Shown: positions 1 through 64,000 of the stretch, piece by piece
How the letters are laid out: each line of letters begins with the position of its first letter
How positions within the stretch are numbered: position 1 is the first letter of the stretch
Source: Octopus sinensis
Taxonomy: Eukaryota
DNA: 64,000 nt
Assembly (NCBI RefSeq): GCF_006345805.1
Contig: NC_043004.1
Coordinates: 105,896,001-105,960,000 of the forward strand
Direction of reading: 5' to 3'
Notes under the pieces: model-generated
The model's input: the letters and a program-made list of their open reading frames with translations, nothing else
Databases searched by the model: none
What the model was told of the DNA's origin: nothing
Position numbers and translations under genes: made by a program

Positions 1-92
1 AGGGGTTGAGCTCTGGGGGACAATGTAATTGACTTACCCCCACCCTTGAAATTGCTGGCCTTGTGCCAAAATTTGAGTTGTATAGGAGGAGT

Positions 93-315
93 AAAGTGAA
101 AAGCTGGCAGAATCATTAGCACATCAGACAAAATGCTTCGTGGTTCTTCTTCTGGCTTCATGTACTTGGTTCAAATTCTACCAAAGCCAATTTTGCCTTT
201 CACCCTTTTGGGGGGTCAGGGAAATAAGTTCCAGTCAAGCACTGGGATCAATGGAATTGATTAGGGCCCTCCCCTAAAATTTCAGGCTTTGTGCCTATAG
301 CTGAAAGGATTATAC
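93..315 (+). mobile_element. tRNA-derived SINE family B (a further tail at 1-78)
   Basis: AGCTGGCAGAATCATTAGC head, GTTCAAATT B box, CTTTGCCTTTCA.CCTTT core, GGCTTTGTGCC tail. Confidence 0.85.
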
Positions 316-416
316 AGGTGGGGTAAACATTTTCTCTTCTTTTTTCTGTCAAGTTTAACAAAATATATAATGATTGCTGTTCAATTTCAGGGTGGAGATT
401 TAAGTTCTTCACTTCC

Positions 417-458
<42 letters not shown>

Positions 459-461
459 CAT

Positions 462-621
462 ATGATGGGTTTCTTTCAGTTTCCGTCTACCAAATCCACT
501 CACAAGGCTTTGGTCGGTCTGAGGCTATAGTAGAAGACACTTGTCCAAGGTGTCACGCAGTGGAACTGAACCCGGTACCATATGGTTGATAAGCAAGCTA
601 CCTACCACACAGCCACTCCTG
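462..621 (-). mobile_element. SINE family A, 5' half
   Basis: Reverse complement of head and core. Confidence 0.88.
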
Positions 622-1158
622 CATGCACATGCACACACACACACATACATATATATTTATAAACTCGGATCCGTGTGCATCATGTAAGGCTAGAAATGGA
701 AACGATGATTTCCCTTCACAAATACTGATTGGACACAGACAGTGTGTCGTTAACCAGCTGGAGGAGATGTCTTCCTGGGGCTACAAACAACAGTATCACC
801 ATCCCATAAGGGTCAGCCACATTTAGGTGGCAAATATACTTCATGATGTGCTGCTACTGTTTACATCTCACTCAGAGATTAATTATGGCTATACATACAT
901 ATATATATATATATGTAGTTAGGTAGGTAGATAATATTTATGTGTGTATATACATATACAGATAGCTTTGTCTGTGAGTGTGTGTGTGCAAAGTATGACA
1001 AAATTCTACACTGTTGATATCACTAATACCTTGTATTTCATAATTAACTCTGGCACCTGTACATTCTATTGCTTGTCACACACTACAATAACCAACCAAT
1101 CAATTGGTTTACTAGAGTATTAACAAGTCTATCTACCTATGTATGGATAAACATAACA

Positions 1159-1162
<4 letters not shown>

Positions 1163-1189
<27 letters not shown>

Positions 1190-1231
1190 TAATGTATCCA
1201 CACACACACACACACATACATACACACATAT

Positions 1232-1317
<86 letters not shown>

Positions 1318-1459
1318 AAACATATACATATACATATATATGTGTGTCTGTATGTGTGTGTGTACCTATATATATATATATCTGTACATATATAGAGATA
1401 TGTATAGATATATATACATATATGTATAATAATACATATAAGTATAAATCTGTGTGTGT

Positions 1460-1498
<39 letters not shown>

Positions 1499-1505
1499 TG
1501 AGTGT

Positions 1506-1559
<54 letters not shown>

Positions 1560-1560
1560 A
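1163..1560. repeat. Compound microsatellite (TA)/(CA)/(TA)/(TG)
   Basis: Direct reading. Confidence 0.98.
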
Positions 1561-1654
1561 ACTAATTCCAAAGTAATTGGGATCTTATGTGTGGAAAAAT
1601 CGAATCCTCTGTCTGATGTAAAAATAAGAAGGAAATTAGGGAGAGATCTTGATT

Positions 1655-2100
1655 ATCATGATGATGATGATGGTGTTGATGAAGACAACGACGATAATGA
1701 TTTATGGATGGTGATAAAGGTAACAATAATGAATTATGGATGCTCATAATGACTGTGAATTATGAATGATGATGACAATGATAATCATGGCGACAGTGAC
1801 AATGATGTAAATGATGATGATACTGATGATGAATTATGAATGATAAGAATCAAGTTGATAATGGTGATAATAACAAATTATAGATATTGATGATAACGAC
1901 GATGATGATAATGATGATAATGATGATGATGATAATAACGATGATGATGATGACGATGATGACGACAACGATGATGATCTTAATAGGGATTGATTATGGA
2001 TTATGATAATAGTAATGATGGTGATAGATGTGGACATTGATAATGATGATAATGTTGACAATAATAATGATGGCAGCAATGATAATGTTGGTGATGAGGC
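1655..2100. repeat. Degenerate (GAT)/(AAT) trinucleotide region
   Basis: Direct reading. Confidence 0.95.
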
Positions 2101-2900
2101 ATCGTATTTCTCACAGTTATATCAGATTTCACAAATCTATTAATCTGTCAATCTAACAAAATGAGATCATTTGGGATTTCTTTTAGAAGGAAGTATATGT
2201 TCTTCATTTCCTTTTTCCCTCTTTTCTTTCTTTTCTTTCTTGCTCTGTGTGTGTGTGTGTGGGTGTAAGATATAACTGTAGGTGCAGTATAGCCAGATAG
2301 TTAAGAAATCCACTTCACACCCATGAGATCCTAGTTTCTGCCCTACTGCAAGATTTCCTTGGACAAATATCATTTTCTATAGTTTTGGGGTTGATTTATA
2401 TTTTGTGTGTTACACTGGGTTGATGGAAATTGTATAGAAGCCCATCAGGGGGATTTTATCCATAATCTTAAGGGCACTACCTTATCAGGCTGATTCTGTT
2501 TGAGAATTATATTAAGGGTACTCGTGTTTGTGGAACACTCTTCTACTTAAACACAAACTCTTGAACGGGTCATTTTGTTGACCAAACAACTGAGTCCTCC
2601 TTATTAGACCATAACCACCATCAAGGACTTTATTATTCAACATGTTCTTCCCTATTTTAATATGAGCAAGGTTTGGCTGCTATTTCCAATGAGTCAAGCA
2701 ACATGTAGAAGTTCCCGCATAGGCTCATTATCTATTAAGGATGTTAAACTGAATTTTGGACACAGTTTAAAAGTATAAATGAGATTTACTTCATAAAAGT
2801 ATGAGTCCTTCCTAAAGAAAATGCACCTACATTTTGCCTCTCCAGTCTAGAACCTTATCTTGACCACAATGTCAATCTCTGAAAGCAGTCAGCCACACCT

Positions 2901-3084
2901 CTGGCCCCTGTGCCGGTGGAACGTAAAAAGCACCCACTACACTCACGGAGTGGTTGGTGTTAGGAAGGGCATCCAGCTGTAGAAACCCTACCAGATCAGA
3001 CTGGAGCCTGGTGCAGCCTCCTGTCTTACCAGACCCTGGTTGAACCATCATGGAAAACGGACGCTAAACGACGATGATGATGAT
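2901..3084 (+). mobile_element. SINE-like family C: AGGAAGGGCATCC core, (GAT)n tail
   Basis: TGTGCCGGTGG..CGTAAAAAGCACC, GGTTGGTGTTAGGAAGGGCATCCAGCTG, ATGGAAAACGGACG.TAAACGA(GAT)n. Confidence 0.88.
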
Positions 3085-3649
3085 GGTGGTGGTGGTGGTG
3101 GTGATGGATGATGAAAATGTCTTGCTTCTTTGACCAGTAACTCACTAATGTTTTGGTGTCCAGTAGCTGACTTGGTAAAACCCTACAAGAAAACCCACCA
3201 TCTTTCCAAAAATAACTTTAGCCACCTTTTTTTAATTCAATACTTCTATCACCCATGGACTGCTTTGCAATGACTTGGCATTATATTCAATGGAGAGTGT
3301 TGTGATCTTGGTCACTTACGCACCGTGGAAATTGGGTTAATCTCCAAGAAGTACTAAGAGTTCTAGGGATACTAAATGCTGGATGACAAATAAAATTATC
3401 AAGAGAAAGGGTTAAGGCACAGTGTCTTATATGCTAGGGATCACTGGTAGTCAATAAACATGTTCAATTAGCAGTGACTGATCTGTGTTTCTTGAACACA
3501 ATGTAGAATGAGTCATTAAAAACCCACAACCACATGCAACCAGTAAGAGAAACCTTGCTACAGCCTAATCTGCTAGAAATAGCAACCAAACTTGATTCAT
3601 ACCAGATGCTACTATCTTTAAAAAAAAGGTCACATTAGTTACATTAGAT

Positions 3650-3898
3650 GAGTGGTTCTCAACCACTTTTGTCTGAGGGCCCCTTTGATTCCTGTTTTAC
3701 TCTGGTAGACCCCCATAGCCATTTGATGTTTAAAAAAATCCTCTTGTATATTTTTATAACGAAATATTATTAACAACTGTATACAAATATCTTTTGTGTT
3801 GTAGAAATACAAGCAATCTATTACACATAAATTTTAACAATAAAATTTTATTTGGATCCCAAAGGGGCATATGGACCCTGCCCAGTTGAGAACTAGAT
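3650..3898. mobile_element. hAT (Charlie-like) MITE inserted in an older SINE tail
   Basis: Termini AGTGGTTCTCAACC and AGTTGAGAAC; flanks 3555-3650 and 3900-3995 are two halves of a family F SINE tail. Confidence 0.7.
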
Positions 3899-4689
3899 GA
3901 TATTGTTCTAGATACACTTTGTCTGAAATACAAACATGATATAGTCACGGCTAGAATATCCTTAATCATAGTTTTGCATGATCAGAGCTAACCAACAAAA
4001 ATGGACACAAGAATGACGGCCATTTCGTCAAGGAGTTTATTTAGCAATTATATTGTTTCAGGCTCATTTCCACCATATAGAATCTTGGATAAGTGTCTCC
4101 TGCTTTAACTTCAGACCAACCAAAGCTTTGTGAGTGAAATTTGATAAACTGAAATGTTGTGGAAACCAATCAGAAAGAGACATTTCTTGTCTTTGAGTGG
4201 CAAATTCAATTTATTGGCCTATTTAACACAATCACCTAGCCCTTTGCTCTCTTTAGTTGCCCTGTTTAACACCAACATTTAGCCCTTCAGTGCACACCAC
4301 CATCTAGTCCCTGAGTATATTTTGCTAACTCTTGTGGCCCTTGTGTGCTTTCAGCCAACCTGTTCAACACTTCCATATAACCCTTGAGTACTTTTAGTGG
4401 GACCCTCTCTGTTTTTGAGTGTTCAAGCCAGGTATCTATTCTGAGCATAATTTCCTCCTCCCCAATCTCAGAATCCCTGACAAAGGTTATGAGTAATGCT
4501 CTTATTTCTGACTACAACAATTAAAAGAAGAGAAAGAACGCATTAAAAATAATTATAGATTTAATAACAATATGAATCAAGACAGTTGGTGAGTCCTGTT
4601 TACTAATTGTACATCCTCAGATTATCCAGTACCTATTGCCATCTGAAACCTTGTTTAGAGGTTAAAAACTTTTAAATCATCTGGTAGTG

Positions 4690-4930
4690 GAGACATATGG
4701 GTCTATGGTTATAGTGTTGGACTCATGATCATAAGATTGTAGTTTCAGTTCCTGAACTGGGCGACACATTGTTCTTGAACAAAACATTCCATTTCATGTT
4801 GCTCCAGTCTTCAGCTGGTAAAATTGAATAATTCTGCGATTGACCAGAATCATATCCAGTGAGGAATATATGTGCCACAAAAACCTGGAAACCGGCCTCA
4901 TGAGTCTATATGACTTGGGATGGCTTAGTA
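4690..4930 (+). mobile_element. tRNA SINE, head X with V-domain-like tail
   Basis: Collinear with 56247-56490; TTGAACAAAACA core, CTGCGATTGACC..ATCCAG motif. Confidence 0.75.
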
Positions 4931-4982
4931 TCATTATCCTGTAATTATCTGATATCCATTGCCATTAGGGCTCTGTTTAAAG

Positions 4983-5317
4983 CAGGGGTTCTCAACCATT
5001 TTTTATCTATGGACTCGTTTGGTTACTATTTTGTTTTGGGGGACACCCATAGCCATTCCATGTTTAAAAGCTAATTTTATAGAAACTTCTTTCAAAATTC
5101 CTATTCTGTTTTACATGCAGGCTGCGTAGGCTGAACTATGTAAAATGTTACAGAAAGAAACTTCAGTTTCCTGCCATACAAACATCTAAAGAAAATGTTT
5201 TTCAGGGACCCTTAAAATACTATTGTGGATCCTCAATTTATCATTTTGTTGTGTGGACCCCACAAAACCTTATATAGACCCTCAGAGGCCTTATAGAACC
5301 CCAGTTGAGAACCACTG
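4983..5317. mobile_element. hAT (Charlie-like) MITE
   Basis: TIRs CAGGGGTTCTCAACC and AGTTGAGAACCACTG, followed by GTCTAG (Charlie-like target). Confidence 0.8.
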
Positions 5318-5684
5318 GTCTAGTGGCTGAACACTCCCAGATTATCTGGTACATATTGCCATCTGCTGAGAAAATTGAGGAAATCTAGAAAGCATATTTT
5401 GAGGGAAAAAATAAACAAACAAACAGGAAACCAGGGGCCCAGCAGCAGCTTTTCAATCCTGACTCATCAGCAGGCAGCAGAACTACCTTATCTACCCAGT
5501 TGCCTTCAAACTGGAACATATTTGGTGTCAGTCGGCTGTCTTTGTGCCATTGGTTGAATTAATATAGAATAAAAAAACAAATCTAACAACAACAACAACA
5601 ACTACACCTAAAATCTCATTGATGCAACAGCCTTGCACACTCCACTTCATATTGCTCACTATTCTGAAGACATTCTTTTATTTT

Positions 5685-5920
5685 TTATTCTTTTACTTGT
5701 TCCAGTCATTTCACTGTGGCCATGCTGGGACACCATCTTGAAGGGTCTTAGTCAAATGAATCGACCCAAGAATTTTTTTTTTTTTAAGCCAAGTATTTAT
5801 TCTCTCAATTACTTTACTGAACCATTAAGCTATGGGGACATAAATACACCAACACCAGTGGTCAAGTGGTGGTAGTGGTGGTGGTGGTGGTGGTGAGGGA
5901 CAAACACAAAGACATTCACA
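5685..5920 (-). mobile_element. SINE family A, 3' half
   Basis: CCAGTCATTTCACTGTGGCCATGCTGG tail motif. Confidence 0.8.
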
Positions 5921-6099
5921 CATAAATCTATACATAAATACACACATACTCACACACACACACCTACACACACATACATATATATATATGTATATCCATC
6001 TCCTATGTTCCTGCCTTTAGGCTTTCACTTCATACATTCCAGCTCAATTTCATTCCTTCTCAGTTGGAAGACACCTGTCGTTATTTTTTGTTGTTTGTA

Positions 6100-6400
6100 T
6101 TCCTAATTGTGTACCATGTTCTCCATTTCTTTTTGCTTGTTTCTTTTTTAGCTTTCTTACAAAGGGGTCTAATGCTCTTAGATATGACTTTTTGGTGGGC
6201 AACCAGATCGAACCATCTCAAGTGTAACTGCCTGAAATGGTCTGGTACTTGACTGAGGAAAGAAAGCAACGAATGACCTGTCTTTTTTGCCTGTTGCCTG
6301 TCCTTTTAATTGTTGTTTCTCTTGTCTGCCTTTGTGTTGTCTATCTGTCCAAATGTTTTATTGTCCTGTATTGCGTTTTTGTTCCATTTATATATATATT
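6100..6400. repeat. Diverged copy of the 22541-22813 repeat family
   Basis: Shares TCTAATGCTC, GATCG, TGACTGA and CGAATGACC.GTC blocks in order with the reverse complement of 22541-22813. Confidence 0.45.
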
Positions 6401-6535
6401 TATATATATATATATATATATACATACATACATACATACATACATACATACATACATACATGTTGTTACTCTTGTCTGCCTTTGTATCATCTATCTGTCC
6501 AAACATTTTAATGCCCTCTACTCTATTGTATTTTG

Positions 6536-6542
<7 letters not shown>
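6311..6542. repeat. ~80-bp duplication separated by a microsatellite
   Basis: TGTTGTT.CTCTTGTCTGCCTTTGT..TCTATCTGTCCAAA at 6311 and 6461. Confidence 0.85.
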
Positions 6543-6589
<47 letters not shown>

Positions 6590-6621
6590 TATTATTATAT
6601 ATATTATATATATAAATACAT

Positions 6622-6787
6622 ATGATGGCCTTCTTTCAGTTTCAGTCTAGCAAATCCACTCATAAGGGCTTGATCTGCCTGGGGCTATAGTAGAAGACAC
6701 TTGCCCAATGTGTCACTCAGTAGGATTGAACCCAGAACCATGTGGTTGGGAAGCAAGCTTCTCACCATACAGTCATACCTGCACCTA
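6622..6787 (-). mobile_element. SINE family A, 5' half
   Basis: Reverse complement of head and core. Confidence 0.85.
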
Positions 6788-7106
6788 TTAATAGAATATC
6801 TATTCCACCCTTCCCAAGAGAAATTCCCTTCATGTCACATTAACACACCTCATTTTGCATGTATTGCTAAGGTTAGTTTAATAATAGTTCTTCCCACGCA
6901 TGAAGCTTGCATGATGGATTCCTACAGAGCTCAATCCTATCACCTGTACACATCATCCTCCAGATGCTCAACATTCCATGCACTTTATCTAATATACTCA
7001 CACCAGCTAACATTGTCAGTATTACATTCACACAATATTCTTACCACAATATATCAGTCACAGCTATACACCAGCCATACTCATAATATATATATATATA
7101 TATATG

Positions 7107-7267
7107 TATAAGGATAAGATCGTTAATTTAAAAATAAAATAACGATTTTATCAAGTGGTCAGCATGGAAAAAATAACCTTCAAAGGTAATAATTATTAAA
7201 ATTATAAATTAGGATATCTACAAGATACCGCCATGCTGAAAATAGCAGCCATGATCCGACTTTAATT

Positions 7268-7278
<11 letters not shown>
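7107..7278. repeat. Unclassified insert in (TA)n with short inverted repeat
   Basis: Flanked by (TA)n on both sides; AAAATTATAAATT (~7198-7210) is mirrored by AATTTATAATTTT (~7264-76 and ~7316-28). Confidence 0.35.
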
Positions 7279-7309
<31 letters not shown>

Positions 7310-7359
7310 TACCCTAATTTATAATTTTATAAACACATACACACACACACACTCACACA

Positions 7360-7573
7360 CGAAGGGGTACTGAAAAGTTCCAGACTTTGGGTAAAAGAAA
7401 ATACAGGAGAATCAGTTAATTGTGATTTTATCCAACATATTCCCCTCTCAGATTCACACACTTATTGCAGCATTTCTCTGGTTTTTGTAAGCCCTATAAA
7501 AGATTTGGAAGGTTGGATCTCCAACCAGGCCTTTTGTGATACCCTTAAAGCCAGGAACTTTTCAGCATCCCCT

Positions 7574-7575
<2 letters not shown>
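7360..7575. mobile_element. Mariner/Tc1-type MITE
   Basis: TIRs CGAAGGGGTACTGAAAAGTTCC and GGAACTTTTCAGCATCCCCTTG followed by TA; second copy at 20220. Confidence 0.75.
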
Positions 7576-7611
<36 letters not shown>

Positions 7612-7708
7612 GGAGTAAACACATAGATGTGAAACAAGGTGGAAAAAAAGAGTACTCAAATACCAGTGGTAGAGTAATATGCTTTATTTTAAGCAGCAGA
7701 AAATTCAA

Positions 7709-7760
7709 CAAAATCTGTTACTCTCTGAGTTTCTCGTTGCCGTTCATCAGACAGTTTTTG
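7709..7760 (-). ncRNA. Minimal type I hammerhead ribozyme, inverted twin
   Basis: Reverse complement reads CAAAAACTGT-CTGATGA-ACGGCAACGA-GAAA-CTCAGAGAG-TA|ACAG-ATTTTG; stem III has a 3-nt loop. Confidence 0.75.
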
Positions 7761-7809
7761 CAAAACTGTCTGATGAACGGCAACGAGAAACTCAGAGTAA
7801 CAGATTTTG
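7761..7809 (+). ncRNA. Minimal type I hammerhead ribozyme (Penelope-type)
   Basis: CTGT-CTGATGA-ACG(GCAA)CGA-GAAA-CTCAGAG-TA|ACAG. Stem I CTGT/ACAG extends via CAAAA/TTTTG; stem II has a GNRA loop and an A.A closing mismatch; stem III ACTC-A-GAGT is palindromic. Predicted cleavage after 7799. Confidence 0.75.
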
Positions 7810-7941
7810 TTGAATTTACTGCTGCTTAATAATAATAGTATATATATATATATATATAACACACACATACATACATACATACACACACATATATATATGC
7901 ACACACATACACACACATATATACATGCATGCATACATATA

Positions 7942-7986
<45 letters not shown>

Positions 7987-8526
7987 TATGTACATACATA
8001 ATACAGGTCTCTACATGCTTGAGGTGTCCCCACACTGTGTACAGCTGGTATTTTACAATAGCAATACTACAACTAGATCTACACACTTGCAACATCAGAG
8101 CTCCTACATAGTCACTCCTCATGCTAGAAATAGCAACCAATCTCCCTTGGATCACATATCACCCTCTTAAAAAGAAGAAAAATGGGAAGAATCCAAATTA
8201 AATAATGTAGCTGCATGTAACCCACAAAATGACAGAACAGGGTACCTTTAACCATAGGTATCAATCAGGGTTTACTTGGGGCCAAGCAGTGACAACAACA
8301 ACAGCAAATGGTAGCAGCAGACTAGACAGTACATGCCATGCATAACTATATTTGGTTGGCTTCTATACACCTGACACTACCCCCACCCCCACAAATACAC
8401 ATGTAGGATTTCATGGTGACAGTAGTAGTTTACTTAAGCACAGTTGCATACCAACTCTTGTATTGTCTGTAACCTTGTGGTTTTTGGTCCTGTAATATTT
8501 CAACAGAGATATGGTAACACTATTAC

Positions 8527-8640
8527 CAGGCTTTAAAAGAAAATAATTCCTGGGGTCGTTTTGTTCAACTAAACCCTTCAAAGTGGTGTTCCAGCATGGC
8601 CACAGTCCAATGACTGAAACAAGCAAAAGATAAAGATAAG
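8527..8640 (+). mobile_element. SINE family A tail
   Basis: GGTGTTCCAGCATGGCCACAGTCCAATGACTGAAACAAG. Confidence 0.8.
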
Positions 8641-8688
8641 ACTGTTAGAAAAAGCAGCCAAATATTTCTCAAATCGCACATCGTCATC

Positions 8689-8867
8689 TCAACCCTTTTG
8701 TTACTGTATTTATTTTGTGATGCTCTGTGTTTCTTTCAATTAATTTTAAATATAATGAAGCAATTAGTAAAATAACTCGTATATTTTAATTCAAAACTTA
8801 TGAAAACATGCCATTTGTACTACAGAGCCAGAGGCAGTTTCAGTCGGGTTGGTATCGAAGGGGTCAA
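8689..8867. mobile_element. piggyBac-like MITE (degenerate TTAA-CCCT...AGGG-TTAA termini)
   Basis: TCAACCCTTTTGTTAC ... GGTATCGAAGGGGTCAA inverted ends. Confidence 0.5.
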
Positions 8868-8985
8868 AGGAAAGAGTACTTTCGTTAATGAAGTTTTAGA
8901 AACTTTCAGAAAGATGGTGGGGTCACTTTTAGCTATAAATTTGCTCTGTCAAGGTTAACTTGGACTAAATAATAACAGCAGCTAC

Positions 8986-9150
8986 AGTATTTAAAGTATG
9001 TGCTGCCTGAGCTAATCTTTGAAGTTGCTGCCTTTCTACTCATAGGGGTCACAACAAAACCTAATTTTGCACAGACCTAAAAGTACTGCCCCTATAAAAA
9101 TGTTGCCCATGTTAACATCTCCCTTACCCGATCGTATTGGTGTAACCCAT
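8986..9150. mobile_element. Degenerate copy of the 27446/55984 MITE
   Basis: CAGACCTAAAAGTACTGCCCCTATAAAAATGTTGCCC block shared. Confidence 0.4.
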
Positions 9151-9209
9151 GAAACCAAGAACTAGCAACAAAGCTATACACAGACCACACACCACTAATA
9201 GGTCCCTTC

Positions 9210-9245
9210 TATGTATGTATGTATGTATCTATCTATCTATCTATC

Positions 9246-9317
<72 letters not shown>
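9210..9317. repeat. (TATG)n-(TCTA)n-(GATA)n tetranucleotide array
   Basis: Direct reading; the strand of the GATA unit flips at ~9246. Confidence 0.98.
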
Positions 9318-9344
9318 AGATATATACCTATGTATCTCTCAAAA

Positions 9345-9680
9345 GATAGACCTTTTTAACTTTTGAACATTTGAACTTTTGAAAATTTGAAAAAAAAACT
9401 TTCTGGGATTTTCGAATGAGGATTTCCAAGGGCTTCCTCACTGCTCATGTAATCTATTAAAACCTTTCACACTACCTCAGCTTCTCAACATCTTTTAATT
9501 CAGTGTAGTTCTATATTTAACAGTTCTATATTTAAGAGATGAGGAATTATGTACATTATTTACATTATTTACATTTGATGGATATTTGTCCTCATCTTGT
9601 TTGTTGTTAACACAACATTTCAGCTGATATACCCTCCAGCCTTCATCAGGTGTTTTGAGGAAATTTCGAAACTTTTAATT
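9345..9680 (-). mobile_element. Penelope-like terminal-repeat fragment
   Basis: Carries the hammerhead-like motif at 9609-9654 and lies next to a (GATA)n tract. Confidence 0.5.
9609..9654 (-). ncRNA. Degenerate minimal hammerhead ribozyme variant
   Basis: Minus strand AACAC-CTGATGA-A-GGCTG-GAGGGTATAT-CAGCT-GAAA-TGT-T|GTGTT. Stem I 5 bp; stem III ATGT, probably CpG-decayed ACGT. Confidence 0.6.
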
Positions 9681-9914
9681 TTTTTATTTTTTTAATATTT
9701 CATTTTGTCCTTTTTCTACATTGTCCATCGTTTTTTACTTCATTGTCCAATTCTGTCATCTTTCATTCTTAGCTTTTGGTTTCCCCATCGCTAATTGCTA
9801 ACTTCTCAAGTATCACTTCCTTCTACCTTGTCATTCCTCCTAAATTAGCTCTGCCTCTCTTAGCATAGCAATCCCTCTCACCATCCTACTATGGCATTAC
9901 CCTGTTATCTCTCT

Positions 9915-10070
9915 GTAAAATGGTTGGCATTAGGAAAGACATCCAGTTGTAGAAACCACATCTAAACAGACAGTAGAGCTTGACATGGTCCTGAGACTTG
10001 CCAATTCCTGTCAAACTGTCCAACCAAAGGCAGCATGGAAAATGGATGTTAAATGATGATGACGGTGATG
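9915..10070 (+). mobile_element. Family C, seeding the adjacent (GAT)n array
   Basis: Core and tail motifs run directly into 10053-10305. Confidence 0.8.
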
Positions 10071-10116
10071 ATGATGATGATGATGATGATGCTGATGATG
10101 ATGATGGTGGTGGTGG

Positions 10117-10152
<36 letters not shown>

Positions 10153-10305
10153 CGGTGATGATGATGATGACGGTGACAGTGACGATGACGATGACGATGA
10201 CGATGATGATGATGACGGTGGTGGTGGTGGTGGTGGTGGTGATGGTGATGATGATGATGATGATGACAACGACAACGAGGATGATGATGCTGATGATGAT
10301 GATTA
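10053..10305. repeat. (GAT)/(GGT)/(GAC) trinucleotide array
   Basis: Direct reading; extends the tail of a family C SINE. Confidence 0.98.
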
Positions 10306-10894
10306 CTGAGTAGGTGGCTGGGTGGGTGGGTGGAGATGTCAGATTTAATTAGACAAAGAGGATGTTTAAGGAAATGCTAATTTCTGATTGTGTTCCTGTG
10401 TCACGTTCTCTGAGTTGAGTCAACCATCTTCTTCAGACATTTACAGTTATTAACAGAATATTTTGACCGAAATCAACAGATTGTGAGTTCCATTCCCATC
10501 TTGATTAATTCACTGAACAAATCTATTTCCCTTCTTTTTCACTTCATTAAAAACTACCATGATTGATCAGAGCTAATTAATTAATTGATTGATTGATTGA
10601 TTGTAATTAATGATGGATGAAGACATTAATTAATGCTAATTTATTCTATCATTAACAGTTGGTGAAACTGAGTGATTAAGGATGCTTAGAATTCTGCTTC
10701 TTATTGATATCTATATTCTTCTTAACACCCACCCACCCACCCTCCTGTAACCCACTGCCCTATTGGTTTGGCCTGCTTATATGTCTGTCTGTGTGTCCGT
10801 CTGTCATTGGCTTTTTTTGCTTCTTTTTTTCTACTCTTTTAAATATTTGGACCTGCCTCTACAGACACATACTTCCATCATCAATGCCAACTCC

Positions 10895-10937
10895 TACAAC
10901 TATTGTCATCAGCATCATCATCAGCATCATCATCATC

Positions 10938-10969
<32 letters not shown>

Positions 10970-11015
10970 CATCAGTATCATCTTCTCATCTTCATGATCA
11001 TCATTATTGTTGTCG

Positions 11016-11054
<39 letters not shown>

Positions 11055-11068
11055 GCATCAGCATCATT

Positions 11069-11102
<34 letters not shown>

Positions 11103-11125
11103 ACATCATTATCGTTGTCGGCATC
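10895..11125. repeat. (CAT)n array
   Basis: Direct reading; tail of the family D SINE on the minus strand. Confidence 0.98.
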
Positions 11126-11345
11126 ATTTTTAACATCCACTTTTCCAAGCCTGCATGGGTTGGACGGGATTTGACGTGGCAGATGCTCTTCCTGTCGCCA
11201 ACCCACATTTGTTTCCAAGTAAAGTAAAATTTGCCCAAGGCCAGGCATGTTTCCATGGCAGATTGGAAGATTGGAAATGAAGGACACTGTTTGCATGACA
11301 TTTCTTACAACTATCGCTTGATGTCAAGGCAAGAAGACAGTACAC
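11120..11345 (-). mobile_element. SINE family D (GGTTGGCGACAGGAAGAGCATC core, (GAT)n tail)
   Basis: Collinear with 17320-17545 (+), 30755-30890 (+) and 36835-37075 (-). Confidence 0.75.
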
Positions 11346-11403
11346 ACGCATGCATACACACACACACACATGTACGTAGACAAGCAGATATGCATATATA
11401 TAT

Positions 11404-11453
<50 letters not shown>

Positions 11454-11569
11454 AATATATGTACACACACACATATATATGTATACATAGATATATATAC
11501 ACACACAAAAATCTGTCTACATATATATACACATACACACACACACACACATACATACATATACATACA

Positions 11570-11745
11570 ATGGCCTTCTTTTAGACATTTTTCTACCAAA
11601 TTCACTCACAAGATTTTGGTCAGCCAGAGGCAATAGTGGACACTTACCAAAGTGTCTTGCTAAGACACTTACCCAAGTGGAACTGAACCCAAAACCATAA
11701 AGTTGGGAAGCAAACTTCTTAACAATATAGCCATGCCAGCACCTA
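11570..11745 (-). mobile_element. SINE family A, 5' half
   Basis: Reverse complement of head and core with a small internal duplication. Confidence 0.8.
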
Positions 11746-12349
11746 TATCTCTCTATAAAAAACAACTTCTATCAACTTCATTGAATTTTTTTCAGTGATA
11801 TCTTCATCAATTTAACTTCACAATTTAATGAGAAAGCTTCTAGAAGCATCAGTCAAATCTCCCTTAAACCTTCTGAAAGGACAAGGGATGTAGTATATGC
11901 TTCAATGCAGTATTCATTAAAAAAAATTGGGGGGAGAAAATGGTGGGGGAGGGTTTGAATAGCTATCTACTGGATCAGTTCCAACCTGAGGCTGAAGAAG
12001 AACAATGGCAATCAAATTTATCCAATATCACAGACATTTGACATCAAACCACTACAACCACTGTCAATACCACATCAGAATCACACAACAAAAGAGACTG
12101 CTGCCACCACCACAAATTCCCATTAATAAACCTATGTTCAGAAGCCCTAAAGCAGAAATGGTAGAGCAGTAATTAGTTCCATTCTTTGATGTTCTGATTT
12201 CAAATCCCAACATGGCTGACTGAACCTTTTGTGTCTCTACAAGAACAATCAGAATGTACCAAGCATTTACTTCAATTGACTCAATAGATTAAACTTCTTC
12301 CCAACCTAGATATTTTGTCTTATGCCATGGCAAAGAGAGCTATATTATT

Positions 12350-12710
12350 GTATATTGGCAGAATCATTAGAGTTTTGGACAAAATGTCCTGCTGTATTTC
12401 TTCCAGTTCTTTACATTTTGAGTTCAAATCTCACAATGGTCAAATTTGCCTTTCATATTTTTTTTTTTCGTAATTGATAAAAGTGAAGTGCTGGGGGTCA
12501 ATGGTATCGACTACCCCCACCTTCCCAAAATTTTGGTGGTTCCACATGTCTATGCTACTCTTTACATTTTGAGTTCAAATTCCAGTAATATCAACTTTGC
12601 CTTTCATTCTTTCAAGGTTCATAAAATAAATACCAGTGAAGTACTGAGAGTTGAAAGTATTGACTACCCGACCTTCCCAAAATATCTGTTCTTATGCCTA
12701 TGCAAAAAAC
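12350..12710 (+). mobile_element. Tandem family B SINE copies (a further decayed copy at ~12160-12345)
   Basis: TTTACATTTTGAGTTCAAAT...TTTGCCTTTCAT repeated at ~12410 and ~12560. Confidence 0.75.
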
Positions 12711-12719
12711 ACTGACTAT

Positions 12720-13347
12720 GAATAATAATAATATTAATAAAAACATTGTGTACAGTGCTCAGGTGCACTACAACTCAACTAAAGTGTATATATAATCAGG
12801 TGTAGTTTTGGTGGATTTCGGAAAGCATGAGGGCCTTAAAGGATGCAGTGTCATGGCAGTCAATAACTGACGCAGGCAGTTTGTTCCATGCTTCAGCAAC
12901 TCTGAGCGTGAAAAAATGTTTCCGAAAGTCATGGGAGCTGTGTTGTTTTCTGACTTTGTAGGCATGTCCACGTGTGTTAGACACATGAAGATCAAAAAGG
13001 TGTTCAGTGTTGTTGTTGGTGAGGTGGTTGATAACTTTGTGGGTGTTTACCAAGTCCATCGCCAGATGCCGGAGCTTCAGTGAATCCATGCCCAGGGAAA
13101 CAAGGCGCTCAGAATATGGTAGGTGTCTGATGGAGGGTATGCGTTTGGTTGCACGTCTCTGAACAGATTCCAGGAGGTCAATGTTCTGAGCAAGATAGGG
13201 GTTCCAAACTGATGATGCGAATTCCAAGTATGGTCGTACCATAGCTGTATACAGTTTTAAATAGATGGCTGGAGAGCGGCTAACAAAAGTCTTGCTGAGT
13301 GATGCCAAGACACCCTCGGCCTTCTTGACAATTTTAGAGATATGCTT
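12720..13347 (-). mobile_element. 5'-truncated CR1-like LINE (RT C-terminus, 3' UTR, (TTA)n tail)
   Basis: ORF 12796-13410 has LYTAMVRPYLEFASSVWNPY, LESVQRRATK and RVAEAWNKLP; its poly-Leu N-terminus comes from an adjacent (AAT)n tract. Confidence 0.9.
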
Positions 13348-13429
13348 TGTCCAACGCATTATGAATAATAATAATAATAATAACAACAACAACAATAATA
13401 ATAAAAACAACTAAAACAACAATAATAAA

Positions 13430-14165
13430 TGCCCTAATGCAGTACCAGGCACTGGCTCTCATGGCTTCTCAACTGATTTGAATTGTTATCATGTAGATTG
13501 TTTTGTCTTGGTATAAAAGATGGGCAACAGTAAATATTCTGCTCAATACCACAGATTTGCTTGTCAGTTGTTTGACCTTAACCAGTTGAGCATGTCCCTT
13601 AGTGACTGACGATATGTGCATCTCTGATCACGAGTAGAAGTAGTGGGGGAGCATCATAGCCATGTGTTGAGAGGGATTCTTTGGGGTTTGAATAATTCAC
13701 CTCTGGAAACATGGGTGTTCCATTCAACATACTTAAACAACCCTTATTCAGGGATCTTTTGAGCAGGTGGACTATTCAATGTGAAAAAAAATTCTAACTG
13801 GGTTCCACTTGCAAGGTCATCATCATCATCGTCATCGTTTAACGTCCGTTTTCCGTGCTAGCACAGGTTGGACAGTTCGACCGGGGTCTGGGAAGCCAGG
13901 GCTGCACCAGGCTCCAGTCTGATCTGGCAGAGTTTCTACAGCTGGATGCCCTTCCTAACGCCAACCACTCCACGAGTGTAGTGAGTGCTTTTTACGTGCC
14001 ACCTGCACAGGTGCCAGGCGAGGCTGGCAATGGCTACGGTCGGTTGGTGCTTTTGAGATCACCATGTCATGCATGATGGCTATATTGGGCTTCATATATT
14101 TTACCCCAGTCTCAGTTTCATAGCATGCACAGCTTTCTCACTCAATAATAATAATAATAATAACT
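13430..14165 (+). mobile_element. ~550-bp non-autonomous retroposon with (AAT)n tail, interrupted by a family C SINE
   Basis: 13430-13817 and 14054-14165 are collinear with 14405-14663 and with the reverse complement of 35678-36187. Confidence 0.8.
13818..14053 (-). mobile_element. Family C nested in the (AAT)n-tailed element
   Basis: Reverse complement of family C; (CAT)n tail begins at the host AAGGTCAT. Confidence 0.9.
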
Positions 14166-14167
14166 AT

Positions 14168-14385
14168 AATCCTTTCGACTCTAGGCACAAGGCCTGAAAT
14201 TTGGGGGAGGGAGATAGTCAATTACATTGACCCCCATTACTGAACTGGTACTTAATTTATTGACCCTGAAAGGATGAAAGGCAAAATCAACCGTGGCAGA
14301 ATTTGAACTCAAAACATAGCAACAGGTGAAATACCTCCAAGCATTTCATCCAGCATGCAAATAATTATACCAGTTTACTGCCTTA
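14168..14385 (-). mobile_element. SINE family B
   Basis: Reverse complement of the family B consensus. Confidence 0.88.
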
Positions 14386-14404
14386 ATGATAATGATAGTA
14401 ATAA

Positions 14405-14663
14405 TACTCTGATCACAAGCAGAAGTAGTGGGGGAGTATCATAGCCATATGTTGAGAGGAATTATTTGGAGTTTGAATAATTCACCTCTGGAAACATGGG
14501 TGTTTCATTCAACATCCTTAAATAAACCTTGTTCAGGGACCTTTTGAGTGGGATGAGATACTCAACCTGAAGAAAATTCTCACTGGTCATGCACTGTTTA
14601 TCTTGAAACGTGATCACCTTGTTGCGCTCATATGATTGTGATGCATGTGCCTGGTGTACCCTT
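14405..14663 (+). mobile_element. Partial copy of the (AAT)n-tailed element
   Basis: CTCTGATCACAAGCAGAAGTAGTGGGGGAG... matches 13622 onward. Confidence 0.8.
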
Positions 14664-14679
14664 AATATCCTAAATATCC

Positions 14680-15357
14680 CTTAATAAATTTATTATCGTA
14701 TGCAAAAGATAACACTATTTCCTATTAAGAGATTTGCTAAAAATAAACATAAAAAAAGTAAAACGTTAAAATTCATGATTAAAGGGGAACAACTTCCACA
14801 AGAAAGTTACTTCCCTTGTCGATTATTTTATAAAAGTCGTCACATTCTATACTTTTTTAAAAAGAGAACACATTTCTGTGTGTTTATTAAAAAGTTCTAT
14901 TTTTCTTCCATTGTGTTACATTAGAAGTTTGCATGTTTGTGATTGTACGAGAAAGAGAGAGTAATAAAAGAAAATTCAAAAGATTAATTAAATCCTACAA
15001 ATAACCACGATATTCGCAATAATTAACTTGTAACTTGCGTTTTATTTTTATGGTTAACATAAAATACATCTATAAAAGAATTAGTATTTATCCATTTATA
15101 TTCTCCCTGTCGATGGTTGATGCCAAAAGACATGTTGGATCTTCTCGGTTTGAACAGCAGTTTTTTCTAGCGGGGTCATATGAAATTGTCACCCATAATT
15201 ATGACCCTAGTATCGATCTATTGCATTTCAATCTGTTTTAGGGTTAGGGTTAGTGGTGGGGGGAAGGTATCTTTTTTTCTTCTAAATGTAAATAAACCCA
15301 ATCTGTTTCTTAAACGAGGGACATATTCATACGGCACAGAATGTTTTTGCACATTAC
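14680..15357. mobile_element. Unclassified AT-rich repeat, possibly Helentron/Helitron-related non-autonomous element
   Basis: Short inverted repeat GGGTCATA/TATGACCC (15174-15207) followed by TTAGGGTTAGGGTTAG; class is a guess. Confidence 0.3.
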
Positions 15358-15432
15358 TGCATATACTTACTTTATACGCACTTTCTGACAAGTTGTGGTG
15401 CACCTGAGCACTGTATACAATAATTTCATTAT
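15358..15432 (+). mobile_element. CR1-like LINE extreme 3' tail
   Basis: GACAAGTTGTGGTGCACCTGAGCACTGTATACAATAATTTCATTATT is the reverse complement of the tail at ~42490-42535. Confidence 0.7.
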
Positions 15433-15677
15433 TTCCTTATTTCATTATTTTATTACCTCAATAGATGTTTGATAAGGGATCTTTTCTCTCTACTGTCGAT
15501 AGACGAGACAAGGTTCCCACAGCTCTACCTGCACAGAATACAAACTTGCAAACGTCAAATGCATTGACATACCTTGTCGACATTACAGTGAACCACTGGC
15601 TGTTCCCACTGGATGCCCGTTTTAGTTCATGCATTCAATACATCTTCTTGCCGTGGGGGTCGGGGGAAACACTACAA

Positions 15678-15830
15678 CTGTGGGGTTTACTAGCTTGCTT
15701 TGTAACCAAGTGGTTCCTGGTTCAATCCCACTGTACAGCACCTTGAGCAAGTGACTCCTACTATCGTGTCAAATTGATCAATGCTTTGTGAAAGAATTTG
15801 GTAAGCAGAAACTGTATGGAATCCTATCGT
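15678..15830 (+). mobile_element. SINE family A, diverged head
   Basis: GGTTCAATCCCACTG...CCTTGAGCAAGTG. Confidence 0.75.
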
Positions 15831-15920
15831 ATGTATGTATATGTGTATGTGTGTGTATGTATTATGTATGTGGGTGTGGGTATGTGTGTGCGTGCGTATG
15901 TTTTTTTTATTAAAAAAAAT

Positions 15921-16286
15921 TTTTTGTTTCAGTCATTTGACTGCGGCCATGCTGGAGCACTGCCTTTAGTCAAACAAATCGACCCCGGGACTTATTATTT
16001 GTAAGCCTGGTACTTATTCTATCGGTCTCTTTTTGCCGAACCGCTAAGTTACGGGGACATAAACACACCAACATCAGTTGTCAAGCGATGGTGGCAGGAC
16101 AAACACACACACACACACATATATATACGACGGGCTTCTTTCAGTTTCCGTCTGCCAAATCCACTCACAAGGCTTTGGTTGGCCCGAGGCTATAGTTGAA
16201 GATACTTGCCCAAGGTGCCACGCAGCGGGACTGAACTTGGAAGCATATCGTTGGTAAGCAAGCTACTTACCACACAGCCACCTTGC
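15921..16286 (-). mobile_element. SINE family A, full length
   Basis: Reverse complement of the family A consensus. Confidence 0.9.
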
Positions 16287-16777
16287 ACCCATGTGTGTAT
16301 GTTTGTGTTTGTTCACCCATCCCGCTTGACTACCAGTGTTGGTTTGTTGACATCCAAGTAACTTAGAGGTTGACAAAAGAAGCAAAATGAATAGGAACCT
16401 TCAAGGTGGTACCCTGGCACTGCTGCAGTCTCCAACAATTGAAACAAATAAAAAATAAAGAGCAAAGAAAAAGGAAGTCAATTACTATATTTTTATCTGG
16501 GTTACTTTATGCCCCATTTCTGATAATTTTTGCCTAGAAATCCCTCCAAGCATAACATAACATTAATTTTAGGATTATGTATAAAGGTTAGTGAGAAGCC
16601 TGTTGCTGGTGGTGGTGGTGGTGGTAGTGGTGACGGTGGCAGTGGTGGTCATGCTTCATGGGGTGAAGCCCAAGAGTGGTTTCTTTTTTTTAAATTTTTT
16701 TATAGATTTGTCAGAAGAGGAAGGACAGCTGCCATGAAATTTTACATGAGACTTTCAATATCGATGTAGGAATATTG

Positions 16778-16945
16778 TAGGTGCTGGCATGGCTGTGTGG
16801 TAAGAAGTTCGCTTCTCAACCACATGGTTCTGGTTTCAGTCCTACAGCATGCCACTTTGGACAAGTGTCTTCTACTTCAGCCTCAGGCCAACCAATGCTT
16901 TGTGAGTGAATTTGGTAGGTAGAAATTGTGTGGAAGCCTATCATG
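16778..16945 (+). mobile_element. SINE family A, 5' half
   Basis: A/B boxes and core. Confidence 0.83.
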
Positions 16946-16974
16946 TATGTGTGTGTGCGTTGTTTGTTCCTTCT

Positions 16975-17250
16975 CAAGACACACCTGGCTCATAAGGGCT
17001 GGTTTCCCAGTTTCCTTGGCATATAGGTTCCCCACCTGGATGGGACGCTGGTCTGTCGCAGGTAAGCTGCAAGATGCAGGAGGAAAGAATGAGAGAAAGT
17101 TGTGGCAAAAGAGTCAGCAGAAGATCACCATTACCTTCTGCTGGAGCTTAGGTGTTTCACTCATAAACACACACATTGCCCGGTCTGAAATTCGAACCCA
17201 TGATCCCTCGACCGTGAGTCCGCTGCTCTAACCCCTAGGCCATATGCCTC
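16975..17250 (-). mobile_element. tRNA SINE, head Y with V-domain-like tail
   Basis: Minus strand: TGGCCTAGGGGTTAG, GGTTCGAATTTC, then GCGACAGACCAGCGTCCCATCCAGG. Confidence 0.85.
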
Positions 17251-17319
17251 CATGTATGTGTGTGTGTGAGAGAGAGAGAGAGAAAGAGAGAGACTGTGAT
17301 GGGGGTTAGAGTACCTACT

Positions 17320-17542
17320 TATCTTGATATCATGTGATAGTTGTAAACGAATGTCACCATCATGCAAGCAGTATCCTTTCTTTCCAATCCTCTATAAAAA
17401 CGTCCGGTCATGGGGAAATATTACTTTACTTGGCAACAAGTGAAGGTTGGCCACAGGAAGAGCATCTGGCCATAGAATAATCTGCTTCAACAAAGTTCTA
17501 TTCAACCCATATGCACATGGAAAAGTGGCTGTTGAAATAACA

Positions 17543-17574
<32 letters not shown>

Positions 17575-17575
17575 A
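17320..17575 (+). mobile_element. SINE family D
   Basis: GATAGTTGTAAACGAATGTC...CTTGGCAACAAGTGAAGGTTGGCCACAGGAAGAGCATC...(GAT)n. Confidence 0.75.
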
Positions 17576-17794
17576 GGTGGGGAAGAAGCTACACCCCATT
17601 CGGGTTATCCTCAAACCACAGATCTAGTCTGGATCCTTGCATTAACAGAGTTGATCCTGTTGAAAATGCACAAGGTCCAGGTGGTGGTGGTAATAGTGTT
17701 GGTGGTGGTGGTGGTGGTGGTGGTGGTGGTTGAGTGTATCTAATCAACTAATTGTGTAGCTTTAGTGTAGTGTGAATGTACTTTTGTTTCTGAT

Positions 17795-17945
17795 TTTGGC
17801 CCAAGGCCAGCAATGTCAGGCGTGGTGGATAAATCGATTACATCACCTTCAGTGCTCAACTGGTACTTATTTTATCAGACCCCGAAAGGATGAAAGGCAA
17901 AGTTAATCTTGGTGGAATTTGAAATCGGAGTGTCGAAATGGACAG
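17795..17945 (-). mobile_element. SINE family B, 3' part
   Basis: CCCGAAAGGATGAAAGGCAAAG...GAATTTGAA. Confidence 0.8.
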
Positions 17946-18170
17946 TGTAAATGTACATTATGGACTGGACACTGACTGATGAAAACTTAACAAGGGTTAC
18001 TTGGATGGTTTGGGGTAGCAGTTTGTGAGTATTAGTCTGCTGAGGAAGGTAGAAGTTTGATTTCAAGCATTTAGTATATACTCTGTAAATATGTACTTAA
18101 GTATAGAGGTTTTTAGTGTATTATATACAAACAAGAAAATATTTGCCCACATTTCTTTGTGTGAGTGTAT

Positions 18171-18255
<85 letters not shown>

Positions 18256-18584
18256 TACTACATTTAAACGCATTAAGAGGTATCCATCAAAGGACTCCCT
18301 TACGCTAGAAGGAACAGCTAAAGTCCAAACCACTAATTAGGGATTAGTGGTTTGGACTTTAGCCTAAGGGAGTCCTATGATGGATACCTCTTAATGTGTT
18401 TAAATGTAGACTGTATTTTATATTTAATAATTATAGTCTATTGACTAATTTTTCTATACACTAGGTCACTGGTAGTAAAAATTTCTAAAATCTTTATTAC
18501 CCTGATATTATTACATATATTTATATATATATATATATATATATATTACCCAAAACCAAGAACTTTTCAGCACTGCTTCATATA

Positions 18585-18850
18585 TAGGCACAGGCTTGGC
18601 TGTGTGGTAAGAAGCTTGGTTTCCAATCACATGGTTCCAGGTTCAGTCCCACTGCCTGGCAATCTGGGCAAATGTCTGCTACTATAGCCTTGAGCTGACT
18701 GACCAAAACCTCATGAGTTGATTTGTTAGACAAGAACTGAAAGAAGCCTTGTGTGTGTGCATGTGTGTACATGCGTGTGTGTACATGCATGTGTGTGTGT
18801 GTGTGTGTTTGTCCCTCACCACTACTTGACAACCGATGGTGATGTGCTGC
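18585..18850 (+). mobile_element. SINE family A, 3'-truncated
   Basis: Head, core, microsatellite and start of the body. Confidence 0.83.
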
Positions 18851-18894
18851 TACTGCTGATGATGATGAACGTATATATATGCGTGTGTGTGTGT

Positions 18895-19410
18895 GGAGAC
18901 GCAATGGCCCAGTGGTTAGGGCAGCAGACTTACAGTTGTAGGATCATGAGTTTGATTCCCAGACCAGGCATTGTGAGTGTTTATTGAGCAAAAACACCTA
19001 AAGCTCCACAAGGCTCTGGCAGGGGATGGTGGTGAACCCTTCTGTACTCTTCCACCACAACTTTCTCTCTCTCTTTCTTCCAGTTTCTGTTGTACATGTA
19101 TTTCAAAGGGGCCAGCCTTGTCACATTCTGTTTCATGTTGAATCTCCCCGAGAACTACGTTAAGGGTACATTAAAAGTGTCTGTGGAGTGCTCAGCCACT
19201 TGCATGTTAATAAATGAGCTGCGACGTCACAGGTGCCAAGCTGTATCGGCCCCTTTGCCTTTCCCTTGGATAACATCGGTGGTATGAAGAGGGGAGGCTG
19301 GTAGGCATGGGCGACTGCTGATCTTCTATAATCAACCTTGCCCAGACTTGCGCCTCGGAGGGGAAATTTCTTGGTGCAATTCCATGGTCATTCATGACCA
19401 TGGGGAGTCA
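18895..19410 (+). mobile_element. Chimeric tRNA SINE: head Y, middle module and alternative tail
   Basis: 18895-19080 matches the reverse complement of 17075-17250; 19090-19210 resembles 2490-2560; 19211-19400 matches 49817-50000. Confidence 0.8.
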
Positions 19411-19419
19411 CAATATATA

Positions 19420-19486
<67 letters not shown>

Positions 19487-20219
19487 CATTCATACACACA
19501 CACACACACATAAATTTGCTTGTTTCAGTCATTGGCCTTGCTGGGGCACTGCCTTGAGGAATTAAATAAAAATATAAATCAATGTCTGATGCTATTTTTG
19601 TTTTCTCCTCAGCAAGAACTATAAGACAGCTCTGGACATGTTTCACTCTTTCTGGAATTCCTTACCATAATTTACTAAAGTACTAGTTCTCAAGTTACTA
19701 AGTAAATATACAAGAATGTTTGTTGTTGGCATTGAGGAAAAAAAAATATTTGTATTTGTATGCATGTGCGTATGTGAATGTATATGTGTGTATGTATGTG
19801 TGTGTGTGAGTGTATACGTGTGTGTGGTGTGAAGAGCTCTGTCTGTTCTCAGTTGTATCTTTTCCACTTAAACTGTACTTACACTTTTAATATGCTTGAG
19901 AACAAATATCACTCAGTCTTACTGCCCTCCCCCCCACCCCATCCTCTTTAGACTTTATACTTATGTCTACAGGTGAGATGGCTAAGTGAATAAAACCTTG
20001 AACTATTTGCCCAATAAACTAGATGCAAGCATTTTGTTGTGTATTTAGGTAGAACACTTGACTTCATGTTGTCCTAGTTCATTTAAAGAAGGTATAACTG
20101 ATCACCTGGGAATGTTACCTGTAATAGACTAGCGTTCTATCTAGTGTGACATTTGCGTCTAGCTAAATTCACACATTTAAATCTAAATCAAACACCAGCC
20201 CTTGACAATCTCTATTATA

Positions 20220-20441
20220 CAAGGGCTTGCTGAAAAGTTCCTGGTTTTAAGGGTATCACAAAAGGCCTGGTTGGAGGATTAACCTTCCAAGTCCTTTTAC
20301 AGGGCTTAAAAAGACTGAAGGACTACTTACAAGGCTTAGGAAAATTGAAGGACTGAATTTGAGAGGGAAATTTACTGATCCTCTTCTATTTTCTTTTATC
20401 CAAAGCCAGGAACTTTTCAGCACCTCCCCCCCTCCTTCCTT
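20220..20441. mobile_element. Mariner/Tc1-type MITE, same family as 7360, opposite orientation
   Basis: TA-CAAGGGCTTGCTGAAAAGTTCCTGG ... CCAGGAACTTTTCAGCACC; interior matches the reverse complement of 7360-7575. Confidence 0.75.
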
Positions 20442-20779
20442 GTATCTCTTATATCTATGAGAGATACCATTTACAGGTCTGATACAGATATCAATTCAAT
20501 TTAAATGCCTATCCTTAACTGTGGTCAATGATGAATAACCAAAAGATTACAATCACAAATACAAGTGACCAAGATGGTGTAAAGAGTTGTATAGTGATGG
20601 TAGTTCCTTATTTGTTGAATTCTTGATCAACCATTTTATTACCTTTCATTACACTTCCCTCCCCCCTCTCTCTTTATTCCTTCTACTTGCAATTTCTATC
20701 AACAACCCATGCACCTCCTCTGCAACAACACATCTGTTTCTGTCTCCTTGTCTTGTAAAGTTATTTGATGACCCTGCCA

Positions 20780-21045
20780 ATGCAGGTGCCACTCAAAAAG
20801 CACTCAGTCCGCACTGTAGAGTGGTTGGCATTTGGAAGGGCATCCAGCTGTAAAAACCTTGCCAAAACTGACTTGTGCGTGTGCCACATAAAAAGCACTC
20901 TGACCACTCTACAGAGTGGTTGGCACTAGGAAAAGCATCCAACCGTAAAATTAATGCCAAAACAGGCACAGAAGCATGGCACAGGCTCCTGCCTGGCCAG
21001 TTCCTGTCGAATTGTCCAACCCATGCCAGCTTGGAAGGAGGGCAT
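20780..21045 (+). mobile_element. Family C with duplicated core
   Basis: AAAAAGCACTC..GTGGTTGGCA..GGAA.GCATCC occurs twice. Confidence 0.8.
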
Positions 21046-21320
21046 TAAAGGGTAAGAAGAAGAGGTCAAAAGCCAGAAGAGACAGATAAGTTCTGAGACA
21101 GTGATTTGGCCTTCAATGAACCACATAAAAACAAGAGTCGTCACTGATGACTCAACAATCAAAAAAAGGTTGTAAGTTGGAGTAACAGGTAGATTCTAAA
21201 GGTGTATTAGATGTTTTGGCCCAGCTGTTTTGGTACTGGCAGTTTAGAATCTCTAACTCATTTTGCATTAGATATTTTAATATTTCTCTCATTCTGTCTC
21301 TTTCTCTCTCTCTCTCTCTC

Positions 21321-21356
<36 letters not shown>

Positions 21357-21569
21357 TTCTCTCTCTCTCTTTCTTTTGAAAGAAGTGCTCCAGCATGACC
21401 ACTATCAAATATCAGAAACTAGTAAAAGCATCAAAGAATAGTGTCTGTTTGTATTTGGGGGATTACAAAACAAAGTATCTTTGCTTTGTTTCAATGAAAT
21501 GTCTTTTCCGAGATGAAAAACTCAAGATAATCTCTATTCCTTTTGGCAATACACATGTAAAGAAACAAA

Positions 21570-21725
<156 letters not shown>

Positions 21726-22349
21726 TTCACATTCACACACATGCATATACCTCCTTCTTTTCATAGACATTATCTTTTTATCTGGGTTTATAAGTTTGTG
21801 TTGTTACCAAATGTCTGTTGCAATATACTGTTACCTTTGATTTGATTTAATTTCGAAAATAATAAAGAATTTAGTAAAATAACTTTGTCATTATTAAATC
21901 AATGTTTGGAATGAGAATCAACATGAAATTTGATGCAAAGTTTTAACCCTTTCCCTGTGAAATTAAGTTCCATGGTTATTACAGTTACGATGTTAAATAT
22001 CTACCCAAAAATAGAATTGGTATTTTCTGCAAGTCATGCTGCCAGAATAAACTTGACATATCTCAACAGAAATAGTTTCAAACATGACATTTTTCAACAA
22101 AACCTACACTGGAATATAAAATTGCTTTCCACAGTTAAGGGTAATGAAATTTTGAGTGGATATATCTGATTTCCACATTGAAGGAATAATTTGATTCCTT
22201 AGCATTTAATTCTTCTCCAGCCAAAATATTCTACCTGTTTTATATTCAAACTGGCCAGATCTAGTCTCTCATGCCTACTGTACAATGTCATTCTAAAAAC
22301 AATCTATTACATTGTTGAAACCTCAAAGTTATAAGATAATTTATGATTA

Positions 22350-22808
22350 GGCATAGGAGTGGCTGTGTGGTAAGTAGCTTGCTTATGAACCACATGGTTC
22401 CGGGTTCAGTCCCACTGCATGGCACCTTGGGCAAGTGTCTTTTACTATAGCCTCGGGCCGACCAAAGCCTTGTAAGTGGATTTGGTAGACAGAAACTGAA
22501 AGAAGCCCATCGTATTTATGTATATATATATATATATGTATAAAAATTATATATAAAAATACAAAATGGGACAAGAACACAAAACACACAAAGAGACGAC
22601 ACAAAAAAACGGACGGGTCATTCGAAGCCTCTAATCTTCAGTCAGGAACCGGATCATCCTAGCAATTTCGGCTGATTAATCCTGATATTGCTCCGATCCG
22701 ACCAGCCCCAAGGAAAAACTAAGCTGCGAGCATTAGATTTCTTGGAAAAAGGATCGAATGTAAACGAAACAAGGACAGAAAAACGGACGATGCCACACGA
22801 ATATAAAT

Positions 22809-22856
<48 letters not shown>

Positions 22857-23070
22857 GTGTGTATGTGTCTGCGTTTGTCCCCCCAACATCGCTTGATAAC
22901 TGATGCTGGTGTGTTTATGTGACTGTAACTTAGCGGTTCAGCAAAAGAGACCAATAGAATATGTACTAGACTTACAAAGAATAAGTCTTGGTGTCGATTT
23001 GCTCGACTAAAGGCGGTGCTCCAGCATGGCCACAGTCACATGACTGAAACAAGTAAAAGAGTAAAGGGTA
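22350..23070 (+). mobile_element. SINE family A, full length with nested insertion
   Basis: Near-identical to 57031-57444 outside 22541-22813. Confidence 0.92.
22541..22813. repeat. Unclassified ~270-bp repeat inserted in the microsatellite of a SINE
   Basis: Interrupts the SINE at 22350-23070; a diverged copy in the opposite orientation lies at ~6100-6400. Confidence 0.55.
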
Positions 23071-23764
23071 ATAATTCAAAACTGTGTGAATAAATAAGCA
23101 TTACATTTGAAAGAACAATCTGAATAGCAAATGGTTAAATCACTAAAGCTGGAAATTTGTGTCATAGAACGAAGGACAGTTTCCGACAGAGAGATATCAA
23201 AAGGTTAAAAGACATATTACATGATGTGGGAGTTTGGAATAATTGCTTTTTGTTTTCTATTTCTATCCTGACCCCACAGCATTTCCACCTTCTTCACATT
23301 TCCAGATTGTCATCAGCTTTAAAAGTTTCCCTTTTATGATAATTACCTCTATAAGTGACCCTTAACATATTTGTTCTGCCTCTGTAAAATATATGCAATT
23401 CAAAAGTAAATCACCTGACCTCACTTTGTTTCGTTTCTAAAGTATGTTCACTTTCTCTTATCACTACTTGACATCGTCTCTCAATGGGTTTATGACAAAC
23501 AACACAGTATTCTTCAATATCAGCGTTTGACACTCATTTCACATATCGTTGTCACTGTTGACTTGTATCTGAGTTGTAGATCTGCAGCAAGTGCTTATTA
23601 CACATATCAACGGGGTCACAAATACAACTTTACACCTTCCCTATCCAACAACTCAACCGATCCAACAAACGTCACCCAGTACTAGGCCTCCTAATCTATG
23701 AAAGCCACTCAAAGCAAACAGGCACACGCACGCATGCATACACACACACACACACATACACACA

Positions 23765-23925
23765 CAACTGGCTTCTTTCAGTTTCCATCTAACAAATTCA
23801 GGCACAAGACTTTGGTCAGCCCAAGATTAGAGTAGAAGACACTCGTCCAAGGTGCTATGCAGTGGGACTGAACCCAGAACCATGTGGTTGGGAAGCAAGC
23901 TTCTTACCACACATCCATGCCTACA
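23765..23925 (-). mobile_element. SINE family A, 5' half
   Basis: Reverse complement of head and core. Confidence 0.85.
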
Positions 23926-24324
23926 CATTAGAGTATAAATTCTCAGGATCTATGCATATCTATGAAGAATTACTCTGAATTCTTGCATTCCCGATTCTCC
24001 TATTTTTCTTCTTTATTTATATATTTCTTGACTCACTTTTATAAAGCTATTTCATAAATGCTTTGATGCCAATAACAACTGCCTATCCATCTTTTATTTT
24101 ATCTTGCTTTCATCAGCTCCACTGGTACATTACCTATACCCAACTCTTGTTTGCATGAATTCCTTCTCCCTTTGATTGACATTGGATCTTGGGTATTTAG
24201 TCCACTCTGAGCACTTGTTTGTATCTACCATATGCCGTTTTCTGATTTGTTTCCATCCTTTTATATAAAAATAAACATGTATGTACAGATATCTGGCAAG
24301 TGTTTGTCTGTTACTCAGTGTAAA

Positions 24325-24585
24325 TAATAATAATAATAGTAACAAACTCATTGTATATAGTAATCAGCAGAAAAAGCAGCCAAAAGTGCATGAACAGTAC
24401 ATAGAATATGCACAGGAAGTGAACAGTGGATGAGTCACTAGAAAAAAACGTAGGGAATGGACATTAGGTGTACTATTGGTGAATTTGGGGAAATATGGAA
24501 GTTTCGAAGGATGCAGTGTCCCGACAGCTAACAAGTGATGCCAGTAGTTTATTCTGTGCTTCAGCAATTCTAAGAGTAAAAATAC
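24325..24585 (-). mobile_element. Old CR1-like LINE 3' fragment
   Basis: GGAAGTTTCGAAGGATGCAGTGTC...GCTTCAGCAATTCT matches the 3' end of the other copies; (AAT)n tail at 24325. Confidence 0.65.
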
Positions 24586-24666
24586 GTTTGTGTGTGTATG
24601 TACAAACCTAATATTTAGCATTGACTGTATGTAAGCTAATGCCTTTTTTCTCTGTCTTTACTTCAG

Positions 24667-24784
24667 CCTCAAGATGCAGAGGAGACATGTATCGTCCATA
24701 ACTTCCAGCCCCATCGTGTAGTCCAACCTCACCAATGCCTTGTGTGTAAAAAAATAATATGGAACCAAGGTAGTTCCTGCGTAG
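24667..24784 (+). CDS. Internal coding exon, N-terminal part of an atypical C1 (zinc-finger) domain; tensin-like host gene
   Basis: Branch-like CTAAT (24636-40), polypyrimidine tract and TTCAG acceptor; donor TAG|GTAAGT at 24785. Stop-free, phase 0 to 1: PQDAEETCIVHNFQPHRVVQPHQCLVCKKIIWNQGSSCV+G, giving H-X12-C-X2-C-X10-C. Confidence 0.9.
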
Positions 24785-25636
24785 GTAAGTAAACTTTGTG
24801 TATGGTATTGGCCCTGCCTCTTTGGCATCACTGATTTGACACTGACTTATTTAACTTAAGATGTTTCAATGTTTCTCTCATTTTCTCTCCCCTCTTCTCT
24901 CCTTCTGCCTCTCTTTATGTGTATGAGAAGGAAAGTGATGATGTCAGTTGTGTTCAATCAATAAATTGTAATGTCTCTCTCTCCCTCTCTCTCTCCCCCC
25001 TCTCTCCAGTGCCAAAAATTATTGCCACTAAAACAAGTTCAGTGTCCAGTCAGCAATGCCAAGTCGTCAGCGTCCAAACAGTAGCATCTAACATCTCATT
25101 CCAATCTTTATATTGGAATAATCATATATCTCTCCGTAAAAAAAAAAAAAACCTTGTATATCCATTTTGAATCTGTGAAGTATTCCTTGACAAATGTTGA
25201 AGTGAAATGACACCATAAGCCTTCAGTTCCAAATCAAAAGAAGCTGGCATTTCTTTTTATGTGTTTGGATGTATGGAAAGCTTCTTTAATTTTTAATTTT
25301 ACAGAAACTCAGTTCATTTCACAGTCAGAAATAGATATCAGACTATCTAAGAAAGGTTCCTAAGATAGATTGTGGTCTCGTCCAACAAAAAACCTTTAAT
25401 TTTTTTCTGCTACACCACCAGTCTTTACTACTTCTAATACTTAAAAAATATTTACACCTAATGTGTACTTGTTATATATATTTTATGTAAAATGGTAAAT
25501 AGTAAAGTCAGAATATAACAGTCCACTGCTGGAAATATCCTTCTTCATTCATGAAAGGTTTTAGTTGTATCAATCCATTAACTTGACAATGACTGAGCAT
25601 TCTGTCAGTCTTGATACTCATTTTGGTCAGCTAAGT

Positions 25637-25857
25637 CATCATCATCATCATTTAACTTTCGTTTTCCATGCTGGCATAAGTTGGACAGTTTGACTGAAAA
25701 CTGATAAGCCAGGGAGCTGCACTAGGTTCCAATCTGATTTGGCAGGGTTTCTATGGCTGGATGCCCTTTCTAATGCCAACCACTCTGAGAGTGTAATGGG
25801 TGTTTTTTACATGCCACTGACACAGGTGCCATTGACCTGACGCCAGCATTGACCATA
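25637..25857 (-). mobile_element. Family C
   Basis: Reverse complement of tail and core. Confidence 0.87.
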
Positions 25858-25897
25858 ATGTTCTGGATTAATTTGAAGTCAAAGACATACTGCACCT

Positions 25898-26360
25898 CAT
25901 TATCATCATCATCATCGTTTAACGTCCGTTTTCCATGCTAGCATGGGTTGGATGGTTTGACCGAGGTCTGGGAAGCCAGGAGGCTGCACCAGGCTTCAGT
26001 CTGATCTGGCAGTGTTTCTACAGCTGGATGCCCTTCCTAATGCCAACCACTCCGTGAGTGTAGTGGGTGCTTTTTACATGCCACCAGCACAGGTGCCAAG
26101 GAAGGCTGGCAACAGCCATGATCGGTTGGTGCTTTTTACGTGCCACCGGCATGGAAGCCAGTCAAGGTGGCGCTGGCATCGACCACATACGGATGGTGGT
26201 TTTTTTAAATGCCACCGGTACAGGTGCCAAGGGAGGCTGGTAACGGCCACGATCGGTTGGTGGTTTTTATGTGCCACCGACACAGAAGCCAGTCAAGGCA
26301 GCGCTAGCATCAGCCACATAAGGATGGTGCTTTTTACATGTCACCAGCACAGGTGCCAGG
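25898..26360 (-). mobile_element. Family C with a five-module 5' repeat array
   Basis: Tail and core 25898-26070, then ABABA modules each starting GGTGCTTTTTAC.TGCCACC. Confidence 0.9.
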
Positions 26361-26457
26361 ATAACTCAAACTCATAACCTCATTACTAAGAACCTTAAGG
26401 CAGCAAGCTGAAAGAATTGTTAATGAAGTCTGACAAAATGTTGTTGTTGCTCATTTC

Positions 26458-26720
26458 TTCTCAAGCCATGCCTGGCTCATAAGGGCCGGTTTCCCGGTAT
26501 CATTGGCATATAAGTTCCCTACCTGGACAGGATGCCGATCTGCTACAGGTAAGCTGCTGGATGCAAGGGGAAAGAGTGAAAGAAAGTTGTGGCAAAAGAA
26601 TCAGCAGAAGTTCTGCCGGAGCTGCATGGAGCTTAGGTGTTTCGCTCATAAACACACACATCACCTGGTCTGAGATTTGAATACATGATCCCTCGACTTC
26701 TCTAACCACCAGGCCATGTG
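26458..26720 (-). mobile_element. tRNA SINE, head Y with V-domain-like tail
   Basis: Collinear with 16975-17250. Confidence 0.85.
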
Positions 26721-26990
26721 CCCCCACTGACAAAAATGCTTAGCAGCATTGTTTTCCAAGATTATGAACAAAGCAATACAACATATCTATTTTCATTTGA
26801 ACATATTTCTAGAATCTCATAACAATATTTTTCAGAAATTCAGGTTTTTTTAAATCCTGCCAAGGTCAACTTTATCTTTCATCCTTTCAAAGTTGATAAA
26901 ATATGCACCAGTTGACCACTAGGATTGATATGATCGACTTAGCCACCTCCCTCAAATTGTTGGTCTTGTGCCAAAATTTAAAACCATTAT
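26720..26990 (+). mobile_element. SINE family B, fragmented
   Basis: Head fragment at 26720-26760 and core plus tail at 26865-26990. Confidence 0.7.
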
Positions 26991-27445
26991 CAAGATGCCA
27001 GTTTCCTAACCTCTAAGCCCTGTATCTTCTCATTTCTCATCTCCTCCTCATTCACTATTTTTACTTTACCAAGGTATTTGAAATTTATACTCTTCACAAA
27101 GTTCTAAATATGCCCTCATTCCACAGTTACTATAGTATTCATTAAGGTCACATACACCACTCCCAGCAACTGCTCTGCTCCTAAAGTTCTACATGTGCTT
27201 ACCCCACCAAGCAGTTACTGTATTGTTTACTGATTCCTACGTATAATCTCTCTCAGTTAATACCTTATAAATGATGATTCACATGTTCTCTACATTTTTA
27301 CCATGCATACTTGTACAGGTACTAACTTCTACATGCATACTTGTATAGGTACTGAATTGTCCTTGAAACCTCATACACATGCCTGATTGGTGTACTCTGG
27401 CACGCATGAGCTTCCAAAATTATTTTACAACATCTTTTGATCTAC

Positions 27446-27605
27446 CAGTTGTGTAGCTAGAGTGTGTGATACCTGGAGAAGCCCTTGAGTTTCCCCACCT
27501 CTGTAGGCCCTGAAGCCTTCACAAATTTATCCAGCAGACCCAAAAGTGCCACCCCATAAAAGCATCACCCAGAGTAGACTGCTCCCTACCCAAGTAATGC
27601 TACTG
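27446..27605. mobile_element. ~160-bp MITE with CAGTRGCRTAGC-type termini
   Basis: Shares GCCCTTGAGTTTCC, CAGACC.AAAAGT and ATAAAAG..CCCAGAG with 55984-56147 and ~8986-9150. Confidence 0.5.
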
Positions 27606-27654
27606 TGGTGACCCTTGTAATATTCTTTAGAAGCACACAGTCCGTACTGTAAAG

Positions 27655-27839
27655 TAGTTGATGTTAGAAAGATCATCCAACCATAAAGTCCCATGCTAAA
27701 GTAAAGAGGTTGGTGTCAGCAAGGGCATCCAGCCATAAAAACCATGCCAGAGCAGACACTGAAACTCCATGTGATCCTTGAGACACATTGGACCCTATCA
27801 AACTGTCCAACCCATACTAGTATGGAAAATGGACAGCAA

Positions 27840-27885
<46 letters not shown>

Positions 27886-27900
27886 CGACGACGATAATGA
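27655..27900 (+). mobile_element. Family C, diverged, with (GAT)n tail
   Basis: GGTTGGTGTCAGCAAGGGCATCCAGCC core and tail. Confidence 0.8.
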
Positions 27901-28339
27901 TGATTCTTTAAGGGCCATTACAATATATATGAGTCCATTTTACTCTTCGCTCTGACTGATATACACATTCATTGAACTCCTTCAATTGAAGGGCAAGGAT
28001 CGAACTGTTAACCTTTGGATTTATACCAAATGTATTTTATTTATTTGAGTTGTAAAAATCCTGTTGAAACAGACACAGAAGTCTGATGCAGGCTTCTGCC
28101 TTGCTGACTCTTGTGGTACCATTCCGCCCATGCCAGCATGGAAGACAGATGTTAAACGATGACAATGATGATGATGATATTCTTAAGAGAAGAAAAGCAA
28201 GAATATTACGTGTGGGTGTATGTAGTGGGGTGTTTCCTGGATTACAAGAGTTTAGTCAGTTGGTAAAGGAAATTGGTATGGTTAATACCAATTGGTTAAT
28301 TTTTGTTAGAATGAGGGTGAAGGGCAGACAGAAGCGTTT

Positions 28340-28605
28340 GGATGTTGGGCAAAATGCTTAGCAGTATTTCATCCATTTTAATGTTCTGAGTTCAAATGCC
28401 ATCAGGGTCAACTTTGCCTTTTTACCTTTCAGGGTCAATAAAATAAGTACTAGATGAGTACTGGAGGTCAATGTAATCGACTAGCCTGCTCCCCTGAACT
28501 TGTTGGCCTTGGGCCAAAATTTGAAACCAATATTTGGTAAAATTAAGGTGGCAAGCTGGCAGAATTGTTAGCATGCTTGGTGAAATGCTTAGCGATATTT
28601 TGGTA
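28340..28605 (+). mobile_element. SINE family B plus an adjacent head fragment
   Basis: Full core and tail 28340-28530; second head 28545-28605. Confidence 0.85.
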
Positions 28606-29362
28606 ACAGTTTATGAAGACAAGTTTCTCAATCAAGATTGCTGAAAGAAAATAGAGCTCATTAGTGAATGAATTTATAATTAGAGGGGCTGGATGTTAAC
28701 CTAATAATTTAATGAGAGAATTCCTGAAAAGTATGCCATCCACAAGCATAGTTAGGTGGGGTTTGGTAGGAGTGATCAGTCCCAGGTGACACTATAGGGT
28801 CTGCTGTAGGCAATATATGTTTTTTAATGGGGTCCAGGGGCAACAAACAGAAGGGCCACTCAAGCTACACTAGTGATGCAATCCATTTATGAAACTAACA
28901 TATCTTACCAATGAAACTGTACTAATGAAGCTATAGTATTTAATAAGTAATAGTTTTGTTCTCTCTCAAAAATTGGTTATCAATAAGTAAAGAATTAAGA
29001 AAGGAAAACAAACAGAAATATCTCTGATATTTGTGAAAGGATTTTCCATTCAGAATATTGAACTTTTGAACCTGTCTGCTTATGAGAAATGGGGGTTCTT
29101 TTTATCTCTTCACTAACCCCACCCAACAGGAGGGCTTTATACTGTTATCACTTTGAGTTCTATGAGGGGAAAAGGAGCAGAACAGGGTGGAGTGAATGCC
29201 ACCCACTCCCTCAACGACCACCACCAGTTCAGATACAAAGGTTAATATAGAAATTAATCAGTAAGGGCAGGTAAAAATATGGATAGACAGTTGGGTGGGG
29301 GAAGTGGTTTCCAACCTTGTTTTCTAGCAGATCCCTCACCTATTTCAGGTAAATGTGTGTGC

Positions 29363-29397
<35 letters not shown>

Positions 29398-30044
29398 GTG
29401 TGCATGTATGTGTGCATGTGTATGATGAGAGAGAGAAAGAACAGTTTTTAGCATAAGAAAAGTGTTTAAATGTCAGGCCAACTGAAATTGAGGGAAACAC
29501 AACCATAAACACACATACACACACACACACACATACACACACACATACACACACACATACACACACACACACACTCACTCATTTACTCACTCACGCACAC
29601 ACTCACTCACTCACGCACACGCACACACACATGCACACATACACACACACATGTACACATGCACACATGCACAGATATACACACATTCAAACACATGCAC
29701 ATACACACATACAGACATACACTCAAACACACACACACGCACACGCATGCACACGCAAGCATGCACACACACACACAAATTTCCAAGTAGAAACTTGAAC
29801 CCAGTACAGAGGACTCAACGTGTCAAACATCAAAAATATATTCTTATTGTTAATGTCTGCAAATTCTCCATTGCTTCAGTTTTATTGCCAAAGAAGCAAT
29901 CATCAGATGGTATATCAATAAAGAAATGTTTTGAAAGCATTTAAGCCATTTGTTTGTTCATATACCATCTGTTGACAGCCTATGTGGGAAGAAATTCAAA
30001 GTAATGGAAAAATAGTTAACTTTGATAATAGATGCCACATTAAA

Positions 30045-30270
30045 AGCGCTGGTGCTGTGCCACATAAAAAGGCACACATGCTGGTGCCACTTTAAAACCC
30101 CTCAGTACACTTTGTAAAATAGTTGGCATTAGAAAGGGTATGCAGCCAAAGAAACCATGCCAGAACAGACGATGGTGCTTGGTGCAGCCCTTGGCCTTAC
30201 CAGCTCCAGTCAAAGTGTCTAACCCATACCAGCATGGAAAATGGACATTAAATGGTGATGATGATGATGA
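30045..30270 (+). mobile_element. Family C
   Basis: Core and CCAGCATGGAAAATGGACATTAAA(TGA)n tail. Confidence 0.82.
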
Positions 30271-30754
30271 TGCTGGTGGTGGTGGTGGTGGTGTCATCGG
30301 CGGCAGCAGTGGTAGGGAAGATGGTGATGGTGATGATGATGATGATGATGATGATACACAATCACAGCTTTCACTCACAAGCAAGTGTAACTTGGCAGTG
30401 TGTACCATGCTTTAACTAATTGTTTCAGGTGCCCATGTAGTCACAAGTCACCCAGTCAGCCCTCTAATCCCTGATCCCTGATCCAGCAGATCATCCAAAA
30501 CATGACAGCTTGAAGTGAAGAATACTATGCCAGCACTCACCTGGTGCAGCCCTCGTTTCATTTCAACCGATTAGATTGGAACAAGGTGAGATGAAGTGTC
30601 TTGCTCAAGGGTACATACAACATGCTGCCTGCTTCAAAAACCAAACCCAAAACCCTATAATCATGAGCCCAACATCCTTAAGCCATACACATTCCTGTAT
30701 ACACACGCATTCATATGCATGTGTGTATACATGTTATATTTTGCAAAAGCATGT

Positions 30755-30900
30755 CTAAGAACGAGGAGATATTACCTTGGTTGGAAGCAGATGAAGATTG
30801 GTGACAAGAAGAGCATCAGGTTGTAGAAAATCTATCTCTATCTGACCCATGCTGACATTCAAATGTGAATGTTAAAATGGTGATGATGACGATGATGATG
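30755..30900 (+). mobile_element. SINE family D, 3' part
   Basis: GAGATATTACCTTGGTTGGAAGCAG..GATTGGTGACAAGAAGAGCATC. Confidence 0.65.
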
Positions 30901-31204
30901 ATAATGATGATGATCATCATCATCATTATCATCATCCTCATAATCATGATGACGATGAGGAGGAGGATGGTTATGATGATATATTGACATGTGATGAATA
31001 GCAGCAGTATAAAAAGAGTTCTGTGTGTGTTCAAAGTAGAAGAGACAGGCTAAGCAAGTCAGAAGATGAAATGGTAAAGACGTTCTCAAGAAGCTAATCC
31101 TCATAAAAGGAGATGACATAGGACCATGACCCTTGATCCTTCACTTAATTTCCTTCTGGTTGAAAACCATACTGTATTATATTACTCATGTATGCTGCAT
31201 ACTG

Positions 31205-31400
31205 GTTTCAGATTTTGGCACAAGGCCAGCAAATTCAGGAAAGGTAGCAAGTCAATTACATTAACCCCAGGGCTCAACCGGTACTTATTTTATTGATCCC
31301 AAAAGGATGAAATGTGAAGTAAACCTCAGTGGAATTTGAACTCAGAACATAAAGATGGATGAAACACTACAAAGCATTTTCCCCAGCTCACCACCTTACG
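31205..31400 (-). mobile_element. SINE family B
   Basis: Reverse complement of the family B consensus. Confidence 0.85.
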
Positions 31401-31622
31401 ATGTATGCCACATGCTACCATTTTTCTGTACAAAGAGAGAAACCTTTTTGTTGTTAACATATACAGCATTTTTCTAACCATCTTATGGAGATGCAGTGAA
31501 CCAGGAGGAAAGGGTCAGTGATGTCAATGGCTGAGAGGCCCTACCGGAAGAGGAAGGGTCAGTGACCTTAAGTGGGTAGAAGTAGGACCAGCATGAGTGT
31601 TCTTTGGATTTGGGCAGTAGGG

Positions 31623-31892
31623 GCAGAATGATGCCATGCAGACATGTGAGCTAGAAAGGGAATTTGCTGTAGGTTCTAGTGATAGGTTAGACAGGTAGGG
31701 TTCATCTCAGATATAACCCAGTTGGACAGTCAACACTGAGAAGAAGGTGAATCACAACAGTTTCTCATATTTCTCAACCCTCCCTCTCTCTCTCTCTCTC
31801 AAACTATTACTAATTAATAATTACTAACCACATTTCCAGTGCTAATTATGACTTTTTCTTTTTATGATTTAATCAAAATAGGTAAGACAGTG
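31623..31892. repeat. Local direct repeat, copy 1 (~270 bp)
   Basis: Highly similar to 32983-33248, including the (CT)n tract and AT-rich flank. Confidence 0.95.
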
Positions 31893-32285
31893 CTCATAAC
31901 TTTTTTGCAGGATCCCTGAAACCTGGGGGAAATGGAGAAAAGTGCTTATAGGTTACAATGAGTAGGAAGCAGTTTGTTTAGATACACAGTTATGAATTAG
32001 TCCGAGTAACCAAACTGGACTATTTTTGTAAACCATTTCAGTTATCCATTTTTCTTAATTCCTATCTATTTATTCAGTTACTGTATTCTTGTATAAAGGT
32101 ATACAAGTGTTATGTGTCTAACTGTCCAGTGATACTGAACAAATCCTGTACATGTGAGATATTTTCTGGTTTAGAAAAGCATTGATAAAAACACATGCAA
32201 AGCAGATATTTTATATGATTTTCCTTCAGTGAATATTTTTTCTAAATCCTCTCTCATCCAATTTTTTTCCATGTTTTTTTTGTAG

Positions 32286-32323
32286 ATTGTCACATTATTT
32301 GTCACAGGAAATGTGAAACAGAG
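32286..32323 (+). CDS. 38-nt coding microexon continuing the C1 domain
   Basis: T-rich tract and TGTAG acceptor; donor GAG|GTAGGT. Phase 1 to 0; with the upstream G it reads DCHIICHRKCETE, completing C-X2-C-X4-H-X2-C in frame with 24667-24784. Confidence 0.9.
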
Positions 32324-32394
32324 GTAGGTAAAATTTTAACTAAATAATTTTGTTTTCTTTACCAAATAGGGTGGGTTTTATTTTTATTTTCATC

Positions 32395-32590
32395 TTTCAC
32401 TTGTTTCAGTCACAGGGTTGTGGTCATGCTGGGGCACTGCCTTGGAGGATTTTAGTTGAACAAATCAACCTCAGTACTTTTTTTAAGTCTGGAACTATTG
32501 GTCTTTTTTGTCAAACCATTAAGTTAGAGGGATGTAAACAAGCCAACACTGGTTTCAAGCAGTGGCAGGGGGACAAACACAGAAACATGC
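32395..32590 (-). mobile_element. SINE family A, 3' half, 70 bp downstream of the C1 microexon
   Basis: CTTGTTTCAGTCA...GGTCATGCTGGGGCACTGCC tail motif. Confidence 0.82.
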
Positions 32591-32982
32591 TCACACATAT
32601 TCACATATATATGATAATGATAATTGTCCATTGTTGTCGACGATGAATAAGGACATCACATGGGAGAAGAAGATGGGTCACAGTGTGTCCAGCTGTGGCC
32701 AATCAGGCTGAGGTATGCTCAAAAGGTTCTGCTACAGGTCGAACACTGGTGGTCTTCTGGGAATGAAGGCAAGGAGTTGGCTCAGGACTTGTGCAGCTCG
32801 TGTTTGCTTTGTGCTCCTGCAATCCTATTCTGTTCACAGAAGGTGGCACCACTGTTGGTGCAGCTATGCTAGTCAGGGCAGCTAAACCATAGTGAGGGTA
32901 ACTGATGGTTTTCAACCTTCAGTGATCAAGGGCTTAACTACCTATGCATCTGAAGACTGAACCTGGTGGACTATGCAGAGAA

Positions 32983-33248
32983 GCAGAATGATACATGTAG
33001 ACGTGTGAGCCAGAAAGGGAATTTGCTGTAGGTTCTAGTGATAGGCTAGACAGGTAGGGTTCATCTCAGATATAACCCAGTTGGACAGTCAACACTGAGA
33101 AGAAGGTGAATCACAACAGTTTCTCATATCACTCAACCCTCCCTCCCTCTCTGTCTCTCAAACTATTACTAATTAATTATTACTCACCACATTTCCAGTG
33201 TTAATTAAGTCTTCTCTTTTTATGATTTAATCAAAACAGGGTACAGTG
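32983..33248. repeat. Local direct repeat, copy 2
   Basis: Offset 1360 bp from copy 1; the pair brackets the 38-nt microexon. Confidence 0.95.
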
Positions 33249-33672
33249 AGGAACAAAAGACACTGTGGCCACCCATTGCATCCCAACCTATCTCTAGTCA
33301 TCTTGACTTTGTCTTGCCACTGGAATCAGATAGGAATGGACAAGAGAGTGAGGCAGATGACATTGCACAACCCTCCCTCGTTTAAATCTATGTCACACAC
33401 AAGTCAAGACATCACACACATACATACAGTATACATACATACACACACATATACTACAGGATTCCACACAGTTTCTATCTATCAAATTCACTCACAAAGC
33501 ATTGGTTGGTCCAGGGCTATGGCAGAAGACACTTGCCCAATGTGCTATGCACCATAACATTCCATTGATATTCCTACCGATACCATAGATTATCAATGAT
33601 ATAGATGTTGTATCTGTGATTGGATTATGGGGAATAAGAGATGTTTGATTTTGATATTATCAACTGTGAAAA

Positions 33673-33888
33673 GGGCAATGAGCTGGCAGAAACGTTGGCA
33701 TGCCAGGCAAAATGCTTGGTGGTATTTCGTCTATCTTTACATTCTGAGTGCAAATTCTGCCTAGGTTGACTTTGCCCTTCATCCTTTTCGGGTTGATAAA
33801 TTAAGTACCAGTTGTATACTGAGGTCAATTTAATCGACTGGCCCCCATCTCCCCAAAAATTTCAGGCTTTGCACCTAGAGTAGGAAAG
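33673..33888 (+). mobile_element. SINE family B, full length with 17-bp TSD
   Basis: ATTATCAACTGTGAAAA at 33656-72 and 33889-905. Confidence 0.92.
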
Positions 33889-34044
33889 ATTATCAACTGT
33901 GAAAACAATTATATATGACTGGTTTCAATGGTTTACATGTTTAATAACAGGTAAAATAATGTGAGCTCAGCACACAGTTTCTGATCAATTTTTTGGTCAT
34001 ACATTTAATAGAAAGGTATGCCTATACAAGCGCAGGTATGGTAT

Positions 34045-34455
34045 AGGCACAGGTGTGGCTGTATTGTTAAGAAGCTTGCTTTTCACCAATGTGGTCTTGA
34101 GTTCAGTCCCACTGCAGGGCACCTTGGGCAAGTGTCTTCACCTATAGCCCCAGCCTGACCAACACCTTGGGAGTGGATTTGGTTACAGAAACAGAAAGAA
34201 CCACATTGTAACTGTGTGTGTTTGTGTATGTATGTGTGTTTGTCCTCCACCATAGCTTGACAACCAATCTTGGTTTGTTTATGTCCCTATAACTTAGCGC
34301 ATCATCAAAAAGAAACCGATGGAATAAGTATCAGCCTTAAAAATAAGTACTGGGTGGCGGAGAGGGGGGTTACTTTGTTCAACTTAACCCTTCAAGATGG
34401 TGCCCCAGCATGGCCACAATCAAATGACTGAAACAACCAAAAGACATAAAAAAGA
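34045..34455 (+). mobile_element. SINE family A, full length
   Basis: A/B boxes, core and tail present. Confidence 0.88.
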
Positions 34456-34652
34456 TTTATATTTATGACTTTATTCGTGACTGCAATTTCTTTTAGAACA
34501 TTTTTCTACTAAGTTTTCTTTTCTATACTTTGTGTGTGTGTGGTGGGGTGGAGGGTGTAATACAAATAATGAGTATTACTGTTGTTGTTACTGATACTTT
34601 GCTATGTTTACCTTGATCCTCTCTGTCCATAATGATGGCTCCTTTCCTTCAG

Positions 34653-34690
34653 CCGCAAAATATGTATGTCATCTGTGTTTTGTAAAGTTT
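34653..34690 (+). pseudogene. Candidate duplicated or relic version of the 38-nt C1 microexon
   Basis: CCTTTCCTTCAG acceptor and GTATGT exactly 38 nt later. Phase 1 reads AAKYVCHLCFVKF, with Cys-His at the same offset as the real exon; two Zn-ligand Cys are missing or shifted. Confidence 0.4.
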
Positions 34691-34904
34691 GTATGTCACT
34701 CGTGTTTTGATTTGATTTTCACTGAACTCATGAAATACCCTTCTTTATTGTACATTCTAAGGGGTGTGACTCTCATTGAGTTCACTTGGATAATTTTAAA
34801 GAAAAAAAATTAACTCCATTCATAGTAGTTTATTTACAATCTATTAGTTCAACAAGCAAGCTTGAATTTATTGCTAGTTAACTAAGATTGAACAGTAAAT
34901 ACAT

Positions 34905-35060
34905 CATCATCATCGTCAACATTAAACATCTTCCGTCCATGCTTGCGTGGGTTGGACAGGTTGTCACAATCCAATTGGCCCAAACACTGCACTGAGCTCC
35001 AGTGTTCCTTTTTGCATGGTTTCTTATGACAGAATATCTTCCTAATACCAATCACTTTAC
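34905..35060 (-). mobile_element. Family C, diverged
   Basis: Reverse complement of tail and core. Confidence 0.7.
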
Positions 35061-35677
35061 AGGGTGGACACATTGAGATTTCAACAAAGTAAATTGTCAA
35101 AATATATCTTAAAAGAGGATGAAATTATGATAACTTTAGATTCTCATTTTGTTCTATATTGGTGTACATACTCTATACCCTTGTACATTCTATTTTTGTT
35201 TAAATGTAAACTTACATATAAGTGTAAGTGTATACATAATATATATATATATATATATATAATGGAAAAATTATACAAAATGTATAAATGGATGATGAAT
35301 AAAGCACCAGCACCGTTTCGATTACCTGTTGTTAGCTGTAGATTTACTGCAGGAACTTTGTAGTGGCAGTTGGAGTAACAGTATTAATAAAATAGGAGAT
35401 GGAATGTGTCCATCTTCCATGATGGCATGGCTTGGATAAATATATACATACATACATTCATGCATACATACATACATACATACATACATACATACATTCA
35501 TGCATACATACATACAATCATACATACATACAGACAGACAGACAGACAGTTAGATAGATAGAAATTTATCCAACACATGCCAGCATGGAAAATGGACATT
35601 AAATGATGGCAATATAGATATAAATATAAAATTATTATTTTTAAATCTCTGAACAAGAGACATTTGGTAACAGTTCT

Positions 35678-36187
35678 TTATTATTATTTAGTGAGAGAGC
35701 AGTACATACCATCAAAGTGACACTGGGGTAGAATATACGAAGCTCAGTATACCCATCATGACTACCCGTCTGATAAGGGTACACCTGGCACATGCATCAC
35801 AACCATATATGCGTGACATGGTGATCTCATATCAAGATAAACAGCACATGACCTTGCAGGTGGGGCCCAGTTAGAATTTTCTTCTGGTCGAGTAACCCAT
35901 CCCGGTCAAAAGGTCCCTGGATAAGGATTGTTTAAGGATGTTGAACGAACCACCCATGTTTCTAGAGGTGAATTATTCAAACCCCAAAGAATTCCTCTCA
36001 ACATATGGCCATGATGCTCCCCCACTACTTCTGCTTGTGATCAGAGATGCACATATTGTCAGCTACTAAGGGACATGCTCCACTGGTTAAAGTCAAACAA
36101 CTGACAAGCAAATCTGTGGTATTGAGCAGAGTATTTGCTGTAGCCCATCTTTTATGCCAAGACAAAACAATGTAAATGATAACACTT
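35678..36187 (-). mobile_element. Near-complete copy of the (AAT)n-tailed element
   Basis: Reverse complement matches 13490-13817 and 14590-14660; (ATT)n tracts at both ends. Confidence 0.85.
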
Positions 36188-36224
36188 ATTATTATTATCA
36201 TTATTATTATTATTATTATTATTA

Positions 36225-36258
<34 letters not shown>
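36185..36258. repeat. (ATT)n tract
   Basis: Direct reading. Confidence 0.98.
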
Positions 36259-36260
<2 letters not shown>

Positions 36261-36834
36261 AAAGAAGTTCTCTTCGTTGGAATGCCAGCTGAAGAACACC
36301 TGGATGATGCAGGAGTTTGAGTGGTGGCTGCAGAGTCATTCATCATTAAAACACATAATATTTCAGCATCTTCTAACTCAAATTTCGGTTATAAATTCAT
36401 ATCCTGTTAACATCATGTCCTACGCAGTCATAAGTGGATTTAGCATCCATAGCCCACCAAGCATACTTATCTTTATAGTTCCCTAGGGAAGCAATATACA
36501 TAAACACTACATAAATCAAGATGTAGATAGGGTGTTATAAATACACTTATCCACAACTTAAGTTGCTCTTAGCTGCAACTAAAAGACAAAAAATAACATT
36601 TCAAAATTATGCCAAAATATGACCGTACTTGTTGTATATGTATGAGTGTTTATGTGTTGAACATTTATTTATCTTCATATATGTTTACATCATCATGATC
36701 AACACCACTACCATCATCATCATCGTTGTCGTTGTCGTCATCGTCCTCACCATCATCACCATTTTTGTGTCTGTTTCTTCAATGCTGGCATGAGCTGGAT
36801 AGGGCGTTTGAGACAGCATTTTACAGCCAGATGC

Positions 36835-37075
36835 CCTCGTTATTACCATCATGATTGTTTTAACGTCCACTTTTCCACGCTTGCATGGGTCAGACAGAGT
36901 TTTATTGAGGCAGATTTTTTTTCACTTGGATGCCTTTCCTGTCACCAACTCTCACCTGTTTCCAAGCAAAGAAATATTTCCCTAAGGTCTGATATGTTTT
37001 AGCAGAATATTGGAAAGGAATGACAGTGACATTCGTTGACAGCTACCATGTGAAGTCGGGGAAAGGAGACACAGC
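36835..37075 (-). mobile_element. SINE family D
   Basis: Reverse complement of core and tail. Confidence 0.75.
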
Positions 37076-37450
37076 CATACATTACACATTCACACAGATG
37101 TGTATATATACATACATATGCACGCACACACACACACACATATGTATGTATAACAGACTTCTTTCACTTGCCATCTACCAAATCTACTCACAAGGCATTG
37201 GTCAGCCAAGAACTATAATATAAGACAATATAATAAATGTGCAAGTGCTTTCAGTCCTCACCATTGATAACTGAAAGTGCTGGCACATTTATTAAAGCAT
37301 TTATTAAATTTATTATTTCACAATTTGTGAAATTCTTTCCTAAAGGTTAGTACCATTCTACTCTCTAAAAATTTTTTTCTTCTTAATCTGAACTTTTTGA
37401 AAAAATAACTTTCTCTAAATATTATAACTGTACCAAGTAATTTCTAAATA

Positions 37451-37494
<44 letters not shown>

Positions 37495-38034
37495 TGAACA
37501 GGCTTCCTCATAGTCTCTAGTCTCCTTTAACCAAATTATCAAATTCACTCACAAGGTACGGGTTGGTCCTGGGCTATACTAAAAGACATTTGCTAAAGGT
37601 GCTGTATGGTTTCAAAGCCAGCTTCTTAAATATACACCCATGCTTGCACCTGTATGTGGAAAGATATCAAAGGACTTATTGTCAACCTGTGCAATGGACT
37701 TCATGGAAAGCCACTTCTGCAGTTTCATTTTCATTGTTGGCAATGTTTGTGGTTCAGAATGCTGTCTTTTTTTTTATTTCCATAGCTGTTAATTTGTGCG
37801 ACAGAATATGAACTACATCAAACTCATCAGTTTCTAGGGCCCTGCAAAGGACATGTGCACAACCACTTTCTCTAGGTTAAGCCAGTTTGTTTGTGTCTGT
37901 GTTTGGTGAATAGAATTTTAGGATTACAAACATATACCTTAAGTTTTGTGTGTGTGTGTGTACATACTCACTTTCTAGGGGTGAGCAGGGAAATCTTTAA
38001 AGGAAGAACTCCCATCAAGTGTTTCAGCCTGTTA

Positions 38035-38059
38035 GTATGTATGTATGTATGTATGTATG

Positions 38060-38093
<34 letters not shown>

Positions 38094-38192
38094 TGTATAT
38101 ATGTATGTATATATGTATATATGTATGTATGTATGAATGTATGTATGTATGTATGTATGTATGTATGTATGTATGTATGTATGTATGTATGT
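38035..38192. repeat. (TATG)n tract
   Basis: Direct reading. Confidence 0.98.
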
Positions 38193-39700
38193 GCAAGCTA
38201 ATTGACCAACAAATTAAAAGACAGCCTGGCATAATGCATTGGGGTTGCCTCTCTATATATTCATGCCACCTGCTTGATAGAACAACCACTTTGCTCTCAA
38301 ATTCCACTCTGTTGCCATAGAAGAAGAAAGGACATACTAAGTGATGTAATTTTGGATACATTATGTCTGAAATGAAAGTCAGGATCTTCACCGACAGAGC
38401 ACCTTTAATAATGGTTCTGCTGCATCACCTCTCAACATAAATTGACTGGATAAAGAATGGACAAGACCAACATGGATCCACCGTATGTGTTGATACTCAT
38501 TGATATGGATGTCTGCATGCCAACAGTTTGACCTGTATGCTGTATTGCTATGGAATTAATCCATTCCAGAGATCTGTAGACCATGTCTGTTAGTCTCTAA
38601 TCTATTTTTGTATGTTCTATATTTGGAAACTTTCTAGCAGGACCTACTTTCCCTCTTTTTGCTGTTATGTGTTATGAAGCTTATTATATACGCTAACTAG
38701 ATTTACCAAACCAGACCCTTTGGAACTCTCACATACTCTGCTACCATCACCACCAATACAGCCCCTACTGCTGGTACTGCTACTACTGTTTCTACCACCA
38801 CTGTTGCCCCTTTTGTAACAAGCAGGCTCATCTTCCCTACCACTCTCAGCTCCCTGTATATTCAGTAAGCCACTTACTTGAAGGGAGCTAAGCAGCAGCC
38901 CTACTTGGCAGCTGTGGCTTTCTGATAGCAGCCATTATAATTGAAATATCATACCTCCAGGGCCAGTGGTGGGCCCTTAGAATGGTTGTGATGTTTATAT
39001 ATAGAAAACCTTACTGATAATTTTACAGACAGATTATTTCCGTTCAACAACCCTACAGCATCACTTTTCTCAAGCATTATCTTTTTATTTCCCAACTTTT
39101 TGTTTTTTTACTTTCTATAAGGTTTATTTATTTATTTATTCATTTAGTGAATGTAAGTTTCTAGTTCTAGTACGTTCCAAATTCTCGATGGAAGCAGAAA
39201 CTGGATAAGTATGAGTTACAAATTATTCAAAATACTGTTGGAAGTATTTCACAGAAAGTGTTTCCAAGTTGGTGGAATATGTTTCAAAAGAATTGACTAA
39301 TAGTTCTTTCAACAGCAATTTTACTGAAGAAATATTTTTTGGTCTGAAAACATCATCTAACAAGTGCCAGCTGTGATATTTTGATTTAACTCAGCGCTAG
39401 TATTTGTTCTGTTATTTCCATCAGTAACTAACTCTCTATCTCTCTTTCTCTCTCTTTTTTCTATGGACAACTTCTAAAACAGAAAACGTTCTTGCTTAAC
39501 AAATCTCCAACATTTATTCTTCATCTTCATTTTTCTCTCTTCTACACAAAATGTGGAAGCAGAAATGATAACTTACAATAGCTTTTTTTCTTTCTATTCT
39601 TATACATACATATATATATACTTCTGTGTATTTTCTTATATACATATACTTCTATGTATTTTGTATTTATCAGTGTGGGTTGAATTTCTAGAGAAATCTA

Positions 39701-39740
39701 TTACGTCAGTGAACTAGAGTAAAAATGGAACATGGTAAGG
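39701..39740 (+). promoter_or_regulatory. CRE-like TTACGTCA overlapping Inr-like TCAGT, followed by ATG and a GTAAGG donor
   Basis: TTACGTCA 39701-08, TCAGT 39706-10, AAAATGG at 39722-28, donor GTAAGG at 39735. Motif matches only. Confidence 0.3.
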
Positions 39741-40140
39741 TGTTATAAAACTAAGTAAAAGCACCTGCCACTCTTGGCATTGCTGGTAGGTGAGCTGTGA
39801 GGCTAAACAAATGTTACCATCACATCTGAAATGCCTGGTTGTCCATCTTTAAGCGAAAGCAACTGGCTGAGCTATGTCTTACCAATTCTGAAACACCGTA
39901 GAGTCTTAAACAAATAAATTATAAAAAACAAAAAAAAAATTGTTGAAACCTACGTAAAAGAAAAGAAACAATAAAGAAACAAACACCATACCCTCTCTTC
40001 ACCAAAAGTCCAGGGAAAGAGGTGGAAAAAGAAAAACAAACAACACAGCAAGGACAATTTTACTTGGTTTAAGAATCAAACTACAGGTAGTTGTGTGGTA
40101 ACATTCTCAGATTTTTCGTGAGTCTCATACTGTTCCAACC

Positions 40141-40206
40141 ATGCTGAAGTTTGCACACAACCGGCAACAGAGCAGTCAACAGAAAACTGAAAAATCTTCT
40201 AAAAAG
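40141..40206 (+). CDS. Candidate alternative first coding exon (MLKFAHNRQQSSQQKTEKSSKK)
   Basis: CAACC-ATG start context, 22 stop-free non-repetitive codons, strong AAG|GTAAGG donor in phase 0, inside a SINE-free island. Product not recognised. Confidence 0.55.
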
Positions 40207-40439
40207 GTAAGGGTTATCACCTTGGAATTGTCTGACAACTAAAACAATATGACTGATAATTGACGAATACTTGTTAAATATGTTATGTTTTGAAGGGGTT
40301 TTTTTCTTATTTTTTATCTGTTTATATTTCCCAATATTGAACTTCAGAGATTAATTAGTAGAAAACAAGAAACGGAATTTTGTTTTTCTTTATATCTTAC
40401 GCAAAGTTTGAATGAAAATATTTAGTTCTTCATGAATGT

Positions 40440-40567
40440 GAGATACACGCACACACACTCACACACTCACACACTCACACACACACACATACATACTTGC
40501 ATACATACATGCATACATACATACATATATACACATACATATATTCATACATACATATATTCATACA

Positions 40568-40601
<34 letters not shown>

Positions 40602-40930
40602 CACATACATATATATATATACATACATATACATATGTTTATATGTGTGTGTGTTTATAAATATATATATATATGTATATAATACTTTTGGCTAGTACAT
40701 TTTAGTACATCTGAGTGTTCATGTATGTTTGCTTGTTTATGGCTGTATGTTTAGATATAGTATATATATATATGTATAAACATACATACATATACATATA
40801 TATATACACATACACATACACGCATGCACATATATTAACTAATACATCGTGTGTATTTGTGCATGTGTGTGTGTGTGTGTGTAAAATGATGATGATAATG
40901 ATAATGAATAGATACACATATGCCTGCACT
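40440..40930. repeat. Compound (CA)/(CATA)/(TA)/(TG) microsatellite field
   Basis: Direct reading. Confidence 0.95.
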
Positions 40931-41194
40931 CATACACTCATACATACTTGTACACATGCATACACTGCCATACGCACTTATGTTGCAGAAGATTCTTATA
41001 TCGTATCAAAATTTCTCCTTTTTTTTCTTCCATGTATAATTGTCAACATTTGGTGGGTGGGTGTGTGGGTGGGGTCAGTCTGTGCACGTATGTTTATATT
41101 TATTTATACCTATAATTAATGAATTAGTTTCTCTATTTCTAGCTTCACACATGTGTGCATTTTTAAAATGATTGTCTTCAATTGGTTTTGACAG

Positions 41195-41268
<74 letters not shown>

Positions 41269-41460
41269 TGTTTGTCTGTGTGTGCGTGTGCGTGTGTTTG
41301 TACATATGTGAAGAACACGCATGCACATGTGTTGTGTTTCCTTATATCTACTTATTACCATTGATATAGTCACTCTCTTAGTATTTCTATCTATCTCTCT
41401 CTCTTTTTCTTTTTGCCCTCTCTTTCTTCCTATATATATATACATATATATATACATACA

Positions 41461-41531
<71 letters not shown>

Positions 41532-41589
41532 AGTTTGTGTATGTGATTGTATACACACACGCACACACCCCCACACACACACTTATATG

Positions 41590-41819
41590 CAGGGTCAGCC
41601 AAAAGTGACCTAACAGTAAATCAAAACCGTTTAATTACAAGATTAGAACAAAAAATTATTTTAAATGAGACTTTGCTAATAAAGACAAATACTGAAAAAA
41701 AATCCTGTGATTTTAACTCACAGCATTCAATTATTAAACATTCATAATTGGAATGAATAGATGAAATTAAGTATTTATGGAATTTTGATTTACTGTCAGA
41801 TGACTTTTGGCCAGCACTG
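41590..41819. mobile_element. Tc1-like MITE
   Basis: Imperfect TIRs CAGGGTCAGCCAAAAGTGACCTAACAGT and ACTGTCAGATGACTTTTGGCCAGCACTG. Confidence 0.5.
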
Positions 41820-41838
41820 TTTATATATGTGTATATGT

Positions 41839-41984
41839 ATGTAAGTCATTGTTCAATTTTATTTCAAGATTTCTTGCCAATAGAGAAAGAGCTGGTTTCT
41901 AACCTAGACCCAAGGCTCCCTCATTGAATTTCAACATCAACAACAGGGTATTTTTGTTTGCATGTAAGTATGTATGTATGCATG

Positions 41985-42015
<31 letters not shown>

Positions 42016-42145
42016 GTCATTGTTCAATTTTATTTCAAGATTTCTTGCCAATAGAGAAAGAGCTGGTTTCTAACCTAGATTCAAGGCTCCCTCATTGAAT
42101 TTCAACATCAACAACAGGGTATTTTTGTTTGCATGTAAGTATGTA
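41839..42145. repeat. Tandem duplication, period ~171 bp including a (TATG)n spacer
   Basis: ~135-bp unit repeated with only the CC/TT difference in AGACCCAAGG vs AGATTCAAGG. Confidence 0.95.
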
Positions 42146-42470
42146 TGTATGTATGTATGTATGTATGTATGTATGTATGTATGTATGTGTGCAGATTTGT
42201 ATGCTTTGCTTTATGTGTGTATTCTCATGCATATAGTTGCATGTCTAGACATGCTCATATATATTTAAATGATAAACTTCTGGAAAATTTTACAGATTTT
42301 TACAGTTCCACAGATAGATTGGATCTGTAGTCTTCGAATTAGCTCTCCCCCTTCTGGTTTTGAGAAGCCTATTTTCTCAAGATTGGTATTTAGGCAGTGT
42401 GTTACATATCCCAGGGCCTCAATAATTACAGGTATAAATCTGAACTTGTATGTATGTAGTCTGTATGTAT

Positions 42471-43638
42471 AATAATGAAATAATAATAATGAAATTATTG
42501 TATACAGTGCTCAGATGCACCACAATTTGTCAAAAGTGCATATAAAGCATATGAAGTAATGTACAAATGTCTGGAAAGCGAACAGTGTATGAGACAGATA
42601 CATGCTTGTGTGTGTATGGAGGGGAGAAAATCAGGTGTAGTGTTGGCAAATCTCAGGAAGCATGGAAGTTTTGAAGGATGCAGTTTTGAAGGATGCATGG
42701 AAGTTTTGAAGGATGAAGTTTTGAAGGATGCCAGCAGTTTGTTCCATACTTCAGCAACTCTTAGCATGAAAAAATGTTTCCGAAAGTTATGGGAGCTGTG
42801 CTGTTTTCTGGCTTTGTAAACATGTCCACAAGTGTTAGACAGGTGGAGTTTGAAAAGGTGCTCAGAGTTATCGTTAGTAAGATGGTTATTAATTTTATGA
42901 GTGTCTGCCAAGTCAGCTGCCAAACGTTGGAGTTTCAATGTATCCATGACCAGAGAAGTAAGGCGTTCAGAATATGGCAAATACCTGATGGAGGGTATTC
43001 TCTTGGTTGCATGTCACTGAACAGTTTCCAGATGATTAATATCCTGGGCAAGATAGGGGTTCCAGACCAGTGATGTAAATTCCAGGTGAGGCCACACCAT
43101 AGCTATATAAATCCTCAGATAGATAGCCGGAGAGCAGCTCACAAAGGACTTAGTGAGTGATGCCAAGACACCCTCAGCCTTCTTGGCAATTTTAGCAATG
43201 TCCAGTTTTGTCCAGCGCAAATCGCTGTCGACAATAATGCCCAGGTCACGTTCACAAGAAAACTTTTTGAGATTAGTGTTGTGGAGGGAGTAAGTAGATG
43301 CTGGGTTTCTCCTCCCAAAATGCATGGTGGTACATTTGTCCACAGCCAGCTTGAGTTGCCAGTCCATGATCCACTGCAGCATTGTGTCCAGGTCTGATTG
43401 CAATAAAGATCTATAGTGTACAGGATCTGTCCTCTTTATTTCGAGGTACAACTTGATGTCATCTGCATATTTCAGCACTGTGGCATTCTTTAAGTTGGCA
43501 TCTATGTCATTAACATATGCAACAAATATAAGGGGGCCAAGAACAGATCTCTGTGGTACACCAGATGTCATCTCATAGGGTGAAGAGTGCTGTCCTAGAA
43601 CTGTGACAACCTCTTTTCAGCTGATAATGAAGGATAAT
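42471..43638 (-). mobile_element. 5'-truncated CR1-like LINE, frameshifted reverse transcriptase
   Basis: ORF 43014-43571 has SGVPQRSVLGP, KYADD and ERDLGIIVDS; ORF 42495-42980 continues YSERL and RKHFFMLRVAEVWNKL; same 3' tail as 12720. Confidence 0.92.
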
Positions 43639-43671
43639 GTATGTATGCATGTATGTATGTGTAAGTATGTA

Positions 43672-43840
43672 GGTGTAGGCATGGCTTTGTGGTAAGAAAC
43701 TTGTTTTCCACTTACATCATTTTGAGTTCAGTCCCACTGCATGGGATCTTAGGCAAGTGTCTTCAACTATAGCCCCATAGTGACAACCAATGCATTCTCA
43801 GAGGATCTGGTAGATAAAAATTGAAAGAAACCCTTCATAA
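43672..43840 (+). mobile_element. SINE family A, 5' half
   Basis: A/B boxes and core. Confidence 0.8.
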
Positions 43841-43898
43841 ACATATACAAACACACACACACATATTGCCACATATATAAATATTATACATGTGAGTT

Positions 43899-43956
<58 letters not shown>

Positions 43957-44067
43957 ACCAAAATAAGCAACAGGATATCAAGAGGTGATGGAGTACGACT
44001 ATTACAATCAGCTTCATTTAATTGAACAATGCAATCATTATATCAATTTAAATGCAGAACACCACCT

Positions 44068-44287
44068 GAGCATGGCCGTTGCCAGTACCACCTGATTGGC
44101 TCTCATGCCGGTGGCACGTAAAAGCACCCACTACACTCTTAGAGTGGTTGGCATTAGGAAGGGCATTCAGCTGTAGAAACTCTGCCAGATCAGATTGGAG
44201 CCTGGTGCAGCCATCTGGTTCGCCAGTCCTCAGTCAAATCGTCCAACCCATGCCAGCATAGAAAGCAGACGTTAAACGATGATGATG
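44068..44287 (+). mobile_element. Family C
   Basis: Well-preserved core and tail. Confidence 0.9.
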
Positions 44288-44942
44288 TGTATATATATAA
44301 TTCCTTTTAACAACCATTCCATATATATATATTTACGGTGATAGTTGGGGTGCTATAGAGGAGTGGAGGACAAGCTCTGAACGGCAGAATGGAAGTTTGT
44401 GTGTGTGTGCATGCACACGTGCCTAAATATTCTTGGCATATGAATGTAAGCCATATGTATAGCTATGTAGTAGTAGTACTAGTAGTAGTAATGGTGGTGG
44501 TGGTGGTGGTGGTGGGTAGCTAAAAGTATAATCCAAAACTGGTTAGCTCTCCCCACCCCATCTCGATACATATTCACCTACACAGGTATGTAGTTCTTCT
44601 ATATCCGTCTGCTGGTATGTATCTGTTATACTAGCATTATGCCACTACGCAAAGCAGGTAGGTTACCCACCTGAGCATAGTATTGTTTGTGAAGGACATT
44701 GACTTTACAATGCTGGGAGTAAAGATAAAATATTGGAGACTGGTTTTTACGCCTTATTCTACATGCATACATGTCTGTGTATATATACATATACGTATAT
44801 GTATATAGATATACTGGCCTGCTTGCCTAGTCAGTGGAGTGGCCTCATTTGAGAGCTAAAACAATGTGTGAAGTGCATTGTGACCAACGATGTATAACAA
44901 CATCCAATAGCCTGGTCGATAGTGTGATACCATGATGTATAT

Positions 44943-44976
<34 letters not shown>

Positions 44977-44994
44977 CATATATACATATATATG

Positions 44995-45195
44995 TCCTTT
45001 TCTACTCTAGGCACAAGGCCCAAAATTTTGTGGGAGGAAGCCAGTCAATTAGGTCGACTCCAGTGTGTAACTGGTACATAATTTATCGACCCCGAAAGGA
45101 TGAAAGGCAAAGTCGACCTCAGGAGAATTTGAACTCAGAAAATAAAAATAGACGAAATACCACTAAGCATTTCGCCCAGCATGCTAACGTTCTGC
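44995..45195 (-). mobile_element. SINE family B
   Basis: Reverse complement of the family B consensus. Confidence 0.88.
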
Positions 45196-45277
45196 CTATG
45201 TATTTACATGTATGCATATCATAGATATATAGAGATATATACACACATATATTCATGACATATATGTATGCGTATGT

Positions 45278-45318
<41 letters not shown>

Positions 45319-45904
45319 AAACACGCATATATATGTGTGGGTGTGGGCGTGTGTCTTTGTGGCTGTGTTTATCCTCTCAAGCAATTGATTCACAAGTGGT
45401 ATAGGTTTGTTCACTTGCTCATTTACACCCTTTCAGGTGGTACTCCAGTATAGCCACAGTCCAATGACTAAATCAAGTAAAAGATAAAAACAAAATATAC
45501 AACATACATACACCACATTACATACTTTTACATGTGCATTTAATGAGCAAATTATTACGTTGCTCAGAGAACTGGCTGTCCATCATTGGAATCTGTGGAA
45601 CATCCAGCAATAATGGCACCAATAAACAATCTCTATTCACATGCTTCTCTTCTAAAATCTAGAAATGTAACATGTCTTCTTCCTTTTCTTATTTATTGTT
45701 TTTGTTGTTGTATTACCCACATGTCAATCTCGATAATATACATCTATAATAAACTCTACTCCACCTACGCAGGTTCATTCCCCGCCCCCTTTCAGATGTA
45801 GTGTATTGATGACTACATTGTCTAATGTATTCTTTCTTTTCTAAGTTACCTATATAAAATGCATATAAGATGCATGGACATATTAGGTGCACCTGATTTC
45901 AGCA

Positions 45905-46250
45905 GTGCATTATCATCATTTGACATCCGTTTTTCCATGCTGGTATGGATTGGTTGGTTTGCCTAGAGCTGGTGAGCTGGAGGGATGCACCAGGTTCCAG
46001 TCATCTGTTTTGGTTTGGTTTCCATGGCTAGATGCGCTTCCTAATGCCAACCACTTAACAGAGTGTGATGGGCTTTTCTTACATAGCACCAGCACAGGTG
46101 CTTTTTCTGTGGCACCAGCACTGGTGTTTCTTACATGGCACCGGCACAGGTGCCATGTACCCACTGGCATGGGTACTTCCTACATGGTACCAGCACAGGT
46201 GCCATGTACCCACTGGCATGGGTACTTTCTACATGGTACCAGCACAAGCA
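45905..46250 (-). mobile_element. Family C with ~49-bp 5' minisatellite modules
   Basis: CAGCACAGGTGCCATGTACCCACTGGCATGGGTACTT repeated at ~46140 and ~46190. Confidence 0.87.
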
Positions 46251-46299
46251 TATTCAGGAAAAAGATTTTAATGCATTAAAGTTTGTAATATTGGTTTCG

Positions 46300-46495
46300 C
46301 ATTTCGGCACAGGGGCAGCAAGCTAATTATGTATGTTTAACCCCAGTGTTCAACTGGTACTTATTTTATCGACCCCGAGAGGATGAAAGTCAAAGTCAAC
46401 CTCAGCAGAATTTGAACTCAGAAGATAATGAGGGACAAAATGCTGCAGAGCATTTTGCCCAGCATGCTAACAATTCTTCCTGCTGGCTGCCTTCT
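46300..46495 (-). mobile_element. SINE family B
   Basis: Reverse complement of the family B consensus. Confidence 0.85.
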
Positions 46496-46685
46496 TAAAG
46501 CTTGTAATATTTAAAGCAACTTCACTTATAGGACCCAGTGTGACTTTTTTGAGAAAAAAATGCATGTCTTATGTGCCATCAAGTACAGTAGCAGAGTGTG
46601 ATTTGAGTTTGAGTTTTGATAGGTGGAATGACCATTCTGAGTCTCCTTTTTTGAGACATTCCTTTCTTATGTTATTCAATTATTT

Positions 46686-46955
46686 GACTCTCCATAATCA
46701 GAGATCTTCCTCACAGAATTATCAAATATTGTTGCTTTATAATTGAAGTCAATGAGATTCAGATTCAATTTTAGTGACACCCATTGGAATTGAACTCAGT
46801 ACCACAAACTAACAAGACTCTCCACAATCAGAGATCTTCCTTGGTGAATAACCAACTCCTATTGATTTATACATGAAGCCAATGAGATTCAGGTTCATTG
46901 GTTCATTTTTGGTGACACCCATTGGAATTGAACTTGGTACTACTACAAGCTAATG
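46686..46955. repeat. Diverged ~130-bp tandem duplication
   Basis: GACTCTCCA.AATCAGAGATCTTCCT ... GTGACACCCATTGGAATTGAACT present twice. Confidence 0.85.
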
Positions 46956-47439
46956 AGCCACTTATCAGTGTTGCAGTGTTTCCACACCTACAGCTCACTC
47001 ACTGCTAACCTTCATAAATCAAGTGGAACATGGAATAAAGAATCAACAGTGTTTCTCCTACTGCACCCCTTTGGTACACATGTTAATAACTGAACCAGTT
47101 AAGTTGGCCCAATTTCACATAGGAAAGTGGTAATCATCAATTATAGCTTTATATTAAGAAAATATGTAATATCTGCCATAGATAAAAGGCACCTGTGAAC
47201 ACAGCTTCAGACGTCGATGGTTTCCTAGCAATTCTTTTGATTAAAACATGCCAAAAGAATATTTTCAAATACTTCAGATTTTTTTTCTTTTTCAAAGCGA
47301 TAAGTTTCTGATCACAACCACCCACCACTACATATAGATATTTAAACACACACTTACACGCACACACACACACGTGCGAACACACACGCACACACACACA
47401 CACACACACTCTTGCCCACACACACTTGCTCACACACAT

Positions 47440-47650
47440 ATCATCATCATCATCATCAATCATCATCTTTTGATGTCCATCTCCCATGCTAGCATGGCCT
47501 GGATGGCTTGATAGGATCCATTGGGTCCAGGGATTGTAGCCCACTCCAGTGTCAGCTTTGGCATGGTTTCTATGGTCGGATGCCCTTCTTAATGCCAACC
47601 ACTTTACAGAGTGTACTGAGTGCCTTTTTCATGGCACCAGCACTAGTGAA
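47440..47650 (-). mobile_element. Family C
   Basis: Reverse complement of tail and core. Confidence 0.82.
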
Positions 47651-48703
47651 GTTGGCATGCAGCTCACAAGACTATGATCTTCTTCAACTTAGTGGAGCTA
47701 CAGTAAAGAGGGAGCCAACTTTATTCTAGATAAGAAGTTCAAGTATGAAAGAAGGGATCAAAACAAGTTTCTAATTGTGGAAGAGCTACATGGCAAATCA
47801 TTTTACAGAGAAGTGGGTATATATATATGCAATTTCTTACCACTAATCAAGAAACATCTGCCAGTCAGTCATAAACATTACAAGCTATTTGATTCACTGA
47901 TGAGCCTCTATATGGTTACTTGGTTAGATACAAATGGTAGCCAAATCTTCCTCCAGTTCCTTTTTGCCATTCAAATAAAAGAAGGACACCTCTTTCTTCA
48001 TGTGCTATACTTTTAAAACAGGCATTGGTGATCATATACCTCCATACCAAAGTCTGAAGATTAATGGGGGTTTTTTTCTTGGGAAAGATACAAGATACAT
48101 CAATGGTTTCCTGTTGCCTTCTCCAGGTTTAGTTACAGTTTTCAGTATTAGTCTCTGACTGTCTTGAGCTCACCGCTGAACACACAAAGCCTGTTTAACA
48201 CTTCGGCAGGAGAGCTAGTTTCTGTGACATGTTCACACTTCAGTGGACTTGTGTGACACATAGCTGTGTATGATGTGTATGAGTGTTTAGTTGTCCTTCA
48301 CTTTATATTGTAGTGCAAATTATCTCTGGAATTTCTGTTTGTATGGAAAGGTTTCTTTTAAGAAAAGCTGCCAACTTCTATATACCCTGTTAGCTGGTAT
48401 TTGCAGGAGTTCTGATTGAAGAAACTGCTCAGATTTCTAAATCCTCTTTAAATTTTCACCTCCAATTACAGAGAGCAATTGCTATATTTTCTTCCATGAC
48501 TACCAGCTCTGACGAGTGCAAGATTACACCATCAGACTGTTATCTACCATCCATTTTTAACACCCAATGCAAAACTGATTGGTAAGATCAGCCATAATAG
48601 CTATATAATACAGTACACTTCAGTCAATATACCCACTCTATTGGCAAATATACGCATACAGATTTTTTCTGACTCACGGATTCTTAAATTATATATGTAT
48701 ATA

Positions 48704-49103
48704 CAGGTGTAGGTGTGGCTATGTAGTAAGAAGCTTGCTTCCCAAACACATGGTTCCAGGTTCAGTCCCATTGTATGGTACCTCAGGCAAGTGTCTTCTA
48801 CTATAGCCTTGAGCCAACCAAAGGCTTGTGAGTGGATTTGGTAGACGGAAACTGAAAGAAGCCTGTCATATATATATATATATTTATATGTGTATATGTC
48901 TGTGTGTTTGTCCCCCCCACCATCGCTTGACAACCGAGGTTGGTGTGTCTATGTCCCCATAACTTAGTGGTTTGGCCAAAGGGACCAATAGAATAAAGAT
49001 TAGGTTTACAAAGAATAAGTCCTGGGGTTGATTTGTTCGAATAAAGGCAGTGCTCCAGCATGGCCAGAGTCAAATGACTGAAGCATGTAAAAGACTAAAA
49101 GAA
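48704..49103 (+). mobile_element. SINE family A, full length
   Basis: A/B boxes, core, microsatellite and tail present. Confidence 0.9.
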
Positions 49104-49681
49104 TATATATATATATACACACATACACACACACACACATACACACAAATACATAGATATATAGATATATATATATATGTATGTATTTGGGAACTGTCAC
49201 AACATTGCGTATATCTTCTGTAATGTTGCTACATTTTCTTTGATGTGTATTTTAGTGATGATACTGGTTCTGATTTTCTTTTTACTTTTTTTTCTCAGTT
49301 CTTACAGCAATTCCTCCACTCGTATTAACCTTTTAAACAATTTCTTTCAAAACCTTTTCCATTTTGAATTGATTTAATACATCAATGTTCTTTTCCAAAT
49401 AAATCAACTGCCTTGATATATCTGGAAGTTTATTATTAATCATAAAAATATTTAACTAAGTATTAAAAAAATATCTTTAATCTATGTGATATGGACCCTT
49501 GGGAGGTCCATGTAAGATTTTGTTGTTAAAATTTATAAGCAATAAATTGGTTAAACATCTTCAATACACAAAATATTTTGACAATTTTTTTATACAATTC
49601 CTAATATTATTTAGGAACTGTAAGAAAAAAATTGTTAAAACATGTTGTGTATTGCAGATATATAGCCAAGTTGTTGCTCAT

Positions 49682-50012
49682 AAGGCACATGGCTCAGTGG
49701 TTAGATCATCAGGCTCACAATCGTGAAGTAATGAGTTTGATTCCTGGACCAGGTTGTGTGTTGTGCTCTTGAGCAAGACACTTTGTTTCACATTGCTCCA
49801 GTTCACTCAGCTGTAGAAATGAGTTGCGACATCACTGGTGCCAAGCTGTATCAGCCTTTGCCTTTCCCTTGGCTAACATCAGTGGCATTGAGAGGGGAGA
49901 TAGGTATGCATGAGTGACTGCTGGTCTTCCATAAACAACCTTACCTGGACTTGTGCCTTGGAGGAGAATGTTCTAGATGCAAACCCATGGTCATTCATGA
50001 CTGAAGGGGGTC
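49682..50012 (+). mobile_element. tRNA SINE, head X with an alternative tail
   Basis: Head matches 56247 up to CACTCAGCTG; tail AAATGAGTTGCGAC...TCATTCATGAC matches 19211-19400. Confidence 0.85.
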
Positions 50013-50037
50013 CGTATAATATTTAATTATAATAATA

Positions 50038-50582
50038 TTGGGTTGTCCGGAAAGTCCATGCCGATTTATAGTAGCTTACCTTTCGACTTATTTTAGAACA
50101 TAAAATAGGATTTGACTACACCTCCATTTAGAGCACAGTTTAAGCTATCTTTACATGGTAGAAGGTTTATGTTCCTATAACCTGTGTTAATTCTGTAACC
50201 CTTTAAAATGGAAGACAAGAAAGTTCATTTTCGGCACTTGATGCTTTGGGAACCATGCTGCAGCTTGGCTGGGATGTGTAACCCCACACTCCATATTCAA
50301 CAGATATTGCTCCTTCAGATTTCCACTTATTCAGGTCTCTGCAGAATAGTCTTAATGGTAAAAATTTCAATTCCTTGGATGATGTAAAAAGATACCTTGA
50401 TGAATTCTTTGCCATGAAACCACCTCAATTCTGGGAAGAGGGTATTTTCAAGTTAAAGGAAAGATGGAGATGCATTGTGCAACAAAATGGTTCATATTTG
50501 GTTGATTAAAAGTGTAATGGCAAGTATTTATTGACCTTTTTCTTTCCTTTAAAAATCGGCACAAACTTTCCGGACAACCCAA
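50038..50582 (+). mobile_element. Internally deleted mariner transposon with intact TIRs and TA TSD
   Basis: TIRs TTGGGTTGTCCGGAAAGT..TGCCGATTT and AAATCGGCA..ACTTTCCGGACAACCCAA, with TA on both sides. Confidence 0.95.
50208..50509 (+). pseudogene. Mariner transposase remnant (N-terminus joined out of frame to the C-terminus)
   Basis: MEDKKVHFRHLMLWE, then in a shifted frame LQLGWDV*PHTPYSTDIAPSDFHLFRSLQNSLNGKNF...ERWRCIVQQNGSYLVD* (YSPDLAPSD-type motif). Confidence 0.92.
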
Positions 50583-50951
50583 TATAATAGGATTTTTTTT
50601 TCTCAACATGGGGGTCCATTAGAGTAAAATAGGATTCAAAAGGGGTTCATAAGAAAAAAAAGTGATTGCGAGTCACTGGTTTAGCACTAGGGGCCACCTC
50701 ACAATTGAAGAAATGAAATAAAAGTAGAAGTAAAGTCAAATCAAAAACCAAAATGGAAACAGCAAAGTGGTGTTTGAATATATGCAAAATACAAAAGAAA
50801 AAATACAACCAAAACCATGAAAGCATCTTGTAAAGTGATGGACGACTATACATATACACATGTATGCAAACGCTTTTGTTTATATATGCACACATAAACA
50901 CATATTGCTATATGTTTGTGTTTAAATATTTATACACAAGCATTCACACAT

Positions 50952-50989
<38 letters not shown>

Positions 50990-51699
50990 GCGTACACAAA
51001 TGAACTTTATTTTTTAATCAGTGAAATCTGGTGTTTTGAGAGATTGCTGTAGAAATTGGAGCTGATGGCAAATCTCCAAAGTTATTTTATAAACAAGACC
51101 TTAAGAAAACAGTTTCTCATTCTCTGACTAAATTTGGCCTATGGAGACAAATGTTACATCCTGTTTTAAACAGTTATTTTATATATATATTCCTTTCATT
51201 CTTCAATTTTATCCTTTCTTTCAGTTATTTTGTGTGTGTGTGTGCACTTCCGCTTTTCATGTATTTTGTTTCTTTTCATTCTTCATCTTTTTCATTCTTC
51301 ATTTTTACCATCCTTAATTTTTTACATCTTCTTTGTTTTGTTTCAATACATTTTGTTTTCCCATTCTTTGCCCTTTATGTTTTTTCTTTTTTCTTTTGGT
51401 GGGGTGTTTTTAATTTTGTCTTTTTTTCCTTTCTTTTCTTTCCATTCTTCTTCTTCATCATACAAAACTTAAGAAATCTTCTCCACTACAACCCTCTTAT
51501 CACTTGTCTGCTTCATCATTCCATCCATTGCTATCTTTTTTTTTCTTCTCACCTTCAACTTTCCCTATGAACCCTGACCCTCCCCCAACATCTTTTACTG
51601 TTGGATAATTCTCTGGAAAGACTGCTGTTGCTCAATCGTCTGACAATGTATTGACATCAACCTATACCTGCCATAGATCCGATCTTTTATCTTTTACTT

Positions 51700-52128
51700 A
51701 CTTCAGTTATTTGATTGCGACCAAGCTGGGGCACCAACTTTAGAGAGTTTAGTCAAACAAATTGCTCCCAGTACCTTTTTTTTTCAAGCCTGATACTTAT
51801 TATGTCAAACTCTTTTGCCGAACCACTAAGTTATGGGGACATAAACATAAACAAACCAACACCAGTTGTCAAGCAGTGGTAGTGGACAAACACAAAGACA
51901 CACACATACATATTCACTTAGACATAATACATACACACACACATATACACACACACATTTATATATGTATGTATATACATGTCAATGAATGAGTTACATA
52001 ATCACTTTCTTGAGCTTACATCTGTTTCTGCTCTAAGAAACAGTGTACTCAGAGCTGAGTGCTTGTGCAACATCTTGTATACTCTCTCTCTCTTTCTCTC
52101 ACTCTTTTCTTCATTCTCTCCTTCCCCC

Positions 52129-52188
<60 letters not shown>

Positions 52189-52410
52189 TTCTATATCTTC
52201 TAGAGAGAGAAAGGAAGAAAAAGTATAACAATGTGTGTGAGAGAGGGGGAGGAGGAGGAGGATTGTCATCATCATCATGGCATTTGCAGCTGCCACTGCT
52301 GACACCACTTTGGTTGGCCCAGTACTATAGCAGAAGACACTTGCCCTAGGTGCTGTGCAATGGGACTGAACCCAAAACCACATGATCAAGAAGTGAACAT
52401 TCTAACTATA
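51700..52410 (-). mobile_element. SINE family A tail (51700-51905) and head (52300-52410) separated by microsatellites
   Basis: Both halves match family A on the minus strand. Confidence 0.7.
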
Positions 52411-53124
52411 TGCACATGCCTTTGCTATTTTCCGTATCTCAGTCACTGGACTGTGATAACGCCACTGCACTACTTTCAAGAGTATTGCTGGTTGTTACTG
52501 ACCCCAGTCCTTGATTGGCACTTACTTAAAATGACGCTTGAAGAACATAAAGCAAAAATCCAATCTTGGCAGGATTTGAACTCTGAATGTAATGAGACAT
52601 AACAGAATACCACAAAGCGATTTTGTCTGACACTCAAGAGAGCTAACACAGGTTACATAACAACTATAACTACAACAGGTAATAACACAAGCCACCACAA
52701 AGTCTCACCTTTATCGTTGAACCTGGTGAACAACAGCAATCATAAAGATGTAGCTAATGAACTTGTGCTGCTGTTTTGTTCTCCATTGTTTTTAACAGCA
52801 AGTATAGAATGATGCTGGTGATGATGGTGATGATGACTGATGATGATAGTTGTAATGGTGCTAATGGTGATGACACTAGTGATGTGACAGTGTTGGTGAT
52901 GATGTTGATTGCAAACTTTTTATCCACACCAGAGTTGTTGTGGTCTACAGCAAATCATATATCTTACTGTGTTATTTGTTGGTCTGTAAAGTTTTCCTTA
53001 TGAATATTTTGGACCATCTCCTAAAAATGGTTATGTAACACTGCTCTCTAGCACAGGCACATTGCTGTACTCAAGACAACACGTCCACCACAACAGAACA
53101 GAATTGGTATCCTAAAACTACCTT

Positions 53125-53375
53125 GGTAATGCTTGCCCGTGAATGGCATTGGTGTTGGCACCACATAAAACGCACTGGTGTTGGTGCCATGTAAAAAGCA
53201 CCCTGTACACACTAAAAAAGTGTATGAAGGGCATCCAGCTGTAGAAACCAAACCATAATGGACTATGAAACCTAGTGTGACTTTTGGCTCTGCCAGCTCC
53301 TGTCAGACTATTTTCAACCCATGCCACCATGGAAAACAAACATTACATGATGACGATAATGATGATGATGAGTTT
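53125..53375 (+). mobile_element. Family C with short 5' modules
   Basis: GGTGCCATGTAAAAAGCACC modules, core and (GAT)n tail. Confidence 0.82.
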
Positions 53376-53882
53376 TAAGTTCAGAGCCTCTTGTTAGCCA
53401 AATAAAATATCTCTTTTCTTAAGCCCTTTGCTTCCTATGGAGCATAGGCCATTGACGTCTTTCTTGTACTGCTCTCAACAATGGGCGTTTTGCTTTTCGA
53501 ATTATCATTGATGCTTACATATTTTCTAGACAGAAATGTTGACCTCTGGGAAGTAGCAGTCAATATTAGTCTGACCTCTACCTGTTGACCTGTCCAGCAT
53601 AGAAGGTCCTACCAGAATTTTCTGTTCCACTAGCGTAGCTCTCAGGGTCATTGAGACACAAAAGTCACCACATCACAAAGACTGGACACTTGTGGGGAAG
53701 AATAAAATATATATTGCTCAAATCATGTACACTTAATTCTATGAATTAGTTTACTAAACAGGTGGAATAAGTAACAACCTATCAGAAACGTTTTTGTGGT
53801 TGTTAGGCTTTAGATTATCCCTGATCAAGCAGATCTATGCTTAATTTCATTCCAGCCATAACCATCTTGTTTTTTATGGGCA

Positions 53883-54282
53883 CATCATCATCATCATCGT
53901 TTAATGTCTACTTTCCATGCTAGCATGGGTTGGACGATTTGACTGAGGGCTGGCGAACCAGAAGGCTGCACCAGGCTCCAATCTTGATCTGGCAGAGTTT
54001 TCTACAGCTGAATGCCCTTCCTAACGCCAACCACTCCGAGAGTTTAGTGGGTGCTTTTACGTGCCACGGAAGCCAGTTAGCCACTCTGGCAATGATCACG
54101 CTCAGATGGTGCTCTTAGCACCCTACTAGCACGGGGCACAAGTGCCAGTAAGGCGATGCTGGTAACAATCACACTCGAATGGTGCCTTTTATGTGCCACT
54201 GGCACGGAAGCCAGTTAGCCGCTCTGTCAACGATCACACTCATATGGTGCTCTTTGCACCCCGCTAGCACGGATGCCAGTCA
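53883..54282 (-). mobile_element. Family C with a different 5' module array
   Basis: GGAAGCCAGTTAGCC.CTCTG.CAA.GATCAC repeated at ~54068 and ~54206. Confidence 0.9.
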
Positions 54283-55157
54283 TCGAATCTAGACCTATAT
54301 TATCTAGTATGTTCTTTCTTTGCTTTAGACAATAGCACATGATTTGAGAAAGATTTGGCTGTTGTTTCTAGCAGGTTGAATGATCACATAGAGGTTTCTG
54401 CATTGACTCATTAAATGTTGCAGGCTCCTTTAGGAAACAAACCACCTGGAATTAATATCTGAGGTGCACTGGCCACTTTTCCATGCAAATATTTGCCTTT
54501 GATTAAATGTAATACTATGAAACTGTATCTAAGCCTCCCTTTGCAACTCCTGAGGTTATTTACCTTATTCTACACTCACTGCAACTCGAAGGTAATTTAC
54601 AAACCACCCCAAACAACCCCAAACACACAGGCACTACTAAACAGGAAGCGAAAGGTAAAAAAATTCTATGTAGGCTAATCTATCCAAGATATGATTATTC
54701 CTAAAAATCTTCTGAGAAACATCTGGCCACTTTTGGTAAAAGTCTTCCCTTCCAGCTCTCGGTAGTGTGCAGCTCACTAAGTTTGGCCAAACACAAACAA
54801 ACCTCTCAGTTAGTTAGTCAGTAATGTTAAAGATTATGTAGGAGTCGGGTGGGGAGAGCAGTTAATTTCATTTTGTAGCAACACAACAATTACTATAATA
54901 CTACTAATAATAATAATAAAATAATAAAAATAATGATAATATGCAAACTGATATTAGGTAAGAGGAGGAGGTGCTAACGGGAATTGTAATCTAAATATTT
55001 AGCTGAAGATAGCAAATGCTGCCATTTTAATATGTTAAGTGAGCAGAAGGAAAATGTAAACACATATTTTCCTCTTCTGAATCATTAACCCTTCCAAATA
55101 TGCCGGACTATAGTGACCTAAATATTTTGCTGTTATTATGCAATTGCATCAGAAAAA

Positions 55158-55292
55158 TGAGTCAGTGACCACTTCAGGAATTCTGGGACAGTCACGTGAC
55201 AGGAAATGGATTGTTTGTGACTGACTGATAAACATTCTGAGAATTGATGCTGACCAAATCAGATGAAGTAGTTGGATGTTTTCACTTAGTCA
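55158..55292. promoter_or_regulatory. Candidate enhancer: AP-1, palindromic E-box, ETS, GATA and STAT motif cluster
   Basis: TGAGTCA 55158-64, GTCACGTGAC 55191-200, CAGGAAAT 55200-07, TGATAA 55226-31, TTCTGAGAA 55235-43 and TTAGTCA 55286-92 in non-repeat sequence. Confidence 0.4.
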
Positions 55293-55444
55293 TCAGTGGT
55301 TCCTGTCTCTTTAATGATATTGCATTGCGTCTAAAGACAAGAGGTTAATAGTTCACATTAGCGATGATAAACCAAGACCATGATTTCTGAGTTCAAACCC
55401 AGTATGAGCAGAATAAAATATATTTCATATATATATATATATAA

Positions 55445-55690
55445 TCATCATCATCATCATCATTTAGCGTCTGCTTTCCATGCTAGCATGGGTTGGACGG
55501 TTCAACTGGGGTCTGGGAAGCCAGAAGGCTGCATCAGGCCCAGTCTGATCTGGCAGTGTTTCTACGGCTGGATGCCCTTCCTAACGCCAACCACTTCGTG
55601 AGTGTAGTGGGTGCTTTTTACATGCCACCCGCACAGGTGCTAGACAGAGCTGGCAAACGGCCACGGACGGATGGTGCTTTTTACGTGCTA
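55445..55690 (-). mobile_element. Family C
   Basis: Well-preserved reverse complement of tail and core. Confidence 0.9.
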
Positions 55691-55983
55691 TATATATATA
55701 TATACATCTGTAAATGTAATATGTGACAATTATTCGTTATCATGGTTACCAAATAATTGTCACATATTACATTTACAGACAAATTCCTCTATTTACATAA
55801 TATCGAGGTCTCTTTCTTTCTTTTGTTGCATTACCATTTTTATCAATATATATATAACTTATTTAAAATATAAATTATGCACTTTGACTGTACACTTAAG
55901 ACCATACACACATTTTCAACCTAACACTTGAAAGTAAGCACCAGCCCATTTTAAATGATGTTGTTGTTGTTGTTGTTGTTGTT

Positions 55984-56147
55984 GTTGGCATAGCAAGAGT
56001 GTGTTGTGTCTCCCAAGGCAGCCCTTGAGTTTCCTTCCTCTCTATACAGTCTTATACAACAGACCTAAAAGTGCGAGCCTCATAAAAGTGTTGCCCAGAG
56101 CAGACCCTACACTCTACTCCAACCCTCTCATCCTGGCTATGCTACTG
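55984..56147. mobile_element. ~160-bp MITE, same family as 27446
   Basis: Starts TTGGCATAGC and ends GCTATGCTACTG; interior collinear with 27446-27605. Confidence 0.55.
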
Positions 56148-56246
56148 GTCAAACAGATCTATAATCTAAGCCCTTTAAGTTGCAACCATCTTGACCTTTT
56201 ATGGATATTATATAGGACTATATATGTCATTTTCTTTAGATAGTGT

Positions 56247-56490
56247 GCAGGCATGTGGCTCAGTGGTTAGAGTGTTGGACTCTTGTTTGTGAGGTTGTGG
56301 TTTCAATTCCTGGACCTGGTGGTGCATTGTGTTCTTGAGCAAAACACTTCATTTCACATTGATTCAGTCCACTCAGCTGGCAAAAATTAGTAATCCCATG
56401 ATGGACTGGCGTCTCATCCAGGTGGGGAATATGTATGCCAGGAAACTTGGAAACTGGCTCCAATGGGTCGGTATGACTCGAGAAGATAAC
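56247..56490 (+). mobile_element. tRNA SINE, head X with V-domain-like tail
   Basis: A box TGGCTCAGTGG, B box GTTTCAATTCC, TTGAGCAAAACAC core, GATGGACTGGCGTCTCATCCAGG. Confidence 0.85.
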
Positions 56491-57030
56491 TTTACCATTT
56501 TTCTTTTAGTTATTTGTGTGTGTTTTGAGGGAGATTTGGCTGCTACTTCTAGCATGTTGAATGACTACATAGAGTTTGCCACATTGGATCATAAAACTCT
56601 TTATGATCTTCCAGAAATGGATATATCTGGAATGGATATTTGAGGTGGATTGGCCAAATTTCTGTGCAAATATTTGCCTTTTTTTAGCTTAATGCAATGA
56701 ATCTGTACCTATGCACCTTTCCTGAGGGTATTTACCTCACATTCCATTCACTGCAATAATTAAGATAATTTACAATCCATCCTACTCACTCAAACAATCA
56801 CAGAGTGATTAACTTCAAAGATGTAAACAATAGTAAAGCTGTAAGACTCCAACAAACTTGTTAACTTGCAGTGCCGTGTTCAATTCCTGTTGTGGATATA
56901 TTGAAATATTTGAATTTAAGAATGATTTCAGCTAAGCTAACTTGCTCTGCAACAATGGCTCTTTTTGCATAAGGACCCTTTTGGTTCCTATCTTACTCTA
57001 CTGGACCCTTAATAAATATTCAATGTTTCA

Positions 57031-57444
57031 GGCATAGGAGTGGCTGTGTGGTACGTAGCTTGCTTACAAACCACATGGTTCCGGGTTCAGTCCCACTGTG
57101 TGGCACCTTGGGCAAGTGTCTTCTACTATAGCCTCAGGCCGACCAAAGCCTTGTGAGTGGATTTGGTAGACGGAAACTGAAAGAAGCCCGTCGTATATAT
57201 GTATATATATGTATGTGTGTATATGTTTGTGTGTCTGTGTTTGTCCTCCCAACATTGCTTGACAACCGATGCTGGTGTGCTTACGTCCCTGTAACTTAGC
57301 GGTTCAGCAAAAGAAACCAATAGAACAAGTACTAGGCTTACAAAGAATAAGTCCCGGGGTCGATTTGCTCGATTAAAGGCGGTGCTCCAGCATGGCCAGT
57401 CACATGACTGAAACAGGTAAAAGAGTAAAAAGGAGTAAAAGAGT
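57031..57444 (+). mobile_element. tRNA-derived SINE family A, young full-length copy
   Basis: A box TGGCTGTGTGG 57041-51, B box GGTTCAGTCCC 57084-94, CORE-like CCTTGGGCAAGT, internal microsatellite, AAAGAGT tail. Confidence 0.92.
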
Positions 57445-58019
57445 ATTATTAGAAATTGTATAAAAAATTGTTAGAATATTTTTATGTGACACATTGTTGT
57501 GGTACATTGTTGTACTCAAGAAGACCCACCCACAACAACAGAATTAATATCCTAAAACCAAGGTGCCACGTAAAAAGCACTGGTGATGGTGCCACGTAAA
57601 AACCACCCAGTACACTCTGTACAATGGTTTAACATGAGGAAACCAAACCATGCACACACATATTCGTACACATACACACATGCACCCAATCATATACACA
57701 CTCTTGTGAACATACACTTGTGTGTGTAGTTAATATATTTCCAATTGGGTTGAAATAAGAAAATATATATAAAAGAACAAAAACCTTGGTCCTGTTCTGT
57801 ATGAACTGGAGTGTTGTTAATTTTACCTGACTGTCTCAGGTGGGAAGATTAAATACACTTCTAAATAAATGTTACAGTCTTCATATCACCCCTCAATATT
57901 TACTTGTATCATTATATCTCATGTAAATAAAGAAACGAATTGAGGAGTGACAATGAGGACAATTGTAATTACAACTACTATAACAGGTTGAGCAACCTCA
58001 GTCTCTATGTGGTTGCTGA

Positions 58020-58245
58020 ATGTGCTAAAAATAGCTGTCAAATCTCCCTTCATTATTGCCTTACCATCTTAAAACAGAAATAGGTATGTACACATTGGAT
58101 AATGTAAACAGCCCTAGATGCACTCTGCCTTGCCTAATAAAAGCACAGACAGATGGTCACAGCTGTAGTGCTTTTAAGCATAGATCTCCTTTATCAGGAC
58201 TGACCTGGTACTTAACAACAAGATTAACAACAACAATAATAATAA
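58020..58245 (+). mobile_element. SINE family F tail (AATAGCAGCCAAATCTCCC ... (AAC)n)
   Basis: Related pieces at 3555-3995, 8120-8300 (+) and 2620-2720, 53800-53880, 54295-54400, 60425-60490 (-). Confidence 0.65.
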
Positions 58246-58409
58246 TAACAATGATTTCAAAATAAATACAAAGCCACAGGATTTTTTAATAGGAATGTAA
58301 TATAGTAATTTATATTGACTGCAGTATTTGGCTGATATTTTAGTTTATCATCTCCAGAATGATAAAGATAAGGTTGAGCTTGACAGGATTTTGACATAAA
58401 GGGCCATAT

Positions 58410-58782
58410 CTTTTATATGTTTCAGTCACTAGACTGCAACCATTCTGGGGCACCACCTTAAAAAGTTTTAGTTGAACAAAGCGTCCCCAGTATTTATATA
58501 TTTCTTTTCTTTTGAGCCTGATACTTATTCTATCAATCTCTTTTGACAAACTGCTCTGTTACAGAGATGTAAGCACACCACTACCGGTTGTCAAGTGGTT
58601 GTGGGGGACAAACACAGACACAAAGACATGCACGCACACACACATATATGACAAGCTTCTTTCAGTTTCCATCAACCAAATCTACTCACAAGGCTTTGGC
58701 CAGCTCAAGGCATAGTAGGAGACACTTGCCCAAAGTGACATGCAGTGGGACTGAACCCAGAACCATGTGGTTAGGAAGCAAT
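58410..58782 (-). mobile_element. SINE family A
   Basis: Reverse complement of tail, body and most of the head. Confidence 0.85.
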
Positions 58783-58902
58783 TACCAATTTACAATTGGC
58801 ATAAAGAACATTTTTTTTTTTTACCTGAAATCTATGGCCATTACATACACATGTGAGGCGACAACCATTCAAACAAGTCATCTTTTACAAATATCCTTTA
58901 CA

Positions 58903-59282
58903 TTTTACTTGTTTCAGTCATTGGACTGTGGCCATGCTGGAGCACTGCCTTGAAGGGTTTTAGTCAAACATCTCACCAACAGTATTTATTTTCATTTTAA
59001 CTGGTACTTATTCTATCAGTCTCTTTTGCCAAACTGCTAAGTTACAGGGAGATTAATCAAACCAACACCAATTGTCAAGCAGCAAGGAGACACCAAACAC
59101 ACACACACACACATAACAGGCTTCTGCACAGTTCCCATCTACCAAATTCACTCACAAGGCATTGGTCAGCCCTGGGCTACAGTAGGAGATACTTGCCCAA
59201 AGTACTGCACAGTGGGACTGAACCTGAACCTAAAAGCTCATGGCTGCAAAGCAAGCTTCTTAACTACACAGCCATACCTGCA
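58903..59282 (-). mobile_element. SINE family A, full length
   Basis: Reverse complement of the family A consensus. Confidence 0.87.
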
Positions 59283-59412
59283 TCTCTGCAAATTTTTAGA
59301 GATAAGATTTTATTATATTATTAGACCGCTGTGAATTCCTTTATCAAGTTTAATAGTCCCACCAGTCATCTCTGTACAACAGTTTCAGCATATTACAAAT
59401 ACAAATGTATCA

Positions 59413-59575
59413 TCATCATCGTTTTACGTCTGTTTTCCATGCTGGCATGTGTTGGACAGTTCAACTGGGGTTGGGAAGCCAGGAGGCTGCACCAGACCCC
59501 AATCTGATCTGGTAGTGTTTCTACAGCTGGATGCCCTCCGAGAGTGTAGTGGATGCATTTTACATGCCACCAGCA
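59413..59575 (-). mobile_element. Family C with internal deletion
   Basis: Tail and core; the TTCCTAACGCCAACCAC block is missing. Confidence 0.85.
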
Positions 59576-59634
59576 ATACATATATGTGTGTGTGTATTTA
59601 TACATACATTCTTACATATATATATATATATTAT

Positions 59635-59846
59635 TTCTTTATTGCTCACAAGGGGCTAAACATAGAGGGGACAAACAAGGACAGACAAAGGGATTAAGTC
59701 GATTACATCGACCCTAGTGCGTAACTGGTACATAATTTATTGACCCCTGAAATGATGAAAGGCAAAGTTGATCTCGGCAGAATTTGAACTCAGAACGTAA
59801 CAGCAGTTTCACCCGGTGTGCAAACATTTCTGCCAGCTCGCCACCT
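59635..59846 (-). mobile_element. SINE family B variant with a different 3' tail
   Basis: Head and core match family B; tail TTATTGCTCACAAGGGGCTAAAC differs. Confidence 0.85.
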
Positions 59847-59860
59847 TTATATATATATAT

Positions 59861-59992
59861 TGGTGCCTGATGAGCATACACATGTACAGGAAACTATTAA
59901 TAATGCGATAAGTACATGTGGTGGAAACATTTAATAATATTGAATTCTCGTTGGATGGGGTACTCTTCGTATTGACTTTTACACAGTTAATT

Positions 59993-59996
<4 letters not shown>
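59861..59996 (+). repeat. Insert in (TA)n with hammerhead-like remnants
   Basis: CTGATGAG 59867-74, perfect 9-bp stem CACATGTAC/GTACATGTG, then GAAACAT at 59924; stem I does not pair. Confidence 0.3.
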
Positions 59997-60053
<57 letters not shown>

Positions 60054-60077
60054 ATATATATATATACATATATATAT

Positions 60078-60151
<74 letters not shown>

Positions 60152-60165
60152 GTATCTATGAACAT

Positions 60166-60232
<67 letters not shown>
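59997..60232. repeat. Long (TA)n tract
   Basis: Direct reading. Confidence 0.98.
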
Positions 60233-60509
60233 GTATCAGAAGGATGGGAGCCTTATTGAGCATCCAGTTTTTTTTTTATCTTGTCCTTGTTTGTTTAATA
60301 GGAGCTATAGATTTGAGATAAGTGGATCATCTTTAAATGTCATAGAGTAGCCAAAACTTTTGTTACTATCCTTTCCCACCTTCTAGCAATTGCCATTAAA
60401 GCTGTCCTGGTTATTTTATTGTTTGGCTCCAGGTCAGTCCTGACCCGGCAGACCAGAAGCTGAAGGTGTTACATCTGAGACCAATCTGGTGGAAATTTCA
60501 ATTGATTAT

Positions 60510-60715
60510 CTTCTACCTGTTTCTATCATTGGACTGCAGCAATGCAGGGACACCACTTTGAAAGATTTTAGTCAAACAAATCAACCCAATACTTATTTAG
60601 TTTCTTTAAGCCTGGTAATTATTCTATCAGTTTCCATTGACAAACTGTCAAGTTATGGTGATGTAATCAGACACCAGTAGTCAAACAATAGAGGGAGAAA
60701 AATGCAAAGACACAT
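60510..60715 (-). mobile_element. SINE family A, 3' half
   Basis: Tail and body motifs on the minus strand. Confidence 0.75.
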
Positions 60716-61394
60716 ACTCTTACATGAACATACATATTTACATACATATATACAAGCATGCATGCATACATGCATGATGTACATATATATATATATATGG
60801 TTGCTGTTTCTAGCAGATTAAGTAACCACATGGATGTTTCCTTATTGGACACCAAAGAACATGTTTTATGACAATCTAATTAGTCTTCGATTTCCTTTAT
60901 TACTTATTCTTTATATTTCTTTCATCACATTTTATTTAACAGTACATTCCTGTCTTTTTTCTTTTTTAATTCCTTCTCATTCACATTTCTAATCTTGCAC
61001 TTCTTCCTCTTTGATGACAGCAATTTTTATTCCCAAAGTTGCCCGAATTTCCACATGACTGGAACTTGTAATCTACTGAAATAAGAAAATCCCCCCCCAC
61101 ACACACACACACACGTAGTTATATAGGTATACGTTTGTATGTGTGTGTGTGTGTGTGTGCATGCCTGCGCGCATGTATGAACATAATTGGATGTATGTAT
61201 GCAAATGTTTGTATGTATGTATGTATGTATGTATGTATGTATCTATCTATCTATCTATTTGTATGTGTGTGTGTGTATTTGTGTGTAAGCACACACTCAT
61301 ATATCTAAGCATAACACACATACAGATAAATAACTGCATGTACATATGTATGCTTGTAGAAAAATATGTGAGTGTATGTTTGTATACACACACA

Positions 61395-61402
61395 TATATA
61401 TG

Positions 61403-61438
<36 letters not shown>

Positions 61439-61469
61439 ATATATATTATATATATATATATATATATAA

Positions 61470-61517
<48 letters not shown>

Positions 61518-61553
61518 TATAATATATATATAATATATATATATATATAATAA

Positions 61554-61586
<33 letters not shown>

Positions 61587-61706
61587 TACACACACATGCA
61601 CACATTTATACATATACATACATGTATGTATAAAGGTATAGGTTTGTATATAGATGCATGTGTGTGTATATGTAAACGTGTACATGTGTATACATATGTA
61701 TGTGCT

Positions 61707-61750
<44 letters not shown>
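61395..61750. repeat. (TA)n followed by (CA)/(TG) tracts
   Basis: Direct reading. Confidence 0.98.
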
Positions 61751-61751
<1 letters not shown>

Positions 61752-62231
61752 CTGTTTGTCTGTCTGTCTGGCTGTGTACATGTGTGCAGGTGGAGTGGGT
61801 TTGGGGGTTAGCATATGTTTGGTCATATGTGTAACTAGCAATTTCAGAAACCTGTTTAACTCAACAGATATTAACAACACTGGATGCTTACTAAATGGAG
61901 CGAAACAATATAGAAATAATTTAATCATAATAAAATTACTGTATCAAAACATTCCGTAATTTCACAAACATCTGCTGTAATAAATTGCTAATATTGCAAT
62001 TTGTATATTCTTTTGTATTTGTTAATTTATTGATTCATTTATTTACTTTTATATTTTCCAATTAAAGCCATACAGGTAGAGGCAGTAGTTTTTTGTGAAT
62101 TTCTTTTATTTTTTGCCCGTTCCATTCATTTATTCATTTATTTATTTATTGAACCAGAAATAACTGGAATTTTTCAGGAGAGAAAAATCTGGCCAAAGCT
62201 GTGTATATGTGTGGGATGTATTTGTATGTAT

Positions 62232-62639
62232 ACTCTTTTACTCTTTTACTTGTTTCTGTCATCTGACTGCAGCCATGCTGGAGCACTGCCTTTAGTCGAG
62301 CAAATCGACCCCAGGACTTATTCTTTGTAAGCCTAGTACTTATTCTATCAGTCTCTTTTGCCGAACCGCTAAGTGACGTGGTCATGAACACACCACAATC
62401 GGGTGTCAAGTGATGTTAGGAGGACAAACGCAGACACACAAACATATACACACACATGCATATACATATACATATATACGACGGGCTTCTTTCAGTTTCC
62501 GTTTACCAAATCCACTCACAAGGCTTTGGTCGGCCCTAGACTATAGTAGAAGACACTTGCCCAAGGTGCCACACAGTGGGACTGAACCCAGAACCATGTG
62601 GTTGGTAAGCAAGCTACTTTCCACACAGCCACTCCTGCG
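62232..62639 (-). mobile_element. SINE family A, full length
   Basis: Reverse complement matches 57031-57444 along its length. Confidence 0.92.
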
Positions 62640-62720
62640 ACTATGAGCATATGTGTTTGTGTGCATTAGTGTCTATATGTGTAGGCATATATATATATAT
62701 ATATATATATTTATATGTTT

Positions 62721-63100
62721 AAACACAGACATGTCTGTGTGGTAAGAAGCTTGCTTCCCAACTGCACGGTTCCAGTTTCAGTTCCACCTTGAGTGTCTTC
62801 TATTGTAGCCTTGGGCCAACCAAAACCTCGTGAGTGAATTTGGTAGACAGAAACTAAAAGAAGTGTGTGTTTCTTTGTGTCTGCATTTGTCCCCCACCCT
62901 GTAACATCGCTTGACAACCAATGTTGGTGTGTTTACGTCCCTGTAACTTAGTGATCTGGCAAAAGTGACCGATAGAATAAATACTAGGCTTACAAAAAAT
63001 AAATCCTGGGGTTAGTTTCTTTGACTAAAAAGCCCTTTATAGCGGTGCTCCAGCTTGAGCACAGTGAAAAGCTTGAAACAAGTAAAAGAATAAAAAAAAG
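62721..63100 (+). mobile_element. SINE family A, full length, more diverged
   Basis: Head, core and tail collinear with 57031-57444. Confidence 0.88.
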
Positions 63101-63170
63101 AGTACATATGTTTCATCCAGTGTGGATAGGTTTAGTATTAAGAATGTAGATGTGTGTATGAACATGAGTA

Positions 63171-63217
<47 letters not shown>

Positions 63218-63444
63218 ACGTGCACGTGTGTGTGCCCGTCCATGTGTTGGTGCATGTATGAGTGTGGTTGTGTGTGTTTGAATGTCTTCCTGCCTAGGGA
63301 TAACTCACAAACTACTTAAACAATTATATAGACAGAGACAGGTGAAAAATTGATTTCAAATTTTGGCACAAGGCCAGCAATTTCAGAGGGAGTTGGTAAG
63401 TTAATTACATCAACTCCAGTGCCCAGCTGGTACTTCTTTTATTA

Positions 63445-64000
63445 ATAATAATAATAATAATGATGATGATGATAATGATTATGATGATGATGATGATGAT
63501 GACCTTATTGTGTATATGCTCAGGTGCACTACACTCATCAAAGGTGGATGTACAGTACACAGAAATATGTACAAAAGTCAGGAAAGTGAACAGTGTACGA
63601 GTCATGATATACATGTGTGCATGCGTATGGAGGTGGGGGTGGATATCAGGTGTAGTGTTGGCAAATTTCAGGAAGCATGGAAGTTTTAAAGGATGCAATG
63701 TCTGGGCAACTAACAACTGATGCAGGTAGAGTTTGTTCCATGCTTTCAGTAACTCTGAGTGTGAAAAAATGTTTCTGAAAGTCATGGGAGCTGTGCTGTT
63801 TTCTGACTTTGTGTGCATGCCCACATGTGTTAGATACATGGAGCTCAAAAGGGTGCTCAAGGTGGTTGTTTGCATGATGGTTAATAATTTTGTGGGTGTT
63901 TATCCAGTCAGTTGCCAGACATCAGAGCCTCAATGTAGCTATGCCAAGGAAACAAGGCATTCAGAGTATGGCAGATGCCTGATGGAGGGTATTCGCTTGG
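63445..64000 (-). mobile_element. CR1-like LINE 3' portion running off the window end
   Basis: Collinear with 12790-13150 and 42600-43010; 3' motif CTCAGGTGCACTACA and an (AAT)/(GAT) tail. Confidence 0.88.

What the first reader, a model, noticed from the sequence alone, without database searches (positions are those of the whole stretch)
24667..32323. Hidden host gene: two small exons splice into an atypical C1 domain
Neither exon is in the ORF track. Joined, they read HNFQPHRVVQPHQCLVCKKIIWNQGSSCVDCHIICHRKCETE, i.e. H-X12-C-X2-C-X10-C-X2-C-X4-H-X2-C, with consensus splice sites and matching phases across a 7.5-kb intron. The loop is 3 residues shorter than PKC-type C1 (X13) and has Asn where PKC has Gly23, predicting no diacylglycerol binding. 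The X10 spacing and the CHRKCE motif match my recollection of tensin N-terminal C1 domains. The upstream exon and the exon with the final Cys were not found in the window.
Basis: partly seen in the sequence, partly recalled or inferred. Interest (0 to 1): 0.72.

Follow-up and report, generated by a model that had tools for sequence, protein, structure and literature searches.

The report
Octopus tensin gene: C1-domain exons

Summary
Exon A (24667-24784) and exon B (32286-32323) have strong canonical splice sites. They join in frame to a 52-residue peptide that passes Pfam's C1_1 threshold (34.5 bits against 26.5).

The peptide, junction included, is 100% identical to residues 86-137 of Octopus sinensis RefSeq protein XP_029639798.1 ("tensin-2 isoform X16", 1736 aa). 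It also matches a 1932-aa isoform of that gene, and it is 95% identical to an Argonauta hians tensin model. The full protein has the tensin architecture: C1, PTEN-like phosphatase/C2, SH2 and PTB.

All 83 C1-bearing tensin relatives examined, from cnidarians to vertebrates, share the short X10 loop. All 16 aligned sequences keep the Cys-His pair, and most read CH[RK]KCE. The tensin label is therefore supported.

Alignments to solved DAG-binding C1 domains show a 3-residue deletion and Asn in place of the groove glycine. That makes loss of DAG binding a reasonable inference, but it was not tested.

The neighbouring exons, upstream and the one carrying the last Cys, are not in the window. The window is about 95.5% identical to the syntenic Octopus vulgaris locus. 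The intron is filled with SINE-like repeats and microsatellites.

Nothing here is new. It was "hidden" only from a bacterial-style ORF track. One side result: the C1 domain appears ancestral to the tensin family, contrary to a recent review.

The parts
24667..24784 (+). Coding exon A of the octopus tensin gene (118 nt, starts in phase 0, ends one base into a codon). It encodes PQDAEETCIVHNFQPHRVVQPHQCLVCKKIIWNQGSSCV plus the first base of Asp. It carries C1 zinc ligands His1, Cys14, Cys17 and Cys31 (PKC-delta C1B numbering).
   Evidence: Sequence and splice sites. It is 100% identical to P0003 residues 86-124. It is 95% identical in the Sepia pharaonis model P0004, which reads on into the intron at the same boundary. 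Exon A alone scores 21.3 bits against C1_1.
24785..32285 (+). Intron of 7501 nt, running from GTAAGT to a polypyrimidine tract and TAG. It is filled with SINE-like dispersed repeats carrying (ATG)n/(CAT)n tails in both orientations, a 131-nt tandem duplication and an (AC)n array.
   Evidence: It is colinear with the O. vulgaris intron at about 92-95% identity.
32286..32323 (+). Coding exon B (38 nt, ends in phase 0). It encodes (D)CHIICHRKCETE and carries zinc ligands Cys34, His39 and Cys42. The eighth ligand, Cys50, lies in the next exon, outside the window.
   Evidence: It is 100% identical to P0003 residues 124-137. The continuation VMTTC... is seen in P0001, P0003 and P0039 but not in the window.
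40111..40206 (+). Doubtful candidate alternative exon (96 nt, in frame, AG|...|GTAAGG) encoding IFRESHTVPTMLKFAHNRQQSSQQKTEKSSKK. Only the short O. vulgaris model 'kinase C-like 1' uses it. It is probably not part of the main tensin mRNA.
   Evidence: It is single-copy. The model that uses it is unreliable at both ends when laid on this window.

Best explanation
The window is intronic and 5'-proximal DNA of the single tensin gene of an octopus. The species is very close to Octopus vulgaris and is most likely O. sinensis.

Exons A and B are two constitutive coding exons of the long, C1-containing tensin isoforms. After splicing they encode seven of the eight zinc ligands of an N-terminal C1 zinc finger. 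The next exon, more than 31 kb downstream and outside the window, supplies the last Cys. That exon leads on into the PTEN-like phosphatase and C2 domains, a long disordered linker, and the C-terminal SH2-PTB pair.

The domain is an atypical C1. It folds like PKC, Munc13 and RAF C1 domains and should hold two Zn2+ ions. Its beta3-beta4 loop is 3 residues shorter, and it has Asn where DAG-binding C1 domains have the groove glycine. The most likely role is therefore protein-protein contact, general membrane contact or localisation next to the phosphatase-C2 unit, rather than diacylglycerol or phorbol-ester sensing.

- **Shown here:** the exons, the frame, the C1 family membership, the identity to annotated tensin isoforms, and the conserved X10 loop.
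- **Inferred:** the lack of DAG binding, the zinc stoichiometry, the functional role, and the physical continuity of this window with the rest of the gene, which rests on RefSeq models.
For: - **Exon structure and frame:**
- **C1 family:** Pfam C1_1 scores 34.5 bits against a cut-off of 26.5.
- **Match to annotated tensin:** 100% identity over all 52 residues, junction included, to P0003. This is XP_029639798.1, tensin-2 isoform X16, O. sinensis. The same holds for P0039, tensin-1 isoform X6 of that species. Argonauta hians tensin-1-like X6 is 95% identical over 65 residues.
- **Tensin architecture:** P0003 has C1_1, PTEN_C2, SH2 and PTB, plus a sub-threshold DSP-phosphatase hit.
- **Wide conservation:** 2425 homologues of the N-terminal region were found. 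C1-bearing ones occur in molluscs, amphioxus, chelicerates, cnidarians, a brachiopod, an echinoderm and vertebrates.
- **Tensin-type C1 signature:** all 83 with a C1 have X10 and X7 spacing. The eight zinc ligands are invariant in the 16-sequence alignment, together with Phe, Gly and the extra Cys before the second His.
- **Profile test:** a tensin-C1 profile built without cephalopods scores the window peptide at 48.5 bits, higher than the general Pfam model does.
- **Fold:** the AlphaFold model has pLDDT 83.6. Its best PDB matches are the Munc13-1 C1, the MgcRacGAP atypical C1, PKC-theta C1a and the RAF1 CRD, at rmsd 1.0-1.9 A.
- **Atypical features:** the 3-residue gap and Asn opposite Gly appear in alignments to DAG-binding C1 domains.
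- **Literature:** the tensin-2 C1 is described as atypical (PMC10315744). Atypical C1 domains lack lipid binding and may mediate protein contacts (PMC2427238). A conserved Gly and Gln are critical for DAG binding (bioRxiv 10.1101/2022.03.11.483953).
- **Synteny:** the O. vulgaris locus is colinear at 95.5% identity with both exons identical.
Against: - No RNA-level evidence could be obtained here. No transcript-derived contigs turned up, and the O. sinensis genomic record could not be fetched.
- The O. vulgaris annotation places the two exons in a separate 134-aa gene, 'kinase C-like 1', and not in tensin.
- Pro11 and Gln27, two other residues associated with ligand binding in typical C1 domains, are retained (alignment). 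The loss of DAG binding is therefore not certain.
- Exon identity between the two octopus species is uninformative. Perfect-match runs of this length are common across the whole locus.
Confidence: 0.93

Rival explanations
1. The two exons belong to a separate small gene for a stand-alone, truncated C1 protein of about 134 aa. This is how O. vulgaris annotates them (CAI9727084.1, 'kinase C-like 1'). In that model a tiny first exon lies at about 21147, the 40111-40206 exon follows exon B, and a terminal exon lies further downstream.
For: The O. vulgaris gene model exists and uses exons A and B with the same junction. The 40111-40206 segment is open, in frame, single-copy and has usable splice sites.
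Against: - In this window the model's first exon has one extra A (A7 against A6), so it is out of frame with exon A.
- Its terminal exon lies in a 738-bp segment of O. vulgaris that is absent from the window.
- The product would lack the eighth zinc ligand.
- RefSeq models in O. sinensis and Argonauta join the same exons to a full tensin.
- The C1-phosphatase-C2-SH2-PTB order is conserved from cnidarians to vertebrates.
Confidence: 0.05
2. The exons encode the C1 domain of some other C1-containing protein, such as PKC, chimaerin, Munc13, RAF or a Rho-GAP, and the tensin label is wrong.
For: On sequence alone, the best solved-structure matches are Munc13-1, chimaerin and PKC-delta C1 domains. 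O. vulgaris names its model 'kinase C-like'.
Against: Those matches are only about 30-40% identical and need a 3-residue gap. The 100% matches are tensin isoforms with the full tensin architecture. The X10 loop is shared with 83 of 83 tensin C1 domains. No kinase, GAP or MUN-domain exon was found in the window.
Confidence: 0.01
3. This is a chance pattern or a decayed pseudo-exon pair that is not expressed.
For: Both pieces are short, and neither has a start codon or an ORF call.
Against: Pfam scores E = 1.8e-8. Both splice-site pairs are intact and the phases match. Protein conservation is 95% in Argonauta and cuttlefish, and all zinc ligands are kept across metazoan tensins.
Confidence: 0.01

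Closest known systems
Tensin family N-terminal C1 domain (human TNS2/C1-TEN; C1-bearing TNS1 isoform models in vertebrates; invertebrate tensins)
   Same: - The spacing is the same: H-X12-C-X2-C-X10-C-X2-C-X4-H-X2-C-X7-C.
- The Cys-His pair is invariant in the 16 aligned sequences, and most tensin C1 domains read CH[RK]KCE.
- The C1 sits directly upstream of the PTEN-like phosphatase/C2 unit, with SH2-PTB at the C-terminus.
   Different: - The cephalopod C1 is fairly divergent: 34-55% identity to other tensin C1 domains. For example it reads VDCHIIC where most have RVC[KR]xxC.
- The octopus protein keeps an intact HCKGGKGR phosphatase motif, whereas vertebrate tensin-1 models have HNKGNRGR.
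- It is the single invertebrate tensin and not an orthologue of TNS2 in particular. RefSeq calls one isoform of the gene 'tensin-1' and another 'tensin-2'.
Typical DAG/phorbol-ester-binding C1 domains (PKC-delta C1B, Munc13-1 C1, chimaerin C1)
   Same: The zinc-ligand pattern and the fold are shared (TM about 0.7-0.8, rmsd about 1 A). By alignment, the Pro before the second ligand, the Trp, and the Gln-Gly after the loop are retained.
   Different: The loop between the second and third Cys pairs has 10 residues, not 13. The groove Gly is Asn. These are features of atypical C1 domains, which do not bind DAG (PMC2427238; bioRxiv 10.1101/2022.03.11.483953).
Atypical C1 domains with shortened loops (RAF1/KSR cysteine-rich domain, MgcRacGAP C1)
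   Same: They are among the closest structural matches (4b6d, 6xi7). They also have a shortened ligand-groove loop, and they act in protein or general membrane contacts and not in DAG sensing (general knowledge; PMC2427238).
   Different: Only about 30% sequence identity, a different protein context, and no evidence here for Ras or Rho partners.

Membership tests
C1 domain (Pfam PF00130, C1_1) | Score above the curated Pfam gathering threshold | tested here: met
   34.5 bits against a cut-off of 26.5, E = 1.8e-8, profile positions 1-44 of 53. The complete domain in P0001 scores 36.5 bits.
C1 domain (Pfam PF00130, C1_1) | Eight zinc ligands in the pattern H-X12-C-X2-C-Xn-C-X2-C-X4-H-X2-C-X7-C | tested here: met
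   Seven ligands are encoded in the window. The eighth (VMTTC) lies in the next exon, seen in P0001, P0003 and P0039 but outside the window.
C1 domain (Pfam PF00130, C1_1) | C1 fold | tested here: met
   The AlphaFold2 model has pLDDT 83.6. The listed Foldseek matches are C1 domains, and the best have rmsd 1.0-1.9 A.
Typical (DAG/phorbol-binding) C1 | 13-14 residues between the second and third Cys pairs | tested here: not met
   There are 10 residues. A 3-residue gap appears against Munc13-1 and chimaerin.
Typical (DAG/phorbol-binding) C1 | Conserved groove glycine (Gly23 of PKC-delta C1B) and Gln27 | tested here: not met
   Asn aligns with the Gly. The Gln is retained. The importance of the Gly and Gln is stated in bioRxiv 10.1101/2022.03.11.483953.
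Typical (DAG/phorbol-binding) C1 | Measured binding of phorbol ester or DAG | not testable with these tools
   This needs a binding assay on the recombinant domain.
Tensin family | PTEN-like phosphatase + C2 at the N-terminus and SH2 + PTB at the C-terminus of the same protein | tested here: met
   P0003 contains the window's 52 residues at 100% identity. It has PTEN_C2 (119.7 bits), SH2 (35.2 bits), PTB (110.5 bits) and C1_1 (32.6 bits). These domains are encoded outside the window.
Tensin family | The window's exons are physically part of that gene | tested here: inconclusive
   RefSeq models in O. sinensis and Argonauta join them. The O. vulgaris annotation splits them off. Genomic DNA of the O. 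sinensis locus and transcript reads could not be fetched.
Tensin family | Tensin-type C1 signature (X10 loop, extra Cys before the second His, mostly CH[RK]KCE) | tested here: met
   83 of 83 C1-bearing homologues have X10 and X7 spacing. The Cys-His pair is invariant in the 16-sequence alignment. A tensin-C1 profile built without cephalopods scores 48.5 bits.
Tensin-2 (TNS2) orthologue specifically | One-to-one orthology with vertebrate TNS2 and not with TNS1 or TNS3 | tested here: inconclusive
   Isoforms of the same octopus protein set are named both 'tensin-1' and 'tensin-2'. The best vertebrate matches are named tensin-1. No tree was built. The gene most likely predates the vertebrate paralogue split.

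The most novel reading that the evidence does not exclude
The octopus exons are one instance of an ancestral, metazoan-wide tensin C1 module with a fixed short X10 loop.

- The module is present in cnidarians, molluscs, a brachiopod, chelicerates, an echinoderm and amphioxus. In the cnidarian, mollusc and amphioxus proteins where the motif was found, it sits next to an intact CX5R phosphatase motif.
- It is also present in vertebrate proteins named tensin-1, which carry the TNS1-type HNKGNRGR motif.
- This contradicts the statement in a 2025 review that the C1 is unique to TNS2 and a late, lineage-specific acquisition.

Its strict conservation without the DAG-binding features would point to a still-unknown conserved ligand or partner.
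Probability: 0.7. Interest if true: 0.3.

Novelty: already known. Interest (0 to 1): 0.12.

Why it matters
For the scan, this shows that reading splice sites and zinc-finger spacing by eye can recover real eukaryotic exons that a bacterial-style ORF track misses. It also identifies the window as octopus tensin-gene DNA.

Biologically it adds nothing new. The gene and its C1-containing isoforms are in RefSeq.

The only wider point is comparative. The same short-loop C1 occurs in tensins from cnidarians to vertebrates, including models named tensin-1. The C1 is therefore very probably ancestral to the family. A recent review calls it a late TNS2-specific gain (PMC12383349). The function of this conserved atypical C1 remains unknown (PMC10315744).

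Tried and rejected
1. **Next exon by pattern.** I scanned downstream for an acceptor followed by 3-5 codons and a Cys. It gave 20 unconvincing candidates. tblastn with the real continuation (VMTTC...) then showed the exon is not in the window.
2. **Upstream exons.** The N-termini of four cephalopod models gave no significant match. A weak look-alike at 8154-8279 (E = 0.02) contains stop codons and has no donor site, so it was rejected as chance.
3. **Selection test from two octopus species.** Using O. vulgaris against the window was uninformative. Perfect-match runs of 150 nt or more are common at 95.5% overall identity.
4. **DNA from other species.** The O. sinensis and cuttlefish loci could not be fetched, because they were not on record or the gene range was too long.
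5. **Transcript-derived protein fragments spanning the junction.** None were found.
6. **Non-coding RNAs.** An Rfam search at gathering thresholds and ARAGORN found none in the window.
7. **Literature search for Pro11/Gly23/Gln27.** It returned only unrelated papers.
8. **Sub-threshold Pfam hit.** The hit of the tensin phosphatase region to a 'polymorphic toxin system DSP-PTPase' model scores 25.9 bits against a cut-off of 27. It is ordinary phosphatase-fold similarity and was not pursued.


Full report
**What is in the sequence**

The window is AT-rich (about 37-38% G+C) and full of microsatellites, SINE-like repeats and reverse-transcriptase fragments. It looks like animal genomic DNA.

At the reported coordinates there are two short open segments with textbook splice signals.

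- Exon A is 24667-24784 (118 nt). A 24-nt polypyrimidine tract ending in CAG precedes it, and GTAAGT follows it.
- Exon B is 32286-32323 (38 nt). TTTTTTTCCATGTTTTTTTTGTAG precedes it, and GTAGGT follows it.
- Exon A ends one base into a codon and exon B supplies the other two (G|AT, Asp).
- The join reads PQDAEETCIVHNFQPHRVVQPHQCLVCKKIIWNQGSSCVDCHIICHRKCETE with no stop.
- Neither frame is listed as an ORF, even at a 20-aa minimum. That explains why the exons were "not in the ORF track".

**Is it a C1 domain?**

Yes, on three lines of evidence.

- The spliced peptide scores 34.5 bits on Pfam C1_1 (cut-off 26.5, E = 1.8e-8), covering profile positions 1-44 of 53.
- Against solved structures, the best sequence matches are C1 domains of Munc13-1, chimaerins, PKC-delta and MgcRacGAP.
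- An AlphaFold2 model of the complete domain was built from a 16-sequence tensin-C1 alignment. Its pLDDT is 83.6. It superposes on the Munc13-1 C1, the MgcRacGAP atypical C1, PKC-theta C1a and the RAF1 cysteine-rich domain at 1.0-1.9 A.

**Which gene?**

A full HMMER scan of 1.84 billion representative proteins found three proteins 100% identical over all 52 residues, junction included. A fourth was 95% identical over exon A.

| Id | Length | Source and name |
|---|---|---|
| P0003 | 1736 aa | XP_029639798.1, "tensin-2 isoform X16", Octopus sinensis |
| P0002 | 134 aa | CAI9727084.1, "kinase C-like 1", Octopus vulgaris |
| P0001 | 127 aa | an unnamed UniParc entry |
| P0004 | 172 aa | a Sepia (Acanthosepion) pharaonis model that reads on into the intron at exactly the exon A boundary |

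Further searches added a 1932-aa "tensin-1 isoform X6" of O. sinensis. They also added "tensin-1-like isoform X6" of Argonauta hians, which is 95% identical over 65 residues.

P0003 has C1_1, PTEN_C2, SH2 and PTB domains, plus a sub-threshold dual-specificity phosphatase hit. That is the tensin architecture, so the tensin label is supported.

The window holds only these two exons of the long protein. The upstream exons of all four models are absent, and so is the next exon (VMTTCTPTGG..., which carries the eighth zinc ligand).

**Which organism?**

The O. vulgaris locus (OX597821.1, fetched as L001) is colinear with window positions 11628-64000. Identity is 95.5% over 51.7 kb, and both exons and their splice sites are identical. 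The window is therefore from a very close relative of O. vulgaris, most likely O. sinensis. This could not be checked directly.

**Does the C1 look like a tensin C1?**

The N-terminal 405 residues of P0003 find 2425 homologues. Among the 120 best, 83 have a recognisable C1. All 83 have the X10 loop and the X7 tail.

They include gastropods, bivalves, amphioxus, a horseshoe crab, a scorpion, sea anemones, Lingula, a sea star, and vertebrate proteins named tensin-1.

In a 16-sequence alignment the eight zinc ligands are invariant, along with a Phe, a Gly and an extra Cys just before the second His. The following Glu is nearly invariant, and most sequences read CH[RK]KCE.

A profile built only from non-cephalopod tensin C1 domains scores the window peptide at 48.5 bits. 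That is higher than the generic Pfam model gives, but lower than other tensin-like C1 fragments get (about 70 bits). The cephalopod domain is a somewhat divergent member.

**Does it bind DAG?**

Alignments to Munc13-1 and chimaerin, which are DAG-binding (typical) C1 domains by general knowledge, place a 3-residue gap right after Trp-Asn. They put the Asn opposite the groove Gly. The Pro before the second ligand and the Gln-Gly after the loop are retained.

- Typical C1 domains bind DAG in a cleft in which a conserved Gly and Gln are critical (bioRxiv 10.1101/2022.03.11.483953).
- Atypical C1 domains lack these features and may serve protein-protein contacts (PMC2427238).
- The tensin-2 C1 is described as atypical, of undefined function, and able to localise to the nucleus on its own (PMC10315744).

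The prediction that this domain does not bind DAG is therefore reasonable, but it was not tested here.

**Rival readings**

The O. vulgaris annotation makes the two exons part of a stand-alone 134-aa gene. Laid on this window, that model fails at both ends.

- Its 24-nt first exon has an extra A here and falls out of frame.
- Its last exon lies in a 738-bp segment that the window lacks.

Its fourth exon (window 40111-40206) is open, in frame, single-copy and has usable splice sites. It might be a rare alternative exon, but nothing else supports it.

The deep conservation of the C1-phosphatase-C2-SH2-PTB order argues for the RefSeq joined model.

**Limits**

No transcript evidence could be obtained with these tools. 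The junction therefore rests on matching gene models from several annotation projects and on protein conservation.

**Side result**

A 2025 review states that the C1 is unique to TNS2 and suggests a late, lineage-specific acquisition (PMC12383349). The data here point the other way.

- Cnidarian, mollusc and amphioxus tensins carry the same C1 next to an intact HCKGGKGR or HCKGGRGR phosphatase motif.
- Vertebrate models with the TNS1-type HNKGNRGR motif also carry it.

The C1 is very probably ancestral to the family.

**Verdict**

The feature is an ordinary, already annotated part of the octopus tensin gene.

Noticed in passing
window 40111-40206 (+): A 96-nt open, in-frame, single-copy segment with AG and GTAAGG splice sites, encoding IFRESHTVPTMLKFAHNRQQSSQQKTEKSSKK. 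Only the short O. vulgaris model 'kinase C-like 1' uses it as an exon after exon B. If spliced in, it would separate the C1 from its last Cys. It lies in a 404-nt block identical to O. vulgaris.
   Followed up: partly
window 21147-21171 (+): This is the putative first exon (MTQQSKKV) of the O. vulgaris short model. The window has A7 where O. vulgaris has A6, so here it is out of frame with exon A. It is probably a spurious or non-coding start.
   Followed up: yes
window 59394/59395, against L001 50183-50920: A 738-bp segment is present in O. vulgaris but absent from the window. It contains the terminal exon of the O. vulgaris short model and ends in a long AT/AC microsatellite. This is an insertion or deletion difference between the two species.
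   Followed up: yes
window 24785-32285, and dispersed elsewhere (e.g. 9889-10275, 13825-13884, 25636-26359, 27798-27905, 30040-30408, 45887-46279): There are many copies, in both orientations, of a SINE-like dispersed repeat with (ATG)n/(CAT)n tails. They include a 131-nt tandem duplication at 26071-26332. These repeats generate the spurious long ORFs with poly-Ser, poly-Asp or poly-His runs.
   Followed up: partly
window 12796-13410 (-) and 42495-43571 (-): Fragments of non-LTR retrotransposon reverse transcriptase. Pfam RVT_1 scores 47.9 bits for 43014-43571. The two loci share the C-terminal motif '...TRGH.YK.RKQHSSH.FRKHFF.LRVAE.WNKL'.
   Followed up: partly
P0003 residues 290-300 (outside the window): The octopus tensin keeps an intact PTEN-type CX5R motif (VVIHCKGGKGR), as do the cnidarian, amphioxus and other mollusc tensins in which the motif was found. 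Vertebrate tensin-1 models have HNKGNRGR. The octopus enzyme may be catalytically active.
   Followed up: partly
homologues (not in the window): A C1 domain with the same X10 loop occurs in tensins of cnidarians, molluscs, a brachiopod, chelicerates, an echinoderm and amphioxus. It also occurs in vertebrate models named tensin-1. This conflicts with a 2025 review (PMC12383349) that calls the C1 unique to TNS2 and a late acquisition.
   Followed up: partly
window 8154-8279 (+): A weak resemblance (E = 0.02) to the conserved cephalopod upstream exon (...RNRYISGISW). It contains two stop codons and lacks a donor site, and was judged to be chance.
   Followed up: yes
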